A stretch of DNA of 64,000 nucleotides, taken from the NCBI GenBank assembly GCA_000092065.1, contig CP000589.1; one strand, written 5' to 3'. The notes beneath the pieces are model-generated. The model did not search any database. It had not been told where the DNA came from and saw nothing but the letters and a program-made list of their open reading frames with translations. Each line of letters begins with the position of its first letter. Positions within the stretch are counted from its first letter, which is position 1. Positions 1 through 64,000 of the stretch are shown here, piece after piece. Both the position numbers and the translations under genes were made by a program. Source of the DNA: Ostreococcus lucimarinus. Its lineage: Eukaryota.

Positions 1-1
1 C

Positions 2-850
2 GAGGGAGGGGAGTACGAGGACGATTGGAAAAATTTGGCCGAGGCGCCAAAGTCGATGCAAAACGCGTTGTATGATTCCATGCAAGCCACGCAGTTTGGA
101 TTTCGACCGACGATGGGCGCGATGCCGTCGCTGGATTTACCCACATCGCTGCCTTCGTTACGCTATGCGGCGGACATCAGCTGGTCCGGGGCGACGAAGA
201 CGGCGGCCCCCATAGCGCCTTCGTCCACGGCGACGCCGCTACCTGACGTCGTCGTGACGCCCTCGGTGCTGGCGCCGCCGCCACCTTTGCCACCGACGCC
301 GCCACCACCGCCACCACTGCCTCGGGAAAATTTGCACGCGTCCGCGCCGCCGGCGCAGCTCCCACCGGGCGCGAACGTCGGCGACGGCGGGCGGAGCGCG
401 CTCATGGACGCGATTCGCAACAAGGACAACAAATCGAGGTTGCGCAAACGTGGGTCAGCGGCGCCGAGCGCGGACGCCGCACCGCCGCCACCTCGCGGCG
501 CGCCGATGGAGCCCGACTTACGAGGCGCGCTCATGGACGCTATTCGCGCGAAACCGATGCTGAAATCGTCGAGTCGCCCCGAGTTGAGCGACGGCGATCC
601 GCCCGCCGCGGCGCCGCCCGCGCCGCCGCGACAAATGTCCATGATGGAGGAGTTAGCGAACAGTTTAGGACGACGTCGCTCCGCCATCGTGGCATCCGGC
701 GACCACGACGTGCGCGAGAAGGTCATCGAGACGACGACCCAACGCCCGAGTGGCATCGTCGGCTTGGGCGATTTCATCAAGGCGAAGGAGAGTGCGACGA
801 ACTGCGACGAAGACCAAGACGACGACGTGAGCGATTGGGATAGCGACTAA
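2..850 (+). CDS. WASP-family-like actin nucleation-promoting factor, C-terminal part (proline-rich, 2x WH2, C helix, acidic Trp tail); 5' partial at window edge
   Basis: The frame of ORF 35..850 stays open back to nt 2, and the track start at 35 is TTG. There is a PPPPLPPTPPPPPPLP tract. WH2-like motifs are GRSALMDAIRNK..RLRK (389..451) and LRGALMDAIRAKPMLKS (518..568). A C-like helix MMEELANSLGRRRSAI lies at 632..691. The acidic end is DEDQDDDVSDWDSD (803..847). Confidence 0.6.
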   Translation, partial: EGGEYEDDWKNLAEAPKSMQNALYDSMQATQFGFRPTMGAMPSLDLPTSLPSLRYAADISWSGATKTAAPIAPSSTATPLPDVVVTPSVLAPPPPLPPTPPPPPPLPRENLHASAPPAQLPPGANVGDGGRSALMDAIRNKDNKSRLRKRGSAAPSADAAPPPPRGAPMEPDLRGALMDAIRAKPMLKSSSRPELSDGDPPAAAPPAPPRQMSMMEELANSLGRRRSAIVASGDHDVREKVIETTTQRPSGIVGLGDFIKAKESATNCDEDQDDDVSDWDSD

Positions 851-902
851 GAATATAGAACTAGACGCGCTAAGATGCTACCACCGCCCCTGATCGCGAC
901 GA

Positions 903-1646
903 TCAAAGCTTTGACCGCCGCGCGTTGAACGCGGCAAACTTTTCCCGCGCCACGGCTCTGTAATTCGCGAACGCGCGCCGCCGTTCCGCCGCGCGCGCCT
1001 CATCCACGCCCAGCCCATCGTGAATCGCGCGCTTAATCGCGCTCGCCCCTCCCGGCGCCATCTCGCACACCGCCATCGCCATCTCCATCGCCTTCGCCTT
1101 CGCCGACGCCGCGTCCTTCGTCGTCGCGCACGTCAACCCCAGCGCCTCCGCCCGCCTCGCGTCCATCGCTCGTCCGAACACCGAGCACGCCCGCGCCGCG
1201 TTCGCCCCGACGCTCCGACTCAGCTTCACGCTCAGTCCCCAGCTCGGTAAGATCCCGATCGTCGCGTGCGTGTCCACGAACCGCGCGTCCTCGCTCGCCA
1301 CCAACGCGTCGCACCCGAGCGCGAGCTCGAATCCCGCGTTCACGCAGTCCCCGTGCACCGCGCCCACGATCGGCGCCTCGCACGCCTCCATCGCCAGAAC
1401 CGGATCGCTCGCGACGTCCCGCTCGTCCATCGCGAACACCTCGCGCGCGGCGCGCAGATCGATTCCGCTGCAAAAGTGTCTCGACGCGCCGCTCCCGCAC
1501 AGCACGACGACGCGCGCGCCGTCGTCCCGCGCGAGCGCCCGCGCGAGCGCGCGCACCGCGTCCGCGCTCGCGAGCGCGTTCCCGCGCGCGGGATTATCGA
1601 TCGTGATCACGCGCACGCCGCGCGCGTCGAGCGTCACGTCGATCAT
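903..1646 (-). CDS. Enoyl-CoA hydratase/isomerase (crotonase) family protein with C-terminal PTS1 (SKL)
   Basis: Lies in ORF 903..2072. The crotonase-like sequence starts at an internal ATG (ORF residue 143): MIDVTLDARGVRVITIDNPARGNAL, FCSGIDL, GAVHGDCVNAGFELALGCD. The protein ends in SKL. I judged the 142 Arg-rich codons upstream to be non-coding. Confidence 0.8.
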   Translation of the reverse strand: MIDVTLDARGVRVITIDNPARGNALASADAVRALARALARDDGARVVVLCGSGASRHFCSGIDLRAAREVFAMDERDVASDPVLAMEACEAPIVGAVHGDCVNAGFELALGCDALVASEDARFVDTHATIGILPSWGLSVKLSRSVGANAARACSVFGRAMDARRAEALGLTCATTKDAASAKAKAMEMAMAVCEMAPGGASAIKRAIHDGLGVDEARAAERRRAFANYRAVAREKFAAFNARRSKL

Positions 1647-1816
1647 CGCGTCGCGTAGCTCGCGTCGCGCGCGCGTCGAAGTGCGCGACGCGTCGCTCGC
1701 GCGCGCCCGCGGCGCGTCCACTCCGATTCCAATTCCAATTCCAACGCGTTCGTTCGCGACGCCGCGCGACGCGTCGAGGCGACGTCTCGCGCGCTCGCCT
1801 CGCGTCGCGTCGCGCT

Positions 1817-2221
1817 CTACTCGGTCGCCTCGCCGCGTCGCGCGTCGTCGCCGAACGTCGGCGCGGGCGCTTTCGTCGTCGTCGCGCGTCGCGCGGCTTC
1901 GAATCGCGCCGTCGCGGCTTTCGCCGGATCGTACGTCGATCCGGGGAGCTTGTACCGCGGCTCGCCGTTCGGCGGCGGCGGCGTGCACGGCGTGATCATA
2001 TCGCACGTCACCTCGGCGCGCGCGGCGGACGCCGTCGCGAGCGTCGTCGCGAGGGCGACGGTGACGACGCATCCGACGATCGCGCGGTCGCGCGCGGCGT
2101 CGGCGTCGGCGTCGGCGGCGCGCGACGCGCGGGCGACGCGCGCGCGCGGCGTCGCGCGGCGCGCGCGCGCGGGCGTCGACGCGCGCGCGGCGGGGCGCGC
2201 GAGAGGCGCGCGGGCGAGCAT
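1817..2221 (-). CDS. Hypothetical small protein with a bipartite, thylakoid-lumen-like presequence
   Basis: Starts at an internal ATG (residue 91) of ORF 1817..2491. An Arg/Ala-rich leader is followed by a hydrophobic stretch IVGCVVTVALATTLATASAARA ending in an AxA-like site. The roughly 65-aa mature part contains CDMITPC. I recognise no family. It competes with the N-terminal extension of the crotonase ORF. Confidence 0.3.
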   Translation of the reverse strand: MLARAPLARPAARASTPARARRATPRARVARASRAADADADAARDRAIVGCVVTVALATTLATASAARAEVTCDMITPCTPPPPNGEPRYKLPGSTYDPAKAATARFEAARRATTTKAPAPTFGDDARRGEATE

Positions 2222-2289
2222 GGCGACGGCGCGATGGGCGTCGACGAGTGCCGCAACGGTCGCGACGACACTCGCGCGCGACGCGATCG

Positions 2290-3189
2290 ATGCGCGGCGA
2301 CGACGGCGACGGCGACGCGAACGAGGAGGACGAGGCACGACGCGCGGCGGAGTGCGACGCGCTTCGCGCGATCTACGGCGACGAGCGCGTCGTCGTCGCG
2401 ACGGTGGACGCGCGCGGGACGCGCGTCGTCGAGGTGTCGCTCCGGCGCGGCGCGTGGCGGTGTCGCGCGACGCTCGGTGAGAGATACCCATCGCGCGAAC
2501 CTCCGGACGTGCGGTTCGTGTGTTTGACGACGCGGGACGCGCGCGCGCGGGCGTGCGAGCGCGCGGCGGAGGCGGGGGTGGAGGACGCGTGGGAGGCGAC
2601 GGGGAGGGAGTGCTGCGTCTTCGCGCTCATCGAACGCGCGCGCGAACGCGTGGACGCGCTCGAGGACGGCGATCGGCGCGCGCGCGAGGACGAGGGTGCG
2701 GGTGCGGGTGCGGGTGACGTCGACGCGGCGCCGGCGGCGATCGCGGGGACGGCGGGGACGGCGGGCGCGGAGGACGACGCGAGACGGGCCGACGTGCGAT
2801 CGAGGTTGACGTCTCGCGAGCCCGTGGTGGAGAAGAAGAGCGTGTTTCAGGCGCACGTGTGCGTGGGGGTGAAAGACGTGAGTGAAGTGGCGATCGTGAT
2901 GGATATTTTGAACGAGTCGAGGAGGGTGCGAGCGGCGACGCATAATATTTTGGCGTATCGAGTGTCGAGGAACGACGCGTCGAAAACGTTTTACCAGGAT
3001 CACGACGACGACGGCGAGACCGCGGCGGGTGGGCGATTGCTTCGGTTGCTCGTGCTCGCAGACGCGCGAGACGTCGTCGTAGTCGTCTCGCGCTGGTACG
3101 GGGGGATCCATCTGGGACCGGCGAGATTTCACGTCATAAACGCGTGCGCCAAGGACGCTCTCGTGGCTCTAGGAGAGATTCATCAATAG
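2290..3189 (+). CDS. IMPACT-family protein (RWD-like N-half plus UPF0029/IMPACT core)
   Basis: The track start at 2248 is GTG and the first ATG is at 2290. The RWD-like part is ECDALRAIYGDE...PPDVRF. The IMPACT core includes KKSVFQAHV, HNILAYR, DDDGETAAGGRLL and VVVVSRWYGGIHLGPARF. Confidence 0.8.
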   Translation: MRGDDGDGDANEEDEARRAAECDALRAIYGDERVVVATVDARGTRVVEVSLRRGAWRCRATLGERYPSREPPDVRFVCLTTRDARARACERAAEAGVEDAWEATGRECCVFALIERARERVDALEDGDRRAREDEGAGAGAGDVDAAPAAIAGTAGTAGAEDDARRADVRSRLTSREPVVEKKSVFQAHVCVGVKDVSEVAIVMDILNESRRVRAATHNILAYRVSRNDASKTFYQDHDDDGETAAGGRLLRLLVLADARDVVVVVSRWYGGIHLGPARFHVINACAKDALVALGEIHQ

Positions 3190-3254
3190 CGCGTCGTAAG
3201 ACGTTGTAGCGGCTAGTACTAGTACACCAAGAGTAGATCTCTCGACGATTCATT

Positions 3255-3977
3255 CTACGTCGGCGCGTCGTTCGCGACGATGCGCGCCCAAAGCCTTCTC
3301 AACTCGCGTACCCCCAACGCCTCTAAATACTCGGCGTTGCGCTCGCGAATGTCCTCGCGTTCCTCCAGGCGATACCACGTGTCTTCCGCCCTTTCGATGT
3401 CGCACGCGCGGAGCAAGTGTACCGTCGGAAACGGACTCCTCGACGTGTAATTCGACGCCTCGCTCTCGCCGTCGAACGCGGCGAGCGGATGAAACGGCAC
3501 GACGGTCACCGTCTCGCCGCCCGTCGTCGCCTCGCACGCGTCCTCCGCCTCGCGCACCGGTCCGCGCATGAATCCTTCCCAGTCATCGTTCCATCCGTTT
3601 TCAAACACGATGAGCGTCGTCGCGCTCTCGTCTCGCGCGCACGCCGCCAGTCGCCGCGTCTCTCGCGCGAGGACGTCCCCGTAGCCGCCGCCGCCGCCGT
3701 CGCCGCGCACGACCTCGATCGCGAACGTCTTCGCCATCGACGCCCTCGCGAACGGACACAAATTCATGCCGATGATGACGTCGGTCAACCAGCGCGTCGT
3801 GGCGTCGCGCGCGTCGCGCGCGGCGGCGCCGTCCGACGAAGCTCTAACTGTCCTGACGCGCGTTCGCGCCGCTCGTCGCGCGCGCGAACGGCGCGCGCGC
3901 GCGAGCGGGGGCGACGCGCGCGACGACGACGCATCGCGCGACGCCGCGACGCGCGCGCGCGCGAGGAAACGGGACAT
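3255..3977 (-). CDS. DUF1415-family protein with organellar presequence-like N-terminus
   Basis: ATG checked at 3975..3977. The conserved core is WLTDVIIGMNLCPFA ... VVPFHPLAAF ... SPFPTVHLL. The N-terminal roughly 60 aa are Arg/Ala/Ser-rich. Confidence 0.65.
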   Translation of the reverse strand: MSRFLARARVAASRDASSSRASPPLARARRSRARRAARTRVRTVRASSDGAAARDARDATTRWLTDVIIGMNLCPFARASMAKTFAIEVVRGDGGGGGYGDVLARETRRLAACARDESATTLIVFENGWNDDWEGFMRGPVREAEDACEATTGGETVTVVPFHPLAAFDGESEASNYTSRSPFPTVHLLRACDIERAEDTWYRLEEREDIRERNAEYLEALGVRELRRLWARIVANDAPT

Positions 3978-4019
3978 GCGCGCCGATGTGTGTGGATTTA
4001 AAACGACGCGCGACGACGC

Positions 4020-6227
4020 TCAACTAAAAGCGCGTCGGAGCATGAACAAGTGCAAGACGATGAGATAGACGGAAAACGCCGTGCGAGTCGCCCTGCTCTT
4101 CATGAGCATCTTTCCGCTCGTCAAACCGATGCGATCGTGAATCGGAAGCGAGGACGCGGAGTCTTCGACCTCCCGCTCGCGAAACGCGGCGAAGGGGTTC
4201 AAGCGCGCCAGGTATCGACGGCGATACCGCTGGACGACGCCGCCGGCGTCGCCGCCGGGGATGTCTGACTCGGCGTTGACGCCACCGAAACAACCGTAAC
4301 GCGCGGCGCGGCGCCGCATGCCGTCGACCGCGGCTGCCGTACGTTCGCTTTCGATGTTGACCGTCACCGCGCCGCACGAATAACGCGCGTTCTTCGCGCT
4401 TTGCGACGGCGCCGTAGACGCCGCGACGGCGCCGTCGGTGACGGGTATGCCTTCCGCGTCGACGCGCAGGATTGTCGTCCGGCCACCCGACGACGCTAAT
4501 TGCTTGGAATAGTAATTTTGCACGTACTGAAGTTTTTCGAACAGCTGCACGCTGTCGGCTTCGAGCTTTGCCTTCGCGTCCTCGGCGGCGATTTTGTCCT
4601 GCTCGAGCCTAGCCGCGCGCTCGTCCAGTTCACCCACCCTACGCTTGAATCGATCGCGTTGAGATGTGAGGATCGTGAGCAAATCTGTCGACTCCGAGGA
4701 CGCCGCGTTCACTTTCATCGGAGACCCGTTCACGGCTCTATCCTCGATGATTTCCGAGAGTCGCGTCGCTAAATCGGTCTCGAGCGTCGCGACCATCTCC
4801 GCCGTTTCGGTGTACTTGCGCTCGGCACTCGCTTGCGCACCTCGTGCGATTTCAAGAGAAGTGGTCGCTTCTTCTGTTTCGCGCCTTGCTACCGTGAGTT
4901 CGGCGGCGAGCTTTTTGTTTCGCTCGCGCAACGATTGCATCGCCTCCGCGCCGCTCGCCGACGATTCGTCACCGCCCGCCGCGGCGTCGTCATCGCCGAC
5001 CTCCAGGCCACTGATTTCTTGCAACATCTTGACGCGATTCGTTAGTGTGGCTATTTCAGCCTTTAACTTTAACGTCGCCGACTCAGACGGTTGCGCCGTT
5101 TCGCGCGCTTTCAAAACCTCTTGTCTAAGCGCGACGATTTGCGCGTTCAGCGATTCCCGTTCGGCGGCGTGTTTTTCTTCAGACTCCTTCGCACGCGCCG
5201 CGTTCGATTCGACCTCCGCCGCGAGCTGAGACACCATGCGTTCCTTTACCGCGAGCTTCTCGGCGAGCCTGGACTCGGCGTGCTCGTCTCGACTCGTCGT
5301 CGCCCTTTCCGTAGCGCGCGCGGCTTCGACGTGCGCCTCCAACGCCTCCTCGCGACGACGCAATTCCTCACCCAAAGTCACCAACTCTTCTTTTTCCGCC
5401 GCGTTTCTCGCCTCGTTCGTCTCCATCGCGTTCTCAGCGTCGAATAATTTACTCGCCATCTCGTCGTATTGCTTCTGTAAAGCACCGAGCTTTTGTTCCG
5501 CCGCCGCTTTGCCTTGTCGCGCCGCATCCGCGCTCGATTCCGCCGCGCGCTTCTTCGCCTCCATCGTCTTCATCGCCTCGTCAATCTTCTCCTGCATTTT
5601 CTCTTTCATCGCACTCATCAAGCTCTCCGCGTTCGCCCCCGACGTGGACGCCGCGAACGACGCCTTTTTCGCCGCGTCCCGTTCCACGCGCGCCGCCTCC
5701 AGCTCGCGCCGACACGTCGCCATCGTCGACAACGCCTCCTCCGGCGCTCCGGCCACCAGCACCGCCCCGTCCCCGATGATCGCGCGCACGCACGCTAAGT
5801 CTTCCTCCCTGCACCGCGTCAACCGCTTCACCTCCTCGGTGAGCGCCAGCGTCGTCGCCTCGCCGTCGCTCGCCGCGCGCGTCAGCTTCTCCTTCAATCG
5901 CCGTTTCTCCTCCCGTTCCGCCGCCGCGCTCGCGTCGCACCGCGCCCGCGCGTCGCGCATCGCCCGTTGCACCTCGTTCCAGTTCAAATCTCTCCATTGA
6001 CGCGCCAGGCGCGACGCGTCGTCGTCGAACGTCGCCGATGTCGCGCTCGAGCGATCGTCGCTGAACAGCGATTCCGCCGCGCCGTCGATCGCGTCCAGCG
6101 CGCTCGTGATGGCGCTGTCGAAGTCCTCGAACGACGGCGCGTACGCCGCGAGCGACGGCGCGAGCGACGCCGACGCGGGCGCGGGCGCCGGTGGCGACGG
6201 CGACGGCGGTTCGGCGTCGTCAACCAT
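4020..6227 (-). CDS. CASP-like Golgi coiled-coil tethering protein (C-terminal TM anchor)
   Basis: Starts at an internal ATG (residue 81) of ORF 4020..6467. The sequence is long heptad-like and Glu/Ala/Lys-rich. The CASP_C-like end is LLTILTSQRDRFKRR..LFEKLQYVQNYY, followed by a terminal hydrophobic segment TAFSVYLIVLHLFML. The ORF-start ATG at 6467 is an alternative start. Confidence 0.7.
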   Translation of the reverse strand: MVDDAEPPSPSPPAPAPASASLAPSLAAYAPSFEDFDSAITSALDAIDGAAESLFSDDRSSATSATFDDDASRLARQWRDLNWNEVQRAMRDARARCDASAAAEREEKRRLKEKLTRAASDGEATTLALTEEVKRLTRCREEDLACVRAIIGDGAVLVAGAPEEALSTMATCRRELEAARVERDAAKKASFAASTSGANAESLMSAMKEKMQEKIDEAMKTMEAKKRAAESSADAARQGKAAAEQKLGALQKQYDEMASKLFDAENAMETNEARNAAEKEELVTLGEELRRREEALEAHVEAARATERATTSRDEHAESRLAEKLAVKERMVSQLAAEVESNAARAKESEEKHAAERESLNAQIVALRQEVLKARETAQPSESATLKLKAEIATLTNRVKMLQEISGLEVGDDDAAAGGDESSASGAEAMQSLRERNKKLAAELTVARRETEEATTSLEIARGAQASAERKYTETAEMVATLETDLATRLSEIIEDRAVNGSPMKVNAASSESTDLLTILTSQRDRFKRRVGELDERAARLEQDKIAAEDAKAKLEADSVQLFEKLQYVQNYYSKQLASSGGRTTILRVDAEGIPVTDGAVAASTAPSQSAKNARYSCGAVTVNIESERTAAAVDGMRRRAARYGCFGGVNAESDIPGGDAGGVVQRYRRRYLARLNPFAAFREREVEDSASSLPIHDRIGLTSGKMLMKSRATRTAFSVYLIVLHLFMLRRAFS

Positions 6228-6590
6228 GACGGGGCGTCGGCGCGCGCGTCGCGGTGTGGCGACGCGCGACGCGCGCGCGTCGCGTCGGCGCCGAGGCGCG
6301 TCGAAATGCCCTCCGGCGCCTCCCGGCGCGAAGGCGTCGGAATCGACGCGCGCGCGGTGGACGCGCGCGACGACGGCGTGGGAATCCAACCGACACTTCA
6401 CGACGCGCGGCTCGCGCGGCGCATGCGCGCGCGCGCGCCCTCGTCGACGGCCTCGATCGCGGCGCATCGAACGCGCACTACTACACCGGCGCCGACGCGC
6501 CGACGCGTCGCGAGACGCGCGGAAACGACGACGGCGCGCGCGGACGAGACGCGCGCGAGAGGTCGAGACGGTCGACGAGACGGCGGGATG

Positions 6591-9526
6591 ACGAGACGCG
6601 CGCCGAGCGTCGCGCGCGCGCGTCGACGCGGCGGCGGCGGTCTGTGCGGGCTGGGCGCGACGTCGTCCCGCGCGGTTTCGAAGGATTCCGTCATCTTCAC
6701 GTTCGAGCGCGGTCGCGCGGACGGTGCGCGCGCGCGTCGCGCGTCGGGAGCGAACGAGACCGCGCGAACGAGACTGCGCGCGCGTCGCGCGTCGGGAGCG
6801 AACGAGACTGACGCGCCGCGTTCGCAGGTTCCAAGGACATGAAAGAGCTGCTCGGTAGCAAGGGCAGCGGGTTGGCGGAGATGGCGAGATTAGGTTTGCG
6901 CGTTCCCGCGGGTTTCACCGTCTCGACGCGGTGCTGCGAGCGTTACGAGCAGTCGGGAATGGACTTCGTGCGTCGGGAGCTCTGGGAAGAAGTTTTGGAC
7001 GGCGTCGCGTTCATCGAGAAGACGACGAAGCGGACGGTGTTTCGATCCGGGTGCTCGTTGGTAGCCGCGCCGCCGCTGTTGCTGAGCGTTCGATCGGGCG
7101 CGGCGGCGAGCATGCCGGGGCAGATGGACACGGTGTTGAATCTCGGGATGAACGACGAGTGCGCGCAAGCGTGCGTGAACGCCGGGTTCGATGCGCGATG
7201 GGTCTACGATTCGTACCGCCGTTTGATCTCGATGTTCGGCGACGTCGTCGAACATCTTCCGAAACAAGATTTTGAACGCGCGCTCACGAAGGCGAAGGAA
7301 ACGAATAACGCTCGTTACGACACCGAACTCGACGCCGAGGCGCTGAAACTGCTTTGCGGGGAATTCAAAGACATCTACGCGAAGCACGGCAAAGTCTTCG
7401 AGCAGGACGCGATGAAACAGTTGGAACAGAGTGTCGTCGCGGTTCTTGAATCGTGGAACACGCCGCGCGCGGTCGAGTATCGCGAAATCAATCGCATCAC
7501 TGGTCTTCGCGGCACGGCGGTAAACGTACAGCAGATGGTTTTCGGGAACATCAACGACAATTCCGGCGCCGGCGTGTGCTTCACGCGCAATCCGGCTGAC
7601 GGCGCGGATGAGACGTACGGTGAGTACCTCGCGCAATCGCAAGGAGAAGACGTCGTCTCGGGCGTGCGGACACCGATGGGGCTGAAAGCTATGGCGGAAT
7701 CGCAACCGAAGGCGGCGGAAGAGCTCGAATCGGTGTGCGACGCGCTCGAGGACGATTTCAAAGACATGTTAGACATCGAGTTTACGATCGAAGATGGCGA
7801 GCTTTACATTTTGCAATGTCGTGTCGGCAAAAGAACGGGAACGGCGGGCGTGCGAATCGCAACGGAGATGTTTGCGGAGGGAATCATTTCAAAAGATGAA
7901 GCACTCATGAAAGTCAACGCGCAAAGTCTCGAGCAGGTTCTGCATCCAGTTTTTCTTCTCGACGCCGCGTCGCCGGATTACTCGTCGAAAATCGTCGCCA
8001 GCGGTTTACCCGCGTCTCCAGGCGCGGCCGTCGGTCGAATCGTGTTTTCTTCCAAGGAAGCGAAAGAGTACAAATCACAAGGGAAACCGTGCATTCTGGT
8101 GAGGGAAGAGACGAGCGCAGACGACATAGGAGGCATGTACGCGGCGGAAGGCATTTTGACCGCGCGGGGAGGGATGACATCGCACGCCGCCGTCGTCGCT
8201 CGGGGATGGGGCAAGCCGTGCGTGAGCGGATGTGGCGCCATCAGCTTTAAGAATGATCGCGAGATTCGCTTCGGGACGAGCGATCGCACGTATCGCGCCG
8301 GTCACACGATTTCCATCAACGGCGCGACCGGTGAGGTGATCGACGCAGAACTCGCGGTGGCGCCGAGCACGATTGACACTTTCTTACCTCTCAAGACTCT
8401 GATGCACTGGGCCGATGAGAAGCGCCGTGTTGAGATCCGAGCCAACGCGGACACGCCCGAGGACGCGGCGGCGGCGATTCGCAACGGCGCGAAGGGCATC
8501 GGATTGGTTCGCACAGAACACATGTTCTTCTCATCGACCGAACGCGTGCACGCAATTCGCGAGTTTATCATCGCGCAAGATGAGCAAGCGCAAAAGGTGG
8601 CGCTCGAAAAGTTGGAAAAGTTTCAGTACGAAGATTTCAAAGGAATTCTGAAATCTGCCGGGGGCTTTCCCGTGACGATGCGCTTGATCGATCCACCTCT
8701 TCACGAATTCTTGCCGTCCCGCGAAAAACTGCGCGAAGGAGCGGCGAACGAAATGTCCAAGTACATTCACGGAAAATCAGCGCACGACATCATCGAAATC
8801 GCGGAGAGCATGCGCGAGCACAACCCAATGCTTGGTTTCCGCGGCTGCCGATTAGGATGCGTCAAGCCTCGCATTACGCGCATGCAAGTCCACGCGTTTT
8901 GTCGAGCCGCGATCGATCTCATCGCCGAGGGCGTGCCCGTGGAACCTGAAATCATGGTCCCGCTCGTGAGCACAGTGGAGGAGTTTCACAACCAACGGGA
9001 TTTGATCTGGGATGTCATACGAGATCTCGGGCGCGAAAATCAGGCTCCGCCGATGCGCGTGCAAGTCGGCGCCATGATCGAAACTCCGCGAAGCGCGCTC
9101 ATCGCCGGCGAGCTCACGCGCGCAGGCGCCAGCTTCTTCTCTTTCGGCACAAATGATCTCACGCAAATGACGTACGGATTCTCCCGCGACGATAGCGACG
9201 CCTTCGTCAAGCCTTACAAAGACATGGGCATTCTCCAAAGCGACCCGTTCGAGATTCTGGACACCGTCGGCGTGCGCGAACTCATCTCCATCGCCGCCGA
9301 ACGCGCGCGCGCCGTGCGCCCGGACGTCGAGCTCGGGATATGTGGCGAGCACGGCGGTGATCCAAAGTCTTTAGTCACCATCGACGCGCTGGACTTGGAC
9401 TACGCCTCGTGTTCGCCGTCGCGCGTGCTCGTCGCGCGCCTCGCCGCCGCGCAAGCCGCCGTCGGCGGCGCGCCGTCCAAACAGCGAAAGCGCGCCGCGC
9501 GCTCGCACGCCTCCCCAGCCGCGTGA
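6591..9526 (+). CDS. PPDK: Pyruvate, phosphate dikinase; 2 exons: 6591..6723 and 6828..9526
   Basis: Exon 2 (ORF 6839..9526) carries GGMTSHAAVVARGWGKPCV (phospho-His loop), PLLLSVRSGAAASMPGQMDTVLNLG and GICGEHGGDP. The conserved N-terminal block is split: exon 1 ends ..VIFTFERGRAD-G and exon 2 resumes (G)SKDMKELLGSKGSGLAEM. The join is in frame (133+2699 nt = 944 codons). The start ATG at 6591 is the minimal choice, and an in-frame ATG at 6423 is an alternative. Confidence 0.9.
6724..6827 (+). other. Intron 1 of PPDK (104 nt, GT-AG, phase 1)
   Basis: The 5' end is GTGCGC at 6724. The branch box ACTGAC is at 6807..6812 and the 3' CAG ends at 6827. Splicing restores the conserved PPDK N-terminus. 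Confidence 0.85.
6725..6808 (+). repeat. Tandem duplication inside the PPDK intron
   Basis: tgcgcgcgcg(cg)tcgcgcgtcgggagcgaacgagac occurs at 6725..6760 and at 6775..6808. The sub-unit gcgaacgagac occurs three times. Confidence 0.85.
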
Positions 9527-9582
9527 TCCACCCTTACACTTTAGATTTTACGCTTTTACGACGCCATCACGTTTCTTCGTCC

Positions 9583-9614
9583 GTCGAATCGTCGAATCGT
9601 CGAGTCGTCGAGTC
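9583..9614. repeat. 8-bp tandem repeat (gtcgaatc/gtcgagtc) x4 in the PPDK-CLC intergenic region
   Basis: Read directly: gtcgaatc gtcgaatc gtcgagtc gtcgagtc. Confidence 0.8.
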
Positions 9615-9725
9615 GTCTCGCCGCGGCCACCTGGCGCCAACGACCACATGACGACAGTGTTCATCGGGTCGCGTCACACCGCGGCGCGCGTCCGCCGACG
9701 CGCGGCCGCGTGAGAAACGCGCGCG

Positions 9726-12527
9726 ATGGAGAGCTTCCACGAGCACTCCTACGAGCTCTCGCGCCTGGCGCGCGGTGAAAGCAGCGCCGACGTCGCGCGC
9801 GCCAAAGATGATTTCCAAGCGACGTCGCCCGCGAATTACGTCCCCACGCGCGCCGAACTCGTCGGAGGCGTCGTCGGAGGCTCGGAAACCGACGCCACGC
9901 ACCTGCGTTTGCAACGCATGGCGGCGTTCGAGTCGCACGATTACGACCCGATCGATAACGATCTCGAGGAGGACGCGCTGCGGGGACGCACGCGAGAAGA
10001 CTATAAACGCGAGCGAGCGTGGAAGTGGGCGACGAGCGTGATGATCGGTGCGGTGATGGGAATCGTGGCGTTCGTGATCGATGGATTGGTGGATAAGCTG
10101 AATTTGTTTCGGTACGGGGTGATCGGAGATAAGGTTGGGACGGACGGATACGCGCGGTTCGTCGCGTGGTTGCTGCACGCGGTGGTGAGCTGCGCGTTCG
10201 CGGCTGTCGCGGGAGGGCTGGTGTCGTACGTGGAACCGCTCGCCGCGGGATCGGGGATCCCGGAGTTGAAGACATACTTGAACGGCGTCCACCTCAAGGG
10301 GCTTTTGCGGTTGAAGACGGTGGTGGCGAAGCTGGGGGGGATTTCGTTTAGCATCGGCGCGGGATTAATCGCGGGCAAGGAGGGACCGTTCGTGCACGGA
10401 GGTGGGTTAGTCGGGGGTGGGTTGAGCGCGTTCGGGTCAAACACGCTCGGCTTCAAATTGAAATATCCCGCGTGGTTCCGAGATGATCGACATAAACGGG
10501 ACTTTGTCGCCATCGGCACCGCCACAGGCGTGGCGGTGGCGTTCGCCGCGCCCATCGGCGGCATGTTGTTCACCGTGGAGGAGGGTGCGAGTTTTTACAA
10601 CTCGGACATGTTATGGCGCGGGTTTTTAGCGACGTGCACGGGCGTGCTCACGATGCACTGGCTTGAACAGCTCGATTTCGACGCCGGAGACTTCGCGCGC
10701 GCGCGGTTCGGCACCCATCGCGACTTTGGATTGTACACGGACAGCGAGGCGGATTACTCAAAGAATTATTGGTGGTACTTTTGGGAGGTACCGATTTTCA
10801 TCGCCATGGGTGTGTGCGGTGGTTTACTCGGCGCTGCGTTCGTGAACTTGAACGTGAAAATCACGCAGTGGCGCGCCAAGTACATTCCCGTGACGGATCG
10901 GAGAAAGCGCTTGCTCGAAGTGATCGCCATTGCGGGGATCACGTCGACGCTATTTTTCTTCTTCATGTCCGTGTCGCCGTGTAAGGATATCCCTCTGCCG
11001 TTGCGAGCTGGGACGGCGGACAGTCTCGACGACATGTCCAATTCGAGCTTTGAGTACGGGGTGGAGACGAGAGACGAGATTCGCAACGATTTCTTCAAGC
11101 AGCTGTATTGCCCGGATGGTCAATACTCGGTGTACGGGCAATTATTTTACAACCCACTGGCGACGTCGTTCAAGTTTTTGCTCCATCTCGGCGAAGTCGG
11201 CGAGTTTGGCGGTGACAGTGCGCACCCTTTCCCGATCGGTGCGTTGATATGGTACTTCCTCTTGACGTTCTGTTTGATGACGGTGACGTACGGCATCGGA
11301 GCCCCGACGGGGCTCTTCGTGCCGTCGCTCGCCGTCGGGGCTTCTTTCGGTCAACTCTGCGGACGCGTGGTGGCACACATCGCCGCTTCGCGAGGAAGCG
11401 ATGTGAAGATTAACTTGCACGCCTACGCCATCATCGGCGCGGCGGCAAATCTCGGCGGGGCGACGAGAATGACCATTTCGATCACCGTTTTAGTCATGGA
11501 AACGACGGGTTCGATGCAGTTAATTATTCCACTCATGTTGACGATTTTCACCGCCAAGGCCGTGGGTGATCGATACGGGCACGGCATTTACGACACGCAC
11601 ATCAAAATCCGCGGAGCGCCGTTCTTGGAAGAGCCCGAGCTCGCTGGACCGACTGGAGACAAGCTTCGAGTGAACGAAGTCATGAGCGACGAGTTGGTGA
11701 CGCTTCAGCCCGTGATGCGCGTGAAGGATTTGCTACAGATCCTCACTCAAACCCCGCACGGGGCGTATCCAGTGACCGAACACCCGCCCGCGTACGCGGG
11801 CGAAGATTTCGAGCTGCACGGCTCCATCACGAGGAATCTGTTGCTCAAGATGCTCCTGCACAGAATTTCCTTCGTCGACGCGAGCGGCGGTGGACGCGTG
11901 GGCGGAGACAATCTGTTCACCAACCCGCGCGAACGCGACGATTTGCTCGAGCAATTGAAGCAAATTCCGTTCAAAGTGCCGAGCGCGCGCGAGGTGGCCC
12001 ATCGCGTGTCGGAAGAAGACATTCGCACGATGTCCGTCGACTTGCGAAGTTTCATGCAGCGCCACCCGTTCCTCGTGCACGCCGACGCGCGCGTCAGCCG
12101 CGCCTACCGTCAATTCCGAACGATGGGTTTGCGTCACATGTACGTCATGCCTTCCCGCCCTCGCGTCGTCGGCTTGCTCACGCGCAAAGACATCATTCAA
12201 GAGCGCACGAGCCTGACGTTGGGCTTGTACGCGCGCGGCTTGGCGCGTCCGCCCGCGCGACCCGTCTCCCGCACGTCGGAGCCCCCCCACGACGCTCGCG
12301 ACGCCGCCGTCGCGTCCACCGCCACCGCCCTCACCCCGAGCGCCGCCATCGACGACGACGACGACGCCAAGCTCCCCTACATTCCCTACTACGCCAACAA
12401 CTCGGCGACGACGGACGACGGCGACGACGCCGCCGCGAGCGCTCGCGCGTCCCACGCTTCCGACCTCGACGCCGCGCGCGCGTCCAACCCATTCATCGAC
12501 GCCGCGTCGACGCTCCGTCGTCGATGA
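9726..12527 (+). CDS. CLC-family chloride channel / Cl-/H+ exchanger with C-terminal CBS domains
   Basis: ATG checked at 9726. Motifs are GSGIPE, GKEGPFVHGG (gating Glu) and GAPTGLFVPS, with many TM segments. The CBS-like region follows (VMSDELVTLQP...HMYVMPSRPRVVGLLTRKDI). Confidence 0.9.
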   Translation: MESFHEHSYELSRLARGESSADVARAKDDFQATSPANYVPTRAELVGGVVGGSETDATHLRLQRMAAFESHDYDPIDNDLEEDALRGRTREDYKRERAWKWATSVMIGAVMGIVAFVIDGLVDKLNLFRYGVIGDKVGTDGYARFVAWLLHAVVSCAFAAVAGGLVSYVEPLAAGSGIPELKTYLNGVHLKGLLRLKTVVAKLGGISFSIGAGLIAGKEGPFVHGGGLVGGGLSAFGSNTLGFKLKYPAWFRDDRHKRDFVAIGTATGVAVAFAAPIGGMLFTVEEGASFYNSDMLWRGFLATCTGVLTMHWLEQLDFDAGDFARARFGTHRDFGLYTDSEADYSKNYWWYFWEVPIFIAMGVCGGLLGAAFVNLNVKITQWRAKYIPVTDRRKRLLEVIAIAGITSTLFFFFMSVSPCKDIPLPLRAGTADSLDDMSNSSFEYGVETRDEIRNDFFKQLYCPDGQYSVYGQLFYNPLATSFKFLLHLGEVGEFGGDSAHPFPIGALIWYFLLTFCLMTVTYGIGAPTGLFVPSLAVGASFGQLCGRVVAHIAASRGSDVKINLHAYAIIGAAANLGGATRMTISITVLVMETTGSMQLIIPLMLTIFTAKAVGDRYGHGIYDTHIKIRGAPFLEEPELAGPTGDKLRVNEVMSDELVTLQPVMRVKDLLQILTQTPHGAYPVTEHPPAYAGEDFELHGSITRNLLLKMLLHRISFVDASGGGRVGGDNLFTNPRERDDLLEQLKQIPFKVPSAREVAHRVSEEDIRTMSVDLRSFMQRHPFLVHADARVSRAYRQFRTMGLRHMYVMPSRPRVVGLLTRKDIIQERTSLTLGLYARGLARPPARPVSRTSEPPHDARDAAVASTATALTPSAAIDDDDDAKLPYIPYYANNSATTDDGDDAAASARASHASDLDAARASNPFIDAASTLRRR

Positions 12528-12613
12528 GCGTCGAGAATAGCGCGCATCAGCATCGTTGTAACGCCGCGCGTTCGCGTCTCGCGTCTCGCGTCTCGCCTCG
12601 GCGCTCAAACTCA

Positions 12614-12622
12614 AAACCCTAA
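12614..12622 (+). promoter_or_regulatory. Telo-box-like motif AAACCCTAA upstream of PP2C
   Basis: A single plant-type telomere unit sits 84..92 nt upstream of the PP2C ATG. Register was checked against ORF 11733..12614. Confidence 0.3.
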
Positions 12623-12705
12623 CCGGCTGACGTGGTCGACGCGTGTCGTTTCTCCGGCGTCAAATCGCCCCTCGCACAACGGCGCGCTTTGACGCGTCGC
12701 GCGCG

Positions 12706-14150
12706 ATGGGGGCGTACCTCAGCCAACCGGTCACGCGCAAGGACTCCACCGACGGCGCCGACGCGCGCTTCGCGTACGGCACGACCGCGATGCAGGGGTG
12801 GCGAACGAACATGGAGGTGCGACGACGACGAGATGACGCGGACGCGACGACGCGACGACGACGGCGCGCGCGTCGTCGCGACGAGCGGCGAACGCGACGA
12901 CGACGGACGCGCGATGGGAAAGAAACGCGACGCGACGACGCGCGCGCGCGAGCGATGGAGACGACGACGCGCGAGGGACGGCGAAAGAGCGCGACGGCGG
13001 GGACGACGACGACCTGGCGAAGACGCGAGGCGGAGGCGCGAAAGCGGAGGGACTGACGAGCGCGCGACGCGCGATGAAACAGGACGCGCACGCGACGATA
13101 TTGGATTTGGACGCGGATACGGCGTTTTTTGCGGTGTTCGATGGACACGGGGGGAAGGAGGTGGCGATGTACGCGGCGAAGCGCCTGCACGAGACGCTGA
13201 AGGAGACGGAGAGCTACGTCGCGGGGGACGTCGCGAGAGGATTGGAGGAGAGTTTTCTCGCGCTCGACCGGAAAATGCTGGCGAAGGAGGCGGCGGGAGA
13301 GTTGAAGGCGTTCAGGGCGGGCGGAGAAAAGGACGATTCGAGCGGGTTCGGGGGATTGCTGGGGGACGGCGCGAGCGCCGAGGAGCAAAAGAATCGGCGA
13401 GCGGAGATCAACGCCAAGCTTCGCGCGGCGTTGATCGAACAGGTCAAGGAGTCCAACCCGGACATCGATGAAAATGATATTAAATTTGATTTTGAATTGG
13501 AGGATGGAGATTTTAACGAAATTGCGAGCTCGAGCGGCGGCGACGGCGCCGACGACGCCTCGCACGAAAATTGGACGGGCCCGCAAGCGGGCGCGACCTC
13601 GGTCGTGGTGTGCGTTCGCGGTGACAAGGTGTATTGCGCCAACGCCGGGGACTCTCGAGCGGTATTCTCGCGGAAAGGCGGCGAGGCTGTCGAGATGAGT
13701 GAGGACCACAAACCGATGAATGACGGCGAGCGCAAGCGCATCATAAACGCGGGCGGTTTCGTCAGCGAAGGACGAGTCAACGGCTCGTTGGCACTGTCTC
13801 GCGCGTTGGGAGACTTTGAGTACAAGATGAACAAAGAGCTCGACGAAAAGCAGCAAGCGGTGACGGCGTTTCCGGAGATTAGAGAATTCCAACTGCAAGA
13901 GGGCGATGAGTTCATGATTCTCGCGTGCGACGGCATTTGGGATGTCATGTCGTCGCAAGAGTGCGTGAATTTCGTGAGAGAGCGACTCGTTGCGAAGCTC
14001 AAGTCGGGCGAGAGCGACTTGAAACTGAGTCAAATATGCGAGGAGCTTTGCGACAGGTGTCTGGCGCCCGACACCAGAGGCTCGGGCCTGGGATGCGATA
14101 ACATGAGCGTCGTCGTCGTCCTACTGAAGAAATTTTGTTCGATTGCGTGA
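12706..14150 (+). CDS. Protein phosphatase 2C (PPM family); 2 exons: 12706..12816 and 13083..14150
   Basis: Exon 1 encodes MGAYLSQPVTRKDSTDG...AMQGWRTNME. Exon 2 encodes DAHATILDLDADTAFFAVFDGHGGKEVA ... CANAGDSRAV ... GSLALSRALGD ... ILACDGIWDV ... GCDNMSVVVV. The junction rebuilds the canonical MQGWR..MEDAH motif. The N-terminal MG is a possible myristoylation site. There is an acidic insert between the catalytic halves. Confidence 0.9.
12817..13082 (+). other. Intron 1 of PP2C (266 nt, GT-AG, phase 0)
   Basis: The 5' end is GTGCGA at 12817. ACTGAC is at 13052..13057 and the 3' CAG ends at 13082. The body is low-complexity and gacgacg-rich. Confidence 0.9.
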
Positions 14151-14224
14151 GCGAGCATCGAGCGGAAGGCGTAATCACGCGTAGACTTCTTAATACTGTT
14201 GTTGAAACCATACAAGTACTACTA

Positions 14225-14914
14225 CTACCGCACCCGCTCCTCGTCTCTCGCGTTCAACACGTCGACGCCTTCTCGCTCGAGCTCGTCCGCCAGAGCCATG
14301 ACGAGGGGTTTGTGGAACCGAGCGCGCGCGTTGATGAAGAAGTTGCCGATGGCAAACTCGCTCGACCCGATCTCGCGCGCCAACCGCCGCTTCTCCTCCC
14401 GCGTCGGGAACGGATGATCGAAATGGGCCAGTATCCACGACCGCAGCACTCGCTGCCCCTCCTTCGACCCGAGCCTTCGACGCCGCGGCTCGGCGTCCCT
14501 CGACGCGACGGCTCGCGCCTTCTCCGCCCGCAGTCGCGCCGACGCGAACGCCGCGCGAATCCCCGACCTCGCGCACTTCGTGATTCCCGACGGAAGCGTG
14601 AGCTCCATTTTCGCCCGCAGCGTCTCGAATCGCCGCTCGACGTCGTCCAGTCGCCGCTCGTACGCCGCGAGCGCGTCGTCGCGCATGTCGCGTCGAGTGT
14701 CGATTTGAGTCCTCGAGCGGCGCGCGCGACGCCACTCGGCGACGTCCCTCGGCGACGATCGCGCGCGACGAGCGTCTCGCGCGCTTGATCGAGCGTTTCC
14801 CGCGCGGTCCTCACGCGCGCTCCCGCGCGTCGTCGCGCGTCGTCGTGTGTCGAGTCGAGCGTTGTGAAAAAGGTGTTCAGTGTTGGCGTCGCGCGCGCGC
14901 GGCATCGACACCAT
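14225..14914 (-). CDS. TALE-class homeobox protein (BELL/MEIS-like homeodomain)
   Basis: ATG checked at 14912..14914. The homeodomain lies at about 14306..14480: LRSWILAHFDHPFPTREEKRRLAREIGSSEFAIGNFFINARARFHKP. It has the 3-residue loop extension (HPFP), and its INARxR helix 3 resembles the BELL motif INARVRLWKP. Confidence 0.75.
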   Translation of the reverse strand: MVSMPRARDANTEHLFHNARLDTRRRATTRGSAREDRAGNARSSARDARRARSSPRDVAEWRRARRSRTQIDTRRDMRDDALAAYERRLDDVERRFETLRAKMELTLPSGITKCARSGIRAAFASARLRAEKARAVASRDAEPRRRRLGSKEGQRVLRSWILAHFDHPFPTREEKRRLAREIGSSEFAIGNFFINARARFHKPLVMALADELEREGVDVLNARDEERVR

Positions 14915-15004
14915 CTCGCGACGCGCGCGACCGCGCGCGACGGTCGATCGCTCGAACGCCGAGTCTCGCGCGCGAACGGACGCGACGCGACCGCGGTACG
15001 GTCG

Positions 15005-15036
<32 letters not shown>

Positions 15037-15063
15037 GAGACGGAGACTCGACTCAACACTAAA
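14915..15063. promoter_or_regulatory. Divergent promoter region between the TALE homeobox and TBC/PX genes
   Basis: 149 nt separate the two divergent ATGs. This is inferred from gene arrangement only. Confidence 0.4.
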
Positions 15064-17565
15064 ATGTTGAGCGGCGCGCCGATCGACGGCGCGCGACGCG
15101 AGGCGAAGGGCTCGAACGACGTCGCGACGGGACGACGCGATGGGAAGGATTTGGACATGTCGCCGGTGCGAGCGTCGACGAAGCTGGCGACGCGGGCGCG
15201 GTACGCGGCGATCGACGAGGACGCGGGCGAGGAGGACGCGGCGAGCTTCGTCGACGCGGATGATCGAATGCCGTTCGGTCGCGCGAGTGATTTCCCGCCG
15301 TCTTACGGCGAGGCGAAGGCGTTGAAACGCGTTGAGGGCGAGGCGTCGGTGAGCGGGGAGCCGTCGAGCGAGGAGGAGGATCTCGAGGCGGCGACGCCGA
15401 GGGACGAACTCGGATTTGAAGTTCCGGAGAGTCTGCGGGAGACGCACGAGGCGCGACGCGCGGTGCGCGCGGATCACAGGATTCGACAGATGGAATATTT
15501 AGAGGTGTATCGGAACGTACCGGAGAAGCAGAGGGGCGTGGGCGGAGACGCGTGTTTGGCGCTCGCGGTGAATGGAATTCATCCGGACCACCGCGCGGAG
15601 ATTTGGGCGGAAAAGCTCAAGGCGCATGTGAAGCAGTACTCGAGTTCGCATTCGTTTTATCAGTACTTGGAACTCGGGCAGGCGTCGTTGAGCGACGCCG
15701 AGCGAGAGCTCATCGAGGGTGACGTGCGCGCGGCGTGCCCGACGCATCCACTGCTTCGCTCGGATGTCGCGGAATCGACGTCCAGATCGACGTCTTCGTC
15801 TTTCACGCACGCGTTCGCGAACACGGCGAGCGAGGGGTTCGTGCTCGGTGGAAAGGGCGTCGCATTTCAAGATTTCCCTAGGACGCTGATAAACATATTG
15901 ATAGCCGCCGCCGAGCGGAGTCCGCACGGGTACTGCTCAGGATTCGTCGTTCCCGCCGCCGTGATGCTGTTGCTCACCGAAGACGAAGAGGCGTCGTTTT
16001 GGATGCTCGCTGGGTTCACGGAAGACGTGCTGTCGAGCGTCATCTCGCGCTCGTGCATAAATCTGTACGCCGAAGCCAAGTACATCGACTTGGACGTCAT
16101 GCTCCACGAACCCGAATTGGCGGCGCATTTGAACGAAGGCGACTGCCGACCGAGCGTCGTCGTCGCCGGCTTGCTCACGCGCGTGGGCTTGGGCGTTCTT
16201 CCCACCGAAAGCGTGCTTCGATTGTGGGACGCGCTCATTCTTGAAGGCGGCCAGGTACTGGCACCGTTTAGCATTTTGGTGATGAAGGCTGCGAAGGAGC
16301 AGCTTCTCGCCGCCGCCGTCGGCGACCTGTGCGAGACGTTTGACGCCGAGGCGGCGCGGATGCACGACGTCGGCGATACTTTGATGGACGCCATCGTCGC
16401 CTCGAGGGAAATGAGTTCAAAATTTGACTCATTGAGCATAAGATTGGGCGAACGCGAGGTCACTGCGGATGTGTTGAACAATCTCTTCAACTTTAGAGAC
16501 GTCGTACGTTCGCTCTCAGAGAGCGCCGGCCCGGAGGGCATCGGGCGACAGGAAATCATCACTCGCGAAGAGCTTGAGGAGGTCGTGTGCGCGACGTACT
16601 GCCTCGAGCAGTTCACCGACGTGGACACGGCGGTCGACAAAAAGTACCAGAGTCGTGAGTTGCTCATGGCGTACGATTTAGCCGTGCGTCACAAAGAAGA
16701 GCTCAAGACGAAGGGCTTGCGCTTCGACGAGTTCATGAAAGTGTTACGCGTCAAGTCGAGCACGTCGAGCAAGCTGAAGATGCTCGCGGTAAAGGGTGAC
16801 ACCGTGGAAGCGCGGGTGAAGAATTTCATCATCGGTGAGACGAACGACGGTATGCCTACCGAAAAGTCGGTCAAGTTGGCGCTCTTTGTCGCCAACGGCG
16901 TCATTCCCACGCAGCGCCTGAGCAGCGCGCCGGTGGAGAGCAAGATTTTGAACGGACTCGCTTCGAGCGAAAATTGGTACTGCGAGATGCGCATGAACGC
17001 CCGCGCGGCGTTAATTCTCGCAAATTTCGCCATTCCGCTCTTCATAACCGAAGACGCCGTCCCGAGCATGGAACGCGACGACGCGAGCGACTCGAAAGAC
17101 GCCTTTGACGTCTCGATCATCGCGTCCAAAGCGAAAGCGCTGGACGATTCTCCGCGCGCGTTCGGCGGTCTCGTGCCGCTCGCGCACACCGAGTATCACA
17201 TTCTCGTGCAAACGCGAGAAGGCCCGCCTCGAGTGGTGAAGAAACGCTTCAGCGACTTCAAATCGCTTCACGAAGAGCTCCGCAAAAGCGGATGCTACAA
17301 CGTCACTCGCGTCGCCGAAAACGCCATCGGCACCGACGCCGCGCTGAGCGTCGACCCACACGTCGTCGCCTCACGTTCGGTGAGCTTACAGCGATATCTC
17401 GATCAACTCAACGCGTGCGGCTTACCGAAAGTCCATCGCTTTTTGCGCGCGTTTCTCGGTTTGGACGAGCCCAAATCCCGAGTCTCGCGTCTGCGTTCGC
17501 TCTGCGCCGCGTGTTCGCCCGCGCGCATCGTCTGCGGTTTCACCGCTCGCGCGCGACGACGATAA
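15064..17565 (+). CDS. Rab-GAP TBC domain protein with C-terminal PX domain
   Basis: Uses the first ATG (residue 94) of ORF 14785..17565. The TBC-like part is NGIHPDHRAEIW...IEGDVRAACPTHPLL...YCSGFVVPAAVMLL. The PX-like end is YHILVQTREGPPRVVKKRFSDFKSLHEEL...RSVSLQRYLDQL. Confidence 0.7.
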   Translation: MLSGAPIDGARREAKGSNDVATGRRDGKDLDMSPVRASTKLATRARYAAIDEDAGEEDAASFVDADDRMPFGRASDFPPSYGEAKALKRVEGEASVSGEPSSEEEDLEAATPRDELGFEVPESLRETHEARRAVRADHRIRQMEYLEVYRNVPEKQRGVGGDACLALAVNGIHPDHRAEIWAEKLKAHVKQYSSSHSFYQYLELGQASLSDAERELIEGDVRAACPTHPLLRSDVAESTSRSTSSSFTHAFANTASEGFVLGGKGVAFQDFPRTLINILIAAAERSPHGYCSGFVVPAAVMLLLTEDEEASFWMLAGFTEDVLSSVISRSCINLYAEAKYIDLDVMLHEPELAAHLNEGDCRPSVVVAGLLTRVGLGVLPTESVLRLWDALILEGGQVLAPFSILVMKAAKEQLLAAAVGDLCETFDAEAARMHDVGDTLMDAIVASREMSSKFDSLSIRLGEREVTADVLNNLFNFRDVVRSLSESAGPEGIGRQEIITREELEEVVCATYCLEQFTDVDTAVDKKYQSRELLMAYDLAVRHKEELKTKGLRFDEFMKVLRVKSSTSSKLKMLAVKGDTVEARVKNFIIGETNDGMPTEKSVKLALFVANGVIPTQRLSSAPVESKILNGLASSENWYCEMRMNARAALILANFAIPLFITEDAVPSMERDDASDSKDAFDVSIIASKAKALDDSPRAFGGLVPLAHTEYHILVQTREGPPRVVKKRFSDFKSLHEELRKSGCYNVTRVAENAIGTDAALSVDPHVVASRSVSLQRYLDQLNACGLPKVHRFLRAFLGLDEPKSRVSRLRSLCAACSPARIVCGFTARARRR

Positions 17566-17604
17566 TGTACAACACTCTGCATCAATACAATCTCTGACGT
17601 CTAG

Positions 17605-18000
17605 CTAGCCCTCCGCGAGCGCCCACGCGTCCACCGCGCGTTCGCCGTGCGGATCCAGTCTCCTGTCCTCTTTCCGCTGCGAGAAATCGCTCTCGATCCT
17701 CCTGAGCGCGCTCGTCCGCACCACCGCGTCCTCCGCCTCGTCCGACTCGACCCACACGTGACGCTCGCTCTCGCTTCGCCGCAGCGCGCGCACGACGGCC
17801 TCGCGCCCGTCGTCGCGCGTCTCCACGACGGCGTACTTCCCCGACCGCCCGCTCGAATCGTCGACGAATTCCACGCAATCGTGCGCCGCGATCGCCGCGC
17901 GCGCGCGCGCGGACCCCCTCCGCGCGCGCACAGACGTCCGTCGTCGCGCCGCGGCGCGCGACCTCGCGCCCGCGCGCGTCACCGGCGCCGCCCGCGCCAT
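17605..18000 (-). CDS. Hypothetical protein (Arg/Ala-rich presequence-like N-terminus)
   Basis: ATG checked at 17998..18000. It is the only ORF fitting the gap between the TBC/PX and SmF genes, and it lies divergent to SmF. I recognise no family. Confidence 0.3.
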   Translation of the reverse strand: MARAAPVTRAGARSRAAARRRTSVRARRGSARARAAIAAHDCVEFVDDSSGRSGKYAVVETRDDGREAVVRALRRSESERHVWVESDEAEDAVVRTSALRRIESDFSQRKEDRRLDPHGERAVDAWALAEG

Positions 18001-18074
18001 CGCGCGTCGCGATGCGGCGCTAGGTCACGCCCCGCGTCGCCGCACACGCGCGCGCGCGCCGCGCCGACGACGCG
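18001..18074. promoter_or_regulatory. Divergent promoter region between the hypothetical gene and SmF
   Basis: 74 nt separate the divergent ATGs. Inferred from arrangement only. Confidence 0.3.
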
Positions 18075-18314
18075 ATGAGCGCGCCGATCAATCCCAAGCC
18101 CTTCCTCGCGTCGCTCACGGGGAAGAAAGTCGCGGTGAAGCTCAAGTGGGGGATGGAGTACCGCGGATTCTTGGTGTCGACGGATGCGTACATGAATCTG
18201 CAGCTCGCGTCGACGGAGGAGTACGTCGACGGCGAGCGCCAGGGCGCGCTGGGAGAGGTGCTGATTCGATGTAATAACGTGATGTATCTCAAGGCGGCGG
18301 ACGAGGAGGCGTGA
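18075..18314 (+). CDS. SNRPF: Small nuclear ribonucleoprotein F (Sm-F)
   Basis: Collinear over its full length with the Sm-F pattern: [48 protein letters not shown]...[13 protein letters not shown]. Confidence 0.9.
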
Positions 18315-18475
18315 GAGAGCGTCGGGCGAGCGCGTTCGGGAGGGAAAGAGGGAACGATCGAGGGACGCGGCGGCTGGCCGAACGAGGAGAACGAGACGCG
18401 ACGAGACGCGCTCGAGAATAAACGTGTTTGTAGTGATGATGAAAACGACGTGATCGTCGATGAATCGTTAACGGG

Positions 18476-19519
18476 CTACGCGGAGGCGTCGAACGGGGAC
18501 GCGCCCGAGACGCCGTCGAATTTGCAATTCGAAAAGTCCATCTCGGGGTGCGCCGCCATGAATTTTTTGAGCGCGTCTTGCTTCGTCTGCTCGTCCGCCG
18601 TGGGCAAGCCCATCGCCTTTTGCCTTTGATCGTACATCATTTTTTCCACCGTCGAGCGCGTTTCGCCGTCGAGATCGTCCAGGCGGCTGTTCTCGGGTTC
18701 GACCTTTTTGGTGTCGATTTTCGGGTCGTCGACGAGGACGTGCGGCCACCACTCGGCGCCGGTTTTCGCTTTTTGTAAAAAGCACGACACGTAGGCGTTG
18801 TCCTCCAGCGTCCAGTAGCACTCGTCCGGGGTGATGGCGGCGTAGAACTCGCCCTCGATGCGCGGCTCCCCGCTCGCCGTTTTAAGCTTGAACGAGAATC
18901 TATTCTTCGCGAAGGCGCACTCGATCTCCTTCGACTTGGTCCCCGGCGGCACCGCCACGCGCACCTCCAAATCATCCAACGTCTGCGTCCACACGTACTT
19001 CTCCGCTTCGCCGCCGTTCCCTTTATTCGGCATCATCGTTCCCGGCGCGAGCGCGTGCGGATCCTCCTCTTCCGCGTCGTTCGTCGTCGTCGTCGCCGTC
19101 GCCGCCGCCTCGGCGTCCTCGGTCACCTCCGTCAATTTTCCCTTACTTTTCTCCATCTGCATCTCCAGCGTTCGCGCTCGCAGCGCCTCCACGCGCTGTC
19201 TCTCCGCCTCCTCCATCGCCCGCGCCTTCGCCGCGTCTCTCTCCGCCTTCAACCGCGCCGCGTCGTCGTCGCTCGCCGTCGCCGTCGTCGCCGCCTTCGC
19301 CGCCTTCGCCGCCGCTCGACCCCGCGTCGTCTTTCCCAGCGCCTCCCGCACCGCCGCCCCCGCGCGCTCGGCGTCGACGAAGAAATCCGTTTTCTCATCC
19401 AGGAACGCGAAGAACGCGTCCAGCAGCGTCGCGATCGGCGTTTCCCCGGGCGCGGCGTTCGCCGCGCAAATCTGCGCCGCATTGATGAAAAGCGCGTCCG
19501 TCTGCCGTCTGTGCGCCAT
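18476..19519 (-). CDS. NUDC: NudC-family nuclear migration protein (CS domain)
   Basis: Starts at the internal ATG of ORF 18476..20641 (347 aa). It has a Lys/Glu/Ala coiled part and a CS domain YVWTQTLDDLEVRVAVPPGTKSKEIECAFAKNRFSFKLK...YWTLEDN. The upstream ORF extension is antisense to the neighbouring gene. Confidence 0.85.
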   Translation of the reverse strand: MAHRRQTDALFINAAQICAANAAPGETPIATLLDAFFAFLDEKTDFFVDAERAGAAVREALGKTTRGRAAAKAAKAATTATASDDDAARLKAERDAAKARAMEEAERQRVEALRARTLEMQMEKSKGKLTEVTEDAEAAATATTTTNDAEEEDPHALAPGTMMPNKGNGGEAEKYVWTQTLDDLEVRVAVPPGTKSKEIECAFAKNRFSFKLKTASGEPRIEGEFYAAITPDECYWTLEDNAYVSCFLQKAKTGAEWWPHVLVDDPKIDTKKVEPENSRLDDLDGETRSTVEKMMYDQRQKAMGLPTADEQTKQDALKKFMAAHPEMDFSNCKFDGVSGASPFDASA

Positions 19520-19814
19520 CGCTCGCGCCGCGCGCGCGTCCACGCGTCGCGTCGATCGCGACGAGGCCCTCGCGCGCGCGCTCGCGCGAACGCCGTCGAC
19601 GTCGCGACGCGACGCGCTCGATAGTGCCGCGTCGTGGATTCGAATCGCGTCGCGCGCGCCACTCCATCGCGCCCGTCGTCGCGCGCGCCGCTCGACCGCG
19701 CGCGGGCGTCGAGCGCGTTGTCGTCGACGTCGGCGCGCGCGCCGCGACGCCGCGACGCGCCGTCGGCGGCGGCGAACGCGCGCGAAAGATTCAAATCCGC
19801 GACAGCTGCGCGCG
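19520..19814. promoter_or_regulatory. Divergent promoter region between NudC and the CLASP-like gene
   Basis: 295 nt separate the divergent ATGs. Inferred from arrangement. Confidence 0.45.
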
Positions 19815-22811
19815 ATGACGACGACGACGATGGCGAGCGACGCGCTGAAGGCGCTGGAACCGGCGACGAGGGACGCGAACGCGTTCAAAGCGCGCGCGGC
19901 GCTGATCGCGATGCGTGAGATCATCGATGGGACGACGGAGGCGACGGAGGCGGGCGTCGGCGCGCGAGCGTGCTGGTCGGGCTGCCGCGAGTGGCTGGGA
20001 TCGGGAAAGAAAGACGCGAGAAAAGACGCGGTGAAGACGACGCTGGCGCTCATGCGGTGCGGAATAACGAGGGAAGAGATGGAGGATAAGCTGTCGTTCG
20101 CGTGGAAGCACGCGAACTGGCGGTTTCGAGTTTCGGCGATTGAAATTTTGAGCGCGACGATGGCGACGACGGAGGACGACGCGTTCGCGAGACGATGCTT
20201 TGATGCGTTCGCGCGGACGCTGGGGGATCGCGAAGGCGAAGTGCGCGAACAGGCGATGGATGGAATCGCGGTGGTGTTTGAAAAGTTTCCGCGCGTCGGG
20301 CGAGAGGCGCTCGAGGCGACGAAAGACGCGATGCGACCGCAACACGTCAAGGAGATCGAACGACGGTTGGACGGCGCGAAAGCGGAGACGAACGAGATGG
20401 AGACGTCGAAGTCGGCGAGCGAGAGCATGAGCGCGAGTGCGGTGGTGAAACCGCTGGGCGATGGATTGGTGCCGCCGCCGCCCGAACGTATATCCAACGA
20501 ACGAGAATTCACGCGCGCGATGGATCGCGTCACGCGAGACTTGCGCCCAGACGTGGATTGGCTGAAAAGAATCGCGGCTATGGTGCGTTTAGAGGCCATC
20601 ACGCTCGGCGGTGGCGGAGAGGTTTTCGAAGACGCGTTCACGTCGTCGCTCGGAAGAGCCGTGGAGGTGCTCTTGGCGCAAATTAGCGACAGACGAAGCG
20701 CCGTGGTGAAGCAAGTTTCTCACCTGCTCGTCACTCTGGCGCGCGGCGCGACGAAATCTTTCGCCCAATACGTCGATCATTTTGTCATGGCGCTCCTGAA
20801 AACGACTGTGGTTACCGTTGGTGTCATTGCCGACAGCGGAAATGCGTGCATTCGAGGCATCATCGAGCACTGCCACGCGCCGAAATTGGTCCAAAGATTA
20901 ACGGACGCCGTCGTCGCGGAGCGCGCGCCGAAGATGCGAGGCTGCATCGTGGAGTATCTTTCAATCATTTTGAAATCGTGGGAGTTGAGCAACCGTCACA
21001 TCGACGCCATCGGCGACGCTCTTCGAGTCACGTTGTCTGACGCGGATGCTACGGTTCGAGCGAATTCGAAAGCTTGCTTTGAGATCTTATCCGTGACGTC
21101 GCCGACGGCGAGCGGCGATCTCTTGACGCGCGTAGACTCGAAGCTCGCGAGAAGTTTGTCCAACTTGACCAACGACAGTGAGTCCGAAGAGACATCTTCC
21201 GTCGCTAGACGCGGTCGAAGCGGTTCGCTCTCGAGCGCGCCCAGTCGAATCGCGCCGGAAGCGCCTGCCGCCAAGAAACTGCCGACGCCGGCGCCCACCG
21301 AGGCGCGGGACATCGCTTCGGCGGTCATGTTCGCCGAACGCGTTGAACGCGCGGCTGAAAGAGCGAGTCGAGCCGAGGCAAGTTCGAGATTACGCGGCGC
21401 ACTCGACGACGCCGATGCACGCACGCACGGTGCGCGGGCGGCGCAGTTTGAGGCGCAGGTGACCCTGCACGCAGCGCGCATTGCCGAGCTTCTCTTGGGC
21501 TACATTTCTGACTCCAACGCCCTCGTTCTCGATCCTGCGCTCGAATCGATCGCCACGCTGGTGTACATCGCTTCGGAAGACTTGAAGCAAGTCATGCCAG
21601 ATTTGTGCTTGGGCGTATTCGAGTGCTTGACCGACCACCGCGAGTCGACGCGCTCTCTCTCCTCCGAAGCGCTCACCGCCATAGGCGACGTGCACAAGCC
21701 GAACGCTCTCTTGCCGGCGCTCTTGCGCTCATTACATCTCGCCTCGACGGCAAAAACAAAAACGGGTGTGTTAGAGTTCGCTTTATACGTTCTTTCCGGG
21801 CGCGGGGGCGGCGCGGATGAGGTCGTACACACGCCGGCGTCGGTATCCGCGAACTTGGAGTCGTGGATCGACCTCGTCGTTGAATTGGCGTGCGACGTCA
21901 ACGAACCGCTAGCCAAGGCGGCGGGGTCAAACTTGGGGGCGATCCACGTGCACGTCGACGGCGCAGTCGTACCGCGTCGGTTGTTGGCGAGCTCGGAATA
22001 TAAGCGAGTTCGGTTTATGGAAGCCATCGAGCGGCGCGTGCCTAAGCTCGCGGAAATGTTGCGACCATTTCTCGAAGCGCCGCCGACGCCGCCGCCAGCG
22101 CCGCCGCCAGCGCCAGCGCCCTCGCCACCGGTCGTCACAGCTACGATGCACGACGTTGGATACGACAGCCTTGACGAAGAACACGGGTATGAAGACCAGA
22201 ACATGGGGTCGCTGAACCGGTCCTATGAAACGATGCGTATCGAGGCGTCCGCAGGCAAGTCTCGCCACGCCGGCGTCGGCGAGCGAATCGTCGAGGCGAT
22301 GGAAGGCTTACGCGATGAGAATATCGACACGGTCGTGCGTTCGCTGCGCACGATCGCCTCGAGTGCCGAAGACTGCTTCGCACACTTCAAACCGTACATG
22401 CCGTTGCTCGTGCCTACCGTGTGTTCGGCGATGGACGATGAGAATGAACTCGTCGCCGCTCACGCCTATGGGGCACTTCGTGCAATTTTTCAACATCGAG
22501 AAATTGATACTGAGGACGCGTTTACCGCGCTCGCACCTTTGATTAACGCATATAGCGCGTCCACAGCGCCGCTCATATGCGCGCACATGATCATCGAAAC
22601 CGCCGATGCGGCGAGCGTGGAGTCATCGTTGCCGCTCGTCTTGCCGAGCGTCGCGGATGTGTGCGCGAGCAAGACCGTCGCCATTCGCCATCGCGCTTTG
22701 AACGCGCTCGGTGCGTGTCAACGCACATTCGGCGCGGCTTCGCTTTCGCCATACGTCGAAGCGTTATCGGTCACCCATCGCGCTGTGCTCGCCCATTACG
22801 CACGCAATTGA
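19815..22811 (+). CDS. HEAT/TOG-repeat protein, CLASP-like
   Basis: Starts at an internal ATG (residue 320) of ORF 18858..22811. The CLASP_N/TOG-like block is WLKRIAAMVRLEAI...ISDRRSAVVKQVSHLLVTLA...VTVGVIADSGNACIRGII...DADATVRANSKACFEIL. Helical repeats run to the C-terminus. Confidence 0.6.
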   Translation: MTTTTMASDALKALEPATRDANAFKARAALIAMREIIDGTTEATEAGVGARACWSGCREWLGSGKKDARKDAVKTTLALMRCGITREEMEDKLSFAWKHANWRFRVSAIEILSATMATTEDDAFARRCFDAFARTLGDREGEVREQAMDGIAVVFEKFPRVGREALEATKDAMRPQHVKEIERRLDGAKAETNEMETSKSASESMSASAVVKPLGDGLVPPPPERISNEREFTRAMDRVTRDLRPDVDWLKRIAAMVRLEAITLGGGGEVFEDAFTSSLGRAVEVLLAQISDRRSAVVKQVSHLLVTLARGATKSFAQYVDHFVMALLKTTVVTVGVIADSGNACIRGIIEHCHAPKLVQRLTDAVVAERAPKMRGCIVEYLSIILKSWELSNRHIDAIGDALRVTLSDADATVRANSKACFEILSVTSPTASGDLLTRVDSKLARSLSNLTNDSESEETSSVARRGRSGSLSSAPSRIAPEAPAAKKLPTPAPTEARDIASAVMFAERVERAAERASRAEASSRLRGALDDADARTHGARAAQFEAQVTLHAARIAELLLGYISDSNALVLDPALESIATLVYIASEDLKQVMPDLCLGVFECLTDHRESTRSLSSEALTAIGDVHKPNALLPALLRSLHLASTAKTKTGVLEFALYVLSGRGGGADEVVHTPASVSANLESWIDLVVELACDVNEPLAKAAGSNLGAIHVHVDGAVVPRRLLASSEYKRVRFMEAIERRVPKLAEMLRPFLEAPPTPPPAPPPAPAPSPPVVTATMHDVGYDSLDEEHGYEDQNMGSLNRSYETMRIEASAGKSRHAGVGERIVEAMEGLRDENIDTVVRSLRTIASSAEDCFAHFKPYMPLLVPTVCSAMDDENELVAAHAYGALRAIFQHREIDTEDAFTALAPLINAYSASTAPLICAHMIIETADAASVESSLPLVLPSVADVCASKTVAIRHRALNALGACQRTFGAASLSPYVEALSVTHRAVLAHYARN

Positions 22812-22814
22812 CTT

Positions 22815-22819
22815 TGTAA
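22815..22819 (+). terminator. Candidate TGTAA polyadenylation signal after the CLASP-like gene
   Basis: TGTAA lies 4 nt after the stop codon, inside an AT-rich island (tttgtaaatattaaaaac). Confidence 0.3.
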
Positions 22820-23064
22820 ATATTAAAAACAACCTGCTTGCCGAAGAGTTTACGCGACTGCACACGCTCCGTCATCCGTCGCCTCGCACGCGTCACCGAG
22901 CGCGGGTTTCCAATCGAACGGATCAACCCACGGCCCGAACGCGATAGCGTCATTAGCGTTGCCCGCCTTGCGCGAGGAGAGGCGACGAAGATGGATCGAA
23001 TTTAAAACGGTATCGCGCGCGATGCGGTGGCGCGCGCGTCATCGCGAGCGAGTGCGCGGAAATA

Positions 23065-24076
23065 TCATCGCTGAATGACGACGGCGCCGGCGAGACCGGC
23101 GTCGGCGATGACGGCGTCGTCGTCGGAGAGCGTTTTCGGCGGAAAGCCCGAGAGCTGCAGCGTGTACGCGAAGGATTCATCCGGGCGCGATCTCGCGATG
23201 AAAGAGTGGATGTGCGCGACGGTGTGCGTGGTGTTGAACTTGGCCACCAAACGGCTTCCGTCGCGAAGTCTGATTTGAATCGACGTCGTCGGTTGGGACT
23301 CGTCGACGTTCCACTCGACCGTCGACGCGGGCGCCGTCGATGCGGGCGCCGGTTCGCTGTCGCTCGCGAGCGTGCGCCCGGATCCACCGAACGCCCTGTA
23401 CTTTGGCTCTTTCGGCGGTACGTACGGCTCGTGACGCTGCACTAAATTGATGTTCACCCGTTCGGTTCTGCTCCGCGGCGCGAGCTCCGCCGGCGCCTCG
23501 CCGCGTCCGATGGACTCCATGAACGCCACGTTCGCGGGGTCATCGAACGTGCGCAGCGGTCCATCATCGACCGTGAACCCATTCTGCCAAAACGTGACGA
23601 CGCGACTGACGATCCCATCGTCCGCGTTCGCCGCCGTCGCCGCGCTCGCTTCCTCTTCGTCCGCGGCTTCTTCCTCCGCGCTCGAGTTCAGCGTTCGCCC
23701 GCGTCCTCGAAACGCCGTCGCCGCCCCGCCTCGCGCGCCTCGACTTTCATTCGGGTTCAAATCCTCCGCCGTGCCGTCCATCGCACCGTGCGCGCGAGCG
23801 CTGTCGAACATCGACGCCAGTCGCGCGTCGGGTCGCTCTCGCGGGTCGATCACCGCCTGCCCACTCGACGCGCCGCCCGTGTACCACTCCTGCGGATCGG
23901 GGCCGTTCGAGTCGGAGGCATCGTCGTTGCGTTCGTTCACGTCGCGCAGGCCGCGAACGTTGGACTGCGAGCGCGGTCAGTCGGTTGATTTCGATGTCGT
24001 TGAGATTACTGAGATGACCACGCGAGCGCGCGTCGCGCGTCGATCGGGACGAATCGCGCGCGCGCGGGCGTACCAT
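23065..24076 (-). CDS. p47/NSFL1C-like SEP-UBX protein (Cdc48 cofactor); 2 exons: 24074..24076 (ATG only) and 23065..23964
   Basis: The track ORF 23065..23940 starts with GTG. The frame is open 8 codons further upstream to an acceptor CAG. The SEP region is VVTFWQNGFTVDDGPLRTFDDPANVAFMESI. The UBX end is IQIRLRDGSRLVAKFNTTHTV..LSGFPPK. The spliced N-terminus reads M-SNVRGLRDVNERNDD..QEWYTGG. Confidence 0.7.
23965..24073 (-). other. Intron 1 of the p47-like gene (109 nt, GT-AG), immediately after the ATG
   Basis: On the minus strand the sequence reads ATG|GTACGC. ACTGAC is at 23976..23981 and the CAG ends at 23965. Register was checked against ORF 23747..24223. Confidence 0.55.
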
Positions 24077-24231
24077 GTCGCGCGTGTTTCGTCGTGCGCG
24101 CCGTCGAGCGATCGGGAGACGTCGCGTCGCGAGGTGAGGTTCGTAACTGCTCCCGACTGGAACTACAATGACAAAGAGAAGAGTCGCTAGGCGTCTTCGT
24201 CGCCGGCGCCAATGCGGCGCCAAGGTGTCGG

Positions 24232-26991
24232 CTATTTCTTACCGCGGCGCTTCTTCTCCGCGGACGCCCAGCCGGCTTCGTTGTCCTCGCCGTCGGCACC
24301 GGAGAACCCGGGACCGGCGCCTTGAGCGGCCACCTTGGCGAGCTCGCCGTTGCCCAAACCTTCGGCGAGCGACGGGTCGGCGCGCTTTTGACGGATGAGC
24401 TCGACCGCGAACGCGCTAGCCTGCGGGGTTTTGCCCAAGTATAACGCGACGTACTCTTGAACCTCGCCCGCGGAGGGTAAACCGAGCAAGAAATCCACCA
24501 AAGTCATGTCGTCTGAATTGTTCAACTGGGACATTTGCGCCTTGCACCACGCGCGCAGGGCGTTTTTGTTGTTCAAAGGAGGCAAACCTGAAGGCAAGGG
24601 GGCGCTCGACGACATCGCGGACTGCGTGAGAGGGGCGACCGCGTTACCGATGACGGGTCGAGCCTTTGGCGCCTGCGACTGAGGCACAGACCTCGGCACC
24701 ACCATCGGCGCGGACGGACGCGGCGCGACTTGACTCGGCGCCGCGGCGGCGGCCCAGCCTCCAGAAGTTTGCATCGCCTGGTTTTGCTGGGCCATCGCCG
24801 CTTCAGCCTCGTGTTTCGCCGCGGCGCGCAACGCTTCCTCTTCCTGGATTTGCTTCAAGCTCTTGCCACCGCCGCCAGCGTTGCCACCCCAAGCCCCGCC
24901 GAAAGCGGTGTGCGTGCTCGGGGGCGGCGCGTTCTTCGCCGCTTGCGCGGCGCGCGCCTCTTCCTCGCGTTGAATATCCAGGAGCGTCTTACCGGCGACC
25001 GCCGCTGGTAGTGCAGGAGCGGCACCACCCCAGGCTGGTCCAGTCGGCGCCGCCTTCGCGGGTTCTGGTGCGGGTTCGACGCGCGGCGGCATCGTGACGG
25101 GGGGGGGCATCGCCGGCTGCGGCGGCGGTTGACGCGGCACATCTCGCGCTGCCGGTGGCGCGTCCCACTTCGAAGACGCATCCGCGCTCGCGACTTCTTG
25201 TCTACCACTTCTATCGTGCATGTGTCTGTTCTCGATGTCCGCGAGCGTCATACCGCGAGCTCGTGGCGGCGCCCCGCCCGCTTGACTAGATATCCCCAAG
25301 CCCGCGGCAAAGTTGGCGAGAGCGTTCGATCTCGCCGCTTGCTGCGACATGGCTTTAGGAGCGATGCCGTGCGACTGCTCTATCTCTTCTAACGTGAGAC
25401 CTCGCGGTGGAGGCGCTCCGGAAGGTTGCGCCTGCTGCGAGAGCCACGGTGGTAAACCGCCCTGCTGTCGCGGCGGCGGCGCCTGTTGTTGCGGCGGCGG
25501 CGCCTGTTGCATCGGGATGCGGTAGCGCCAGCCGTTTTGCAAGAGTTCGATTAACGGCATGAAGGGCGCACCGGCCGGAGCGTCGATCGGTTTGCACGGT
25601 AAATCGTTCGGAAAGAAGCCGCCTTGATGCCATTCTATGAGCTCTTGACGCGTGAACGGGCCCTGTTGCTGTCCCGAAGGATCGAGATAGAGCCAGTCGA
25701 CGTTTGCCGGTACCGGAGGCGGCAACTGCTGCTGCGTAGGCGGCATCTGTTGTCGTTGCTGCGGTGGGATCTGTTGCTGCGGCGGCGGCATCTGCATCGG
25801 CGGCATCTGCATCGGCGGCATCTGCACCGTTTGTTGCGGCGGCGCCTGCATCATGCCTCCGATGTGAGAGAGGTGCGGCATGAGCGTCTCGTCCTCTTCT
25901 AAAGCGACGAATCGAGATGTTCTCGATTGTTCTTGCGCTGGAACCGCGGGCTTGCCGAGACCAGCCAAACCGAGTCGTTCCTCCGCCGTGAGCTGCGGCA
26001 GCGCGGTACCCAAGAAAGAATCGTCCGTCAAGCTGGCGTCAGCCAAAGAGTTGCCTTCTTGAGCCCACTCGGGGACGTCGTCTTTCGCCTTACGGGTCGT
26101 CGTCGCCGCCGACGCCGCCGTCTTCGGTTCGGGCACCGGTTCCTTCTTCTTCTGCCAGTCGCCGTGGCGACCAATCATCGTCAGCTCCCACATCGGATCT
26201 CCCGGTTTGATCGCCTTCAACGGCACGTTCGTCCCGCACACGTCTTCTGGCAACTTACACGTCTGCAAAGCCTCCATCTCGCGCAGAATCGTCACCAACT
26301 GGGCGGCATCGTAGCGATACTTGGCGCCGTTCTCCTTCTTTTCTGGCGGCGTCTCCGCCGGCGCCGCGTCGTCGCCCGTCTTTTCGCCGTCGTCCGCAAA
26401 CTGCCCGCTCGCCGCTTTTCTCGCCATCACCGCATCGAAGAACGCATCGCTCACGCTGCTCACTTGCAACGCCCCCAAACTCAGCTCCAACGCCTGCCCG
26501 CCGCTCTTCCCGCGTCCCATCGTAAAACCGCGACCGGCGGGTCTCGTCGGAATCCCTTCCCGCGCCTGCGCGCGTCCGCTTCCGTGTCGTCCGCGCCCTT
26601 CGCCTCCCTCCGCCTTCGCATCGCCTCCCTCCGCTCGCTTCCCATCGCCGTCGATCCACGCCTTGGACCCCCACGAATCCCTCGCGTCTCGCTTGCCCCA
26701 CCCCGGCGGTCCGCCATCCTTCCCGTACTTCTCCCGTCGCTCACCTCGACTCGCGCGCTCGCGTCTCGACCCCCCGCTCGCCGCGCCCTGTCCATCGCCA
26801 TCGCCTCGCCACTTTACCTTCGCTTCCTCGCGCGTGTCGCTCTCTCGTCTCGCGCCGCCGTCGTGCGACTTTCGCGCGTCGCCGTCGCGATCGCGGTGTC
26901 CGTGCCCGTGCGCCGTGTGCCACCCCCCCCCGTCGTCCTGCCCGCGCGCGCTCGTCGCCCTCGACCCATCGTCGCCTTTCGCGTCGCTCAT
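24232..26991 (-). CDS. GYF-domain protein (GIGYF-like), Pro/Gln-rich
   Basis: ATG checked at 26989..26991. The GYF domain is WLYLDPSGQQQGPFTRQELIEWHQGGFFPNDLPCKP. There are PPMQMPP/QQ repeats and four copies of an (S/T)L..I..EE-type motif (LTLEEIEQ, MTLADIEN, TLLDIQREEE, SLKQIQEEE). Confidence 0.75.
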   Translation of the reverse strand: MSDAKGDDGSRATSARGQDDGGGWHTAHGHGHRDRDGDARKSHDGGARRESDTREEAKVKWRGDGDGQGAASGGSRRERASRGERREKYGKDGGPPGWGKRDARDSWGSKAWIDGDGKRAEGGDAKAEGGEGRGRHGSGRAQAREGIPTRPAGRGFTMGRGKSGGQALELSLGALQVSSVSDAFFDAVMARKAASGQFADDGEKTGDDAAPAETPPEKKENGAKYRYDAAQLVTILREMEALQTCKLPEDVCGTNVPLKAIKPGDPMWELTMIGRHGDWQKKKEPVPEPKTAASAATTTRKAKDDVPEWAQEGNSLADASLTDDSFLGTALPQLTAEERLGLAGLGKPAVPAQEQSRTSRFVALEEDETLMPHLSHIGGMMQAPPQQTVQMPPMQMPPMQMPPPQQQIPPQQRQQMPPTQQQLPPPVPANVDWLYLDPSGQQQGPFTRQELIEWHQGGFFPNDLPCKPIDAPAGAPFMPLIELLQNGWRYRIPMQQAPPPQQQAPPPRQQGGLPPWLSQQAQPSGAPPPRGLTLEEIEQSHGIAPKAMSQQAARSNALANFAAGLGISSQAGGAPPRARGMTLADIENRHMHDRSGRQEVASADASSKWDAPPAARDVPRQPPPQPAMPPPVTMPPRVEPAPEPAKAAPTGPAWGGAAPALPAAVAGKTLLDIQREEEARAAQAAKNAPPPSTHTAFGGAWGGNAGGGGKSLKQIQEEEALRAAAKHEAEAAMAQQNQAMQTSGGWAAAAAPSQVAPRPSAPMVVPRSVPQSQAPKARPVIGNAVAPLTQSAMSSSAPLPSGLPPLNNKNALRAWCKAQMSQLNNSDDMTLVDFLLGLPSAGEVQEYVALYLGKTPQASAFAVELIRQKRADPSLAEGLGNGELAKVAAQGAGPGFSGADGEDNEAGWASAEKKRRGKK

Positions 26992-27234
26992 CGCGCGATT
27001 CGCGCGTCGTCAGCGTCGTCGGCGCGCGGATTCTCCCGCCCGCGTCCGATCGACCGATTCGATCGAATCCGGCGTCGCGTCGCCTCGCGCGCGCTCCGCG
27101 GTGGCGCGGCGCGCGTCGTCGTCGACCGCGACGTCGTCGCCGAGAGCGCGTCGTCGCGACGCCGTGCGCGTCGCCGAGTCGCGCGCGCGCGTCGAATTGT
27201 CGCGCGATTCGATGCGTCGTCACTCCGCGTCGTC
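26992..27234. promoter_or_regulatory. Divergent promoter region between the GYF and TsaE-like genes
   Basis: 243 nt separate the divergent ATGs. Inferred from arrangement. Confidence 0.4.
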
Positions 27235-27972
27235 ATGCGCGCCGCGGCGCGCGTCGCCGGGGCGCTCGCGAGGCCCGGGCGCGCGCGTCGTCGAGCGTTC
27301 GCGCCGCGGCGCGCGTCGCCGCGTCGCGCGTCGACGCGCGCGGGCGCGGGCGCGCGCGACGACGGGGACGGCGGGCGACGCTTCGTCGCGCCGAGCGAGG
27401 GCGCGACGGCGGCGCTCGCGCGGGCGCTCGCGCGCGTCGCGCGCGAGGGAGACGTGATATGCCTGCGCGGCGACGTGGGGGCGGGAAAGAGCGCGTTCGC
27501 GCGGGCGTTCACGCGCGCGGCGACGGGGGACGACGGGCTGGACGTGCCGTCGCCGACGTATCTGGTGCAACAGCGGTACGACGCGCGCGAGGGAAGCGAT
27601 GGCGGGAGAGGGATGCGCGTGCATCACTACGATTTGTATCGCCTGCGGGACGCGAGCGAGATCGAGGCGATGGTGGATCTGGAGGAGAGCGCGGAGAGCG
27701 CGGTTTCGGTGCTGGAGTGGAGCGAACGGTTGGGACGGTTGACGCCGGAGACGCGGTTGGAGGTGCGAGTGCGCGCGATCGGGGCGGGAGAGCGCGCGTG
27801 CGGTGAGGTGGTGGATGACTCGGGCGAGACGGCGAGCGAGGAGGGCGACGAGGAGGGCGAGGAGGAGGAGGAGGAGACGGACGCGGCGTACGTGGACGTC
27901 GCCGCGCGATCGTTTCGGTTCGTCGGTTTCGGCGGCGATTGGGCGGATCGAATCGCGCGGATATCGCCGTAG
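27235..27972 (+). CDS. TsaE/YjeE-like P-loop ATPase (tRNA t6A pathway), organellar presequence-like N-terminus
   Basis: Starts at the internal ATG of ORF 25927..27972 (245 aa). Motifs are ICLRGDVGAGKSAFARAF, VPSPTYLV and HHYDLYRL. The tail is acidic. The ORF part upstream is antisense to the GYF gene. Confidence 0.8.
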   Translation: MRAAARVAGALARPGRARRRAFAPRRASPRRASTRAGAGARDDGDGGRRFVAPSEGATAALARALARVAREGDVICLRGDVGAGKSAFARAFTRAATGDDGLDVPSPTYLVQQRYDAREGSDGGRGMRVHHYDLYRLRDASEIEAMVDLEESAESAVSVLEWSERLGRLTPETRLEVRVRAIGAGERACGEVVDDSGETASEEGDEEGEEEEEETDAAYVDVAARSFRFVGFGGDWADRIARISP

Positions 27973-28000
27973 TGCGCGCGATGAAAAATATGTAGAATTA

Positions 28001-29500
28001 CTAGTCGACGTTCGATCGCACGAGATCGTCGAGATCTTCCGGCCCCCAGTCGTCGTCTTCGTCCTCGCACGCCTCGTCCCAATCGCCGTCGACGCACGCG
28101 ACGTCGTCGTCGAAATCGATTTCGTCGCACGCGTCGTCGCGCGCGATGTTCATTTTCGCCGTGAGCGCGCGTATTAAACTCGCCTGCATGGAGTTGAGCG
28201 TCTGCACGTTTTCAATCGTGCCTTCGAGCGCGCCCGCGTGCACGGCGGCGCCGAGCGCGACGGCTTCGTCGGGGTTGACGAGCGATACGTTTGGCTTTCG
28301 ACCTAGAGTGTTTTCGACGAACCGTCGCACGCACGGCGATTTCGTCGCGCCGCCGACTAGGAGAATTTGATCGAACGGTCTTCCCGCCGCGCGTGACGCA
28401 CCATCTTTCTTCAGCGAGTTCTCCATGATGGCTTCCAAATCGACCCCCGCGCTGTCCGCGGCGGCGCTCACGGGACGCCGCATGCGGCGAAGGACGTCGA
28501 TGACGAGTTTTTCAAACAGTGAGCGAGTGATGATGCGCTTACTCCCATCAGGCATCGGCACCTCGACCTGCTCTTGATCACTCAACGCCTCGCGCGCCTT
28601 GCGAGCGACGCTCAACGCGCCTCTGGGATCGACGTCGGCGCCGAGCGATTTCGCCTCGGACGCGAGCCAAACCGCGATGATGCGATCAAAGTCGTCCCCG
28701 CCTAAGTTTGGGTCGCCACCCGTGGCTAACACCTCCACGGTTCCACCGCCCACCTCCAGCACGCTCACGTCGAACGTCCCTCCCCCGAGATCAAACACGA
28801 AGACGGTTTCGTCTTCGTCCACGTCCACGCCGTACGCCAACGCCGCGGCGACGGGTTCCTTCAGCAACCGCACGACGTTCAACCCCGCGAGATGTCCCGC
28901 GCGCGTCGTCGCTTCCATTTGCAAATCATCAAAGTACGCCGGCACCGTTATCACCGCCTTATCGATCGTCGTTCCTAACTCGGCCTCCGCCGCGTCCAAC
29001 AGCGTTCGCAGCACGTGCGCGCTCGCCTCCTCCGGTAGCACCAAGTACTCTTCCCCGCTCTCATCCACCGCCGCGATCGCCGCAAACTTCGTCTCGGGGT
29101 GTGGGACGACCCTGTACGGCACGTCTTTCGCCTGCGCCTTGCATTTTTTGTACTTTCGTCCGATGAACCGTTTCACGCTGTGCAGCGCGTTGCGCGAATC
29201 CTTTTGCATTCTTTTCTTCGCCTCTACGCCCACCGTCACCGCGCCGTCGGGGCCGAGGGCGACGACGGACGGAATCGTGCGAAGGCCTTGACACGGCACG
29301 ATCTCCGCGCGGCCGTCGCGGACGATGGCGACGGCGCTATTCGTCGTGCCGAGGTCGATGCCGCAAATTGAGCATCGAATCGACGCGGGCGCGGAGCGGC
29401 GTGAAACCGGGGCGCGCGAGCGCAGCGCGCGCGAGGGGGACGTCGACGACGTCGCGGTCGACGCGCGGTGAGGGGTGACGGCGCGCGAGGGCGCGAACAT
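28001..29500 (-). CDS. Hsp70-family protein with nucleotide-binding domain only (no substrate-binding domain), acidic C-terminal tail
   Basis: The track start at 29596 is TTG and the first ATG is residue 33. Motifs are GIDLGTTNSAVA, AVITVPAYFDD, VFDLGGGTFDVSVL and LVGGATKSPCVRRF. After the NBD only about 60 aa follow, ending in a D/E/C/W-rich tail. Confidence 0.8.
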   Translation of the reverse strand: MFAPSRAVTPHRASTATSSTSPSRALRSRAPVSRRSAPASIRCSICGIDLGTTNSAVAIVRDGRAEIVPCQGLRTIPSVVALGPDGAVTVGVEAKKRMQKDSRNALHSVKRFIGRKYKKCKAQAKDVPYRVVPHPETKFAAIAAVDESGEEYLVLPEEASAHVLRTLLDAAEAELGTTIDKAVITVPAYFDDLQMEATTRAGHLAGLNVVRLLKEPVAAALAYGVDVDEDETVFVFDLGGGTFDVSVLEVGGGTVEVLATGGDPNLGGDDFDRIIAVWLASEAKSLGADVDPRGALSVARKAREALSDQEQVEVPMPDGSKRIITRSLFEKLVIDVLRRMRRPVSAAADSAGVDLEAIMENSLKKDGASRAAGRPFDQILLVGGATKSPCVRRFVENTLGRKPNVSLVNPDEAVALGAAVHAGALEGTIENVQTLNSMQASLIRALTAKMNIARDDACDEIDFDDDVACVDGDWDEACEDEDDDWGPEDLDDLVRSNVD

Positions 29501-29667
29501 CGCGCGAGTGTGTGGGGGCGGGGACGACGCGCGCTGACGAGGCGAGCGCGGCGACGGACGCGCGAAACAATCGTGGCTAAATGTCGCGCAATACAACGTC
29601 GGAGCGCGCGCGAACGGTGCGCACGTGGTCGCGAAACGACGTCGAGCGTCGCGATCGCGGGGCGTCG

Positions 29668-32600
29668 CTAAGGCCCGCGCGATTTGATTGGCGATTGCGC
29701 GGGCGTGTTCGCCGCCGACGGCAACCGACTCGACGGGCGCGGGACGACGGCGAAGGCGTCGTCACCGAGCGACGATCCGATTTGAACCTTGACGGGCAGC
29801 GGCACGGCTAAATTGAATTCGTTCGCGACGGATTCCATGGCGTGTCGCACGATTTGTGCGATGGCTTTGGCGCTGCGCGCGTCGCACTCGAAAACGCACT
29901 CGTCGTGCACCGTCAACACGAGCTGACATCGTTCGATGAGATACTTTGTGCGCAAAGTATCGATGACGCGCACGACTGCGGTCTTGAAGATATCTGCCGC
30001 GCTGCCTTGGCACACCGTGTTCACCGCCTGCCGCTCCGCGGCGGCCCTGTCGTCGTTATTCTTTGAGTGCAAATCTGGAAAATATCTGTGCCGAGCGCTG
30101 ATGGTCGTCACTCGAGCGATTGGCTTTTCCTCTCGCGCGCGGATGACGATGCCGTCTAGCCATTCCATCAGACGTGGAAGCATAGATTTGAATCGAGCGA
30201 CCTCGGATTTCGCCGCTTCTTCGCACATGCGCAAATCAGATGCCAATTTCTTAGCTCCGCTGCCGTACAACAATCCGTATACCAAATTTTTGCAATTCGT
30301 TCGCTCTTCGGCGAGCACGGTGTCGGGGGCTTTTCTGTACCACTTGCTAGCGAGCATCGTAAACGGGTCGTCTTTTAAGTTGTTTGGTTCAGGATTTTGA
30401 AGCATGTGAATCAGCGTGCGATCTCCACTGAAGTGCGCCATGATTCGAAGCTCCAGCTGCGAATAATCCGCGCGAACGAACACCTTGGCCGCCGGGGGCA
30501 CGAAGGCGGACCGTATCGATATCTTCGGCGCGTCGAGGCCGTAGAATTGATCACCACACGTCATGTCGTGCGCTAGCGAGTGAAAATTTGGTTCGCTGTG
30601 CGCCAACCTTCCACAGTCGTGATTGGTTTGAAAGATGGAATAGCGAATGCGAGAGTCATCGGCGTACATGCCGAGAATGGTGTCGGCGAAACCGCGTCTC
30701 TTGAACACGCTCCTGTGTTCTATGATGAGCAACGGAAACGGATGATTACTTTGCTCGTAGAGCTTGCGCAAGTTGTTGGCGTCGATACTGGTCTTCGCGC
30801 CCGGCGGCGGCGTGAGTTTCAAATGTTTGTACAGACGATCTTGCAGGTAGGTGTTGTTCGTCAGCGCTCTGCGTGCGATCGACACCGAAGAATCGAGAAC
30901 TATCCATTTTTGTGTCAAAGCGTATTCCTCTAGCTTCTTGAGACGATCATCCATCGTCGCCATCTCCTCGCGCATCTTGCGTGCGTCGAAAGGAATTCGG
31001 ACGGTTTGCATCGCCACGATCGGAGCTACAAACGGCATTTCGATCTCCATGAGAGGTCGGAGAAGCTCTTTCTCTTGACACTCTTTCCAAGTTAGGTGAC
31101 CCATGGCGTAGCACGCCGCGGTTGCTCGCGATAACGGTTTTAGATGGTCTCGATCTTTACCAAATCGATCCACAATATGACACGCCGCCTCGACGCCGCT
31201 CGTCGCTTCGCCCAACTCGGCGCTAAAGAGTTTCATAAGCGGATCGGTCGGGTCTGTCCCACGCATCAGCGCATCGTGTGCGCTTGCTTTGACTTCATCC
31301 GCACTTGGACGAAGAAGCCACGCGGCGATACGCACGTCCACGCACGGCTGTGCGAAACAGAAGAGACGGGCGGCGTACGTACTCGCTCGCGCGTCGACAA
31401 TGTTGCAGAGCTGTGACTGCAAGTCGATCGTAAACTTTCTTGGGCCTTCTTTCGATAGAATCTCGAGCGCACGCGCGATAGGGATGCCGACTATCTCGCG
31501 ATTTCTGATCGCATTCTTCTGCTCGTGCCTGTCGTACAAAAGCTTGGCGATGAACACAGCGCGCGAATTCAACGCCACAGCGATGCGCGTCGGCTCCTCG
31601 AACGCTCGACGCTCCCCCGACGACTCGTGAACGCTTTTCGGCTGGAAAATCACGGAATATGCCGAGGAATCCTGCCATATGCTCAAGAACGTCTCGATAT
31701 CTTCCGAGGTTTCGAGCAAGGTTGTGCCGACTGCCGTTCGCACATCGAGTTCAATCGCCAGATCTAACGAGTTCTCATTCGCCATGCCGGCTTCGATTTC
31801 TCGTATCTCGGCTAATCTAGTCTCAGTCTCTTCGCGTTCCTCCCGCGTCTGCTCTGCTACAATTTCTCTGGCGCGAGCTAAAATCTCCCGAGCCGCTCGC
31901 ACGATGGCCGAGGGCGCCATGCCGTTCTTGTTGTACTGCTTCAACACGGCGGCGATTTTATCGACACTACCCAAAGTCACGATGGCTTTCGGCGTCGTGA
32001 TGCCTCCCGTGTACAACGCTCTGGCGCGATGAATTCCAATGTACGGAATTTTCGTCAATTCTAATATCTCTTCCTGTGCCCCAGCGGTGATTCGATCGCT
32101 GATTCTAGTGATTAAACCCTCCATGTCGCCCCAACCGAGAGTACCACAAATCGCCGCTACGTACGACGCGAAACGCGCACACGATTTTTGTTCCTCTAAG
32201 ACGTCGAACGCACGAACACCGTACTTGCTGGTGATACTTTCGATTGGAACTTCTTGTATCAAGTCCGTAAGAAACAATGCGACGTGAAAGCGCTGACATG
32301 CGAATCGCTGAAGCTGGTGAGCAATTGTGATGTCACGTTTGTTCGAGCGCAACCTTTGAACATAACGCTCGTCTATGCCAACCTTTTCCGCGATCCGTAA
32401 TTGCTCCGCGTTCAGATTCGACCAGAGCACTGCGAGTGCGTCCAGCGTCCTAAATTTGTTCAGATTCACCGGCGCCCCTTCGTCGTCGAGCACCGGTGGA
32501 GCAGTCAAGAGATAGAGTAAATGCAGTGGCGTGCTCAGTACCAAATCTTCGCGAGCCGTCTTCACGTCTCGAATGATTGGCTGCACTTGATCCAGAGGCA

Positions 32601-34731
32601 TCATACCTCCAGCCACGGCGTTTCCGAGCGCCGATGCGCTCCACAAATAAGCAGTCACATTCCAAACGAGAAGTGCATTCTTTTGGCACCACCGCAGCGC
32701 GTCGATGGCGGTTTGTCTCACGGACTCGTCAAAGTCGTTTAGCGCCGACAGCAAAGTACACTTGACGTAGTCCTGCACATCTGTGGGTATCTTCACTAAA
32801 CCAGCCGCGACCGCTTCGAGCATAATACGCCGCATGCCGACTTCGGCCACCGCGCTAGTGAGCTCATCAGACGGACCGTCGACGAGAGCGCACACGTTGT
32901 CTAATTCAGCGAGTTTCGGGCAAAATATGATCGCAGATCCACTGGTATCAAGTCCGGCACGACCGGCGCGACCTGTCATCTGCTGGATGTCTCGCGCATT
33001 CAGCTTTTTCCATCCCATATTCGTATCGCGAAGAATGACGCGTCGAGCTGGAAGGTTGACGCCGGTGGCGAGCGTACTGGTGCAGCACAAGACGCGAATG
33101 ACTCCGCGTTTGTAGGCGTCGGCCACAGCCTCGTTTTCCTCTCGAGAGAGTCCAGCGTGATGAAACGCGACACCATCTTTGATGTATGGAAGCACATCGC
33201 TCTTAGCACCGAGTGCGGTTTCATAGCCAACGACGATCTCGTCTCGCGACAACGTAGCGTTGTGGATTTGGCGCGGCACGGTGCACTGCATCATATTTCG
33301 AAGCTGATCTGCCAACGTCTTACACGCTGCTCGCGTCGAACAAAACACCAAAACCGATCCATCTTCATCGATCGTTTCCTGAGCGAGCTCTGCGATGTGT
33401 GCGTTGTCTGAATTCGGCGATTTATTCAGCATCGTCCGAATCACGTGCTTCGTCGCCGGATGGAAAATCTCGCAACCAACCTTGACGCACACTTCTAGTC
33501 TGATTGGACGAAAGTTCGTCACATAGAGCCGAGCGAACAACCAATCAGCGAGCGCTTTCAGGTTTGGGATCGAGGCGCTCATACCTATGATTTGCATCGA
33601 ACGCTGATCGCGCGTGCCACCGCGAGTGTTCCCGACTGAGTACGTTGTCTGACTTCCATCTTCGTCGCCTACAGTCGGCTCGCCGCTCGCTCGCGCTTTA
33701 CGCCTCCACAATCCACTCGCGTACACGAGTTTGGTAAGGAACAACTCCATCGTTGCCCCGCGATCATCGTCTTGAATCAAGTGCAGCTCGTCGACGATGA
33801 CGGCGCTCAGTTCGTGTAGCCGATTCTCTTCTAGCAGTCTCGACGTCACTTGGTTCGCCCGCTCTGGCGTGAGCACCAATAAGGTGTTCATCTTTGAATC
33901 GCTCGGAAACGCTCCGCCTCGCCCGCCGTACATCCTTCGCAATCGAAACTCCGTTCCCGCAAAGAGATTTTCTAAACTGTCCGCGCGCTCTTCGCAAAGA
34001 GCGACAAACGGCAACACAAACATCGCCACGCTCCCCGGTCGCTCGCGAAACCGACGCATCAATAGTAAGTCCGCGACGAGACTTTTACCCCCGCTCGTTG
34101 GTGCGCTGTACAACAAATTCACGCGCCCCTCCATCACCCCCGGCAGAGACAGGCACTCCATCTGCCACGGGTACAACTCTCGCACGCCCTTCGCCGCGAG
34201 CGCTTCGCGCGCAGACTCCGGCACGCCCCAAAACTCCAAGTCTCTCCGCCCCGTCGCCGTCACCGGACGTTCGATCGACGTCGACGCCTCATTTCCACGA
34301 CTCGCGCGCGCGTCATCCGTCGTTCTCGACCGCGACCGCGCCGACCGTTCCGCGCTCAGTCTCGCCGCGACCTCCGCGAGCGCTTCGTCGTCGACGTCGT
34401 CCAACAGCGTCTCAAGCCTTTCCGGCGTTTTCGCCCCACTGTGTCTCGAAAACCGCGCGGAATCCTGCGTCAACCCTCGCACGCGATCGCTGCGCGCGCG
34501 ATCGTCCGACCGTTCGGCGCTTCCGTCGTCGCGCGACGCGGCGACGTCGACGCGAGGCCGTTTCAACCGTTCATCGCGCGACTCGCTCGAAAACGCCTCG
34601 TTCGCCGCACGCCGTCGCGCGTTCTCGTCGTTCTCCCCCACGGTGTCGCGCATGAGGTCGACGATCATGGTCTCCGGGTCGAGCGACCGTCGACGGCGCG
34701 ACAGGCGACGCGCGGGCGTGGAGCCGGGCAT
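29668..34731 (-). CDS. POLQ: DNA polymerase theta (helicase-polymerase fusion), single exon
   Basis: ATG checked at 34729..34731. Helicase motifs are APTSGGKS, VDELH and QMTGRAGRAG. Family-A polymerase motifs are DYSQLELRIMAH (A), RTNCKNLVYGLLYGSG (B) and TVHDECVFE (C). Confidence 0.9.
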   Translation of the reverse strand: MPGSTPARRLSRRRRSLDPETMIVDLMRDTVGENDENARRRAANEAFSSESRDERLKRPRVDVAASRDDGSAERSDDRARSDRVRGLTQDSARFSRHSGAKTPERLETLLDDVDDEALAEVAARLSAERSARSRSRTTDDARASRGNEASTSIERPVTATGRRDLEFWGVPESAREALAAKGVRELYPWQMECLSLPGVMEGRVNLLYSAPTSGGKSLVADLLLMRRFRERPGSVAMFVLPFVALCEERADSLENLFAGTEFRLRRMYGGRGGAFPSDSKMNTLLVLTPERANQVTSRLLEENRLHELSAVIVDELHLIQDDDRGATMELFLTKLVYASGLWRRKARASGEPTVGDEDGSQTTYSVGNTRGGTRDQRSMQIIGMSASIPNLKALADWLFARLYVTNFRPIRLEVCVKVGCEIFHPATKHVIRTMLNKSPNSDNAHIAELAQETIDEDGSVLVFCSTRAACKTLADQLRNMMQCTVPRQIHNATLSRDEIVVGYETALGAKSDVLPYIKDGVAFHHAGLSREENEAVADAYKRGVIRVLCCTSTLATGVNLPARRVILRDTNMGWKKLNARDIQQMTGRAGRAGLDTSGSAIIFCPKLAELDNVCALVDGPSDELTSAVAEVGMRRIMLEAVAAGLVKIPTDVQDYVKCTLLSALNDFDESVRQTAIDALRWCQKNALLVWNVTAYLWSASALGNAVAGGMMPLDQVQPIIRDVKTAREDLVLSTPLHLLYLLTAPPVLDDEGAPVNLNKFRTLDALAVLWSNLNAEQLRIAEKVGIDERYVQRLRSNKRDITIAHQLQRFACQRFHVALFLTDLIQEVPIESITSKYGVRAFDVLEEQKSCARFASYVAAICGTLGWGDMEGLITRISDRITAGAQEEILELTKIPYIGIHRARALYTGGITTPKAIVTLGSVDKIAAVLKQYNKNGMAPSAIVRAAREILARAREIVAEQTREEREETETRLAEIREIEAGMANENSLDLAIELDVRTAVGTTLLETSEDIETFLSIWQDSSAYSVIFQPKSVHESSGERRAFEEPTRIAVALNSRAVFIAKLLYDRHEQKNAIRNREIVGIPIARALEILSKEGPRKFTIDLQSQLCNIVDARASTYAARLFCFAQPCVDVRIAAWLLRPSADEVKASAHDALMRGTDPTDPLMKLFSAELGEATSGVEAACHIVDRFGKDRDHLKPLSRATAACYAMGHLTWKECQEKELLRPLMEIEMPFVAPIVAMQTVRIPFDARKMREEMATMDDRLKKLEEYALTQKWIVLDSSVSIARRALTNNTYLQDRLYKHLKLTPPPGAKTSIDANNLRKLYEQSNHPFPLLIIEHRSVFKRRGFADTILGMYADDSRIRYSIFQTNHDCGRLAHSEPNFHSLAHDMTCGDQFYGLDAPKISIRSAFVPPAAKVFVRADYSQLELRIMAHFSGDRTLIHMLQNPEPNNLKDDPFTMLASKWYRKAPDTVLAEERTNCKNLVYGLLYGSGAKKLASDLRMCEEAAKSEVARFKSMLPRLMEWLDGIVIRAREEKPIARVTTISARHRYFPDLHSKNNDDRAAAERQAVNTVCQGSAADIFKTAVVRVIDTLRTKYLIERCQLVLTVHDECVFECDARSAKAIAQIVRHAMESVANEFNLAVPLPVKVQIGSSLGDDAFAVVPRPSSRLPSAANTPAQSPIKSRGP

Positions 34732-34936
34732 GATTGATGCGCGCGCGTAATCCAGGCACCTTTCGTCGCGCGCGCGCGTCTATCGCTCGGCGCGCGCGCG
34801 CGGCGCGCGCATGCGCCGAAGGGTGCGCGGCGATACGTTTTCGCGACGCGCGCGCGCGCGACGACGTCGCGGCGCGGCGCGGTGTGCGGCGCGTGGGTCT
34901 CGTCGGTCGAGTTTTTATGTGGATTCTGGAACAACG

Positions 34937-37900
34937 CTACGGCGCGGACGCTCCGGCGTTCGCGGCGTCGACGCCGGTGACGTCGCGCTTCAGGAGGTAG
35001 TGGGCGAATAAGGGTAAGTCTGGAAACGTGTGCGCGATGTAAGCCTCGACGATTTTGCGCGAAGACGTCCAAGGATCGGCGGCGGTGTCTTCGGGACGCA
35101 GGAGCACGGCGACGTTGGATCCGAGCGCGCGGAGCATCTCCGCGCGTTCGGCTTCGAGCGGCGGATGCTCGTGCATATTACGCGCGAAGCGCACCAGATC
35201 GAACAAACGATTGCCGTAAGAGTAATCCTTGGGTTCGTTTTGTCTCGGCGGAGGAACGACGTCGGCGGCGCGCTTGCCGCCGCGGCGGCGGTTGCGCTTT
35301 GAATTTGTCTTCGACGCAGCTTCCGCCGCGCGAGCCGCGCGGGCGTCTTCCCACGTCTGCTGCATGTTCGCCGTGCGTTGTGCGTACCTATCTGCGCGCA
35401 CTAGTAGAGATGGAACGACGAGAGACTTCCAGTTGCGAATCGATTGCGCCGCTCGCTCGGCTTGTCCAGGTCGCCCCTTCCAAACCGTCTGCGCGAGATC
35501 TGCTTCGTCCTTTTCCGAAAGAGAGTTCACGATGCGCCGATCGAAAATTTCTCGAACGGCTTCCATGCACTCTTCAACGTCCCAAAGCGCGGGGTGCTCG
35601 CAAACCTCCGTGGCGGTGGGACGCTCACGCGGATCCGGATCCAACATCCGGTGAAGGAGTTCGCGCGCCGCGACTGCGGTGTGCGACGGTAACATCGCGG
35701 TCTCGATCGCTTGAAGACTGAATTTGCCTTTTACGATGCGTTGATTTTCAAATCCAACGTCCAGCGCGGTGGATGCGCTCAGATCGAGTTCTTGCGTTGG
35801 GGATTTGTTTCGCGAATCCATCTTCCTCTCTTGCTTGTACGGCGATTGCAAACCAGTCATGATGGTGTACATGAGACATCCAAAACTCCAGACGTCAACC
35901 TTGGGCGTCAGGGGAGCGTTAAGCAACACTTCCGGTGGTCGACCTTGTAAACCAATGTTCACCCCGTACCCTTCAAAAGTTGTGAGCGAGTACGTGTTGC
36001 CATCCGTCGCCTTGTTTGCGTCCTTCAATCGCACCCCGAGGCCCAAATCCGCGAGCTTGAACTCGCCGTCCGCGCTCCGAAGGCAGTTGTCGGCTTTGAT
36101 GTCGTTGTGTGTTACACCGGCAGCGTGCACGTCTTCCACAGCTTGAGCGAGTTGTCGCACGGCATCCATGCGCTCGACGTGCGAGATCGCCGGCGCGCCG
36201 CCAGCAGTGCCCGCATTCTTCAGCCACGTCGCCAAAGACTCGCCGCACAGCTCCATGGCGGTGTAGATTGCCCCATCACCGCGGTCGACGTCAAGTTTAC
36301 TACCCAGTATATGCGTCGCCCGCGTGCTTCGCTCGTTCAAGTGCTTGTGAATGGCAATCTCTCTTTCAATCAATGACTTCATGTTGTCTCCGCGCTCGCC
36401 CGGCGGCAAGGGGATGCGCTTGATCGCGGCGTCGCGACGAACGACTCTGTTGCCCGCACCCTCGTCGTAATATCCCTTGAACACGACAGTTCCGAGCGAT
36501 CCTCGACCGAGAATTTCAGCCTCGTTATACCAAATATTACGTCCGGCGTTCACCCACCGATCACTATCCGAATCATTCCCAGACGTCGGCGCCGGTAAAA
36601 GTGAATCCGTGATTCGATGGGCACGAATGAACGCCTGTATCTGACGCTCCAAATTCTCTAGCTTCGTCTCCGCGCTACGCACAATGTCTTCGTCCACTCC
36701 CATATCTTTGGCTTGCGCGATTCGCTCGCGCAGCTTCACAGGGTCAACATCTTCTGCGGCGTGTAATAAATCTCTCGCCGCGCCTAGAGCGAGAACGCGC
36801 GCACGTCCAAGCTTGCTCGCCTTGGCTGCAGCGTCGACGTCCTCGGCATCCATTTGCAGCGCATCCATAAGCTCGGTAGAGATATCCTCTTCTTGTAATT
36901 CTTCCATGTTCTCATGCGACACTTGCAAAGCGCTCCCAGCCAGGCGCGCTTGGATGCGCGAAGAGAGCTCGTTCATGAGCTCCTCCATCTCCACCCCTTG
37001 CGCCTCGAGCGCCTGAGGTCCGCCCTCGATGGGCATGGGCGCCCCGGCGAACTCGTTGATGCGGTTGACTGTGTCTAAGAACGCCTGTCGGTGCATTTCT
37101 CCAAGCGCCGCGATTTGCTCGAGCTTTCCTAATTGCATACTAAACGCAGCCACGGACGGTTCGATTTGCGGCAGGTGTACTTCTGACATCCTTCCCTTGG
37201 CGTTCCACATCTCACGCAACAACACCTCAGCCTTGACCACGTCCGCATCGTCGCGTGTGTCCGTGATTTCTCTCGCGCGCGCCGTGAGCGCTTTCAGTTC
37301 AGCTCGAAGATCCGCCTTGCGCACCGCCGCTCTAAATTCGCGCAGCGCGTCGAAAATCTTTGTCACGGGCGGAAACACCTTCGCCTTGCCCTCGGGCGTA
37401 CCGTGGAACGCGATCAACTTGCGCTCTTCTTCAAGAATTTCTTCATCCGTCATCTCACCTCTAAGAAATCTGTGCGTGTGCTGCGTCGTCTCGACGATGG
37501 AATCACCGAACGATCTCGTCCTTGATCTCAAACGATTGATGAATCGCAAGCCACCAAAGATGGCGTTCATCAGAAACCATCGAGAATCGTGTTGCTTTCC
37601 TAAATAGGGCGCCGTATATTCATCAAACCACTTTCTCGCGCGCACGCTCGTCATCTCGCCAAACTTGTCGAGCTCACCCGCGGACATCATCTTCGTCACT
37701 TCCGGTAGCGTGAGGCCGTTGTGCGACCACTCGTTGAGCCACTGCTTTTGAATGTTGTCCAGTTGCCCGATGAAACGAGCGCTATGTTCTTCGATCGCAG
37801 CCGCACGCGTGAGATCGGTGAGATCGGACATGTACTCCTCCCACTGTTTTCCCACCGGCACGTTCGAACCGCGATGACCTGCAAATTCCAAGCCGCACAC

Positions 37901-38902
37901 GACGACGCGGACGTCGGTCGTCTTCGCTAATCGCAGCGCTGTCTCGATATCTTGCTTTATCATCTCCCGATTCTCCGGCGAATTGTTCACCGGAGGCAAA
38001 ACCCAAACGAATAATTGCGGCGATAAGCTATCGCTAAACTCAGAGAATGCGAGCTCGTGCATGGGGATGACCGTGATCGGCGTATCCGGTCGAGCGTCGA
38101 CGACGCGGCCCGATTCCTCCATGCGCCGGACTAAAATCTGATGCAAGCGTAGCCCTTCCCAGTCGCGCGGTAAGCCGGCGAGCGTCATGTACGCGTTCGG
38201 TCTGAACATCGATAACAAAGGCGAGTACCTCGCTCTCTTCGTCGCTTGCATGAGCAGCATGTTGGAGATCATGTTATCGAAGAGGGCCTCGCCGCGTTGC
38301 GTGAGCTCGATATCCATCGTTTTATTGCTTCGAACGTTGTACAGAAACGTTGATTTTCGCGCGGATCCTTGCGTAAACGTCAAGAACTTCGACGCGCTCC
38401 TAGATTGACCGACTATGGCTCCCAGAACGGCGATGTTTCCGCGCATGCCCTCCATCGCCGACGCGCTCAACCAGTTCCACAGCGCCGGCGCGAACGAAGG
38501 CGTGAGCGCCTCCTTCGCCACCGGTTCGCGCCCACCGTACCATCGCGCCAGCACTTTCGGCGCGCTCAGCTCGGGTTCGTACGTCTTCTGCACCGCTAAT
38601 CTATGCTCCGTCATCTCGTTCCCCGTGAGTTCCGAACTCGCCACGTTTTCCCGCGTCCAGTCGTAATCTTGCGCCAACCAACCCTTCAGCAGTTTCGACC
38701 CCGGTCTCGGCGTCTCCAACCCGAGCTCGCGCGCGCGCTGCGACTCAAAACTAGACGACGCCGACGTGGAGTACACCCCGCGCGGCGTCCGATCGCGCGC
38801 GCTCGTCGACGCGTCGAGCCCCGAGCGCGCGCGCGCGTCGACGCCGCCCGCCGTCTCGCGTCCCAGTCCCACCGCCGCGCGCGCCGCGCGACGACGCAGC
38901 AT
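34937..38902 (-). CDS. Protein kinase plus KEN ribonuclease domain protein (IRE1/RNase L-type module) with a large unrecognised N-terminal region
   Basis: ATG checked at 38900..38902. The kinase-like domain is at about 35582..36514 (GRGSLGTVV, AIKRI, HNDIKADN, DLG, DVWSFG). The KEN-like domain is at about 34985..35581 with RFARNMHEH at 35165..35182 (the RNxxxH motif). In the N-terminal roughly 796 aa (36515..38902) I recognise no domain, TM segment or signal peptide. Confidence 0.7.
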   Translation of the reverse strand: MLRRRAARAAVGLGRETAGGVDARARSGLDASTSARDRTPRGVYSTSASSSFESQRARELGLETPRPGSKLLKGWLAQDYDWTRENVASSELTGNEMTEHRLAVQKTYEPELSAPKVLARWYGGREPVAKEALTPSFAPALWNWLSASAMEGMRGNIAVLGAIVGQSRSASKFLTFTQGSARKSTFLYNVRSNKTMDIELTQRGEALFDNMISNMLLMQATKRARYSPLLSMFRPNAYMTLAGLPRDWEGLRLHQILVRRMEESGRVVDARPDTPITVIPMHELAFSEFSDSLSPQLFVWVLPPVNNSPENREMIKQDIETALRLAKTTDVRVVVCGLEFAGHRGSNVPVGKQWEEYMSDLTDLTRAAAIEEHSARFIGQLDNIQKQWLNEWSHNGLTLPEVTKMMSAGELDKFGEMTSVRARKWFDEYTAPYLGKQHDSRWFLMNAIFGGLRFINRLRSRTRSFGDSIVETTQHTHRFLRGEMTDEEILEEERKLIAFHGTPEGKAKVFPPVTKIFDALREFRAAVRKADLRAELKALTARAREITDTRDDADVVKAEVLLREMWNAKGRMSEVHLPQIEPSVAAFSMQLGKLEQIAALGEMHRQAFLDTVNRINEFAGAPMPIEGGPQALEAQGVEMEELMNELSSRIQARLAGSALQVSHENMEELQEEDISTELMDALQMDAEDVDAAAKASKLGRARVLALGAARDLLHAAEDVDPVKLRERIAQAKDMGVDEDIVRSAETKLENLERQIQAFIRAHRITDSLLPAPTSGNDSDSDRWVNAGRNIWYNEAEILGRGSLGTVVFKGYYDEGAGNRVVRRDAAIKRIPLPPGERGDNMKSLIEREIAIHKHLNERSTRATHILGSKLDVDRGDGAIYTAMELCGESLATWLKNAGTAGGAPAISHVERMDAVRQLAQAVEDVHAAGVTHNDIKADNCLRSADGEFKLADLGLGVRLKDANKATDGNTYSLTTFEGYGVNIGLQGRPPEVLLNAPLTPKVDVWSFGCLMYTIMTGLQSPYKQERKMDSRNKSPTQELDLSASTALDVGFENQRIVKGKFSLQAIETAMLPSHTAVAARELLHRMLDPDPRERPTATEVCEHPALWDVEECMEAVREIFDRRIVNSLSEKDEADLAQTVWKGRPGQAERAAQSIRNWKSLVVPSLLVRADRYAQRTANMQQTWEDARAARAAEAASKTNSKRNRRRGGKRAADVVPPPRQNEPKDYSYGNRLFDLVRFARNMHEHPPLEAERAEMLRALGSNVAVLLRPEDTAADPWTSSRKIVEAYIAHTFPDLPLFAHYLLKRDVTGVDAANAGASAP

Positions 38903-39511
38903 CGCGCGCGCGCGCTCGATCGTTACCTACGCGTCGCCCCCCGCGCGTCTCTCCCGCGCGCCCGCCCCGCGCGCGCGCCGCGCCGCCGCCGTCGTCTCGC
39001 GCCAATCCGCCTCGAGCGTTCGGTCCGCGTCCGGCGCGACCGAACGCCGGCTCGAGATCGCCGGCGCGAGCGACGTCGAGCCCGCGTCGAGGTCTTCGCG
39101 TCGACGCGCGCCGACCGCGCGCGCTCGACGCCGCCGGCGCGCTGTGGGGCGGCGACGCGCGCGCGCGCGTGTTTCGTATGGCGTCAGTGAGGAGACGAAT
39201 TTCTGGAATTCGGCGCATTCGGAACGCCCATCGAATCACGTATAGTAAACCGGAGACGCGCGCCGAGGGTTCAGGCGCCGCGCGCGCGTCAGAAGGCCGC
39301 GCGCGCGACGCGACGCGACCGTCGAGCGCGCGGACGGTGGGAGCGTCACGTCGGTGGCCCTCGGCGAGGACGCGCGCGCGCGACGCGGCGAAGACGCGGC
39401 GCGCAGAGGGAGAATTCCCGAACGATTCGGTGACGTAGATCTGGCGCGAATTGTCGGTGGGAAATCGCGAAACCGGCGACGGGGCGCGCGGTGAGCGTCG
39501 ACGGTGACGAG
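38903..39511. promoter_or_regulatory. Largest intergenic region of the window; divergent promoter between the kinase-KEN and PWWP genes
   Basis: 609 nt separate the divergent ATGs. It contains an imperfect inverted repeat at 39011..39056 and the motif GAATTTCTGGAATTC at 39197..39211. No convincing ORF or RNA gene was seen. Confidence 0.4.
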
Positions 39512-41734
39512 ATGCCGGCGTGCGCGATGGGAAACGATGCCGCGGAGCCGTACGCGAGCGCCGCGGGACGCGCGACGCAGGAGGTGCGGAAAGCGAGCGA
39601 CGCGACGCGCGGGGGACGGGGAGAGATCAGAGGAGAGACGCCGGATTTGCCGCTGTCTTACGCTCGAAACGGCGGGACGTGCTCGACGAGCGATGACTCG
39701 AGGCCGAGTTCGAGGATGGCGATGGGCAAGGATGGGAATTCGCGCGCGAGCGGGGACGGGACGACGTCGGGAATGGAGGAAGAGCGCAGACGAGCGAGAG
39801 AGGCGACTCGCGCGTGGTTCTCGGAGCGCGCGGCGAACGGAGATCTGGAGCTCATGCGCGCGGAGTTACACTCGATGGGACAGAAGGAGTTACAGCGCAT
39901 GTTTGTCGAGATGTTTGACCGCGCGACGACGAGCAACAATAATCAGTGGTTGCGAAGACGAATCGCCAACGGGTTGGGCTTGGAGGACGTCGCCGAGCAC
40001 GTCGTGAGCTCGCAAGCCAAGTTGGCTTCGGCGACGAACGAACGCGTTCCATCGAAGAGACAAAGTGCGCGTCGCAATGCGGTGGAAACCGCGGCAGTAA
40101 CACCGGCGGCACAGGCGACGCCGAACACGCGGGGCGCGGAGTCCCCGGACGAGGCGGCGGAGTTCACCCCTGATGGCGTTCGCAAGTCTCGTCGAGCGGT
40201 GAAGCCGAAGGCGATATTTGATTCCGACGCGTTTCCTTCCGCGGCCAAGGTGAGTGAGGAGCGTAGGCGAGAACGAAAGCGACAAGAGGCATTGGAGCAG
40301 GCGGCGACGTGCGCGAGTGGTGTAACGACGGATCATCACGGCGGCAAGGCCGCCGTAGGACGCCGCGTGCGAGTGTACTGGCCTCTCGAAGGCAAGTTCT
40401 TTGCGGGTGTCGTCACTGCGTACAACGCGCGCACTGGCTTGCACCACATCGACTACGACGACGGCGACAAGGAAGAAATCAAGCTGGCGACGCCCGAACA
40501 GCCTCGCAAGTTTGAGGCCATCGAGCACCCGGCGTTGGCGTCGACGCCTTCTCCGGCGAGTGACTGGCCTGCACTTACGAATACTGTCGATTCATCGATA
40601 TCGTTGTCTATGCCGCAGCCGGGACGACCTGCTGATATTCTCAGTACGCTCCCGTCAAGCTGGCCGGCGGTGGGATCGCTTGTGTGGGGTCGGGTGCGCG
40701 GTCACGGCTGGTGGCCCGGAGCGGTGCACGACAAGGACGCGAGTCACGACATGCAAGAGATCAGTTTCTTCGACAACAGTAGGGCTCGACTTCACCGCCA
40801 CGACTTGTTGCCCTTTCAACAGTATTACATGGTGCTGCGCGACGCGAAAAAGACGCACGCGTACGCCGAGGCGGTTTCTCGAGCGGCGGAAACGTATGAA
40901 AGCCGACGGCAGCGAACGGTGAAGCGACGTTCGAAGAAGGAAGAGCAATCAAACGTCGAAGAGTCGAGTGAGCCGCCGAGAATATGGCATTTCGAACGCG
41001 AGGGGGCAAAGAAGTCGCACAAGCGGTCGAAAGACGTTGACGTCGACGACGCAGGCGCGGCGAAGCGAGGCAAAGTGAACGAACACTCGACGACGGTATT
41101 CGGTTCGATTGAAGCTCCGAAGACTCTGAACGATCTAAATAAGAGCTTGGAAGAGATGAAGGCCAAGATGTTACCGCTCGCGAAAGAGAGCCGAAAGACG
41201 CTCAACAAACATCTGGTAGACACCGCCAGAAAAGTGAAAACGGAGGCGGCTGACGACGACGAAGAGACACTGATCGCCGCCGATGAACGTGTCGTGGTGC
41301 TCGACGAGTTGGCGTCCATCGAATCCTTGATTGCGTGGAGCGAAAACAAAGCTGCGAAGTCGCCCGCCAAGACTCCCGATTTGTCCTTCATGACAAAACG
41401 CGGCGATGACATTTCACCCTCGGACCCGAAAGGGCTTCTACGACAACCGAGTGAAAACTTGTTGTGCTTGGGTGAGATTAGTGAGTTTTTCGACGGTACC
41501 GCGCGAGCGGATCCCTTGGGAATCGACGATCCAATTGTCGCCGATTTGGGCGCGGACGAAGTCGCCAAGATGACCGCGCCATCCACGCCCGAGCAACACG
41601 GCATCGAAGGCGAGGGCAGTCCGTTCGCAAAAAGCAACATGAGTGACTCGTGCACCACGCTTCACGCCTCTTACGGTGACAAAAAGATTAACGTCTCAGA
41701 GACGCCGGTGACGAAAGGAGCGCTCTCCGCCTGA
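39512..41734 (+). CDS. Chromatin-reader-like protein with Tudor/Agenet-like and PWWP domains
   Basis: The track start at 39491 is GTG and the first ATG is at 39512. The Tudor-like part is RRVRVYWPLEGKFFAGVVTAYNARTGLHHIDYDDGDKEEIKL. The PWWP part is GSLVWGRVRGHGWWPGAVHD...FFDNSRARL. Confidence 0.6.
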   Translation: MPACAMGNDAAEPYASAAGRATQEVRKASDATRGGRGEIRGETPDLPLSYARNGGTCSTSDDSRPSSRMAMGKDGNSRASGDGTTSGMEEERRRAREATRAWFSERAANGDLELMRAELHSMGQKELQRMFVEMFDRATTSNNNQWLRRRIANGLGLEDVAEHVVSSQAKLASATNERVPSKRQSARRNAVETAAVTPAAQATPNTRGAESPDEAAEFTPDGVRKSRRAVKPKAIFDSDAFPSAAKVSEERRRERKRQEALEQAATCASGVTTDHHGGKAAVGRRVRVYWPLEGKFFAGVVTAYNARTGLHHIDYDDGDKEEIKLATPEQPRKFEAIEHPALASTPSPASDWPALTNTVDSSISLSMPQPGRPADILSTLPSSWPAVGSLVWGRVRGHGWWPGAVHDKDASHDMQEISFFDNSRARLHRHDLLPFQQYYMVLRDAKKTHAYAEAVSRAAETYESRRQRTVKRRSKKEEQSNVEESSEPPRIWHFEREGAKKSHKRSKDVDVDDAGAAKRGKVNEHSTTVFGSIEAPKTLNDLNKSLEEMKAKMLPLAKESRKTLNKHLVDTARKVKTEAADDDEETLIAADERVVVLDELASIESLIAWSENKAAKSPAKTPDLSFMTKRGDDISPSDPKGLLRQPSENLLCLGEISEFFDGTARADPLGIDDPIVADLGADEVAKMTAPSTPEQHGIEGEGSPFAKSNMSDSCTTLHASYGDKKINVSETPVTKGALSA

Positions 41735-41939
41735 GCGTAGAGGCGATAGATTACACAACATTTTCCACCACCGTCCTCTTCGGTGGGTCCACTTTCGAAC
41801 GTACCCTATTTTGACATTTAATACTAAAAAGCCGTGTACACTAAAAGAACGAGCGCGCGAACCTGCGCACGCGCGACCTCTTCTCTCGCCTCACAGTCAG
41901 CCTCGGGCGCGCGAACGCGACCTTTTCGACCTCGTAAAC

Positions 41940-42617
41940 ATGCCCAAACGTTGGCTTCCGCTCGAAGCCAACCCAGAGGTGATGAACGCATTCGCCCGTC
42001 ACCTCGGTCTGAGCGACGACTTCGCGTTTCACGACATCTACGGCTTTGACGACGAACTGTTGGACTTTGTACCGCAGCCGTGCGTCGCCGTGTTGCTCCT
42101 GTTCCCCATCACCCCCGCCACGGAAGCGATCGAGGGCGAGCCGAAGCCCGAGACGAGCTCGAGCGGCGAGCCGTGGTTCGCGAGACAGACGGTGGGGAAC
42201 GCGTGCGGGACGATGGGGGTGCTGCACGCCGCGCTGAACGGCGCGGGCGCGACGAAGCCGGGGAGTTACTTTGAGCAGCTGCGAGCTCGCTGTGAGGGTT
42301 TGGACGCAGACGCGCGGGCGAAGATCATCGAAAGTGACGACGCTTTAGAAACCGCGCACGTGGGGGCGTCCGTGGAGGGTCAGTCGGAGGTGCCGCGCGA
42401 AGACGCCGAGGTGGATTTGCACTTTGTCGCGCTCGTCGAGGCGAACGGAGGAATATGGGAGCTCGATGGACGCAAACCGACCGGACCCGCGTACCACGGA
42501 CCGAGCTCGGATAAAGGTTTGTTGCGCGACTGCGTGCCCGTGATCAAAAAGTTCATGAACGCCGCGAACGGATCGATCCATTTCAACGCCATCGCGCTCG
42601 CGGCGAATCTCGGCTAG
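41940..42617 (+). CDS. Ubiquitin C-terminal hydrolase, UCH-L1/L3 family
   Basis: Starts at the internal ATG (residue 44) of ORF 41811..42617. Motifs are MPKRWLPLEANPEVMNAF, the catalytic Cys context RQTVGNACGTMGVLHA, and HFVALVEANGGIWELDGRK. Confidence 0.9.
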   Translation: MPKRWLPLEANPEVMNAFARHLGLSDDFAFHDIYGFDDELLDFVPQPCVAVLLLFPITPATEAIEGEPKPETSSSGEPWFARQTVGNACGTMGVLHAALNGAGATKPGSYFEQLRARCEGLDADARAKIIESDDALETAHVGASVEGQSEVPREDAEVDLHFVALVEANGGIWELDGRKPTGPAYHGPSSDKGLLRDCVPVIKKFMNAANGSIHFNAIALAANLG

Positions 42618-42806
42618 CGAGCCGACGCGTCTCACCGAGCGCGCGTTGTACACTGAACTCTCGAATCGCACTACAACGTCGTCATCGCTCGCGTCGTTCG
42701 CATCGCGATCGCCGCGGATCGATCGCGCGAGAAACTATCTAGATCGCGACGCGTCGCCGTCTCCGACGCCGGCGCGTCGCCGTCTCGTCTTCGCCCCCTC
42801 GCGCGC

Positions 42807-43250
42807 TCAATATCTCGTCCCCTCCGCCGGTTGCGGCGCCCTTCGACACTCCGGTCGCATCATCGCGTGATACACCGCGTTCAGCGCGTCCTCGATCGAG
42901 TTATTCCTCTTCCACGCCTGCGCGACGCCCAGCGTCTTCAAATCCACCGTCCCGTCGCCCTTCACGAATGGCAGATTCACCTTCGTCTTAAATCGCATCT
43001 CCGGCGGTCTCTCCGGGTACGCGCTCCCGCACTCGATCGCGAGCTCCAGCACGCGCATGTCCAGCGTCGTTCCCGCGGGTCCGAGGATCGTCCCCGTCCA
43101 CGCGCGCATGTCCTCGTCCTCGTCCGCGTCCGCGAGTCCGTACGAGAGGTACGGCGGCAGGCCCGCGCCGCCCTTCTCGCCCTTCTCCAGCTCCTTCAGC
43201 AGCTTGAACGCGCGCGGCACGACGACGTCCTCCGAGGACGACCCGAACAT
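42807..43250 (-). CDS. Ubiquitin-conjugating enzyme variant (UEV, MMS2/UEV1-like)
   Basis: ATG checked at 43248..43250. Motifs are VPRAFKLLKELEKGEKG, WTGTILGP and YPERPPEMRFKTKVNLPFV. There is no catalytic Cys context. Confidence 0.85.
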   Translation of the reverse strand: MFGSSSEDVVVPRAFKLLKELEKGEKGGAGLPPYLSYGLADADEDEDMRAWTGTILGPAGTTLDMRVLELAIECGSAYPERPPEMRFKTKVNLPFVKGDGTVDLKTLGVAQAWKRNNSIEDALNAVYHAMMRPECRRAPQPAEGTRY

Positions 43251-43532
43251 GGCGCTCGGCGCGCGTGGCGCGCGCGGCGCGCGGCGATGTGGCGATGTGG
43301 CGCGTCGTTTTCATCGACGCCGTCGCGTTCGCGCGCTCGCGGCGCGCGCGCGCGCTCGGCGATGTGGCGCGCGCGGCGTCGATCGCTCGATTGAATCACA
43401 ACGCGGCTAGTCGCGTCGAGTCGCGCGTCGTCGCTCGATCGCGCGCGTCGCGGTCGTCGATCTATCCGAACCGACGAATCTCAAGCTCGGCCGAGCGTCG
43501 CGTCTCGGTCGCGTCGCGCGCGCGCGCGACGC

Positions 43533-43754
43533 TCACTCGACGTTCGCGAACGCGCGCTGCGCGTCCTCGTACGCGCTGCCGACGCCGACGCCGACGCCGA
43601 AGGCGAGCGCGGCGACGCGCGCGCGCGGGCCGCGCAGAAAGATGAAGGCGCTCGCGCCGCCCGCGAGGGCGCCGTAGCACGCGCGACGCAGGCCCACGTC
43701 CACGGCGCGCTCGACGGCGACGTCGTACGGCACGCGCGCGTCGTCGTGCGCCAT
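43533..43754 (-). CDS. MIC10: MICOS subunit Mic10-like small membrane protein
   Basis: The track start at 43787 is GTG and the internal ATG is residue 12. It is 73 aa. It has a glycine-zipper GVGVGVG in LAFGVGVGVGSAYEDAQ, preceded by a hydrophobic hairpin, as in the DUF543/Mic10 family. Confidence 0.55.
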   Translation of the reverse strand: MAHDDARVPYDVAVERAVDVGLRRACYGALAGGASAFIFLRGPRARVAALAFGVGVGVGSAYEDAQRAFANVE

Positions 43755-43810
43755 GGAGGCGAGCGCGGCGCGCTGTGCGGGCGGCACAACGCGACGCGGC
43801 GCCGCGATTC

Positions 43811-44458
43811 ATGGGGTGCGCGCAGAGCAAAACCGCGACGGCGCGGCGCGGGGACGTGCGCCTGGTCGACGACGACGACGCGACGACGACGACGACGGAG
43901 GTGCGCGTGAAACTGGTGCTGCTCGGCGCGAGCGGCGCCGGGAAGACGGCGCTGTCGACGCGATTCGTGCGCGGGACGTTTGACGGTGAAAACGCGAGCG
44001 CGACGGTCGGCGCGGCGTTCGCGTCGACGACGCGCGCGCTCGACGACGCGCGGGCGCGGATAAAGTTTGAAATATGGGACACCGCGGGACAGGAGCGATA
44101 CGCGAGCCTGGCGCCGCTGTATTATCGAGGCGCGACGGCGGCGATGATCGCGTTCGACGCGCGCGACGGCGCGAGCTTCGAACGCGCGAGGTATTGGGCG
44201 GAAGAACTGCGCAAGCACGGCGACGCGCGGTGTCGGGTGCTGTTGGTGGGGAATAAAATCGACGCGGTGCGCGACGACGAGCGAGCGACGGCGCGCGAGG
44301 CGTGCGAGGCGCTGGCGAGGGAGTACGGGATGGCGGCGTATCGCGAGACGAGCGCGAAGACGGGCGAGGGCGTTCAAGAGGCGTTCGAGGACGTCGCGCG
44401 CGCGGTGATGACGCGGGAAATGAGCGCGCGGGAAGACGCGACGGTGGTTGACGCGTGA
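43811..44458 (+). CDS. Rab5-family GTPase of the ARA6/RABF1 type (N-terminal MGC acylation motif, no C-terminal Cys)
   Basis: The track start at 43775 is GTG and the ATG at 43811 gives MGCAQSK. Motifs are GASGAGKT, WDTAGQERY, YYRGA, GNKID and ETSAK. The tail REMSAREDATVVDA has no cysteine. Confidence 0.85.
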   Translation: MGCAQSKTATARRGDVRLVDDDDATTTTTEVRVKLVLLGASGAGKTALSTRFVRGTFDGENASATVGAAFASTTRALDDARARIKFEIWDTAGQERYASLAPLYYRGATAAMIAFDARDGASFERARYWAEELRKHGDARCRVLLVGNKIDAVRDDERATAREACEALAREYGMAAYRETSAKTGEGVQEAFEDVARAVMTREMSAREDATVVDA

Positions 44459-44472
44459 GGCGACGCGCAGAG

Positions 44473-44477
44473 TGTAA
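44473..44477 (+). terminator. Candidate TGTAA polyadenylation signal after the Rab gene (second copy at 44488..44492)
   Basis: The sequence agTGTAAaatatgacgaTGTAAtc starts 15 nt after the stop codon. Confidence 0.3.
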
Positions 44478-44561
44478 AATATGACGATGTAATCGCGCGT
44501 CGCGTCGTCGCGCTTTTAGACGTCTAACCGTCGCCGCAGTTCGCGACGCCGCGGTCCGCGA

Positions 44562-45743
44562 ATGCTGCGCGTCGCTCGCGCCCGAGCGCCGCGCGCGCGC
44601 GTGAATGGCGCTCGCGCGCGTCGTCGCGCGCGCCGAAGCGCCGCGCGCCGCACCGAGGCGACGGGAAACGGTGGCGAACACGAACCGCCGCCGCCACCGG
44701 GCGGCGTCGTGTCCTTCGTCTTGTGCGCGCCCGAAGGACCTTTGAACGTCGGCGCGGCCGCGCGCGTGATTCAAAACTTTTCGTTGCCGAGCTCGCTTCG
44801 CGTCGTGCGTCCGAGCGCGAGCGTGCTGCGCGACGACGACGACGGCGCGTCGGCGCCGCGGTTGCACGAAGACGCGTACAAATTCGCGGTGCACGCGAAG
44901 TGGATGCTGGACGATTGCTGCGCGCGAGGAGAGAGCGTGCTCGAGGCGGTGGCCGAAGCATCGCTCGTCGTCGCCACGACGGCGCGTCCGCGGGAAAATT
45001 TACCGCTGTTGACGCTCGGCGCGGCGTGCGAGAAAATGCGAGACGAAATCGCTCGAGGCGGCAAGTGCGCGATTCTTTTCGGGAACGAACGCACCGGTTT
45101 GACGAACGAAGAGCTCGAGCTCGCTGAATTCGGTGTTTCCATACCGACTTCGGCGACGGTCGGAACGTCCGCGATGGCGCGTCGAAACAAGTATTCCGGC
45201 GGCGCGGGCGTCGACGGATCGCAGACGGCGACGTCGCTGAATCTCGGCATGGCGGTCGGCGTCGTGGCTTACGAGCTATTTTCACAAGTGCACGCGGTGC
45301 GAGAAGACGACGAGACAAAGTCCATCGGTGGGTTCAATCAACCGCATCGCTTGACCGTGGGCGAGCGCGCCGCGCTCATCGACGACGTCGTCGCGGCGCG
45401 GCGAGCCGTCGATGTCTTCGCCGACGTCGACGCCGAAGAGGACGTCATCTTTGCCGAAAAGGAACGTCGCGCCATCACGGCGGTATTATCTTCGGGACCG
45501 ATCGCGACGCGAGATGCGACGCCGATTTTCATGCTCGCGCGGCGCGCGCGCGCGCTCGCCCGGCTCGCGGACCCGAACGCGTTAGTCGCCGACGCGGCGC
45601 GCGCGTACGCGCGAGCCAACGGTGGCGCCGTGCCGAGCACCAAATCTCTCAACGCGTACATTCGCGAAACATTAGGCATCAGTCTCACGAAGCGCGAGCT
45701 CGAGCGCGCCGCAGCGTTGGTTCGCGACGACTTGCCGCCTTGA
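44562..45743 (+). CDS. SpoU/TrmH-family RNA 2'-O-methyltransferase (TrmJ-like)
   Basis: ATG checked at 44562. Motifs are FVLCAPEGPLNVGAAARVIQNF, AILFGNERTGLTNEEL and SLNLGMAVGVVAYEL. The N-terminus is Arg-rich. Confidence 0.7.
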   Translation: MLRVARARAPRARVNGARARRRARRSAARRTEATGNGGEHEPPPPPGGVVSFVLCAPEGPLNVGAAARVIQNFSLPSSLRVVRPSASVLRDDDDGASAPRLHEDAYKFAVHAKWMLDDCCARGESVLEAVAEASLVVATTARPRENLPLLTLGAACEKMRDEIARGGKCAILFGNERTGLTNEELELAEFGVSIPTSATVGTSAMARRNKYSGGAGVDGSQTATSLNLGMAVGVVAYELFSQVHAVREDDETKSIGGFNQPHRLTVGERAALIDDVVAARRAVDVFADVDAEEDVIFAEKERRAITAVLSSGPIATRDATPIFMLARRARALARLADPNALVADAARAYARANGGAVPSTKSLNAYIRETLGISLTKRELERAAALVRDDLPP

Positions 45744-45771
45744 GCGCCGCCGCGAGCCGCCACAGTTCACC

Positions 45772-46683
45772 ATGCGCGTCGGCCCCTCGTGCGCGCGCGC
45801 CGCGTCCAGCGCGAGCAGCGCGTCCAGCGCGTCGCGGTCGAGCGCAAGCAAGCAAGTGTTACGCCTGAAGCACCGCGGACGGGACGTGTTTTTGATCGGG
45901 ACGATGCACTACAACACGGCGAGCATCCGCCTGTGCGAGGAAACGGTGTCGACGCTCCGCCCGCGGCTCGGTGCCGTCGTCCTCGAGACGTGCCCGAAGC
46001 GGTGGGAGAAGACGCTGACGTATCAGCCCGCCGGGAGCGTCATGCGCTCGGTGTTGGATAACGAGTTTCAAAGCGCGGCTGAAGCCGCCGGGGACGACGC
46101 GGAGATCGTGCTCGGCGATCAAGAGATCGCGGCGCTCGGAGAAAACTTGGGACGGCTCGTCAAGGAGACCGCGTTTGATTTATTGTATCCGCCGCGCGCG
46201 TTTACGGGTGGGTGGAAGAGCTACGCGGACGACGTTCGCGAGGCGGTGGCGACGGAAATCGACGGCGGCGACGAGGGCGTCGACGCGATGGATCTGTTCG
46301 GCGACGGCAAGCTGTTGCTCAACGCCCCGGTGTCTTTGATAAGGTATCCCTTGGCGTGGCTTTTGAAGTCGCCCAAGTTGATTGTTCCGTTGGCGTCGTT
46401 TTGGTTGACAATCGCGGCTTTGCCCGGCGCGGTGGAGGCGCTACCGGAGGGCGCCGCGCAGTCGAGTGCCGAGACGCTCGTCACCGATTTGTTCTTGATG
46501 CTCGATTTCTTGCAGGTCACGCTGCTCTCGCGGTGCTTTTTGGTGGCGTTATTGCGCGATAGAAACGAGATATTGGCACGGAGCATCGCCGACGCGTGCG
46601 AGCGCGTTCCCGAGGGAAACGCCGTCGTCGCCGTGCTCGGCGCCGCACATCTCAACGGTGTGCGCCGTCGTCTCGTCGAGTAG
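45772..46683 (+). CDS. TraB/PrgY/GumN-family protein
   Basis: ATG checked at 45772. Motifs are DVFLIGTMHYNTASIRLCEETV, GAVVLETCPKRW, IVLGDQEI and AVLGAAHLNGV, with hydrophobic segments in the C-half. Confidence 0.7.
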   Translation: MRVGPSCARAASSASSASSASRSSASKQVLRLKHRGRDVFLIGTMHYNTASIRLCEETVSTLRPRLGAVVLETCPKRWEKTLTYQPAGSVMRSVLDNEFQSAAEAAGDDAEIVLGDQEIAALGENLGRLVKETAFDLLYPPRAFTGGWKSYADDVREAVATEIDGGDEGVDAMDLFGDGKLLLNAPVSLIRYPLAWLLKSPKLIVPLASFWLTIAALPGAVEALPEGAAQSSAETLVTDLFLMLDFLQVTLLSRCFLVALLRDRNEILARSIADACERVPEGNAVVAVLGAAHLNGVRRRLVE

Positions 46684-46782
46684 TGCCGTCCCCATTTCGC
46701 CCGCAGTCGAGGCGTACGCGCCGATTTGTAGTTTATTGAATTTTAGTCGAAAAGATGCCCGCGACGCCCCGACCCTCACGTC

Positions 46783-47640
46783 ATGACGACCCACGACGCC
46801 CTCGTCGGCACGCTCCCCGGCGTTCGCCTCGAAAATGACACCCACGTGTGTGAAATCACTCGCTTCGGCGCGCACGTCGCGTCGTGGCGCGTCAAACGCA
46901 CGAGCGATGAGCTTTTGTTTCGCTCAAAGTTGGCCAAGCTCGACGGAACGAAAGCCATTCGCGGCGGCGTGCCGGTGTGTTTCCCGCAATTCAGCGACAT
47001 GGGGCCGTGCGCGCAGTCGCACGGGTTCGCGCGAACGTCCGTGTGGGCCGTGGAGGCGCTGAGCGCGACGGAGGTGACGATGGTGCTGCGACGCGGTGAC
47101 GAGGCGGGCGACGGCGACGCGTTCGGCGGCGACTACGAGGCGCGGTTCACGGCGACGCTCGACGGTGACGCGTTGCGCACGGCGTTGCGCGTAACGAACG
47201 CTGGGAAGAGTTGTTTCGAGTTTACGTCGGCGTTGCACACGTACTTCAGGGTTTCAGATTGCGCGAAGACCAAGGTGCGCGGGTTGCGCGGGACGACGTA
47301 TTTAGACAATTTGCGCGCGAGAGCGAGCGCGAAGGACGACGAAGACGCGGTGGAGTTTTCTGGCGAGGTGGATAGGATCTATACCGACGCGCCGAGCGTG
47401 TTGACTATAGACGATGAGGCTCTCGGGCGGAGGTTTCGCGTTGCAAAGACGTCGACGTTTCCGGACGCCGTCGTGTGGAATCCGGCGTTGACGGACAAGA
47501 CGCGAGGCATGAGCGACTTTGGCGACGAGGAATACCGCGAGATGGTGTGCGTCGAAGTCGCCGGAGTGAAGGATAAGATCACCGTGGAGCCAGGAGAGAC
47601 GTGGGAGGCATCGCAGACGATTAGCTATAGCGCGATTTAA
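46783..47640 (+). CDS. Glucose-6-phosphate 1-epimerase (aldose 1-epimerase family, YeaD-like)
   Basis: ATG checked at 46783. Motifs are AIRGGVPVCFPQF, HGFARTSVW, ALHTYFRV, GEVDRIY and VVWNP...EYREMVCVE. Confidence 0.8.
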   Translation: MTTHDALVGTLPGVRLENDTHVCEITRFGAHVASWRVKRTSDELLFRSKLAKLDGTKAIRGGVPVCFPQFSDMGPCAQSHGFARTSVWAVEALSATEVTMVLRRGDEAGDGDAFGGDYEARFTATLDGDALRTALRVTNAGKSCFEFTSALHTYFRVSDCAKTKVRGLRGTTYLDNLRARASAKDDEDAVEFSGEVDRIYTDAPSVLTIDDEALGRRFRVAKTSTFPDAVVWNPALTDKTRGMSDFGDEEYREMVCVEVAGVKDKITVEPGETWEASQTISYSAI

Positions 47641-47666
47641 CTATAACAAACGCGCGGTTTCTACTT

Positions 47667-50600
47667 CTAGCTGAAAAAGTACACCGAGTCCTGAACGACG
47701 TCTAAATCCAAATCGCCAGGTGCGGGCGGCTGAGGGAACTCGTCCGCGACGTCTGGGTAATTCGCGCGGAACTCGTGATAAAGATTTTCGAGAAGAGGCT
47801 CTTTGTGAACCTCGATGAACTTTTCACGCAGGATGACATTCATGGTGTCCACGTCCGTCGCGTGCGTCCAAAAGGAATCGTGAACGCCGGCGAACGTCAA
47901 TCCGGCGTCCACGCACGCGATCGCCGTCCTCATCATATGAGAACTGTCGATACTGTGAATATAATTCGGCGGGAACGCGCTCCTTTGCTTCACTTTCATA
48001 ACCGGCTGTTGTTCGTCGTGAACTTTTAGCGAGAATGACTGCAAAATCGTCCGCACGCGCTTGGTTCGCTGACTGTGATACGGCTGCACGACGGGCAATC
48101 CCAGAGGCGTGGTCCAACGCACGGGCTCGCCCGCTGAGGTAGCGATCGTGGCGCAGGTCGTGAGCCATCCCATGACATCTCGGGCGTTTGAAAACATATT
48201 ATTCAACGCGTCGAGCGTCCTTTTCGCGGCGTAGTTGGACACACGATAGCGAAGAAGTTCGTTGTCCTCCATCGCCTCGCGCTCACGGAGACGGCTATAT
48301 ATTTGCGCTCGCGCCCCGATGAAAGTAACGCCGTACACGGACGTCATCACCGTCTGCTTCACAAGCTTACGGTCGATGTGCTGAGCGAGTGACATCGCGA
48401 GCTTGGCGTTGTTAACGTCTTCCTCGTCTTCGCTGTCGATGAGTTTAATATCCTCAGCAACGATGCGCTTCAACACATTCGCGATGCCGGTGTAGACGTC
48501 CGCACCTCTGTCTGCGGGGACCAAGTTCACGGCTTCACCACCGTGTAAGTCGCGACCGAGCGCGGCGTAGTGTTGCAACCCGTTGCACGACCCATCTTGA
48601 TGCACGGGTAAATTACTCATGAACTGCGTCGGGTCCGAGAGCTCGAGCGCTTTGTCGAGCTCGATGCACGTCGCCAAACACTGCCAGGGCTCTTCCGCTT
48701 CTTGCCACCACGCATCCTTCGCGAGCGGGTCTTGAGCCGACGCTCGCACGTCTTCTATGCGATCTTTGATGAACTGCACTCTCTCATCCATCGGAAGCTT
48801 GTCGGCGCCGTTACCAAACAGCGTCGCGCACTGGATGTGCATCCAACGCAGGCCGCGCTCGCCGAGCGGCTTCTTTTCGTTAAATCGAAGCAAACCGCGA
48901 CACAAATCACTTCCTATGTGATTCAAGTGCACGTGCATCGTGTACGCGCGCCCTCTAAAATCCAAATTGTGCGGGAAATAAATATTTGGTTCGTTTTTCA
49001 TCTCTCGCGCAACTTGCAATTTAATGAGAAAGTCGCAGCGCTGAGAGTGGAGCTCCATGTTTGACTTTTTCGTCTTTCGCACGCTTTGCAAAAAGTCGAT
49101 AACCTCACCTTTGCCCGGAAGTCCACTAGCGAGCAGCTGCAAACGCTTTTTGTCGCTGCGAAGCGCATATGACCCGCCGGGCCAGCGTGGGAGTTGCAAC
49201 TCAGCGCGAAGCGGAACCTCAGCCACGCCACCACCTCGAGCCCAGACTTCTTCCACGATCGGTAACACATCCGTATTGATTTGCCACGCGGTTTGCCCCA
49301 AAGCATTGAGAGCGTCTAACACGGGTTGGTATTGCACGGGCTCCCCCGATGCGTCCGCCTCGCGCGCTTTCTCCTCCAACGCCGCGATTTGCGCTCGACT
49401 CGGCCCTTCGTTCGAGTACTTCCCTCGCATGCATAGATTATCAGCGCGCAAGTATCCTCCCTTATTGTACCTCTCCCAATACCGCGGCGGGATAACCATG
49501 GGAAAGTGTCGCACCGGTACGAGCGCTGCGCGAGTCATCGTCTCCGTGTTGATGAATCTGTAAATGCTATCGTGCCAGTGCAGCATTCCGTACCCAGCCT
49601 CTTTGTAGTCGTGATAAAAGGCTGGAAGCGTCAATAATTCACCTTTTTCGTCCGGTACGCCAATCTTTGCCGTGTTCATGAGCGCGGTCAGCAGCACTGT
49701 TCCGATTTTAAGGCGAATCTCACGACCCCACTCCGCGTTCTCGAGCGCTTGCCGAGCGTGCTTGGACACCGACTTGATGGTGTTCATCTTTGACGTATCC
49801 AACGCCAAATTAATCCTATGCTCCGCCGCGTCGTCTATTTCCTTGACGTTGCCTTCGGTGTTCACTAGTCTAGATCGTCTAAATGCCTCCTTGGCCGCCT
49901 TTTCCGCCGACCGCATGCGCTCCAAGTTCACCTCAGCTTGCACCGCGCTTCCAACTTGGTCGGCGACGCTGATAAACTTCGCGCTCCCCGCCGCGGTCTG
50001 GTCGCCCCTTATGAACGACCACGCGCCATTATTCCTACCGTCACCCTTCATCAGCGTGCTGAGCGTCGCGTGAAGCGTCAACACCGCGAGTTTATCCGGT
50101 TCGAGCAAGCCCAAGTAGTGCCCGTACACGCGTCTGTCGACGCCCGGCACGTTGCCCCGTATCTTCTCTTGTTCTTCCGTCAGCGCCTCCACCAGAGGCA
50201 CGTAAAACGACGCCAGCAACTTTTGCACCACGGGTAACTGCGCCCCAATCCCCGCCGCGAACGTCTTCCTCGCCAACTCCTTGTACCGCATCACCTCTCT
50301 TTCCACCGCCAAATTTTCCGCCTCGCGCTGCTTCCGCGTTTGCGCCCGTCTCTCCCCCTCATCCGCGTCCTCCGCGCGCTCTCGCGCCTCGTGCCCCCCC
50401 GCGCGTCTGAGCTGTCGTCTTCGCGCGTGCAGCGACTGCAGCGCGAGCTTGATCTTCGCCCTCCGCTCGTCCGTAGTTTCAAAAATACGATCCTTCACGT
50501 CCCCGAACGCCGTCGCCGCCATGGACAACGGTCGAAGCTTCGGCCCCGGTCGCGGCGCGCGCTCGACCGCGTCCGCGGCGGCGGCGAGCAGCAAATCGAT

Positions 50601-50831
50601 CTCTTCGTCGTCCTCCATCAACTCCGCGGACCATCGCTCGATGGACACCGCGTCGCGCGGCGCGATCGACGACGTCGCGCTCGACGACGACGCGCTCGAC
50701 GCGCGCCTCGCGCGCGCGCGACGATCGACGGCGTCGACGCTCGACGCGCTCGACGCCGCCGAAGACGACGTCGCGCTCGCCGCGCGCGACGCGCGCGACG
50801 CCGCCGCGCGCGCGGCGCGCCGCGCCAACAT
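47667..50831 (-). CDS. Phage-type single-subunit DNA-directed RNA polymerase (organellar RpoT)
   Basis: ATG checked at 50829..50831. Motifs are FPHNLDFRGRAY, PVHQDGSCNGLQHYAALGRD, TSVYGVTFIGAR and HDSFWTHA, and the protein ends in FS. The N-terminus is an Arg/Ala/Ser presequence. Confidence 0.9.
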   Translation of the reverse strand: MLARRAARAAASRASRAASATSSSAASSASSVDAVDRRARARRASSASSSSATSSIAPRDAVSIERWSAELMEDDEEIDLLLAAAADAVERAPRPGPKLRPLSMAATAFGDVKDRIFETTDERRAKIKLALQSLHARRRQLRRAGGHEARERAEDADEGERRAQTRKQREAENLAVEREVMRYKELARKTFAAGIGAQLPVVQKLLASFYVPLVEALTEEQEKIRGNVPGVDRRVYGHYLGLLEPDKLAVLTLHATLSTLMKGDGRNNGAWSFIRGDQTAAGSAKFISVADQVGSAVQAEVNLERMRSAEKAAKEAFRRSRLVNTEGNVKEIDDAAEHRINLALDTSKMNTIKSVSKHARQALENAEWGREIRLKIGTVLLTALMNTAKIGVPDEKGELLTLPAFYHDYKEAGYGMLHWHDSIYRFINTETMTRAALVPVRHFPMVIPPRYWERYNKGGYLRADNLCMRGKYSNEGPSRAQIAALEEKAREADASGEPVQYQPVLDALNALGQTAWQINTDVLPIVEEVWARGGGVAEVPLRAELQLPRWPGGSYALRSDKKRLQLLASGLPGKGEVIDFLQSVRKTKKSNMELHSQRCDFLIKLQVAREMKNEPNIYFPHNLDFRGRAYTMHVHLNHIGSDLCRGLLRFNEKKPLGERGLRWMHIQCATLFGNGADKLPMDERVQFIKDRIEDVRASAQDPLAKDAWWQEAEEPWQCLATCIELDKALELSDPTQFMSNLPVHQDGSCNGLQHYAALGRDLHGGEAVNLVPADRGADVYTGIANVLKRIVAEDIKLIDSEDEEDVNNAKLAMSLAQHIDRKLVKQTVMTSVYGVTFIGARAQIYSRLREREAMEDNELLRYRVSNYAAKRTLDALNNMFSNARDVMGWLTTCATIATSAGEPVRWTTPLGLPVVQPYHSQRTKRVRTILQSFSLKVHDEQQPVMKVKQRSAFPPNYIHSIDSSHMMRTAIACVDAGLTFAGVHDSFWTHATDVDTMNVILREKFIEVHKEPLLENLYHEFRANYPDVADEFPQPPAPGDLDLDVVQDSVYFFS

Positions 50832-50892
50832 CCGCCCCGCACTGCCGCATCGCGTCCGCGTCGCCGATCGACGACGACCGATCGCGATGCGC

Positions 50893-50952
50893 GCGCGCGA
50901 ACCTCACGCCGTCGATCGCGTCGCGCGCGCGAACCTCGCGCCGTCGATCGCG
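50893..50952. repeat. Two 28-nt direct repeats (gcgcgcgaacctc[a/g]cgccgtcgatcgcg), period 32
   Basis: The copies are at 50893..50920 and 50925..50952, with one mismatch. Confidence 0.8.
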
Positions 50953-51048
50953 CGAGCGACGCGCGAGCGATCGCGAGACGGATCGCATCGATCACACACG
51001 GATCATCGCGTCGCGGCATCGCGTCGCGCCATCGCGCGTCGCGCGCGG

Positions 51049-51055
51049 TCTTTCT
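51049..51055 (+). promoter_or_regulatory. TCT/TOP-like polypyrimidine initiator candidate (TCTTTCT) for RPL6
   Basis: It lies 26..32 nt upstream of the RPL6 ATG and is the only pyrimidine run in a CG-rich context. Register was checked against ORF 50340..51365. Confidence 0.3.
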
Positions 51056-51080
51056 GCGACGCGTCGAGCGAGACGTGACC

Positions 51081-52045
51081 ATGGCGTACGTGGCGATGCG
51101 AAGCGCGCGATGCGACGCTCGATTCGCGCGCGACGGCGGGGCGATCGGGGCGCCGTGGACCGCGGCGCGCGCGCGACGGCGGGGCGGGGCGTCCGTCGGC
51201 GTGAAAGCCCTAGCGTTGGGACGAGCATCGCGTCGCGCTCGATCGAGCGCGCGCGGGGGGGCGGCGACGCGCGCGCGATCTCGCGGATTTGTCGTGCGAA
51301 ATCGTGCGCGCGATCTCGCGCGCGCGCGGCGCGCGGGCGGCGCGCGGCGGGCGAGGTCGGGATGAAGTCGCCGACGCGGAGGGTTTCGCGCGCGCGATCG
51401 GGATGCGCGCGCGACGACGGCGACGACGCTGGAACGGTGACCGCGAACGAGACGACTGACGAAAACGCACGTTTATTTCACGATGACAGTAAGACGAAGA
51501 AACAGGTGAAGAACGGGCAACCGAGCTTCTACCCCGCCGATGACATCAAAAAGCCGCTGAAGCGCACGATCGAGCACAAGCAGACCAAGCTTCGCGCATC
51601 CATCGCGCCCGGTCAAGTGCTGATCCTTCTCGCTGGACACTTGAAGGGTAAGCGCGTGGTGTTCTTGAAGCAGCTCGAGTCTGGGTTGTTGCTCGTCGCC
51701 GGTCCGTACGGTGTGAATGGCGTGCCGGCGAAGCGCGTGAACCAGCGCTACGTCATCGCGACGAGCGAAAAGGTTGACGTGAGCGGCGCCGCCGCCGCGG
51801 CGGCCAAGTTCACCGATGCCTCGTTCAAGAAGCCGGCGAAGGATCGCAGTAACAAGAAGAGTGAAGAAGAATTCTTCAAGGTTGACCTCGCGAAGAAGGA
51901 GCTTCCGGCTGATTACCTCGAGAACAACAAGGCTCTCGACAAGGCGCTCGGCGACGCCATCGCGAAGACGCCGTACCTCAAGGAATACATGTCCACGCTC
52001 TTCACTTTGAAGTCTGGCGACAAGCCGCATGAGATGAAGTTCTAA
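51081..52045 (+). CDS. RPL6: 60S ribosomal protein L6 (eL6); 2 exons: 51081..51085 (ATGGC) and 51490..52045
   Basis: Exon 2 carries KLRASIAPGQVLILLAGHLKGKRVVFLKQLESGLLLVAGPYGVNGVPAKRVNQRYVIATS...LKSGDKPHEMKF. There is no in-frame ATG just upstream. Splicing ATGGC|GTACGT...GACAG|T gives MAKTKKQVKNGQPSFYPADDIKKPL, for 186 aa in total. Confidence 0.9.
51086..51489 (+). other. Intron 1 of RPL6 (404 nt, GT-AG), starting 5 nt into the CDS
   Basis: The 5' end is GTACGT at 51086. ACTGAC is at 51455..51460. A T-rich stretch precedes the CAG that ends at 51489. Confidence 0.85.
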
Positions 52046-52139
52046 GCGGTGTGGCGTAAGTAAGGTTAGTGTTGGTGTCTTGGTGATGTGAATGGGGCGT
52101 TTAGAACGCCCCGAAACTTCGGAGACGGATTAGTGGTGA

Positions 52140-52144
52140 TGTAA
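52140..52144 (+). terminator. Candidate TGTAA polyadenylation signal after RPL6
   Basis: TGTAA lies about 95 nt after the RPL6 stop. Confidence 0.25.
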
Positions 52145-52179
52145 ACGAAAGAGCTCTCGAAGAAGAATCTAAAATCTTT

Positions 52180-52184
52180 TTACA
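52180..52184 (-). terminator. Candidate TGTAA polyadenylation signal after BUD13 (minus strand)
   Basis: The plus strand reads TTACA, giving taTGTAAaaag on the minus strand. It lies about 10 nt after the BUD13 stop. Confidence 0.3.
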
Positions 52185-52194
52185 TACCGCTCGC

Positions 52195-53057
52195 CTAAAA
52201 CCATTCGTTGTGCTCCTCTGCGTCCGCGTCTTCGAGCTGCGCGCGCTCTTTCAATTCGCTCTTCTTTCGGAACATTTTTGCCTCGAAGCCCGTGCCGCGG
52301 TCGACGCCGTCCCAGTGACGGCCCGGTTTGATGCCGTAGCGGTTGTGCGGCGCGACGACGCCGCGACGAAGCCAGCTGTGCGGTGGAACCTCTTGCGGGA
52401 TTCGGAAACCAGACTTTTTCAAATCATCCATCGACAACCCTAAGCCGTCGACGACGGATGGGAGATTGAGCGATTCAGCGTGACGCTTTTTGCGGCTCAA
52501 ATGCGCCATCGGGTCGCCGAAACGCATCGCACTTCGCTGTTTGTCTTCATAATCGGCATCGATGTCGGCGTGCGCGAACGGAGTGTCTTTTGCCTTGACT
52601 AAATCTACCTCGTACTGCTTCGCTTGTCTCGCCTGTTCCACACCCGTTGCCCAAACCGGTCGTTCGCGCTCCTTTGGTTTGACATTCTCCGAGCGACGCT
52701 TCATCTCCTCGCTATCCATGAGCTTCCCAGTCGCCTTGTCCCGGTAGTTCGTCGCCGCCCCGCGACCACTTTGCTCGTCCGTCATCTTAGCCACGCGCGC
52801 TTGCTCAGCTTTGCGCTTCAACTCAGCTTCCATGATGACTTGCGCCGCGCTCACGAGACCGGTGGACGTGCCATCCGTCATCTTGTGCTCCTTCGTCTTC
52901 TTTTCCTTCGACTTCTTTTTATTATCTTCCGCGGGCGCTTCCGGCAAGGGATCGGGCGGTAAGATCAAGTCACCGTCGCTATCGTACTGCAGCTCTTGCT
53001 GCCCGGAAGGCTCTTCAGGCAGGATAAAATCGCCATCGCTGTCGTATTGCGGCTCAC

Positions 53058-53088
<31 letters not shown>

Positions 53089-53634
53089 GGGCTCCTGAGG
53101 AATAATCAAGTCCCCATCGCTATCGTACTGCAGCCCATCGCCCGCGCTCGTCGTTGGCGCATCCTCGGGCGGTACCGAAGCATCACCGGCGTCGTCTTCG
53201 CTATCGCTATCGTGTCTCGCGCGGCGACTCGGCGCCGCCGCCGCCGCCGCCGTCGCCTCTTCCGAATCCGAATCGTGTCTTCGTCGTCTCCCCCCAGCCC
53301 CGCTCCCATCTTCCTCCACCGCCGTCCATCCACTACCATCGTCCCCGATCCCCATGTATCGCACCGCGCGCGCCTCGATCTCTTTCGTCGCCATCGCCGC
53401 CGCGTCCACCTCGCGTCCGCGCGCGTCCAAAACCACCGCGCGATCCTCATCCTCTCGACCCTTCTTCGTCCCCGTCGCGTCCGCGCTCGCGCCCGCGTCG
53501 CCGTCGATGATGCGAATCGCGTTCGAGTGCGTCTTCGGGCGCTTCTTTTTGCGCTTCTTCCCGTCGTCACCGCGCGGGTCGGCGCTCGACGGCGCGCTCA
53601 TGTACTTTTTGAGGTAGTCGAGTTTGGAGCTCAT
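52195..53634 (-). CDS. BUD13: BUD13/CWC26-like pre-mRNA splicing (RES complex) protein
   Basis: Starts at the internal ATG (residue 24) of ORF 52195..53703, giving MSSKLDYLKKYM. There is a Lys-rich tract. The conserved C-terminus is RFGDPMAHL...GFRIPQEVPPHSWLRRGVVAPHNRYGIKPGRHWDGVDRGTGFE. Confidence 0.75.
53058..53087. repeat. (CCG)10 trinucleotide run encoding Ala10 inside BUD13
   Basis: Read directly. It corresponds to AAAAAAAAAA in the protein. Confidence 0.85.
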
Positions 53635-53844
53635 GGCGGCGCGTTCGAGCGCGCGCGCGCGTTGGGGGCGTCGATCGTCGACGTCGACGTCGCGTCGCGT
53701 CACGTCGTCGCGCGCGCGCGGCGTCGATCGACGCGACGAGTCGAGGTGTGACGGTCTGGTCGCTCGCCGCGACGGTTTCGTTCGTTTCGCTCATCTAACG
53801 CGCTATGATTTCAGCTATAACTTGAGCTAATGCGGTCGTCGCGT

Positions 53845-54648
53845 TCACGCGTCGACGCGACGCGCGGCGACGAAAATCGAACCCTTGTCGCCTCTGCCCG
53901 TGCGCAGATCGTCGTCGACGTAGGTCGTCTCGATCCAGCCGCGCGGATCGACAAAGTCGAGCGACGCGCGCAGCGGCGGCAGCGACCCTATTCGAAGCTC
54001 CACCGAGCGAAAGCGCACGTTCAAACGCGTCGGATGCGCGACGGGATCATCGAACGCGCACTCTCCCGCGAGATTCACACCGAGATTCACGCCGAAAGGT
54101 CCTTCGAATTCGGCCCGATTGGACACCGTCGCCGCGGCGACGTCGATGTCTTGATAGTTCCCAATCGAACGCGCGAACGACTTTTCCGACTTTTCCGACT
54201 TTTCCGACTTTTCCGACGCCACCGAGCGCCCCGAACTCCCTGAGGCTTCCGTGAGCGCCGCGCCCAGAGCGCCCTCGCGTCGTCGTCTCGCCTCCTCCGC
54301 GGCGTCGTCCGCGGCGACCGACGCCAAGAGACTCCACGCGCCCGAGACCGACGCCCCCAGCGCCGCCGCGTCGTCCGGCGCGCGTCCCGCGCGCTCCAGC
54401 GCCTCGACGAGGTCCATCAGCGCGCGCGCGTCGTCCGCCGACGCGCGTCGTCCGCCTCGCGTGCGCGCGCAAAGTCGTTTCAGCGCGCGCTTCGTCGTCT
54501 CGACGTCTTCGCTCGACGCCGACGCCGCGACGCGCGACGCGCGCGCGACGCGCGACGCGCGCGCGCGCGCGGCGCGACGCGACGCGTCCAGCGCGCGGCC
54601 TCCGTCTCGCGCGCCGCGCGCGCGATCGGCGCTCGCGGTCGCGCGCAT
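53845..54648 (-). CDS. Plastid lipid-associated protein / fibrillin (PAP) family
   Basis: Starts at the internal ATG of ORF 53845..55344 (267 aa). It has a transit-peptide-like N-terminus. The family pattern is KRALKRLCARTRGG..DLVEALE...SGAWSLL ... the C-terminal GWIETTYVDDDLRTGRGDKGSIFV. An alternative ATG lies 22 codons upstream. Confidence 0.7.
   Translation of the reverse strand: MRATASADRARGARDGGRALDASRRAARARASRVARASRVAASASSEDVETTKRALKRLCARTRGGRRASADDARALMDLVEALERAGRAPDDAAALGASVSGAWSLLASVAADDAAEEARRRREGALGAALTEASGSSGRSVASEKSEKSEKSEKSFARSIGNYQDIDVAAATVSNRAEFEGPFGVNLGVNLAGECAFDDPVAHPTRLNVRFRSVELRIGSLPPLRASLDFVDPRGWIETTYVDDDLRTGRGDKGSIFVAARRVDA
54181..54216. repeat. 9-bp tandem repeat (cttttccga) x4 encoding (SEK)4 in the fibrillin gene
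   Basis: Read directly. It matches SEKSEKSEKSEK at residues 145..156 of the model. Confidence 0.9.
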
Positions 54649-54709
54649 CGCGCGGCGCCGACGTGTGGCGCCGCACTCGACGCCTCGCGAAGCGTCGCGG
54701 CGTCGCGGC

Positions 54710-55762
54710 ATGCCGGCGTCGAGCGATGCGCCGTCGACGACGCCCGCGACGCGCGACGCCGACGCGCGGTCGCGGCGCGTCGTCGCCAAGGCGCTCGCGG
54801 ATAACGCGCTCGTCGCGCTGTGGGTCGGGACGAGCGCGATCGTCATCTTGTTCAATAAATACATCCTCACCGCGTACGGGTTCCCGTTCCCGGTCGCGCT
54901 GACGATGACGCACATGCTGTTCTGCTCCGTCGTGGCGTTCGTGATCGTGCGCGCGCTGAAACTGGTGCCGGCGAGCGAGGGGGTGACGAGGGAGGTGTAC
55001 GCGACGAAGATTACGCCGATAGCGGCGCTGTTCGCGGTGTCGCTGTGGGCGTCGAACACGGCGTACGTGTATTTGAGCGTGGCGTTCATACAAATGCTGA
55101 AAGCGCTGAGCCCGGTGGTGGTGTACGCGATCGGGTGTTCGATAGGCGTGGAACGGTACTCGCACGAGCGATTGGCGAACATGGCGGTGGTGACGCTCGG
55201 GGTGATGATCGCGTCGTACGGGGAGCTGAATTTTAATTTTTTTGGGTTCGCGGTGCAGCTCGTGGCGGTGCTCGCGGAATCGTGTCGAATCATCGCCGTG
55301 CAGCTGGTTTTGGGGAAAGCAAATCTGAAGTTGAACTCGATCACGACGCTGTATTACGTTTCGCCCGCGTGCTTTGTGTTTTTGATCGTCCCGTTCGCGA
55401 TGCTGGAGCTTCCCAGGCTGGCGTACGGCTTGGAGGTGACGCATTCGGTGCGTTACTCCGCGGGCATCATGCTCGCCAACGCAATGTGCGCGTTCGCTTT
55501 GAATGCGGTGATTTATTTGCTCATCGGTCGAACGAGCGCGTTGACGCTCAACGTGGCGGGCGTGGTGAAGGACATGTTCCTCATCGGCATCAGTTCGGTG
55601 ATTTTCGAGGCGCCGATATCTGCCACGCAGCTCGTCGGTAGTTTGATCGCGTTCGGGGGCGTGTGCTACTATAATTACCGCAAACTGAACGATGCGTTCG
55701 CGGCGGCGGCGGCGGCGCCGACGCAAGGCGAAGTCGGGCCGAAGCGAGACAGTCAGGCTTAG
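54710..55762 (+). CDS. Nucleotide-sugar transporter of the TPT/NST-KT family (URGT-like)
   Basis: Starts at the internal ATG (residue 154) of ORF 54251..55762. Motifs are ILFNKYILTAYGFPFPVALTMTHMLFCS, AFIQMLKALSPV and SALTLNVAGVVKD. There are about 10 hydrophobic segments. Confidence 0.8.
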   Translation: MPASSDAPSTTPATRDADARSRRVVAKALADNALVALWVGTSAIVILFNKYILTAYGFPFPVALTMTHMLFCSVVAFVIVRALKLVPASEGVTREVYATKITPIAALFAVSLWASNTAYVYLSVAFIQMLKALSPVVVYAIGCSIGVERYSHERLANMAVVTLGVMIASYGELNFNFFGFAVQLVAVLAESCRIIAVQLVLGKANLKLNSITTLYYVSPACFVFLIVPFAMLELPRLAYGLEVTHSVRYSAGIMLANAMCAFALNAVIYLLIGRTSALTLNVAGVVKDMFLIGISSVIFEAPISATQLVGSLIAFGGVCYYNYRKLNDAFAAAAAAPTQGEVGPKRDSQA

Positions 55763-55831
55763 GGTGTCGGTTAGTAGTGTATCCTTCCGTAGAATTTCGT
55801 ATAACACGCGTGATTGTTACAAATTTGTGTT

Positions 55832-57463
55832 TTATAGTAGCAGTTCAGAGAGTTCATTTCCTTCGTCTTGTCCATCGCCGCCGAGCGAAAGTTGTGCGAG
55901 TTTTGCCGCTTCGAATTCCGCGGACAACGCGCACAGTTCGTCGTAAATCAAACCTCGAACATCGGTATCTGTCAGATATTGGGCACCGTCTTCAAAGTCG
56001 AAGGTGAACGGCGACTCAGCGCACGGTTCGTCGACTTCATCGTGAAGCGATTCCAGGTATGGATGCGCCAACGCCTCCTCGACGGTGATGCGCCTCGCCG
56101 GGTCGAGCACGAGCATCTTATCCACCAAGTCCACCGCCTTGGGCGAAGCGTTGGGGAACAACTTTTGAAAGCTACATCGCGCGGTGACTGGAAGTGATTT
56201 GATGTAACGCTTCGCCTTTTCGTTGTTGATGAAATCAAGCTCGGATGGGTTTTGCGGCGTTCCGATGACGCGCATGATCAAATTCAATTGGTGCACGTAA
56301 TCTTTCCCCGGAAAGAGCGTCTTTCGCCCGAGCAACTCGGCGAAGATACAACCGACGCTCCACACATCGATAGCGCTCGTGTACTCGGCGCAAGAGAGCA
56401 ACAGCTCGGGCGCGCGATACCACCTCGTCACGACGTACTCCGTCATGAACTCGGACGCCTCCGCGTCCACGAGCGCGGTGCGCGCCAATCCAAAGTCACA
56501 AATCTTCAAATCGCAGTTCGCGTTCAATAATAAATTTCCAGGCTTCAAGTCTCGATGCAGCACGTCGGCGCTGTGAATGTACTTTAACCCGCGCAAAATC
56601 TGATAGACAAAGTACTGACAGTGCTCATCCGTCAGCGACTGCGAACTGCGAATGATTTGGTATAAATCGGTGTCCATGAGATCGTACATCAAATAAACGT
56701 CCTCAAACGCATCCTTCGCGCGAGGTTTCACGCAATCGATGATATCGATCACGTTCTCGTGCCTCAAGTGTCGCAACAGCTTGATTTCCCGCAGCGTCCG
56801 CTTCGCGTCCACCACGTTCTCGAACGCGTTCACAATCTTCTTAATCGCCACCTTTCTATTCGTCTCCAACTCTCTCGCGCTACACACCACCCCGTACGCC
56901 CCCTTCCCGATCGGTTTTATGGGCGCATACTTGGCGTCCACCTCGAACACCGTCCCGCACACGGCGAACTTGGACGTCACCGCCGCCGTCCCCCGTCCCG
57001 ACCGTCCTTCCCTCTCCCGTCGCGCCTTTCGTCGTTTCGCCCTCGCCGCGCGCACGACGTCATCCCCACCACCGTTCTCGTCCCCTCCCTCGACCCCTCG
57101 TCGTCGTCGTCGTCGTCGTCGTCGTTCGCTCGCGTTCGCGTCTCGCGTCCCCTCGCCCGCCTCCGATTCGCTCTCGTCCGTCGTCGTCTCCGTGCGCGAC
57201 GCGCTCTCCGATCCCGTGCACTGCGAGTCGTCGTCCTCCGTCGTGCTCATGTACGCCCGCGCGTCGTCGTCGTCGCCGTCGTCGTCGTCGCGAATTCGCG
57301 TCGCGCCGTCTGCAATCGCGTCGTCGTAATCATCGTCGCTTTTCGCGTCGCGCGCCGCGGCGCTCGCGCGCCGCGCCGCGTCGTCGTCCGCGAACGCGCC
57401 TCGCCCGCGTCCCGCGCGCGCGTCGCGCGGCGACGGCGTCTCCGCGCTCGACGCGCGCGCCAT
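55832..57463 (-). CDS. Mitogen-activated protein kinase (TEY type) with a long acidic/Arg-rich N-terminal extension
   Basis: Motifs are [31 protein letters not shown], the activation loop [14 protein letters not shown], and a common-docking-like end. I chose the start at residue 87 of ORF 55832..57721 so that it does not overlap the divergent PRMT gene. Upstream ATGs at 57721 and 57628 are alternatives. Confidence 0.85.
57098..57124. repeat. (TCG)9 trinucleotide run encoding Arg9 in the MAPK N-terminal extension
   Basis: Read directly. It corresponds to RRRRRRRRR. Confidence 0.8.
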
Positions 57464-57506
57464 TGTGCGCCACCGCGCGCCGTCGTCGGTCCATCGCGGC
57501 GTCGCG

Positions 57507-59135
57507 ATGCCGGCGCTCGTCCTCACGCGCGCGGGCTGGGCGCGCGCGAGCGACGTCGACGACGACGACGACGACGCGACGCGCGACGTCGCCGCGGCGC
57601 TGTGGACGACGACGACGTGGCTGGACATGCTGAACGACGGGCGGCGAAACCGAGCCTTCGCGCGGGCGATCGAACGCGACGTGACGCGAGGCGATCGATG
57701 CGTGGACGTCGGCGCGGGCACTGGGATACTCGCGGCGATGCTCGCGCGGGCGTGCGGACGCGAGGGAGGCGTGGTGGCGGTGGAGGAGTACGCGCCGTGC
57801 GCGGCGCTGGCGAGAAAAATCGTCGGCGGCGACGGGATCGACGTGCGGTGCGCGCGAAGCGATGAGGTGGTGTGCGAGACGGAAAACGAAAGGTTTGACG
57901 TGATGTGCGCGGAGTTGTTGGACTCGGAGCTCGTGGGAGAGGGATGGTTGAAGACGGCGCGCGAGGCGAGACGAAGGCTGACGCGCGGACGAGGCGCGAC
58001 GATACCGAGACGAGGGAGGACGCACGCGAGGTTGGTGCGATGCGAAAAGGCGGCGAAATATTACGGTGCGATCGGTGACGCGGCGAGCGCGGCGGGGGAG
58101 GGGGTGGTGTGGTGTCGAAGCGCGAGGCAGGCGCACGCGCGCGCGTGGAGACGAGAGATGGAATCGTTATCCGACGACGTCTTGGCGCACGAGTTCGATT
58201 TCGAGAACGTGCCGGAGGAAGGACGCGCCGCGACGTGGGAACGCGAGTGGAAAGTCGTCGACACCGCCGGGCGCGCGGATGCGGTTTTGGTGTGGTGGGA
58301 GGTGGACGTCGATTCAGAGGGCGATGCCCGGTATTCGACGCGTCCGACGCCCGACGCTCCCTGGACGCACCATTGGCGGCAAGTCTTGTTCGTCGTTCCC
58401 GAACACGCGCGCGGTGGAATTTTGAATGGCGATGGAAAGGTGCGCTTTGTCGCCACGCACGACGATTACTCGCTGAAAATCGGGATTCAAACGTCCGAGA
58501 CTCTCGGCGCTCGGGCGGACGCCGCCGGCGTCCCGGACCCGCCCGTCGAAGCGCCTTGGCTCGATCCATTGAGACGGTGCGCGCGGGGAGAGAGCACGTC
58601 GTACCGTCTTCGCGCGGTTGGGATGCGTTTGCCCGAATTCGTCGCGAGCAAGGCGCGACTCGGCGTCGTGTGCGGCGTCGATTTGTCGAGCGCCAACGCG
58701 CTCTTGCGTCCTGAAGACGACGACTTGCCCGACGACGCACCGATCGGGTGCGAAAAGTTCGACGCTCCGATTTCATGGTTCCACGTGTTTGAGCTCGGTG
58801 GCGGTCCGCACGACGCCGACGCCGTCGCGACCTCGCCCGAGACGCTCTTTGAATTCGGCGACGAATCGTCCTCCTTCGCCGTCGGCGCTCGCGCCGTCGC
58901 GACGCTCCGCGCGGACGCCCCGTTCGACGCCGTCGTCGTCTACATCGACGCCGAAGACGATGTCGATCCGTTCGATCCCGAACGCGACGCGTTCGCCACG
59001 CCCTTTTCCATCGCGAGACGTCGTCAAGGCGTTCTCATCGTTCCGGAACGCTCTCGCGCTCCATCGCTCCAAGTTTGGTGCGCCGCCGTTCCCGGCGACG
59101 AGGGATTCCGATTCGGCATTCTCGCCTCATCGTAA
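57507..59135 (+). CDS. Protein arginine N-methyltransferase, PRMT7-like
   Basis: The track start at 57465 is GTG and the first ATG is at 57507. Motifs are [18 protein letters not shown] and the SAM motif [16 protein letters not shown]. The second half ([12 protein letters not shown]) is consistent with a duplicated, degenerate module. Confidence 0.6.
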
Positions 59136-59249
59136 CGACGCGCTCGAGCGTCGACGTCTCGATCGTTTAGTTTAGGATTCAATCGTTTAGTTTAGGATTA
59201 GCGTTGGCTCGTTCGGCGCACCGCCGGCGCGCGTCACATCGCGCCGACG

Positions 59250-60200
59250 ATGTCGCTCGCGCGCGCGCGCGCCTCCGGCCCGACGCCCGCGCGCGCGTCG
59301 ACGTCGACGTCGACGTCGTCGTCGTCGCGCGCGCGCGTCGTCGCGCTCACGCGTCGCGCCGCGCTCGTCGCCGCGGTCTCGCTCGTCGCGCCCGGCCGCG
59401 CGCGCGCCGACGCGTTCGCCGACGCCGACGCGTTCGCCGACGCCGGCGAATCGCCCGCGGTCGGCGCGTGCGCGGATTGCATCGGCGAGTACAACGGGTA
59501 CCTGAACTCGTGCGATCGCGCGTCGTCGTCGTGCGTGTCCTCGCAGAACGACGACGCGGAGAGATTCGTCGCGCCGTGGGCGTACGAGGGCGACCGCGCG
59601 ACGGCGATGCGACGCCTCGTCGACGTCGCGACGGGACGCGCGACGCCGCGAGGCAGGGCGCTGTCGCAGCGCGGGAGCGGGATCGGGGCGAGGACGGGCG
59701 ACGGGCGCGCGCGCGACGGGTTGTCGTTCGTCGCTCGCGCGGAGGCGTACGACGAATCGAGCGGATACGTGCGGTTGGCGCTCGCGCCCAAGACGCGAAA
59801 CGACGCGAACGGTGGATTCGGGGCGAAGGTCGCGCTCGACGGGAACGACGTCGACGTCGCGGGCGTCGGCGTGTTCGACGCGGAATTTCTGTTCATCGCG
59901 AACGACGAAGTGGTCGACGTGCGCGTGGCGCAGCGCGGCGGTAACGCCGAGAATCGCGGGGTGTTTCGATTGAGTTACACCGATGGCGTGGCGTTCGATA
60001 CGAATCTCGCGAGGGCGCGCGCCGAGGAGCTTCGCATCGCGATCGGGTGGGAAATCCTCCCAGTCATAGCCGCGTTCGATCCGAAGTGGAGCGACAAAGA
60101 GCGACTTTGGTTTGAGAAATTATTCGACGCCGCCGCGGGGCGTCCGGCGCCGGAGACGAACGATCTACGCGACATGCGCGACACGTACTCGTACGAGTGA
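59250..60200 (+). CDS. DUF1499-family protein with a twin-arginine-type thylakoid lumen signal
   Basis: ATG checked at 59250. A transit-like leader is followed by TRRAALVAAVSLVAPGRARA. The DUF1499-like part is CADCIGEYNGYLNSCD..SSCVSSQND...FVAPWAY. Confidence 0.6.
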   Translation: MSLARARASGPTPARASTSTSTSSSSRARVVALTRRAALVAAVSLVAPGRARADAFADADAFADAGESPAVGACADCIGEYNGYLNSCDRASSSCVSSQNDDAERFVAPWAYEGDRATAMRRLVDVATGRATPRGRALSQRGSGIGARTGDGRARDGLSFVARAEAYDESSGYVRLALAPKTRNDANGGFGAKVALDGNDVDVAGVGVFDAEFLFIANDEVVDVRVAQRGGNAENRGVFRLSYTDGVAFDTNLARARAEELRIAIGWEILPVIAAFDPKWSDKERLWFEKLFDAAAGRPAPETNDLRDMRDTYSYE

Positions 60201-60331
60201 TCGCCTCGCGTCGCGTCGCGTTGTAGTGTTCATCGATTTGTTTGTACCGCGCCGTCACCGCGCCTCGATTTGTTTGGACCGCGAGCTCGAGCTCGCGGTC
60301 CCGAAGCTGCACACTTCAAACCTCGGCGACG

Positions 60332-60844
60332 ATGGCGATCTCCGAGCTCGCGCGCAAGGTGTTCCTGACGTACTTCGTCACCCACATCCCCGCCACGATG
60401 CTCATCGACGCGCAGGTGGTGTTGCCGCCGCGCGTCGTCCCGACGTTTGCGCGAAACGCCCTGCGTTGGCACATCTCCACGAATAACGACGTCTTGATGG
60501 CGCACCAGCCCGCGTGGTTGCGGAGTTTGGTGATGTGTGAGCTCGTGTTCCAACTGCCGTTCTTCTTCGTCGCGATATCGGCGCTGCGTCGAAGAGATGA
60601 GGGCGCGAAGGGGTGGTTGTTGGCGTACGGCGCGCACACGGCGACGACGCTCGCGCCGATTTTGCAATACATTTGGGAGAGCGACGCGATCGCGAGCGAG
60701 CTCGAGCGATGGAAGTTGATTGGGGTGTATTCGCCGTATCTCGTCGTACCGCTGTGGATCGTGTCGTGCACGATCGGAGAGGGGAAGATTTTCGTCGACG
60801 CGAAGACGGCGAGGAGCGCGTCTTCGAGGCGGAAGCGGGCGTAG
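60332..60844 (+). CDS. TMEM97: TMEM97/sigma-2 receptor-like EXPERA-domain membrane protein
   Basis: Starts at the internal ATG (residue 31) of ORF 60242..60844. The sequence is FLTYFVTHIPATMLIDAQVV...WLRSLVMCELVFQLPFFFVA, with four hydrophobic segments and a basic tail. Confidence 0.65.
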   Translation: MAISELARKVFLTYFVTHIPATMLIDAQVVLPPRVVPTFARNALRWHISTNNDVLMAHQPAWLRSLVMCELVFQLPFFFVAISALRRRDEGAKGWLLAYGAHTATTLAPILQYIWESDAIASELERWKLIGVYSPYLVVPLWIVSCTIGEGKIFVDAKTARSASSRRKRA

Positions 60845-60953
60845 GTCGCGGTGAGTTGACGGTCACTTTTAGTATTGAAAATGATCAAAACTGCCGAGTG
60901 GTGTTGGTCACTCGTCATGAGGAAAACTGTTCTTCGTTCGAAACGAGACGTCC

Positions 60954-62423
60954 CTAGTTCGGGACGTTGTGGATCACCTTGCCGGCGTCGATGGAGATGA
61001 TGTTCGCGGGCGCGTTGGCGGCGCGAACGAAGCCACCGCTGTCTCTGCAAGGAAGGTCACAGCCCCAGAGATTGCCGTTGCCGTCGAGAAGCCAGAGCGC
61101 GGTGGCGCCGACGGTGATTTGACTGATCGTTGCGGTCGAGAGCGCACTCGGAATGGAGATTGTGGACCAGTCGCCGGTCATGTCCGAGGCTTTTCGTTTC
61201 AGCGTCCTTCCATCTTGGTATACGACGAACGCGTCCGAATCGCCGACTTCGACCTGCTTGACGGTTTTTACGTGTTGACGAACCCATCCGCCATTAGGCA
61301 GTTCCGCGCTCCACATATTGTGTTGCTTGTTCATGTGAAAGTGGTGCGTGCGACCGATGGTCACTTGGACACCTTTTCCGCCGCCGTCATCGGCGAAACC
61401 CCAATCGCCCGAGCCGTCGACGGGACGACTCCACATGTATCCGCCGGAGGTGTGTATACTCGTGTCCGTGACTCCGATGAGCGCATCGTAGCCCGCGTCA
61501 AAGTCAACCATGGTGCCTTGGGCGACGCCGTTGGCTACGGGATTGTTGGTTGCCGTATTCCAGTTATCGCGAGAGAACTGATTGAGGTCGGCGTTACGCG
61601 TCCAGGCGAGAGTTCCAGTCACGGTATTTAAACCCCACGTGTTGAACTCTCCCGAACTCACCGAGGTAAAGTGACCTTTGTAGTTACGCCAGACATCAGT
61701 TTTCGCCACCGATTCTTCGATTCCCCAGACGTTGTCCGCGTCGCCGGTCGCCGGACCGGTGCACGCGATGAGCTTCACCGTCAGCGGGCACCGCTCGAGA
61801 CATCCAGCCCACGTCGTCTCGAATCGACGCACGCCGTCGACGAGCCGCATGCTCGACCTTTTCGGAATCACGCGATTTCTGTACGCGCCCCCGCCCGCGG
61901 GGACGTTTGCCAGGCACGTCGCGTTCGCGAGTTCGCCCGTCGCCGGAAACCGCTTGTTGTGCCCCAGTTCGAAGATGGTCTCGCCTCGCGCGTTCACCAG
62001 CCCGAACCCGATCTCCTCTCCCGCGCGCACGCGCGCTCGGCCGACGTATATCGTCGACCATCCGCTCTGCGTCAGCTCGACCCCGCCCGCGCGTCGGCTC
62101 GCGCCGCCGAACTCTTCAATCGGATCGTCCCCTCGTCGCAGCAACCGCACGCTCGCGATGTCGGACGCGTAGAAGTCCTCTATCGGCGAGCGATCGACGA
62201 CGTCGAGCTCGATGCACCCGACGTCGACCTGAAACTGCACCTCGAACGGCGCGCCGGCGCCCTCGCGAGACGCGCGCCCGCGCGCGACGATCGACGCGAC
62301 CGCGACGGCGACGACGGCGACGGACGCGATCGTCGCGCGGCGTCGGCGGTGACGCGCGACGTCGAGCTCGTTCGCCGCGCGGAGCAGCGCCGTGGACTCC
62401 GTCGCGTCGCGCGCGGGCGCCAT
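60954..62423 (-). CDS. Type II membrane protein with tectonin-like beta-propeller repeats (putative lectin)
   Basis: ATG checked at 62421..62423. The N-terminal anchor is IASVAVVAVAVASIVA. The C-half has repeated W-G/x-G-x-(L/V/I)-W modules (DNVWGIEE, FNTWGLNTVTGTLAW, GGYMWSRPVDGSGDWG, HNMWSAELPNGGW, ALWLLDGNGNLWGCD). Confidence 0.45.
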   Translation of the reverse strand: MAPARDATESTALLRAANELDVARHRRRRATIASVAVVAVAVASIVARGRASREGAGAPFEVQFQVDVGCIELDVVDRSPIEDFYASDIASVRLLRRGDDPIEEFGGASRRAGGVELTQSGWSTIYVGRARVRAGEEIGFGLVNARGETIFELGHNKRFPATGELANATCLANVPAGGGAYRNRVIPKRSSMRLVDGVRRFETTWAGCLERCPLTVKLIACTGPATGDADNVWGIEESVAKTDVWRNYKGHFTSVSSGEFNTWGLNTVTGTLAWTRNADLNQFSRDNWNTATNNPVANGVAQGTMVDFDAGYDALIGVTDTSIHTSGGYMWSRPVDGSGDWGFADDGGGKGVQVTIGRTHHFHMNKQHNMWSAELPNGGWVRQHVKTVKQVEVGDSDAFVVYQDGRTLKRKASDMTGDWSTISIPSALSTATISQITVGATALWLLDGNGNLWGCDLPCRDSGGFVRAANAPANIISIDAGKVIHNVPN

Positions 62424-62567
62424 GACGCGTCGGAATGTGCGGAGTGGGGTGCCATGAATGACGCGTCGTCGGAATGGGGTGTTACAACGGTTGGCGGAGC
62501 CCTGACTGACCCGGCGCGGCGCGCGGAGGATTTCGATCGATCGCGCGCGCGACGATCGAACGATGGG

Positions 62568-63908
62568 CTACGCGCGAACGGCCTGTTGAACGAATGATTT
62601 CGACGCGCTCGCCACGATGAAGACGTCGGCGCGCTCGAGCGAAGCGCCGACGATTTCGCGGGGCGAAAACGACGCGGCGGCGCGCTCGAGCGCGACTCGC
62701 GCGGGCGCGAGCATGCCCGGGACGAAAGAATAAAGCGCCGGCTCGTCTGCGCAAAGAAACACGAGGCGTGATCTACCGTCCAGGTCGTCGTCTTCGAACC
62801 ACCTGAAGTCGATGATTGGTTTTCTGTGAACGAAGACGGCGAGCGGAGCTCCGTCGTCGGCGTCGTTCCCGGACGCCGGCCATAGAAATAAAACCTTGTC
62901 GTTGTGGCTCGCGCACAGAGTCGCGAGCATCGTCTTACACGAACTCAGCGCCAGTCGCACGCCCGCTCGTTCGATACCTCGCGCGTCGCACGCCAAAGTT
63001 TTCTGTTCAAACCGCGCGACTTTTTCGTATCCGTCTCCGCGCTGAGACTCGCGGAAAATTCTCGTCGATGCCGTCGCGTCGCACGTCAGCGGGTGCGTGA
63101 GCGCGCGCGTGATCCGCCAAGTCAATTCATCGATCCATAAAAGGGCCTCGTTCGACACGCACGTGACGATGAGACGTCCATCCTTCGCCCGAACGCTCGG
63201 CGCCGACGCGCCTCGAATCGTCGCTCGCCGGAGGCCTTCGGCCGAAAAAATCTCCAGCGCCGGTCGCGCCTCCACCGCGCACGAATCGTCATAAATTAGA
63301 ATCTCCTGCCCCCCTGCGCCGCCAAACTCGATCATCTGCGCATCGAAGCCCGGAGGCAAGCGAAACGAGATCGCGCCTTCGTACGGCGCCGTCGCCGAGA
63401 ACACCTCCACGCGTTCGCGCGCTTCGTCGTCGCGCGTCACGAACGCCATCCACCGTCCATCTCGCGACCGCGCGTGCGCGCTAAATCTGGAGCTACTCTT
63501 CCTCGCGTGCGCGATTCGAACGAAGTCGAATCCGTCTCGGTCGTCGAGCATCGTCGTCGACGCGTCGCCGTCGCCGGCGAACGCGAGCGCGCCGTCGCCC
63601 GCGCGGAACGCCCGCGAGCACGCCCCGATGCCGCGCGCGACGCGCTCGAGCGTCAACCCGCGGTCGTCGACGGTGACGACGCACGCGGTGCCGTCGTCGA
63701 GGACCACCGCGCAGACGTCGCGCGTCGCGTGCCAAGCGACAGACGCGATTGTGCTTTCAAACTGTATCGCCTTCCCGACGCGTTCGTCGACGCGCGCGGC
63801 GCGCCGGAGCGTCAGATGGACGCCATCGCGCACGAGCGCGCGCGTGCGGTCGGGGCTGAGCGCGACGGAGCCGCGAAGATCGCGGTCGTCGAGCGCGAGG
63901 GCGGGCAT
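62568..63908 (-). CDS. WRAP73: WD-repeat protein WRAP73-like (centriolar/ciliary)
   Basis: Starts at the internal ATG (residue 22) of ORF 62568..63971. The ATG at 63971 is an alternative. It is collinear with remembered WRAP73 blocks: LSPDRTRALV, SRDGRWMAFVTRDDEARERVEVF, and the C-terminal PIIDFRWFEDD...RLVFLCADEPALYSF. Confidence 0.5.
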   Translation of the reverse strand: MPALALDDRDLRGSVALSPDRTRALVRDGVHLTLRRAARVDERVGKAIQFESTIASVAWHATRDVCAVVLDDGTACVVTVDDRGLTLERVARGIGACSRAFRAGDGALAFAGDGDASTTMLDDRDGFDFVRIAHARKSSSRFSAHARSRDGRWMAFVTRDDEARERVEVFSATAPYEGAISFRLPPGFDAQMIEFGGAGGQEILIYDDSCAVEARPALEIFSAEGLRRATIRGASAPSVRAKDGRLIVTCVSNEALLWIDELTWRITRALTHPLTCDATASTRIFRESQRGDGYEKVARFEQKTLACDARGIERAGVRLALSSCKTMLATLCASHNDKVLFLWPASGNDADDGAPLAVFVHRKPIIDFRWFEDDDLDGRSRLVFLCADEPALYSFVPGMLAPARVALERAAASFSPREIVGASLERADVFIVASASKSFVQQAVRA

Positions 63909-64000
63909 GCTGTGCGGCTGGCGCCGGCGCGCGTCGCGCCGGCAGTCGGTGGCGCGGTCTATCTCTCGCATAAAACTACGGCGCGGCGCCGCGCGGGAGC

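Follow-up and report, generated by a model that had tools for sequence, protein, structure and literature searches.

A predicted soluble kinase-KEN protein with a lineage-specific N-terminal module in Ostreococcus lucimarinus

Within the 64,000-nucleotide stretch of Ostreococcus lucimarinus DNA that we analysed (contig CP000589.1; hereafter the window), an open reading frame at 34937..38902 encodes a protein of 1321 aa that, judging from its sequence, is on balance probably a soluble, non-membrane member of the IRE1/RNase L kinase-KEN family. It would combine a lineage-specific module of 730 aa with a non-RD protein kinase and a KEN/HEPN ribonuclease domain. An exact-sequence look-up identified the product as XP_001419845.1 of O. 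lucimarinus CCE9901 (UniProt A4S325), which is annotated only as 'predicted protein / protein kinase domain-containing protein'. All coordinates below refer to the window, and all features, including the ORF itself, lie on its minus strand.

The gene and its relatives

The A4S325 gene is genuine, is transcribed and consists of a single exon. An ORF in the MMETSP transcriptome data, marked complete, encodes the same 1321 aa, which counters the alternative that the frame represents several genes or has upstream exons coding for a signal peptide, and an in-frame TAG precedes the ATG by 27 nt. From end to end, the ORF is conserved in at least seven full-length Ostreococcus-type relatives (70-100% identity) and also in two far more divergent orthologues that are AT-rich and 1461 and 1292 aa long; it is therefore not a chance ORF. 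In a GC-rich orthologue (L005) the neighbours are the same as those of A4S325, Peptidase_C12 and PWWP. On present data, a kinase-KEN protein with this architecture is restricted to Mamiellophyceae.

Kinase and KEN domains

The sole domain of the full protein above the curated Pfam thresholds is a protein kinase of the non-RD type with a full catalytic set (residues 792-1105, 35588..36529; Pkinase E value of 4e-32), in agreement with the kinase-like domain that an earlier note on this DNA had placed at about 35582..36514. Direct translation locates the glycine loop GRGSLG from residue 799, Lys828 of the AIKRI motif at 36419..36421, HNDIKADN at 36086..36109 and DLG at 36041..36049, and it puts every one of the kinase and KEN motifs where that note had reported them. 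The glycine loop, Lys828, the αC Glu, Asp934, Asn939, Asp952 and the PPE motif are invariant in seven divergent sequences, and the AT-rich orthologues have a canonical DFG, as opposed to the DLG of Ostreococcus. Because the catalytic residues are invariant and DFG is canonical in these orthologues, the kinase looks more like an active non-RD enzyme than a pseudokinase; the earlier suggestion that HND and DLG might mark a pseudokinase as in RNase L is for the same reasons not favoured.

When the full protein was compared with the PDB, the top match was IRE1, and the alignment continued past the HPxxW motif into the first KEN helix (HPALWDVEECMEAVREIFDRRIV versus HPLFWPKSKKLEFLLKVSDRLEI). The HPALW of residues 1103-1107 aligned with HPLFW in yeast Ire1, and the nuclease domain comes directly after the kinase; a kinase followed by the HPxxW junction is, to our knowledge, the context of every kinase-linked KEN domain. 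With a kinase-only profile, PLK3 and TTK (1e-18) came just ahead of IRE1 (2e-17), so that the ancestry of the kinase is compatible with IRE1 but not diagnostic of it.

The C-terminal domain (residues 1103-1306, 34985..35596) is probably a divergent KEN ribonuclease domain of the HEPN superfamily, which a basic low-complexity insert interrupts. Ribonuc_2-5A (PF06479), the curated Pfam model for KEN, scored it at 13.8 bits, below the cutoff of 23.3 (E value of 0.065), with a match spanning just 18 residues (YGNRLFDLVRFARNMHEH), and it gave no match at all in the AT-rich orthologues. As this model was insufficient for a KEN call, profile-profile comparison was needed. In hhalign, the family profile with the insert trimmed by hand matched the canonical KEN alignments at a probability of 95.7% (E value of 1e-8, 123 columns), and a separately built alignment did so at 94.8% (E value of 4.9e-8, 124 columns). 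Trimmed and untrimmed query variants gave 88-94%, so that the five variants together ranged over 88-96%, compared with at most 3.3% for 20 column-shuffled profiles and 0.3% for a reversed profile. Removal of the insert by hand raised the number of aligned columns from 57 to about 123. Most of the signal stemmed from the C-terminal half of the domain; taken by itself, the N-terminal half reached 0.3%. In a PDB search with the C-terminal family profile, RNase L chains were the second and third of three matches (E values of 0.66-0.82, non-significant alone); RNase L was the sole enzyme family among the three, and its two matched segments were collinear and covered the catalytic helix and the FPDL helix. 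An AlphaFold2 model of residues 780-1321, based on 11 sequences, was of low confidence (mean pLDDT 38.8); the predicted secondary structure was helical throughout. We base the KEN/HEPN assignment on the hhalign match, set against the shuffled profiles, and on the invariant Tyr, Arg, Asn and His residues described below. On these two grounds the KEN-like domain previously proposed to follow the kinase holds up, although with the Pfam KEN model it stays below the cutoff.

The predicted active-site helix of the RNase (35165..35218) comprises Tyr1229 (35216..35218) and the RNMHEH motif, Arg1241-Asn1242-x3-His1246 (35165..35182). Tyr1229, Arg1241, Asn1242 and His1246 are invariant in nine sequences whose KEN domains are only 27-29% identical to that of O. 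lucimarinus; they account for four of just 29 invariant columns out of 161, and the GC-rich orthologue has RNVHEH and the same catalytic set. The helix is aligned on DLLRAxRNKxHH of IRE1 and on DLLKFIRNLGEH of RNase L, with the respective motifs RNKxHH and RNLGEH; the Tyr is one column off in the hhalign alignment. The RNxxxH spacing (R, N and the His at +5) that had been likened to that of IRE1 and RNase L is borne out by this alignment and by the invariance in orthologues, and the KEN domain is predicted to be, and probably is, catalytically competent. The C-terminal KEN helix (YIAHTFPDLPLFAHYLL) contains the FPDL motif at 35015..35026, where an FPDLPLF..Y-type end had been noticed; it aligns with YFQ(K/E)(T/K)FPDLVIYVY of RNase L and YFTxRFPxLL of IRE1, and its F, P and D are invariant across the family. 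The low-complexity insert (residues 1178-1224, 35231..35371; basic cluster KRNRRRGGKR) varies in length from 47 aa in O. lucimarinus to about 150 aa in the AT-rich orthologues, the basic cluster always being kept.

The N-terminal module

The region between a short variable leader and the kinase (residues 55-785, 36548..38740) is a conserved, lineage-specific module in which database searches recognised no domain. No Pfam match of any kind, including ankyrin and the IRE1 luminal domain, was obtained at E ≤ 10 for residues 55-786, and no NCBIfam, PADLOC or PDB sequence match for the N-terminal ~730 aa. The protein has no transmembrane helix, its top 19-residue Kyte-Doolittle window being 0.96, well under transmembrane values, and no signal peptide, as its Arg/Ala/Ser-rich N terminus lacks a hydrophobic h-region. 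Hydropathy and Pfam thus agree with the earlier note, which had seen no signal peptide, transmembrane helix, ankyrin repeats or familiar domain in this region, and they speak against its alternative of an IRE1 luminal domain with a missed transmembrane helix. An exhaustive HMMER search of 1.84 billion (1.84e9) representative proteins retrieved 23 matches, and those inspected were fragments or orthologues of the A4S325 family; as to whether the module travels with the kinase-KEN unit, it was found in this survey only together with that unit.

The AlphaFold2 model of the module (mean pLDDT 58) suggests an alpha/beta part and, C-terminal to it, spectrin-like bundles of helices. The predicted beta-alpha-beta-alpha-beta-alpha-beta region lies at about residues 194-344 (37871..38323; pLDDT 50-70), with the strands DIEL, YMTLAG, LFVWVL and RVVVCG. 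Long and partly acidic helices at about residues 350-766 (36605..37855), a candidate oligomerisation stalk, end with the invariant helix TKLENLERQIQAFIR, which adjoins the kinase. A P-loop/RecA-like NTPase fold was considered for the alpha/beta region and rejected, because Walker A is not conserved (where Ostreococcus has the Walker-A-like GSARKST, divergent orthologues have GTPKKIT, GGKSKKH or SGKNVNG) and no fold match was significant; Foldseek comparison of this low-confidence model with the PDB retrieved CobU, RadA and DnaB at a best E value of 0.03, which is non-significant.

Relation to known kinase-KEN proteins and a proposed mechanism

As in IRE1, a Ser/Thr kinase is followed directly by KEN in A4S325; the two share the HPxxW junction as well as the first helix of KEN, and the Tyr / Arg-Asn-x3-His set, the Rx4H spacing and the YFxxxFPxL helix are present as well. 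IRE1 undergoes oligomerisation-driven, nucleotide-dependent activation of a metal-independent RNase, and by analogy A4S325 would be expected to be activated alike. However, IRE1 has a signal peptide, a luminal sensor and a transmembrane helix, all three of which are missing in A4S325, and it has HRD and DFG where the Ostreococcus protein has HND and DLG. The KEN domain of the A4S325 family, in contrast to that of IRE1, carries a 47-150-aa basic insert and is too diverged for PF06479, and the N-terminal 730 aa are unrelated. The likeness to RNase L lies in the soluble order of sensor (a role that the A4S325 module would have by analogy), kinase-like domain and KEN, and in the nearest local matches, which fall in the catalytic helix (DLLKFIRNLGEH versus DLVRFARNMHEH) and the FPDL helix and are non-significant alone. 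RNase L has ankyrin repeats that bind 2-5A, whereas A4S325 contains neither ankyrin nor any other Pfam repeat family, and the kinase of RNase L is a pseudokinase, whereas that of A4S325 keeps every catalytic residue. The HEPN survey of Anantharaman et al. 2013 (PMC3710099) describes fusions of kinase-KEN with CCCH, KEN with ubiquitin and KEN with BRCT, as well as expansions of solo KEN proteins in Oikopleura and monocots. A4S325 would be one more case of KEN recombining with varied eukaryotic partners, and none of the published partners resembles its N-terminal module; by its predicted domain composition it is a new architecture of the kinase-KEN module, absent from those of the survey. The earlier note had called it a third architecture, of which the novelty stands and the count does not, since CCCH, ubiquitin, BRCT and solo forms had already been published (PMC3710099).

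The signal peptide, luminal domain and transmembrane helix might have been replaced in a protein that is the Mamiellophyceae IRE1 itself and still serves the unfolded-protein response, for example through peripheral ER recruitment or as a sensor of a cue different from luminal misfolding. We regard this as unlikely. There is indeed a resemblance to IRE1 at the junction of kinase and KEN and in the first KEN helix, IRE1 is the best PDB match of the full protein and the literature searched contained no discussion of an Ostreococcus IRE1. A metagenome scan for canonical KEN likewise revealed no Ostreococcus-like locus among the best 80 of 450 matches, but these were mostly from other eukaryotes and are thus no proof that a canonical IRE1 is absent. 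The catalytic and FPDL helices, moreover, are at least as RNase L-like (DLLKFIRNLGEH, TFPDL) as IRE1-like, and neither hydropathy nor Pfam reveals a transmembrane helix or a luminal-domain remnant.

The state of the nuclease domain bears on two other readings. A4S325 could be mainly a signalling kinase whose KEN-derived tail is a non-catalytic pseudo-RNase for dimerisation or RNA binding: only the kinase passes curated thresholds, with every catalytic residue in place, while the KEN-like region is highly diverged, holds the 47-150-aa insert and fails the Pfam model, and there is precedent in the HEPN survey (PMC3710099), according to which loss of the Rx4-6H motif has occurred in about 5% of KEN domains and in several HEPN families, which serve for binding. 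We consider this decidedly unlikely, given that the Rx4H motif, the Asn after its Arg and the upstream Tyr are strictly invariant at 27-29% domain identity; such invariance amid drift is the pattern of a maintained active site and not of a relic. That the KEN resemblance is convergent or due to chance, the C-terminal 200 aa being an unrelated helical domain with RNxxxH and FPDL, appears highly improbable. The sequence-to-profile scores are non-significant (Pfam E value of 0.065, PDB E values of 0.66-0.82), ribosomal protein uL30 outscores RNase L in the PDB profile searches and the kinase-KEN model at pLDDT 39 gives no structural support; yet all five query variants reach 88-96% in hhalign against at most 3.3% in 20 shuffles, the match runs collinearly through the entire domain, directly after the kinase and HPxxW, and all four catalytic positions coincide with those of KEN.

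For the preferred reading, a soluble kinase-KEN ribonuclease, a working scheme can be modelled on how IRE1 and RNase L are known to act. In it, the N-terminal module would be the input and oligomerisation device, with its invariant end helix abutting the kinase, and some signal would bring together two or more kinase-KEN units. A back-to-back kinase dimer would be stabilised by ATP binding and probably also by trans-autophosphorylation, and the paired KEN domains would then form a metal-independent endoribonuclease that leaves 2',3'-cyclic phosphate ends. The basic insert beside the catalytic helix may help the enzyme to grip RNA or may direct its localisation. The enzyme might cleave one specific transcript, in the manner of IRE1, or RNA in bulk, in the manner of RNase L.

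Mamiellophyceae are under heavy prasinovirus pressure. It is conceivable, if quite unlikely, that they own an RNase L-like innate stress or antiviral switch, in which the N-terminal module would sense an input new to kinase-KEN enzymes and oligomerise the active unit, which would cleave cellular or viral RNA; Mamiellophyceae would in that case possess an independent, non-ER and non-2-5A input to the IRE1/RNase L effector. A ligand of viral origin or of nucleotide type is one candidate for the novel input; another, should the leader be a transit peptide, is an organellar cue. This variable Arg/Ala/Ser-rich leader (residues 1-54, 38741..38902; 10 R, 10 A, 9 S and five acidic residues) could be such an organellar transit peptide or mere GC-driven low complexity; its sequence is not conserved, and a similar composition is found in all orthologues.

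The gene, its transcript and the kinase domain

The kinase-KEN open reading frame (34937..38902, minus strand) is uninterrupted and encodes 1321 aa, with an in-frame TAG 27 nt upstream of its ATG. As far as its sequence can be read, the product is a divergent soluble kinase-KEN enzyme whose predicted input module is lineage-specific, and current annotation does not recognise it as such. An exact-sequence look-up identified it as O. lucimarinus CCE9901 XP_001419845.1 (ABO98138.1; UniProt A4S325), now named "predicted protein" or "protein kinase domain-containing protein" and nothing more. The A4S325 sequence cluster also holds an MMETSP transcriptome ORF of 1321 aa, flagged complete, so the reading frame is one transcribed gene. 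The possibility, raised in the earlier note, that it comprises several genes or lacks upstream exons is thereby set aside. Direct translation likewise reproduced all motifs and coordinates of that note, namely AIKRI, which contains Lys828, HNDIKADN (36086..36109), DLG (36041..36049), RNMHEH (35165..35182) and FPDL (35015..35026), all on the minus strand. Word-indexed searches, both with the full protein and with an alignment of its C-terminus, retrieved close relatives and unrelated kinases only.

The sole Pfam match above threshold in the full protein is Pkinase (aa 792-1105, E 4e-32), and the NCBIfam and PADLOC searches gave kinase matches or none. Compared with PDB sequences, the full protein is best matched by IRE1 (3fbv, E 2e-13), in an alignment that continues beyond the kinase and places HPALWDVEECMEAVREIFDRRIV against HPLFWPKSKKLEFLLKVSDRLEI. 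A kinase-only profile ranks IRE1 (2e-17) behind PLK3 and TTK (1e-18), with PERK at 2e-16, so an IRE1 ancestry fits the kinase but is not proved by it.

Conservation within the kinase was assessed in an alignment that combined Ostreococcus-type sequences with three orthologues of much greater divergence. Invariant in it are the glycine loop, Lys828, the alphaC Glu, the catalytic loop (His-Asn-Asp-x-Lys-x-x-Asn), the PPE motif, the alphaI Arg and the Asp of DLG, a motif that reads DFG in the AT-rich orthologues. This residue pattern predicts an active non-RD kinase. The suggestion that the domain is a pseudokinase is not favoured, since its catalytic residues are invariant across divergent orthologues.

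The C-terminal KEN domain

The Pfam model of the KEN domain (Ribonuc_2-5A, PF06479) matches the C-terminus below threshold (E 0.065, 13.8 bits vs a cutoff of 23.3, over 18 residues) and does not match the divergent orthologues. Searched against PDB sequences, a C-terminal family profile containing the low-complexity insert (A2) retrieved no KEN protein, and an insert-free profile (A5) retrieved pig and human RNase L as two of its three matches (E 0.66-0.82). The matched RNase L segments are collinear and lie on the catalytic helix and the FPDL helix. In the searches with both profiles, ribosomal protein uL30 (6zu5_LF0) repeatedly outscored RNase L over about aa 1180-1310 (E 0.004-0.017); this match was taken as spurious, reflecting compositional or helical similarity.

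Profile-profile comparison (hhalign) used a reference of 120 real KEN-domain proteins, all with PF06479. A 9-sequence family alignment matched this canonical KEN reference with a probability of 95.7% (E 1e-8), the match spanning 123 columns or approximately the whole domain, and a second run with a separately built 69-sequence alignment gave 94.8% (E 4.9e-8) over 124 columns. The match stayed at 93.3% when the HPxxW segment at the kinase-KEN junction was left out, at 92.4% when the insert was kept and at 88.6% when the seven Ostreococcus sequences were used alone; the controls reached at most 3.3% (20 column-shuffled queries) and 0.3% (reversed query). Most of the signal comes from the C-terminal half of the domain, which gave 93.9% by itself, compared with 0.3% for the N-terminal half. 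Tyr1229, Arg1241, Asn1242 and His1246 are invariant across sequences 27-29% identical to O. lucimarinus in the KEN domain, and this catalytic four is found among only 29 invariant columns in an alignment of 161. The GC-rich syntenic orthologue repeats the active-site motif as RNVHEH, and the Rx4H spacing is the same in the O. lucimarinus protein, IRE1 (RNKxHH) and RNase L (RNLGEH). The KEN assignment made in the earlier note is therefore upheld by an hhalign match of about 95% and the invariant catalytic four, with the Pfam model below its cutoff. By these comparisons, the C-terminus is a true KEN/HEPN domain that has diverged strongly and kept its predicted active site. An AlphaFold2 model of the kinase-KEN unit, for which only 11 close sequences were available, had a mean pLDDT of 38.8, too low for it to confirm the KEN fold.

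In one AT-rich orthologue (P0096), the C-terminal 260 aa gave a faint Pfam match, across the RNxxxH region, to Hypoth_Ymh (PF09509; E 0.25). Hypoth_Ymh also belongs to the HEPN families; the match agrees with HEPN-type chemistry and is not significant.

The low-complexity insert in the KEN domain (47 aa; 35231..35371, minus strand) separates the NWK..VVPSLL helix from the catalytic helix. In the AT-rich orthologues it reaches about 150 aa, and a basic cluster (e.g. KRNRRRGGKR) is always present. The insert could be an RNA-binding patch adjoining the active site, a nuclear localisation signal, or neutral.

The N-terminal leader and module

The leader (aa 1-54; 38741..38902, minus strand) is variable in sequence and Arg/Ala/Ser-rich in every orthologue; an AT-rich orthologue reads MRRRALADARRR...SSSS. 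It could be an organellar transit peptide, which it resembles and in which case the protein might be organellar, or equally a stretch of GC-driven low complexity.

The module that follows (aa 55-785) is 67-80% identical within Ostreococcus and has no match in Pfam, NCBIfam, PADLOC or PDB sequences. The top hydropathy window of the whole protein is 0.96, indicating no TM helix. These searches bear out the earlier description of an N-terminus with neither a TM helix nor a familiar domain. An exhaustive HMMER search with the N-terminal profile against 1.84 billion cluster representatives yielded 23 proteins at E <= 0.001, and those inspected are fragments or orthologues of the same kinase-KEN family. 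They include two AT-rich full-length forms (1461 and 1292 aa), which to judge by their composition may come from Bathycoccus, and several GC-rich fragments, one of them on a 1.3-Mb contig with Peptidase_C12 and PWWP alongside, as in the window. On the strength of this search, the N-terminal module travels only with the kinase-KEN unit, and as far as can be seen from sequence it is Mamiellophyceae-specific. Scans of viral contigs with the N-terminal and KEN alignments found no relatives.

The AlphaFold2 model of the N-terminal part is weak (pLDDT 58); it contains a beta-alpha-beta-alpha-beta-alpha-beta region at about aa 194-344 and long helices at about aa 350-766 (pLDDT 70-85). Foldseek comparison of this model with the PDB gave no match at E <= 1e-3, the weak top matches being RecA-like and CobU folds (E >= 0.03). 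GSARKST and LAGLPRDWEG were considered as traces of a degenerate GTPase or P-loop, a reading that was rejected because the divergent orthologues keep neither motif. Within the module, few polar residues are invariant, and a structural or regulatory role is more likely than an enzymatic one.

Relation to known kinase-KEN systems and genomic context

What is understood of the kinase-KEN module comes from two inputs, misfolding in the ER lumen for IRE1 and 2-5A for RNase L. We file the O. lucimarinus protein in the same superfamily and, by analogy, would expect it to work like both. It is not an IRE1, since a signal peptide, a luminal domain and a TM helix are all missing, nor is it an RNase L, since ankyrin repeats are missing and the kinase looks active. 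A survey of HEPN domains (PMC3710099) has already described KEN combined with a kinase and CCCH, with ubiquitin or with BRCT, as well as solo KEN expansions. None of the listed partners resembles the N-terminal module described here. With further KEN architectures already published, the term "third architecture" used in the earlier note is inaccurate; its observation stands, and of its interpretation the kinase-KEN part is retained and the pseudokinase and third-architecture parts are not.

A metagenome scan for canonical KEN domains found none assignable to Ostreococcus among the best 80 of 450 matches. The most GC-rich candidate (L066) carries a signal peptide, a TM segment and a kinase; it is not Ostreococcus-like and looks fungal in origin. 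A search of the available literature found nothing on a canonical IRE1 in Ostreococcus.

At the level of predicted features, four points are established: the order of the domains, full sets of catalytic residues in both kinase and KEN, the lack of a membrane anchor, and the occurrence of the three parts only in company with one another. If the protein is activated in the way established for IRE1 and RNase L, its N-terminal module would serve as sensor and oligomeriser. An invariant helix, TKLENLERQIQAFIR, directly precedes the kinase. A back-to-back dimer would be stabilised by nucleotide binding and probably by trans-autophosphorylation, and the paired KEN domains would cleave RNA without metal.

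The kinase-KEN effector would then have been rewired at least once more, in a soluble form with a complete kinase, a conserved RNase site and a unique large input module. Such a protein may represent a new input, within reach of experiment, for a much-studied RNase switch, and a tractable system for asking what else switches kinase-KEN on. O. tauri can be transformed, viruses that infect it are kept in culture, and the algae of this group are under strong viral pressure. The protein, annotated as a kinase only, also offers a concrete case of a domain missed by curated HMMs. The family is taxonomically narrow, and at present it is a good lead, short of a discovery.

Downstream on the same strand, a DNA polymerase theta-like gene (29668..34731; 1687 aa, with DEAD/Helicase_C, POLQ helical and DNA_pol_A domains) starts 205 bp past the kinase-KEN stop codon. 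The other flank (39491..43250) encodes a PWWP/Tudor protein, a ubiquitin C-terminal hydrolase L3 and a UEV-type E2 variant. These neighbours are partly syntenic with the locus of the GC-rich orthologue (L005, 1..4004), where Peptidase_C12 and PWWP are kept adjoining the kinase-KEN gene, as in the window. In L005 that gene is broken across several frames, which could reflect assembly frameshifts or introns. On both strands of 33797..39245, the real genes share their sequence with many further long ORFs (100-317 aa), read in other frames or from the opposite strand. These ORFs, whose translations are rich in Arg, Ala, Ser and Pro, look like a side effect of the 60-70% GC content rather than genes.
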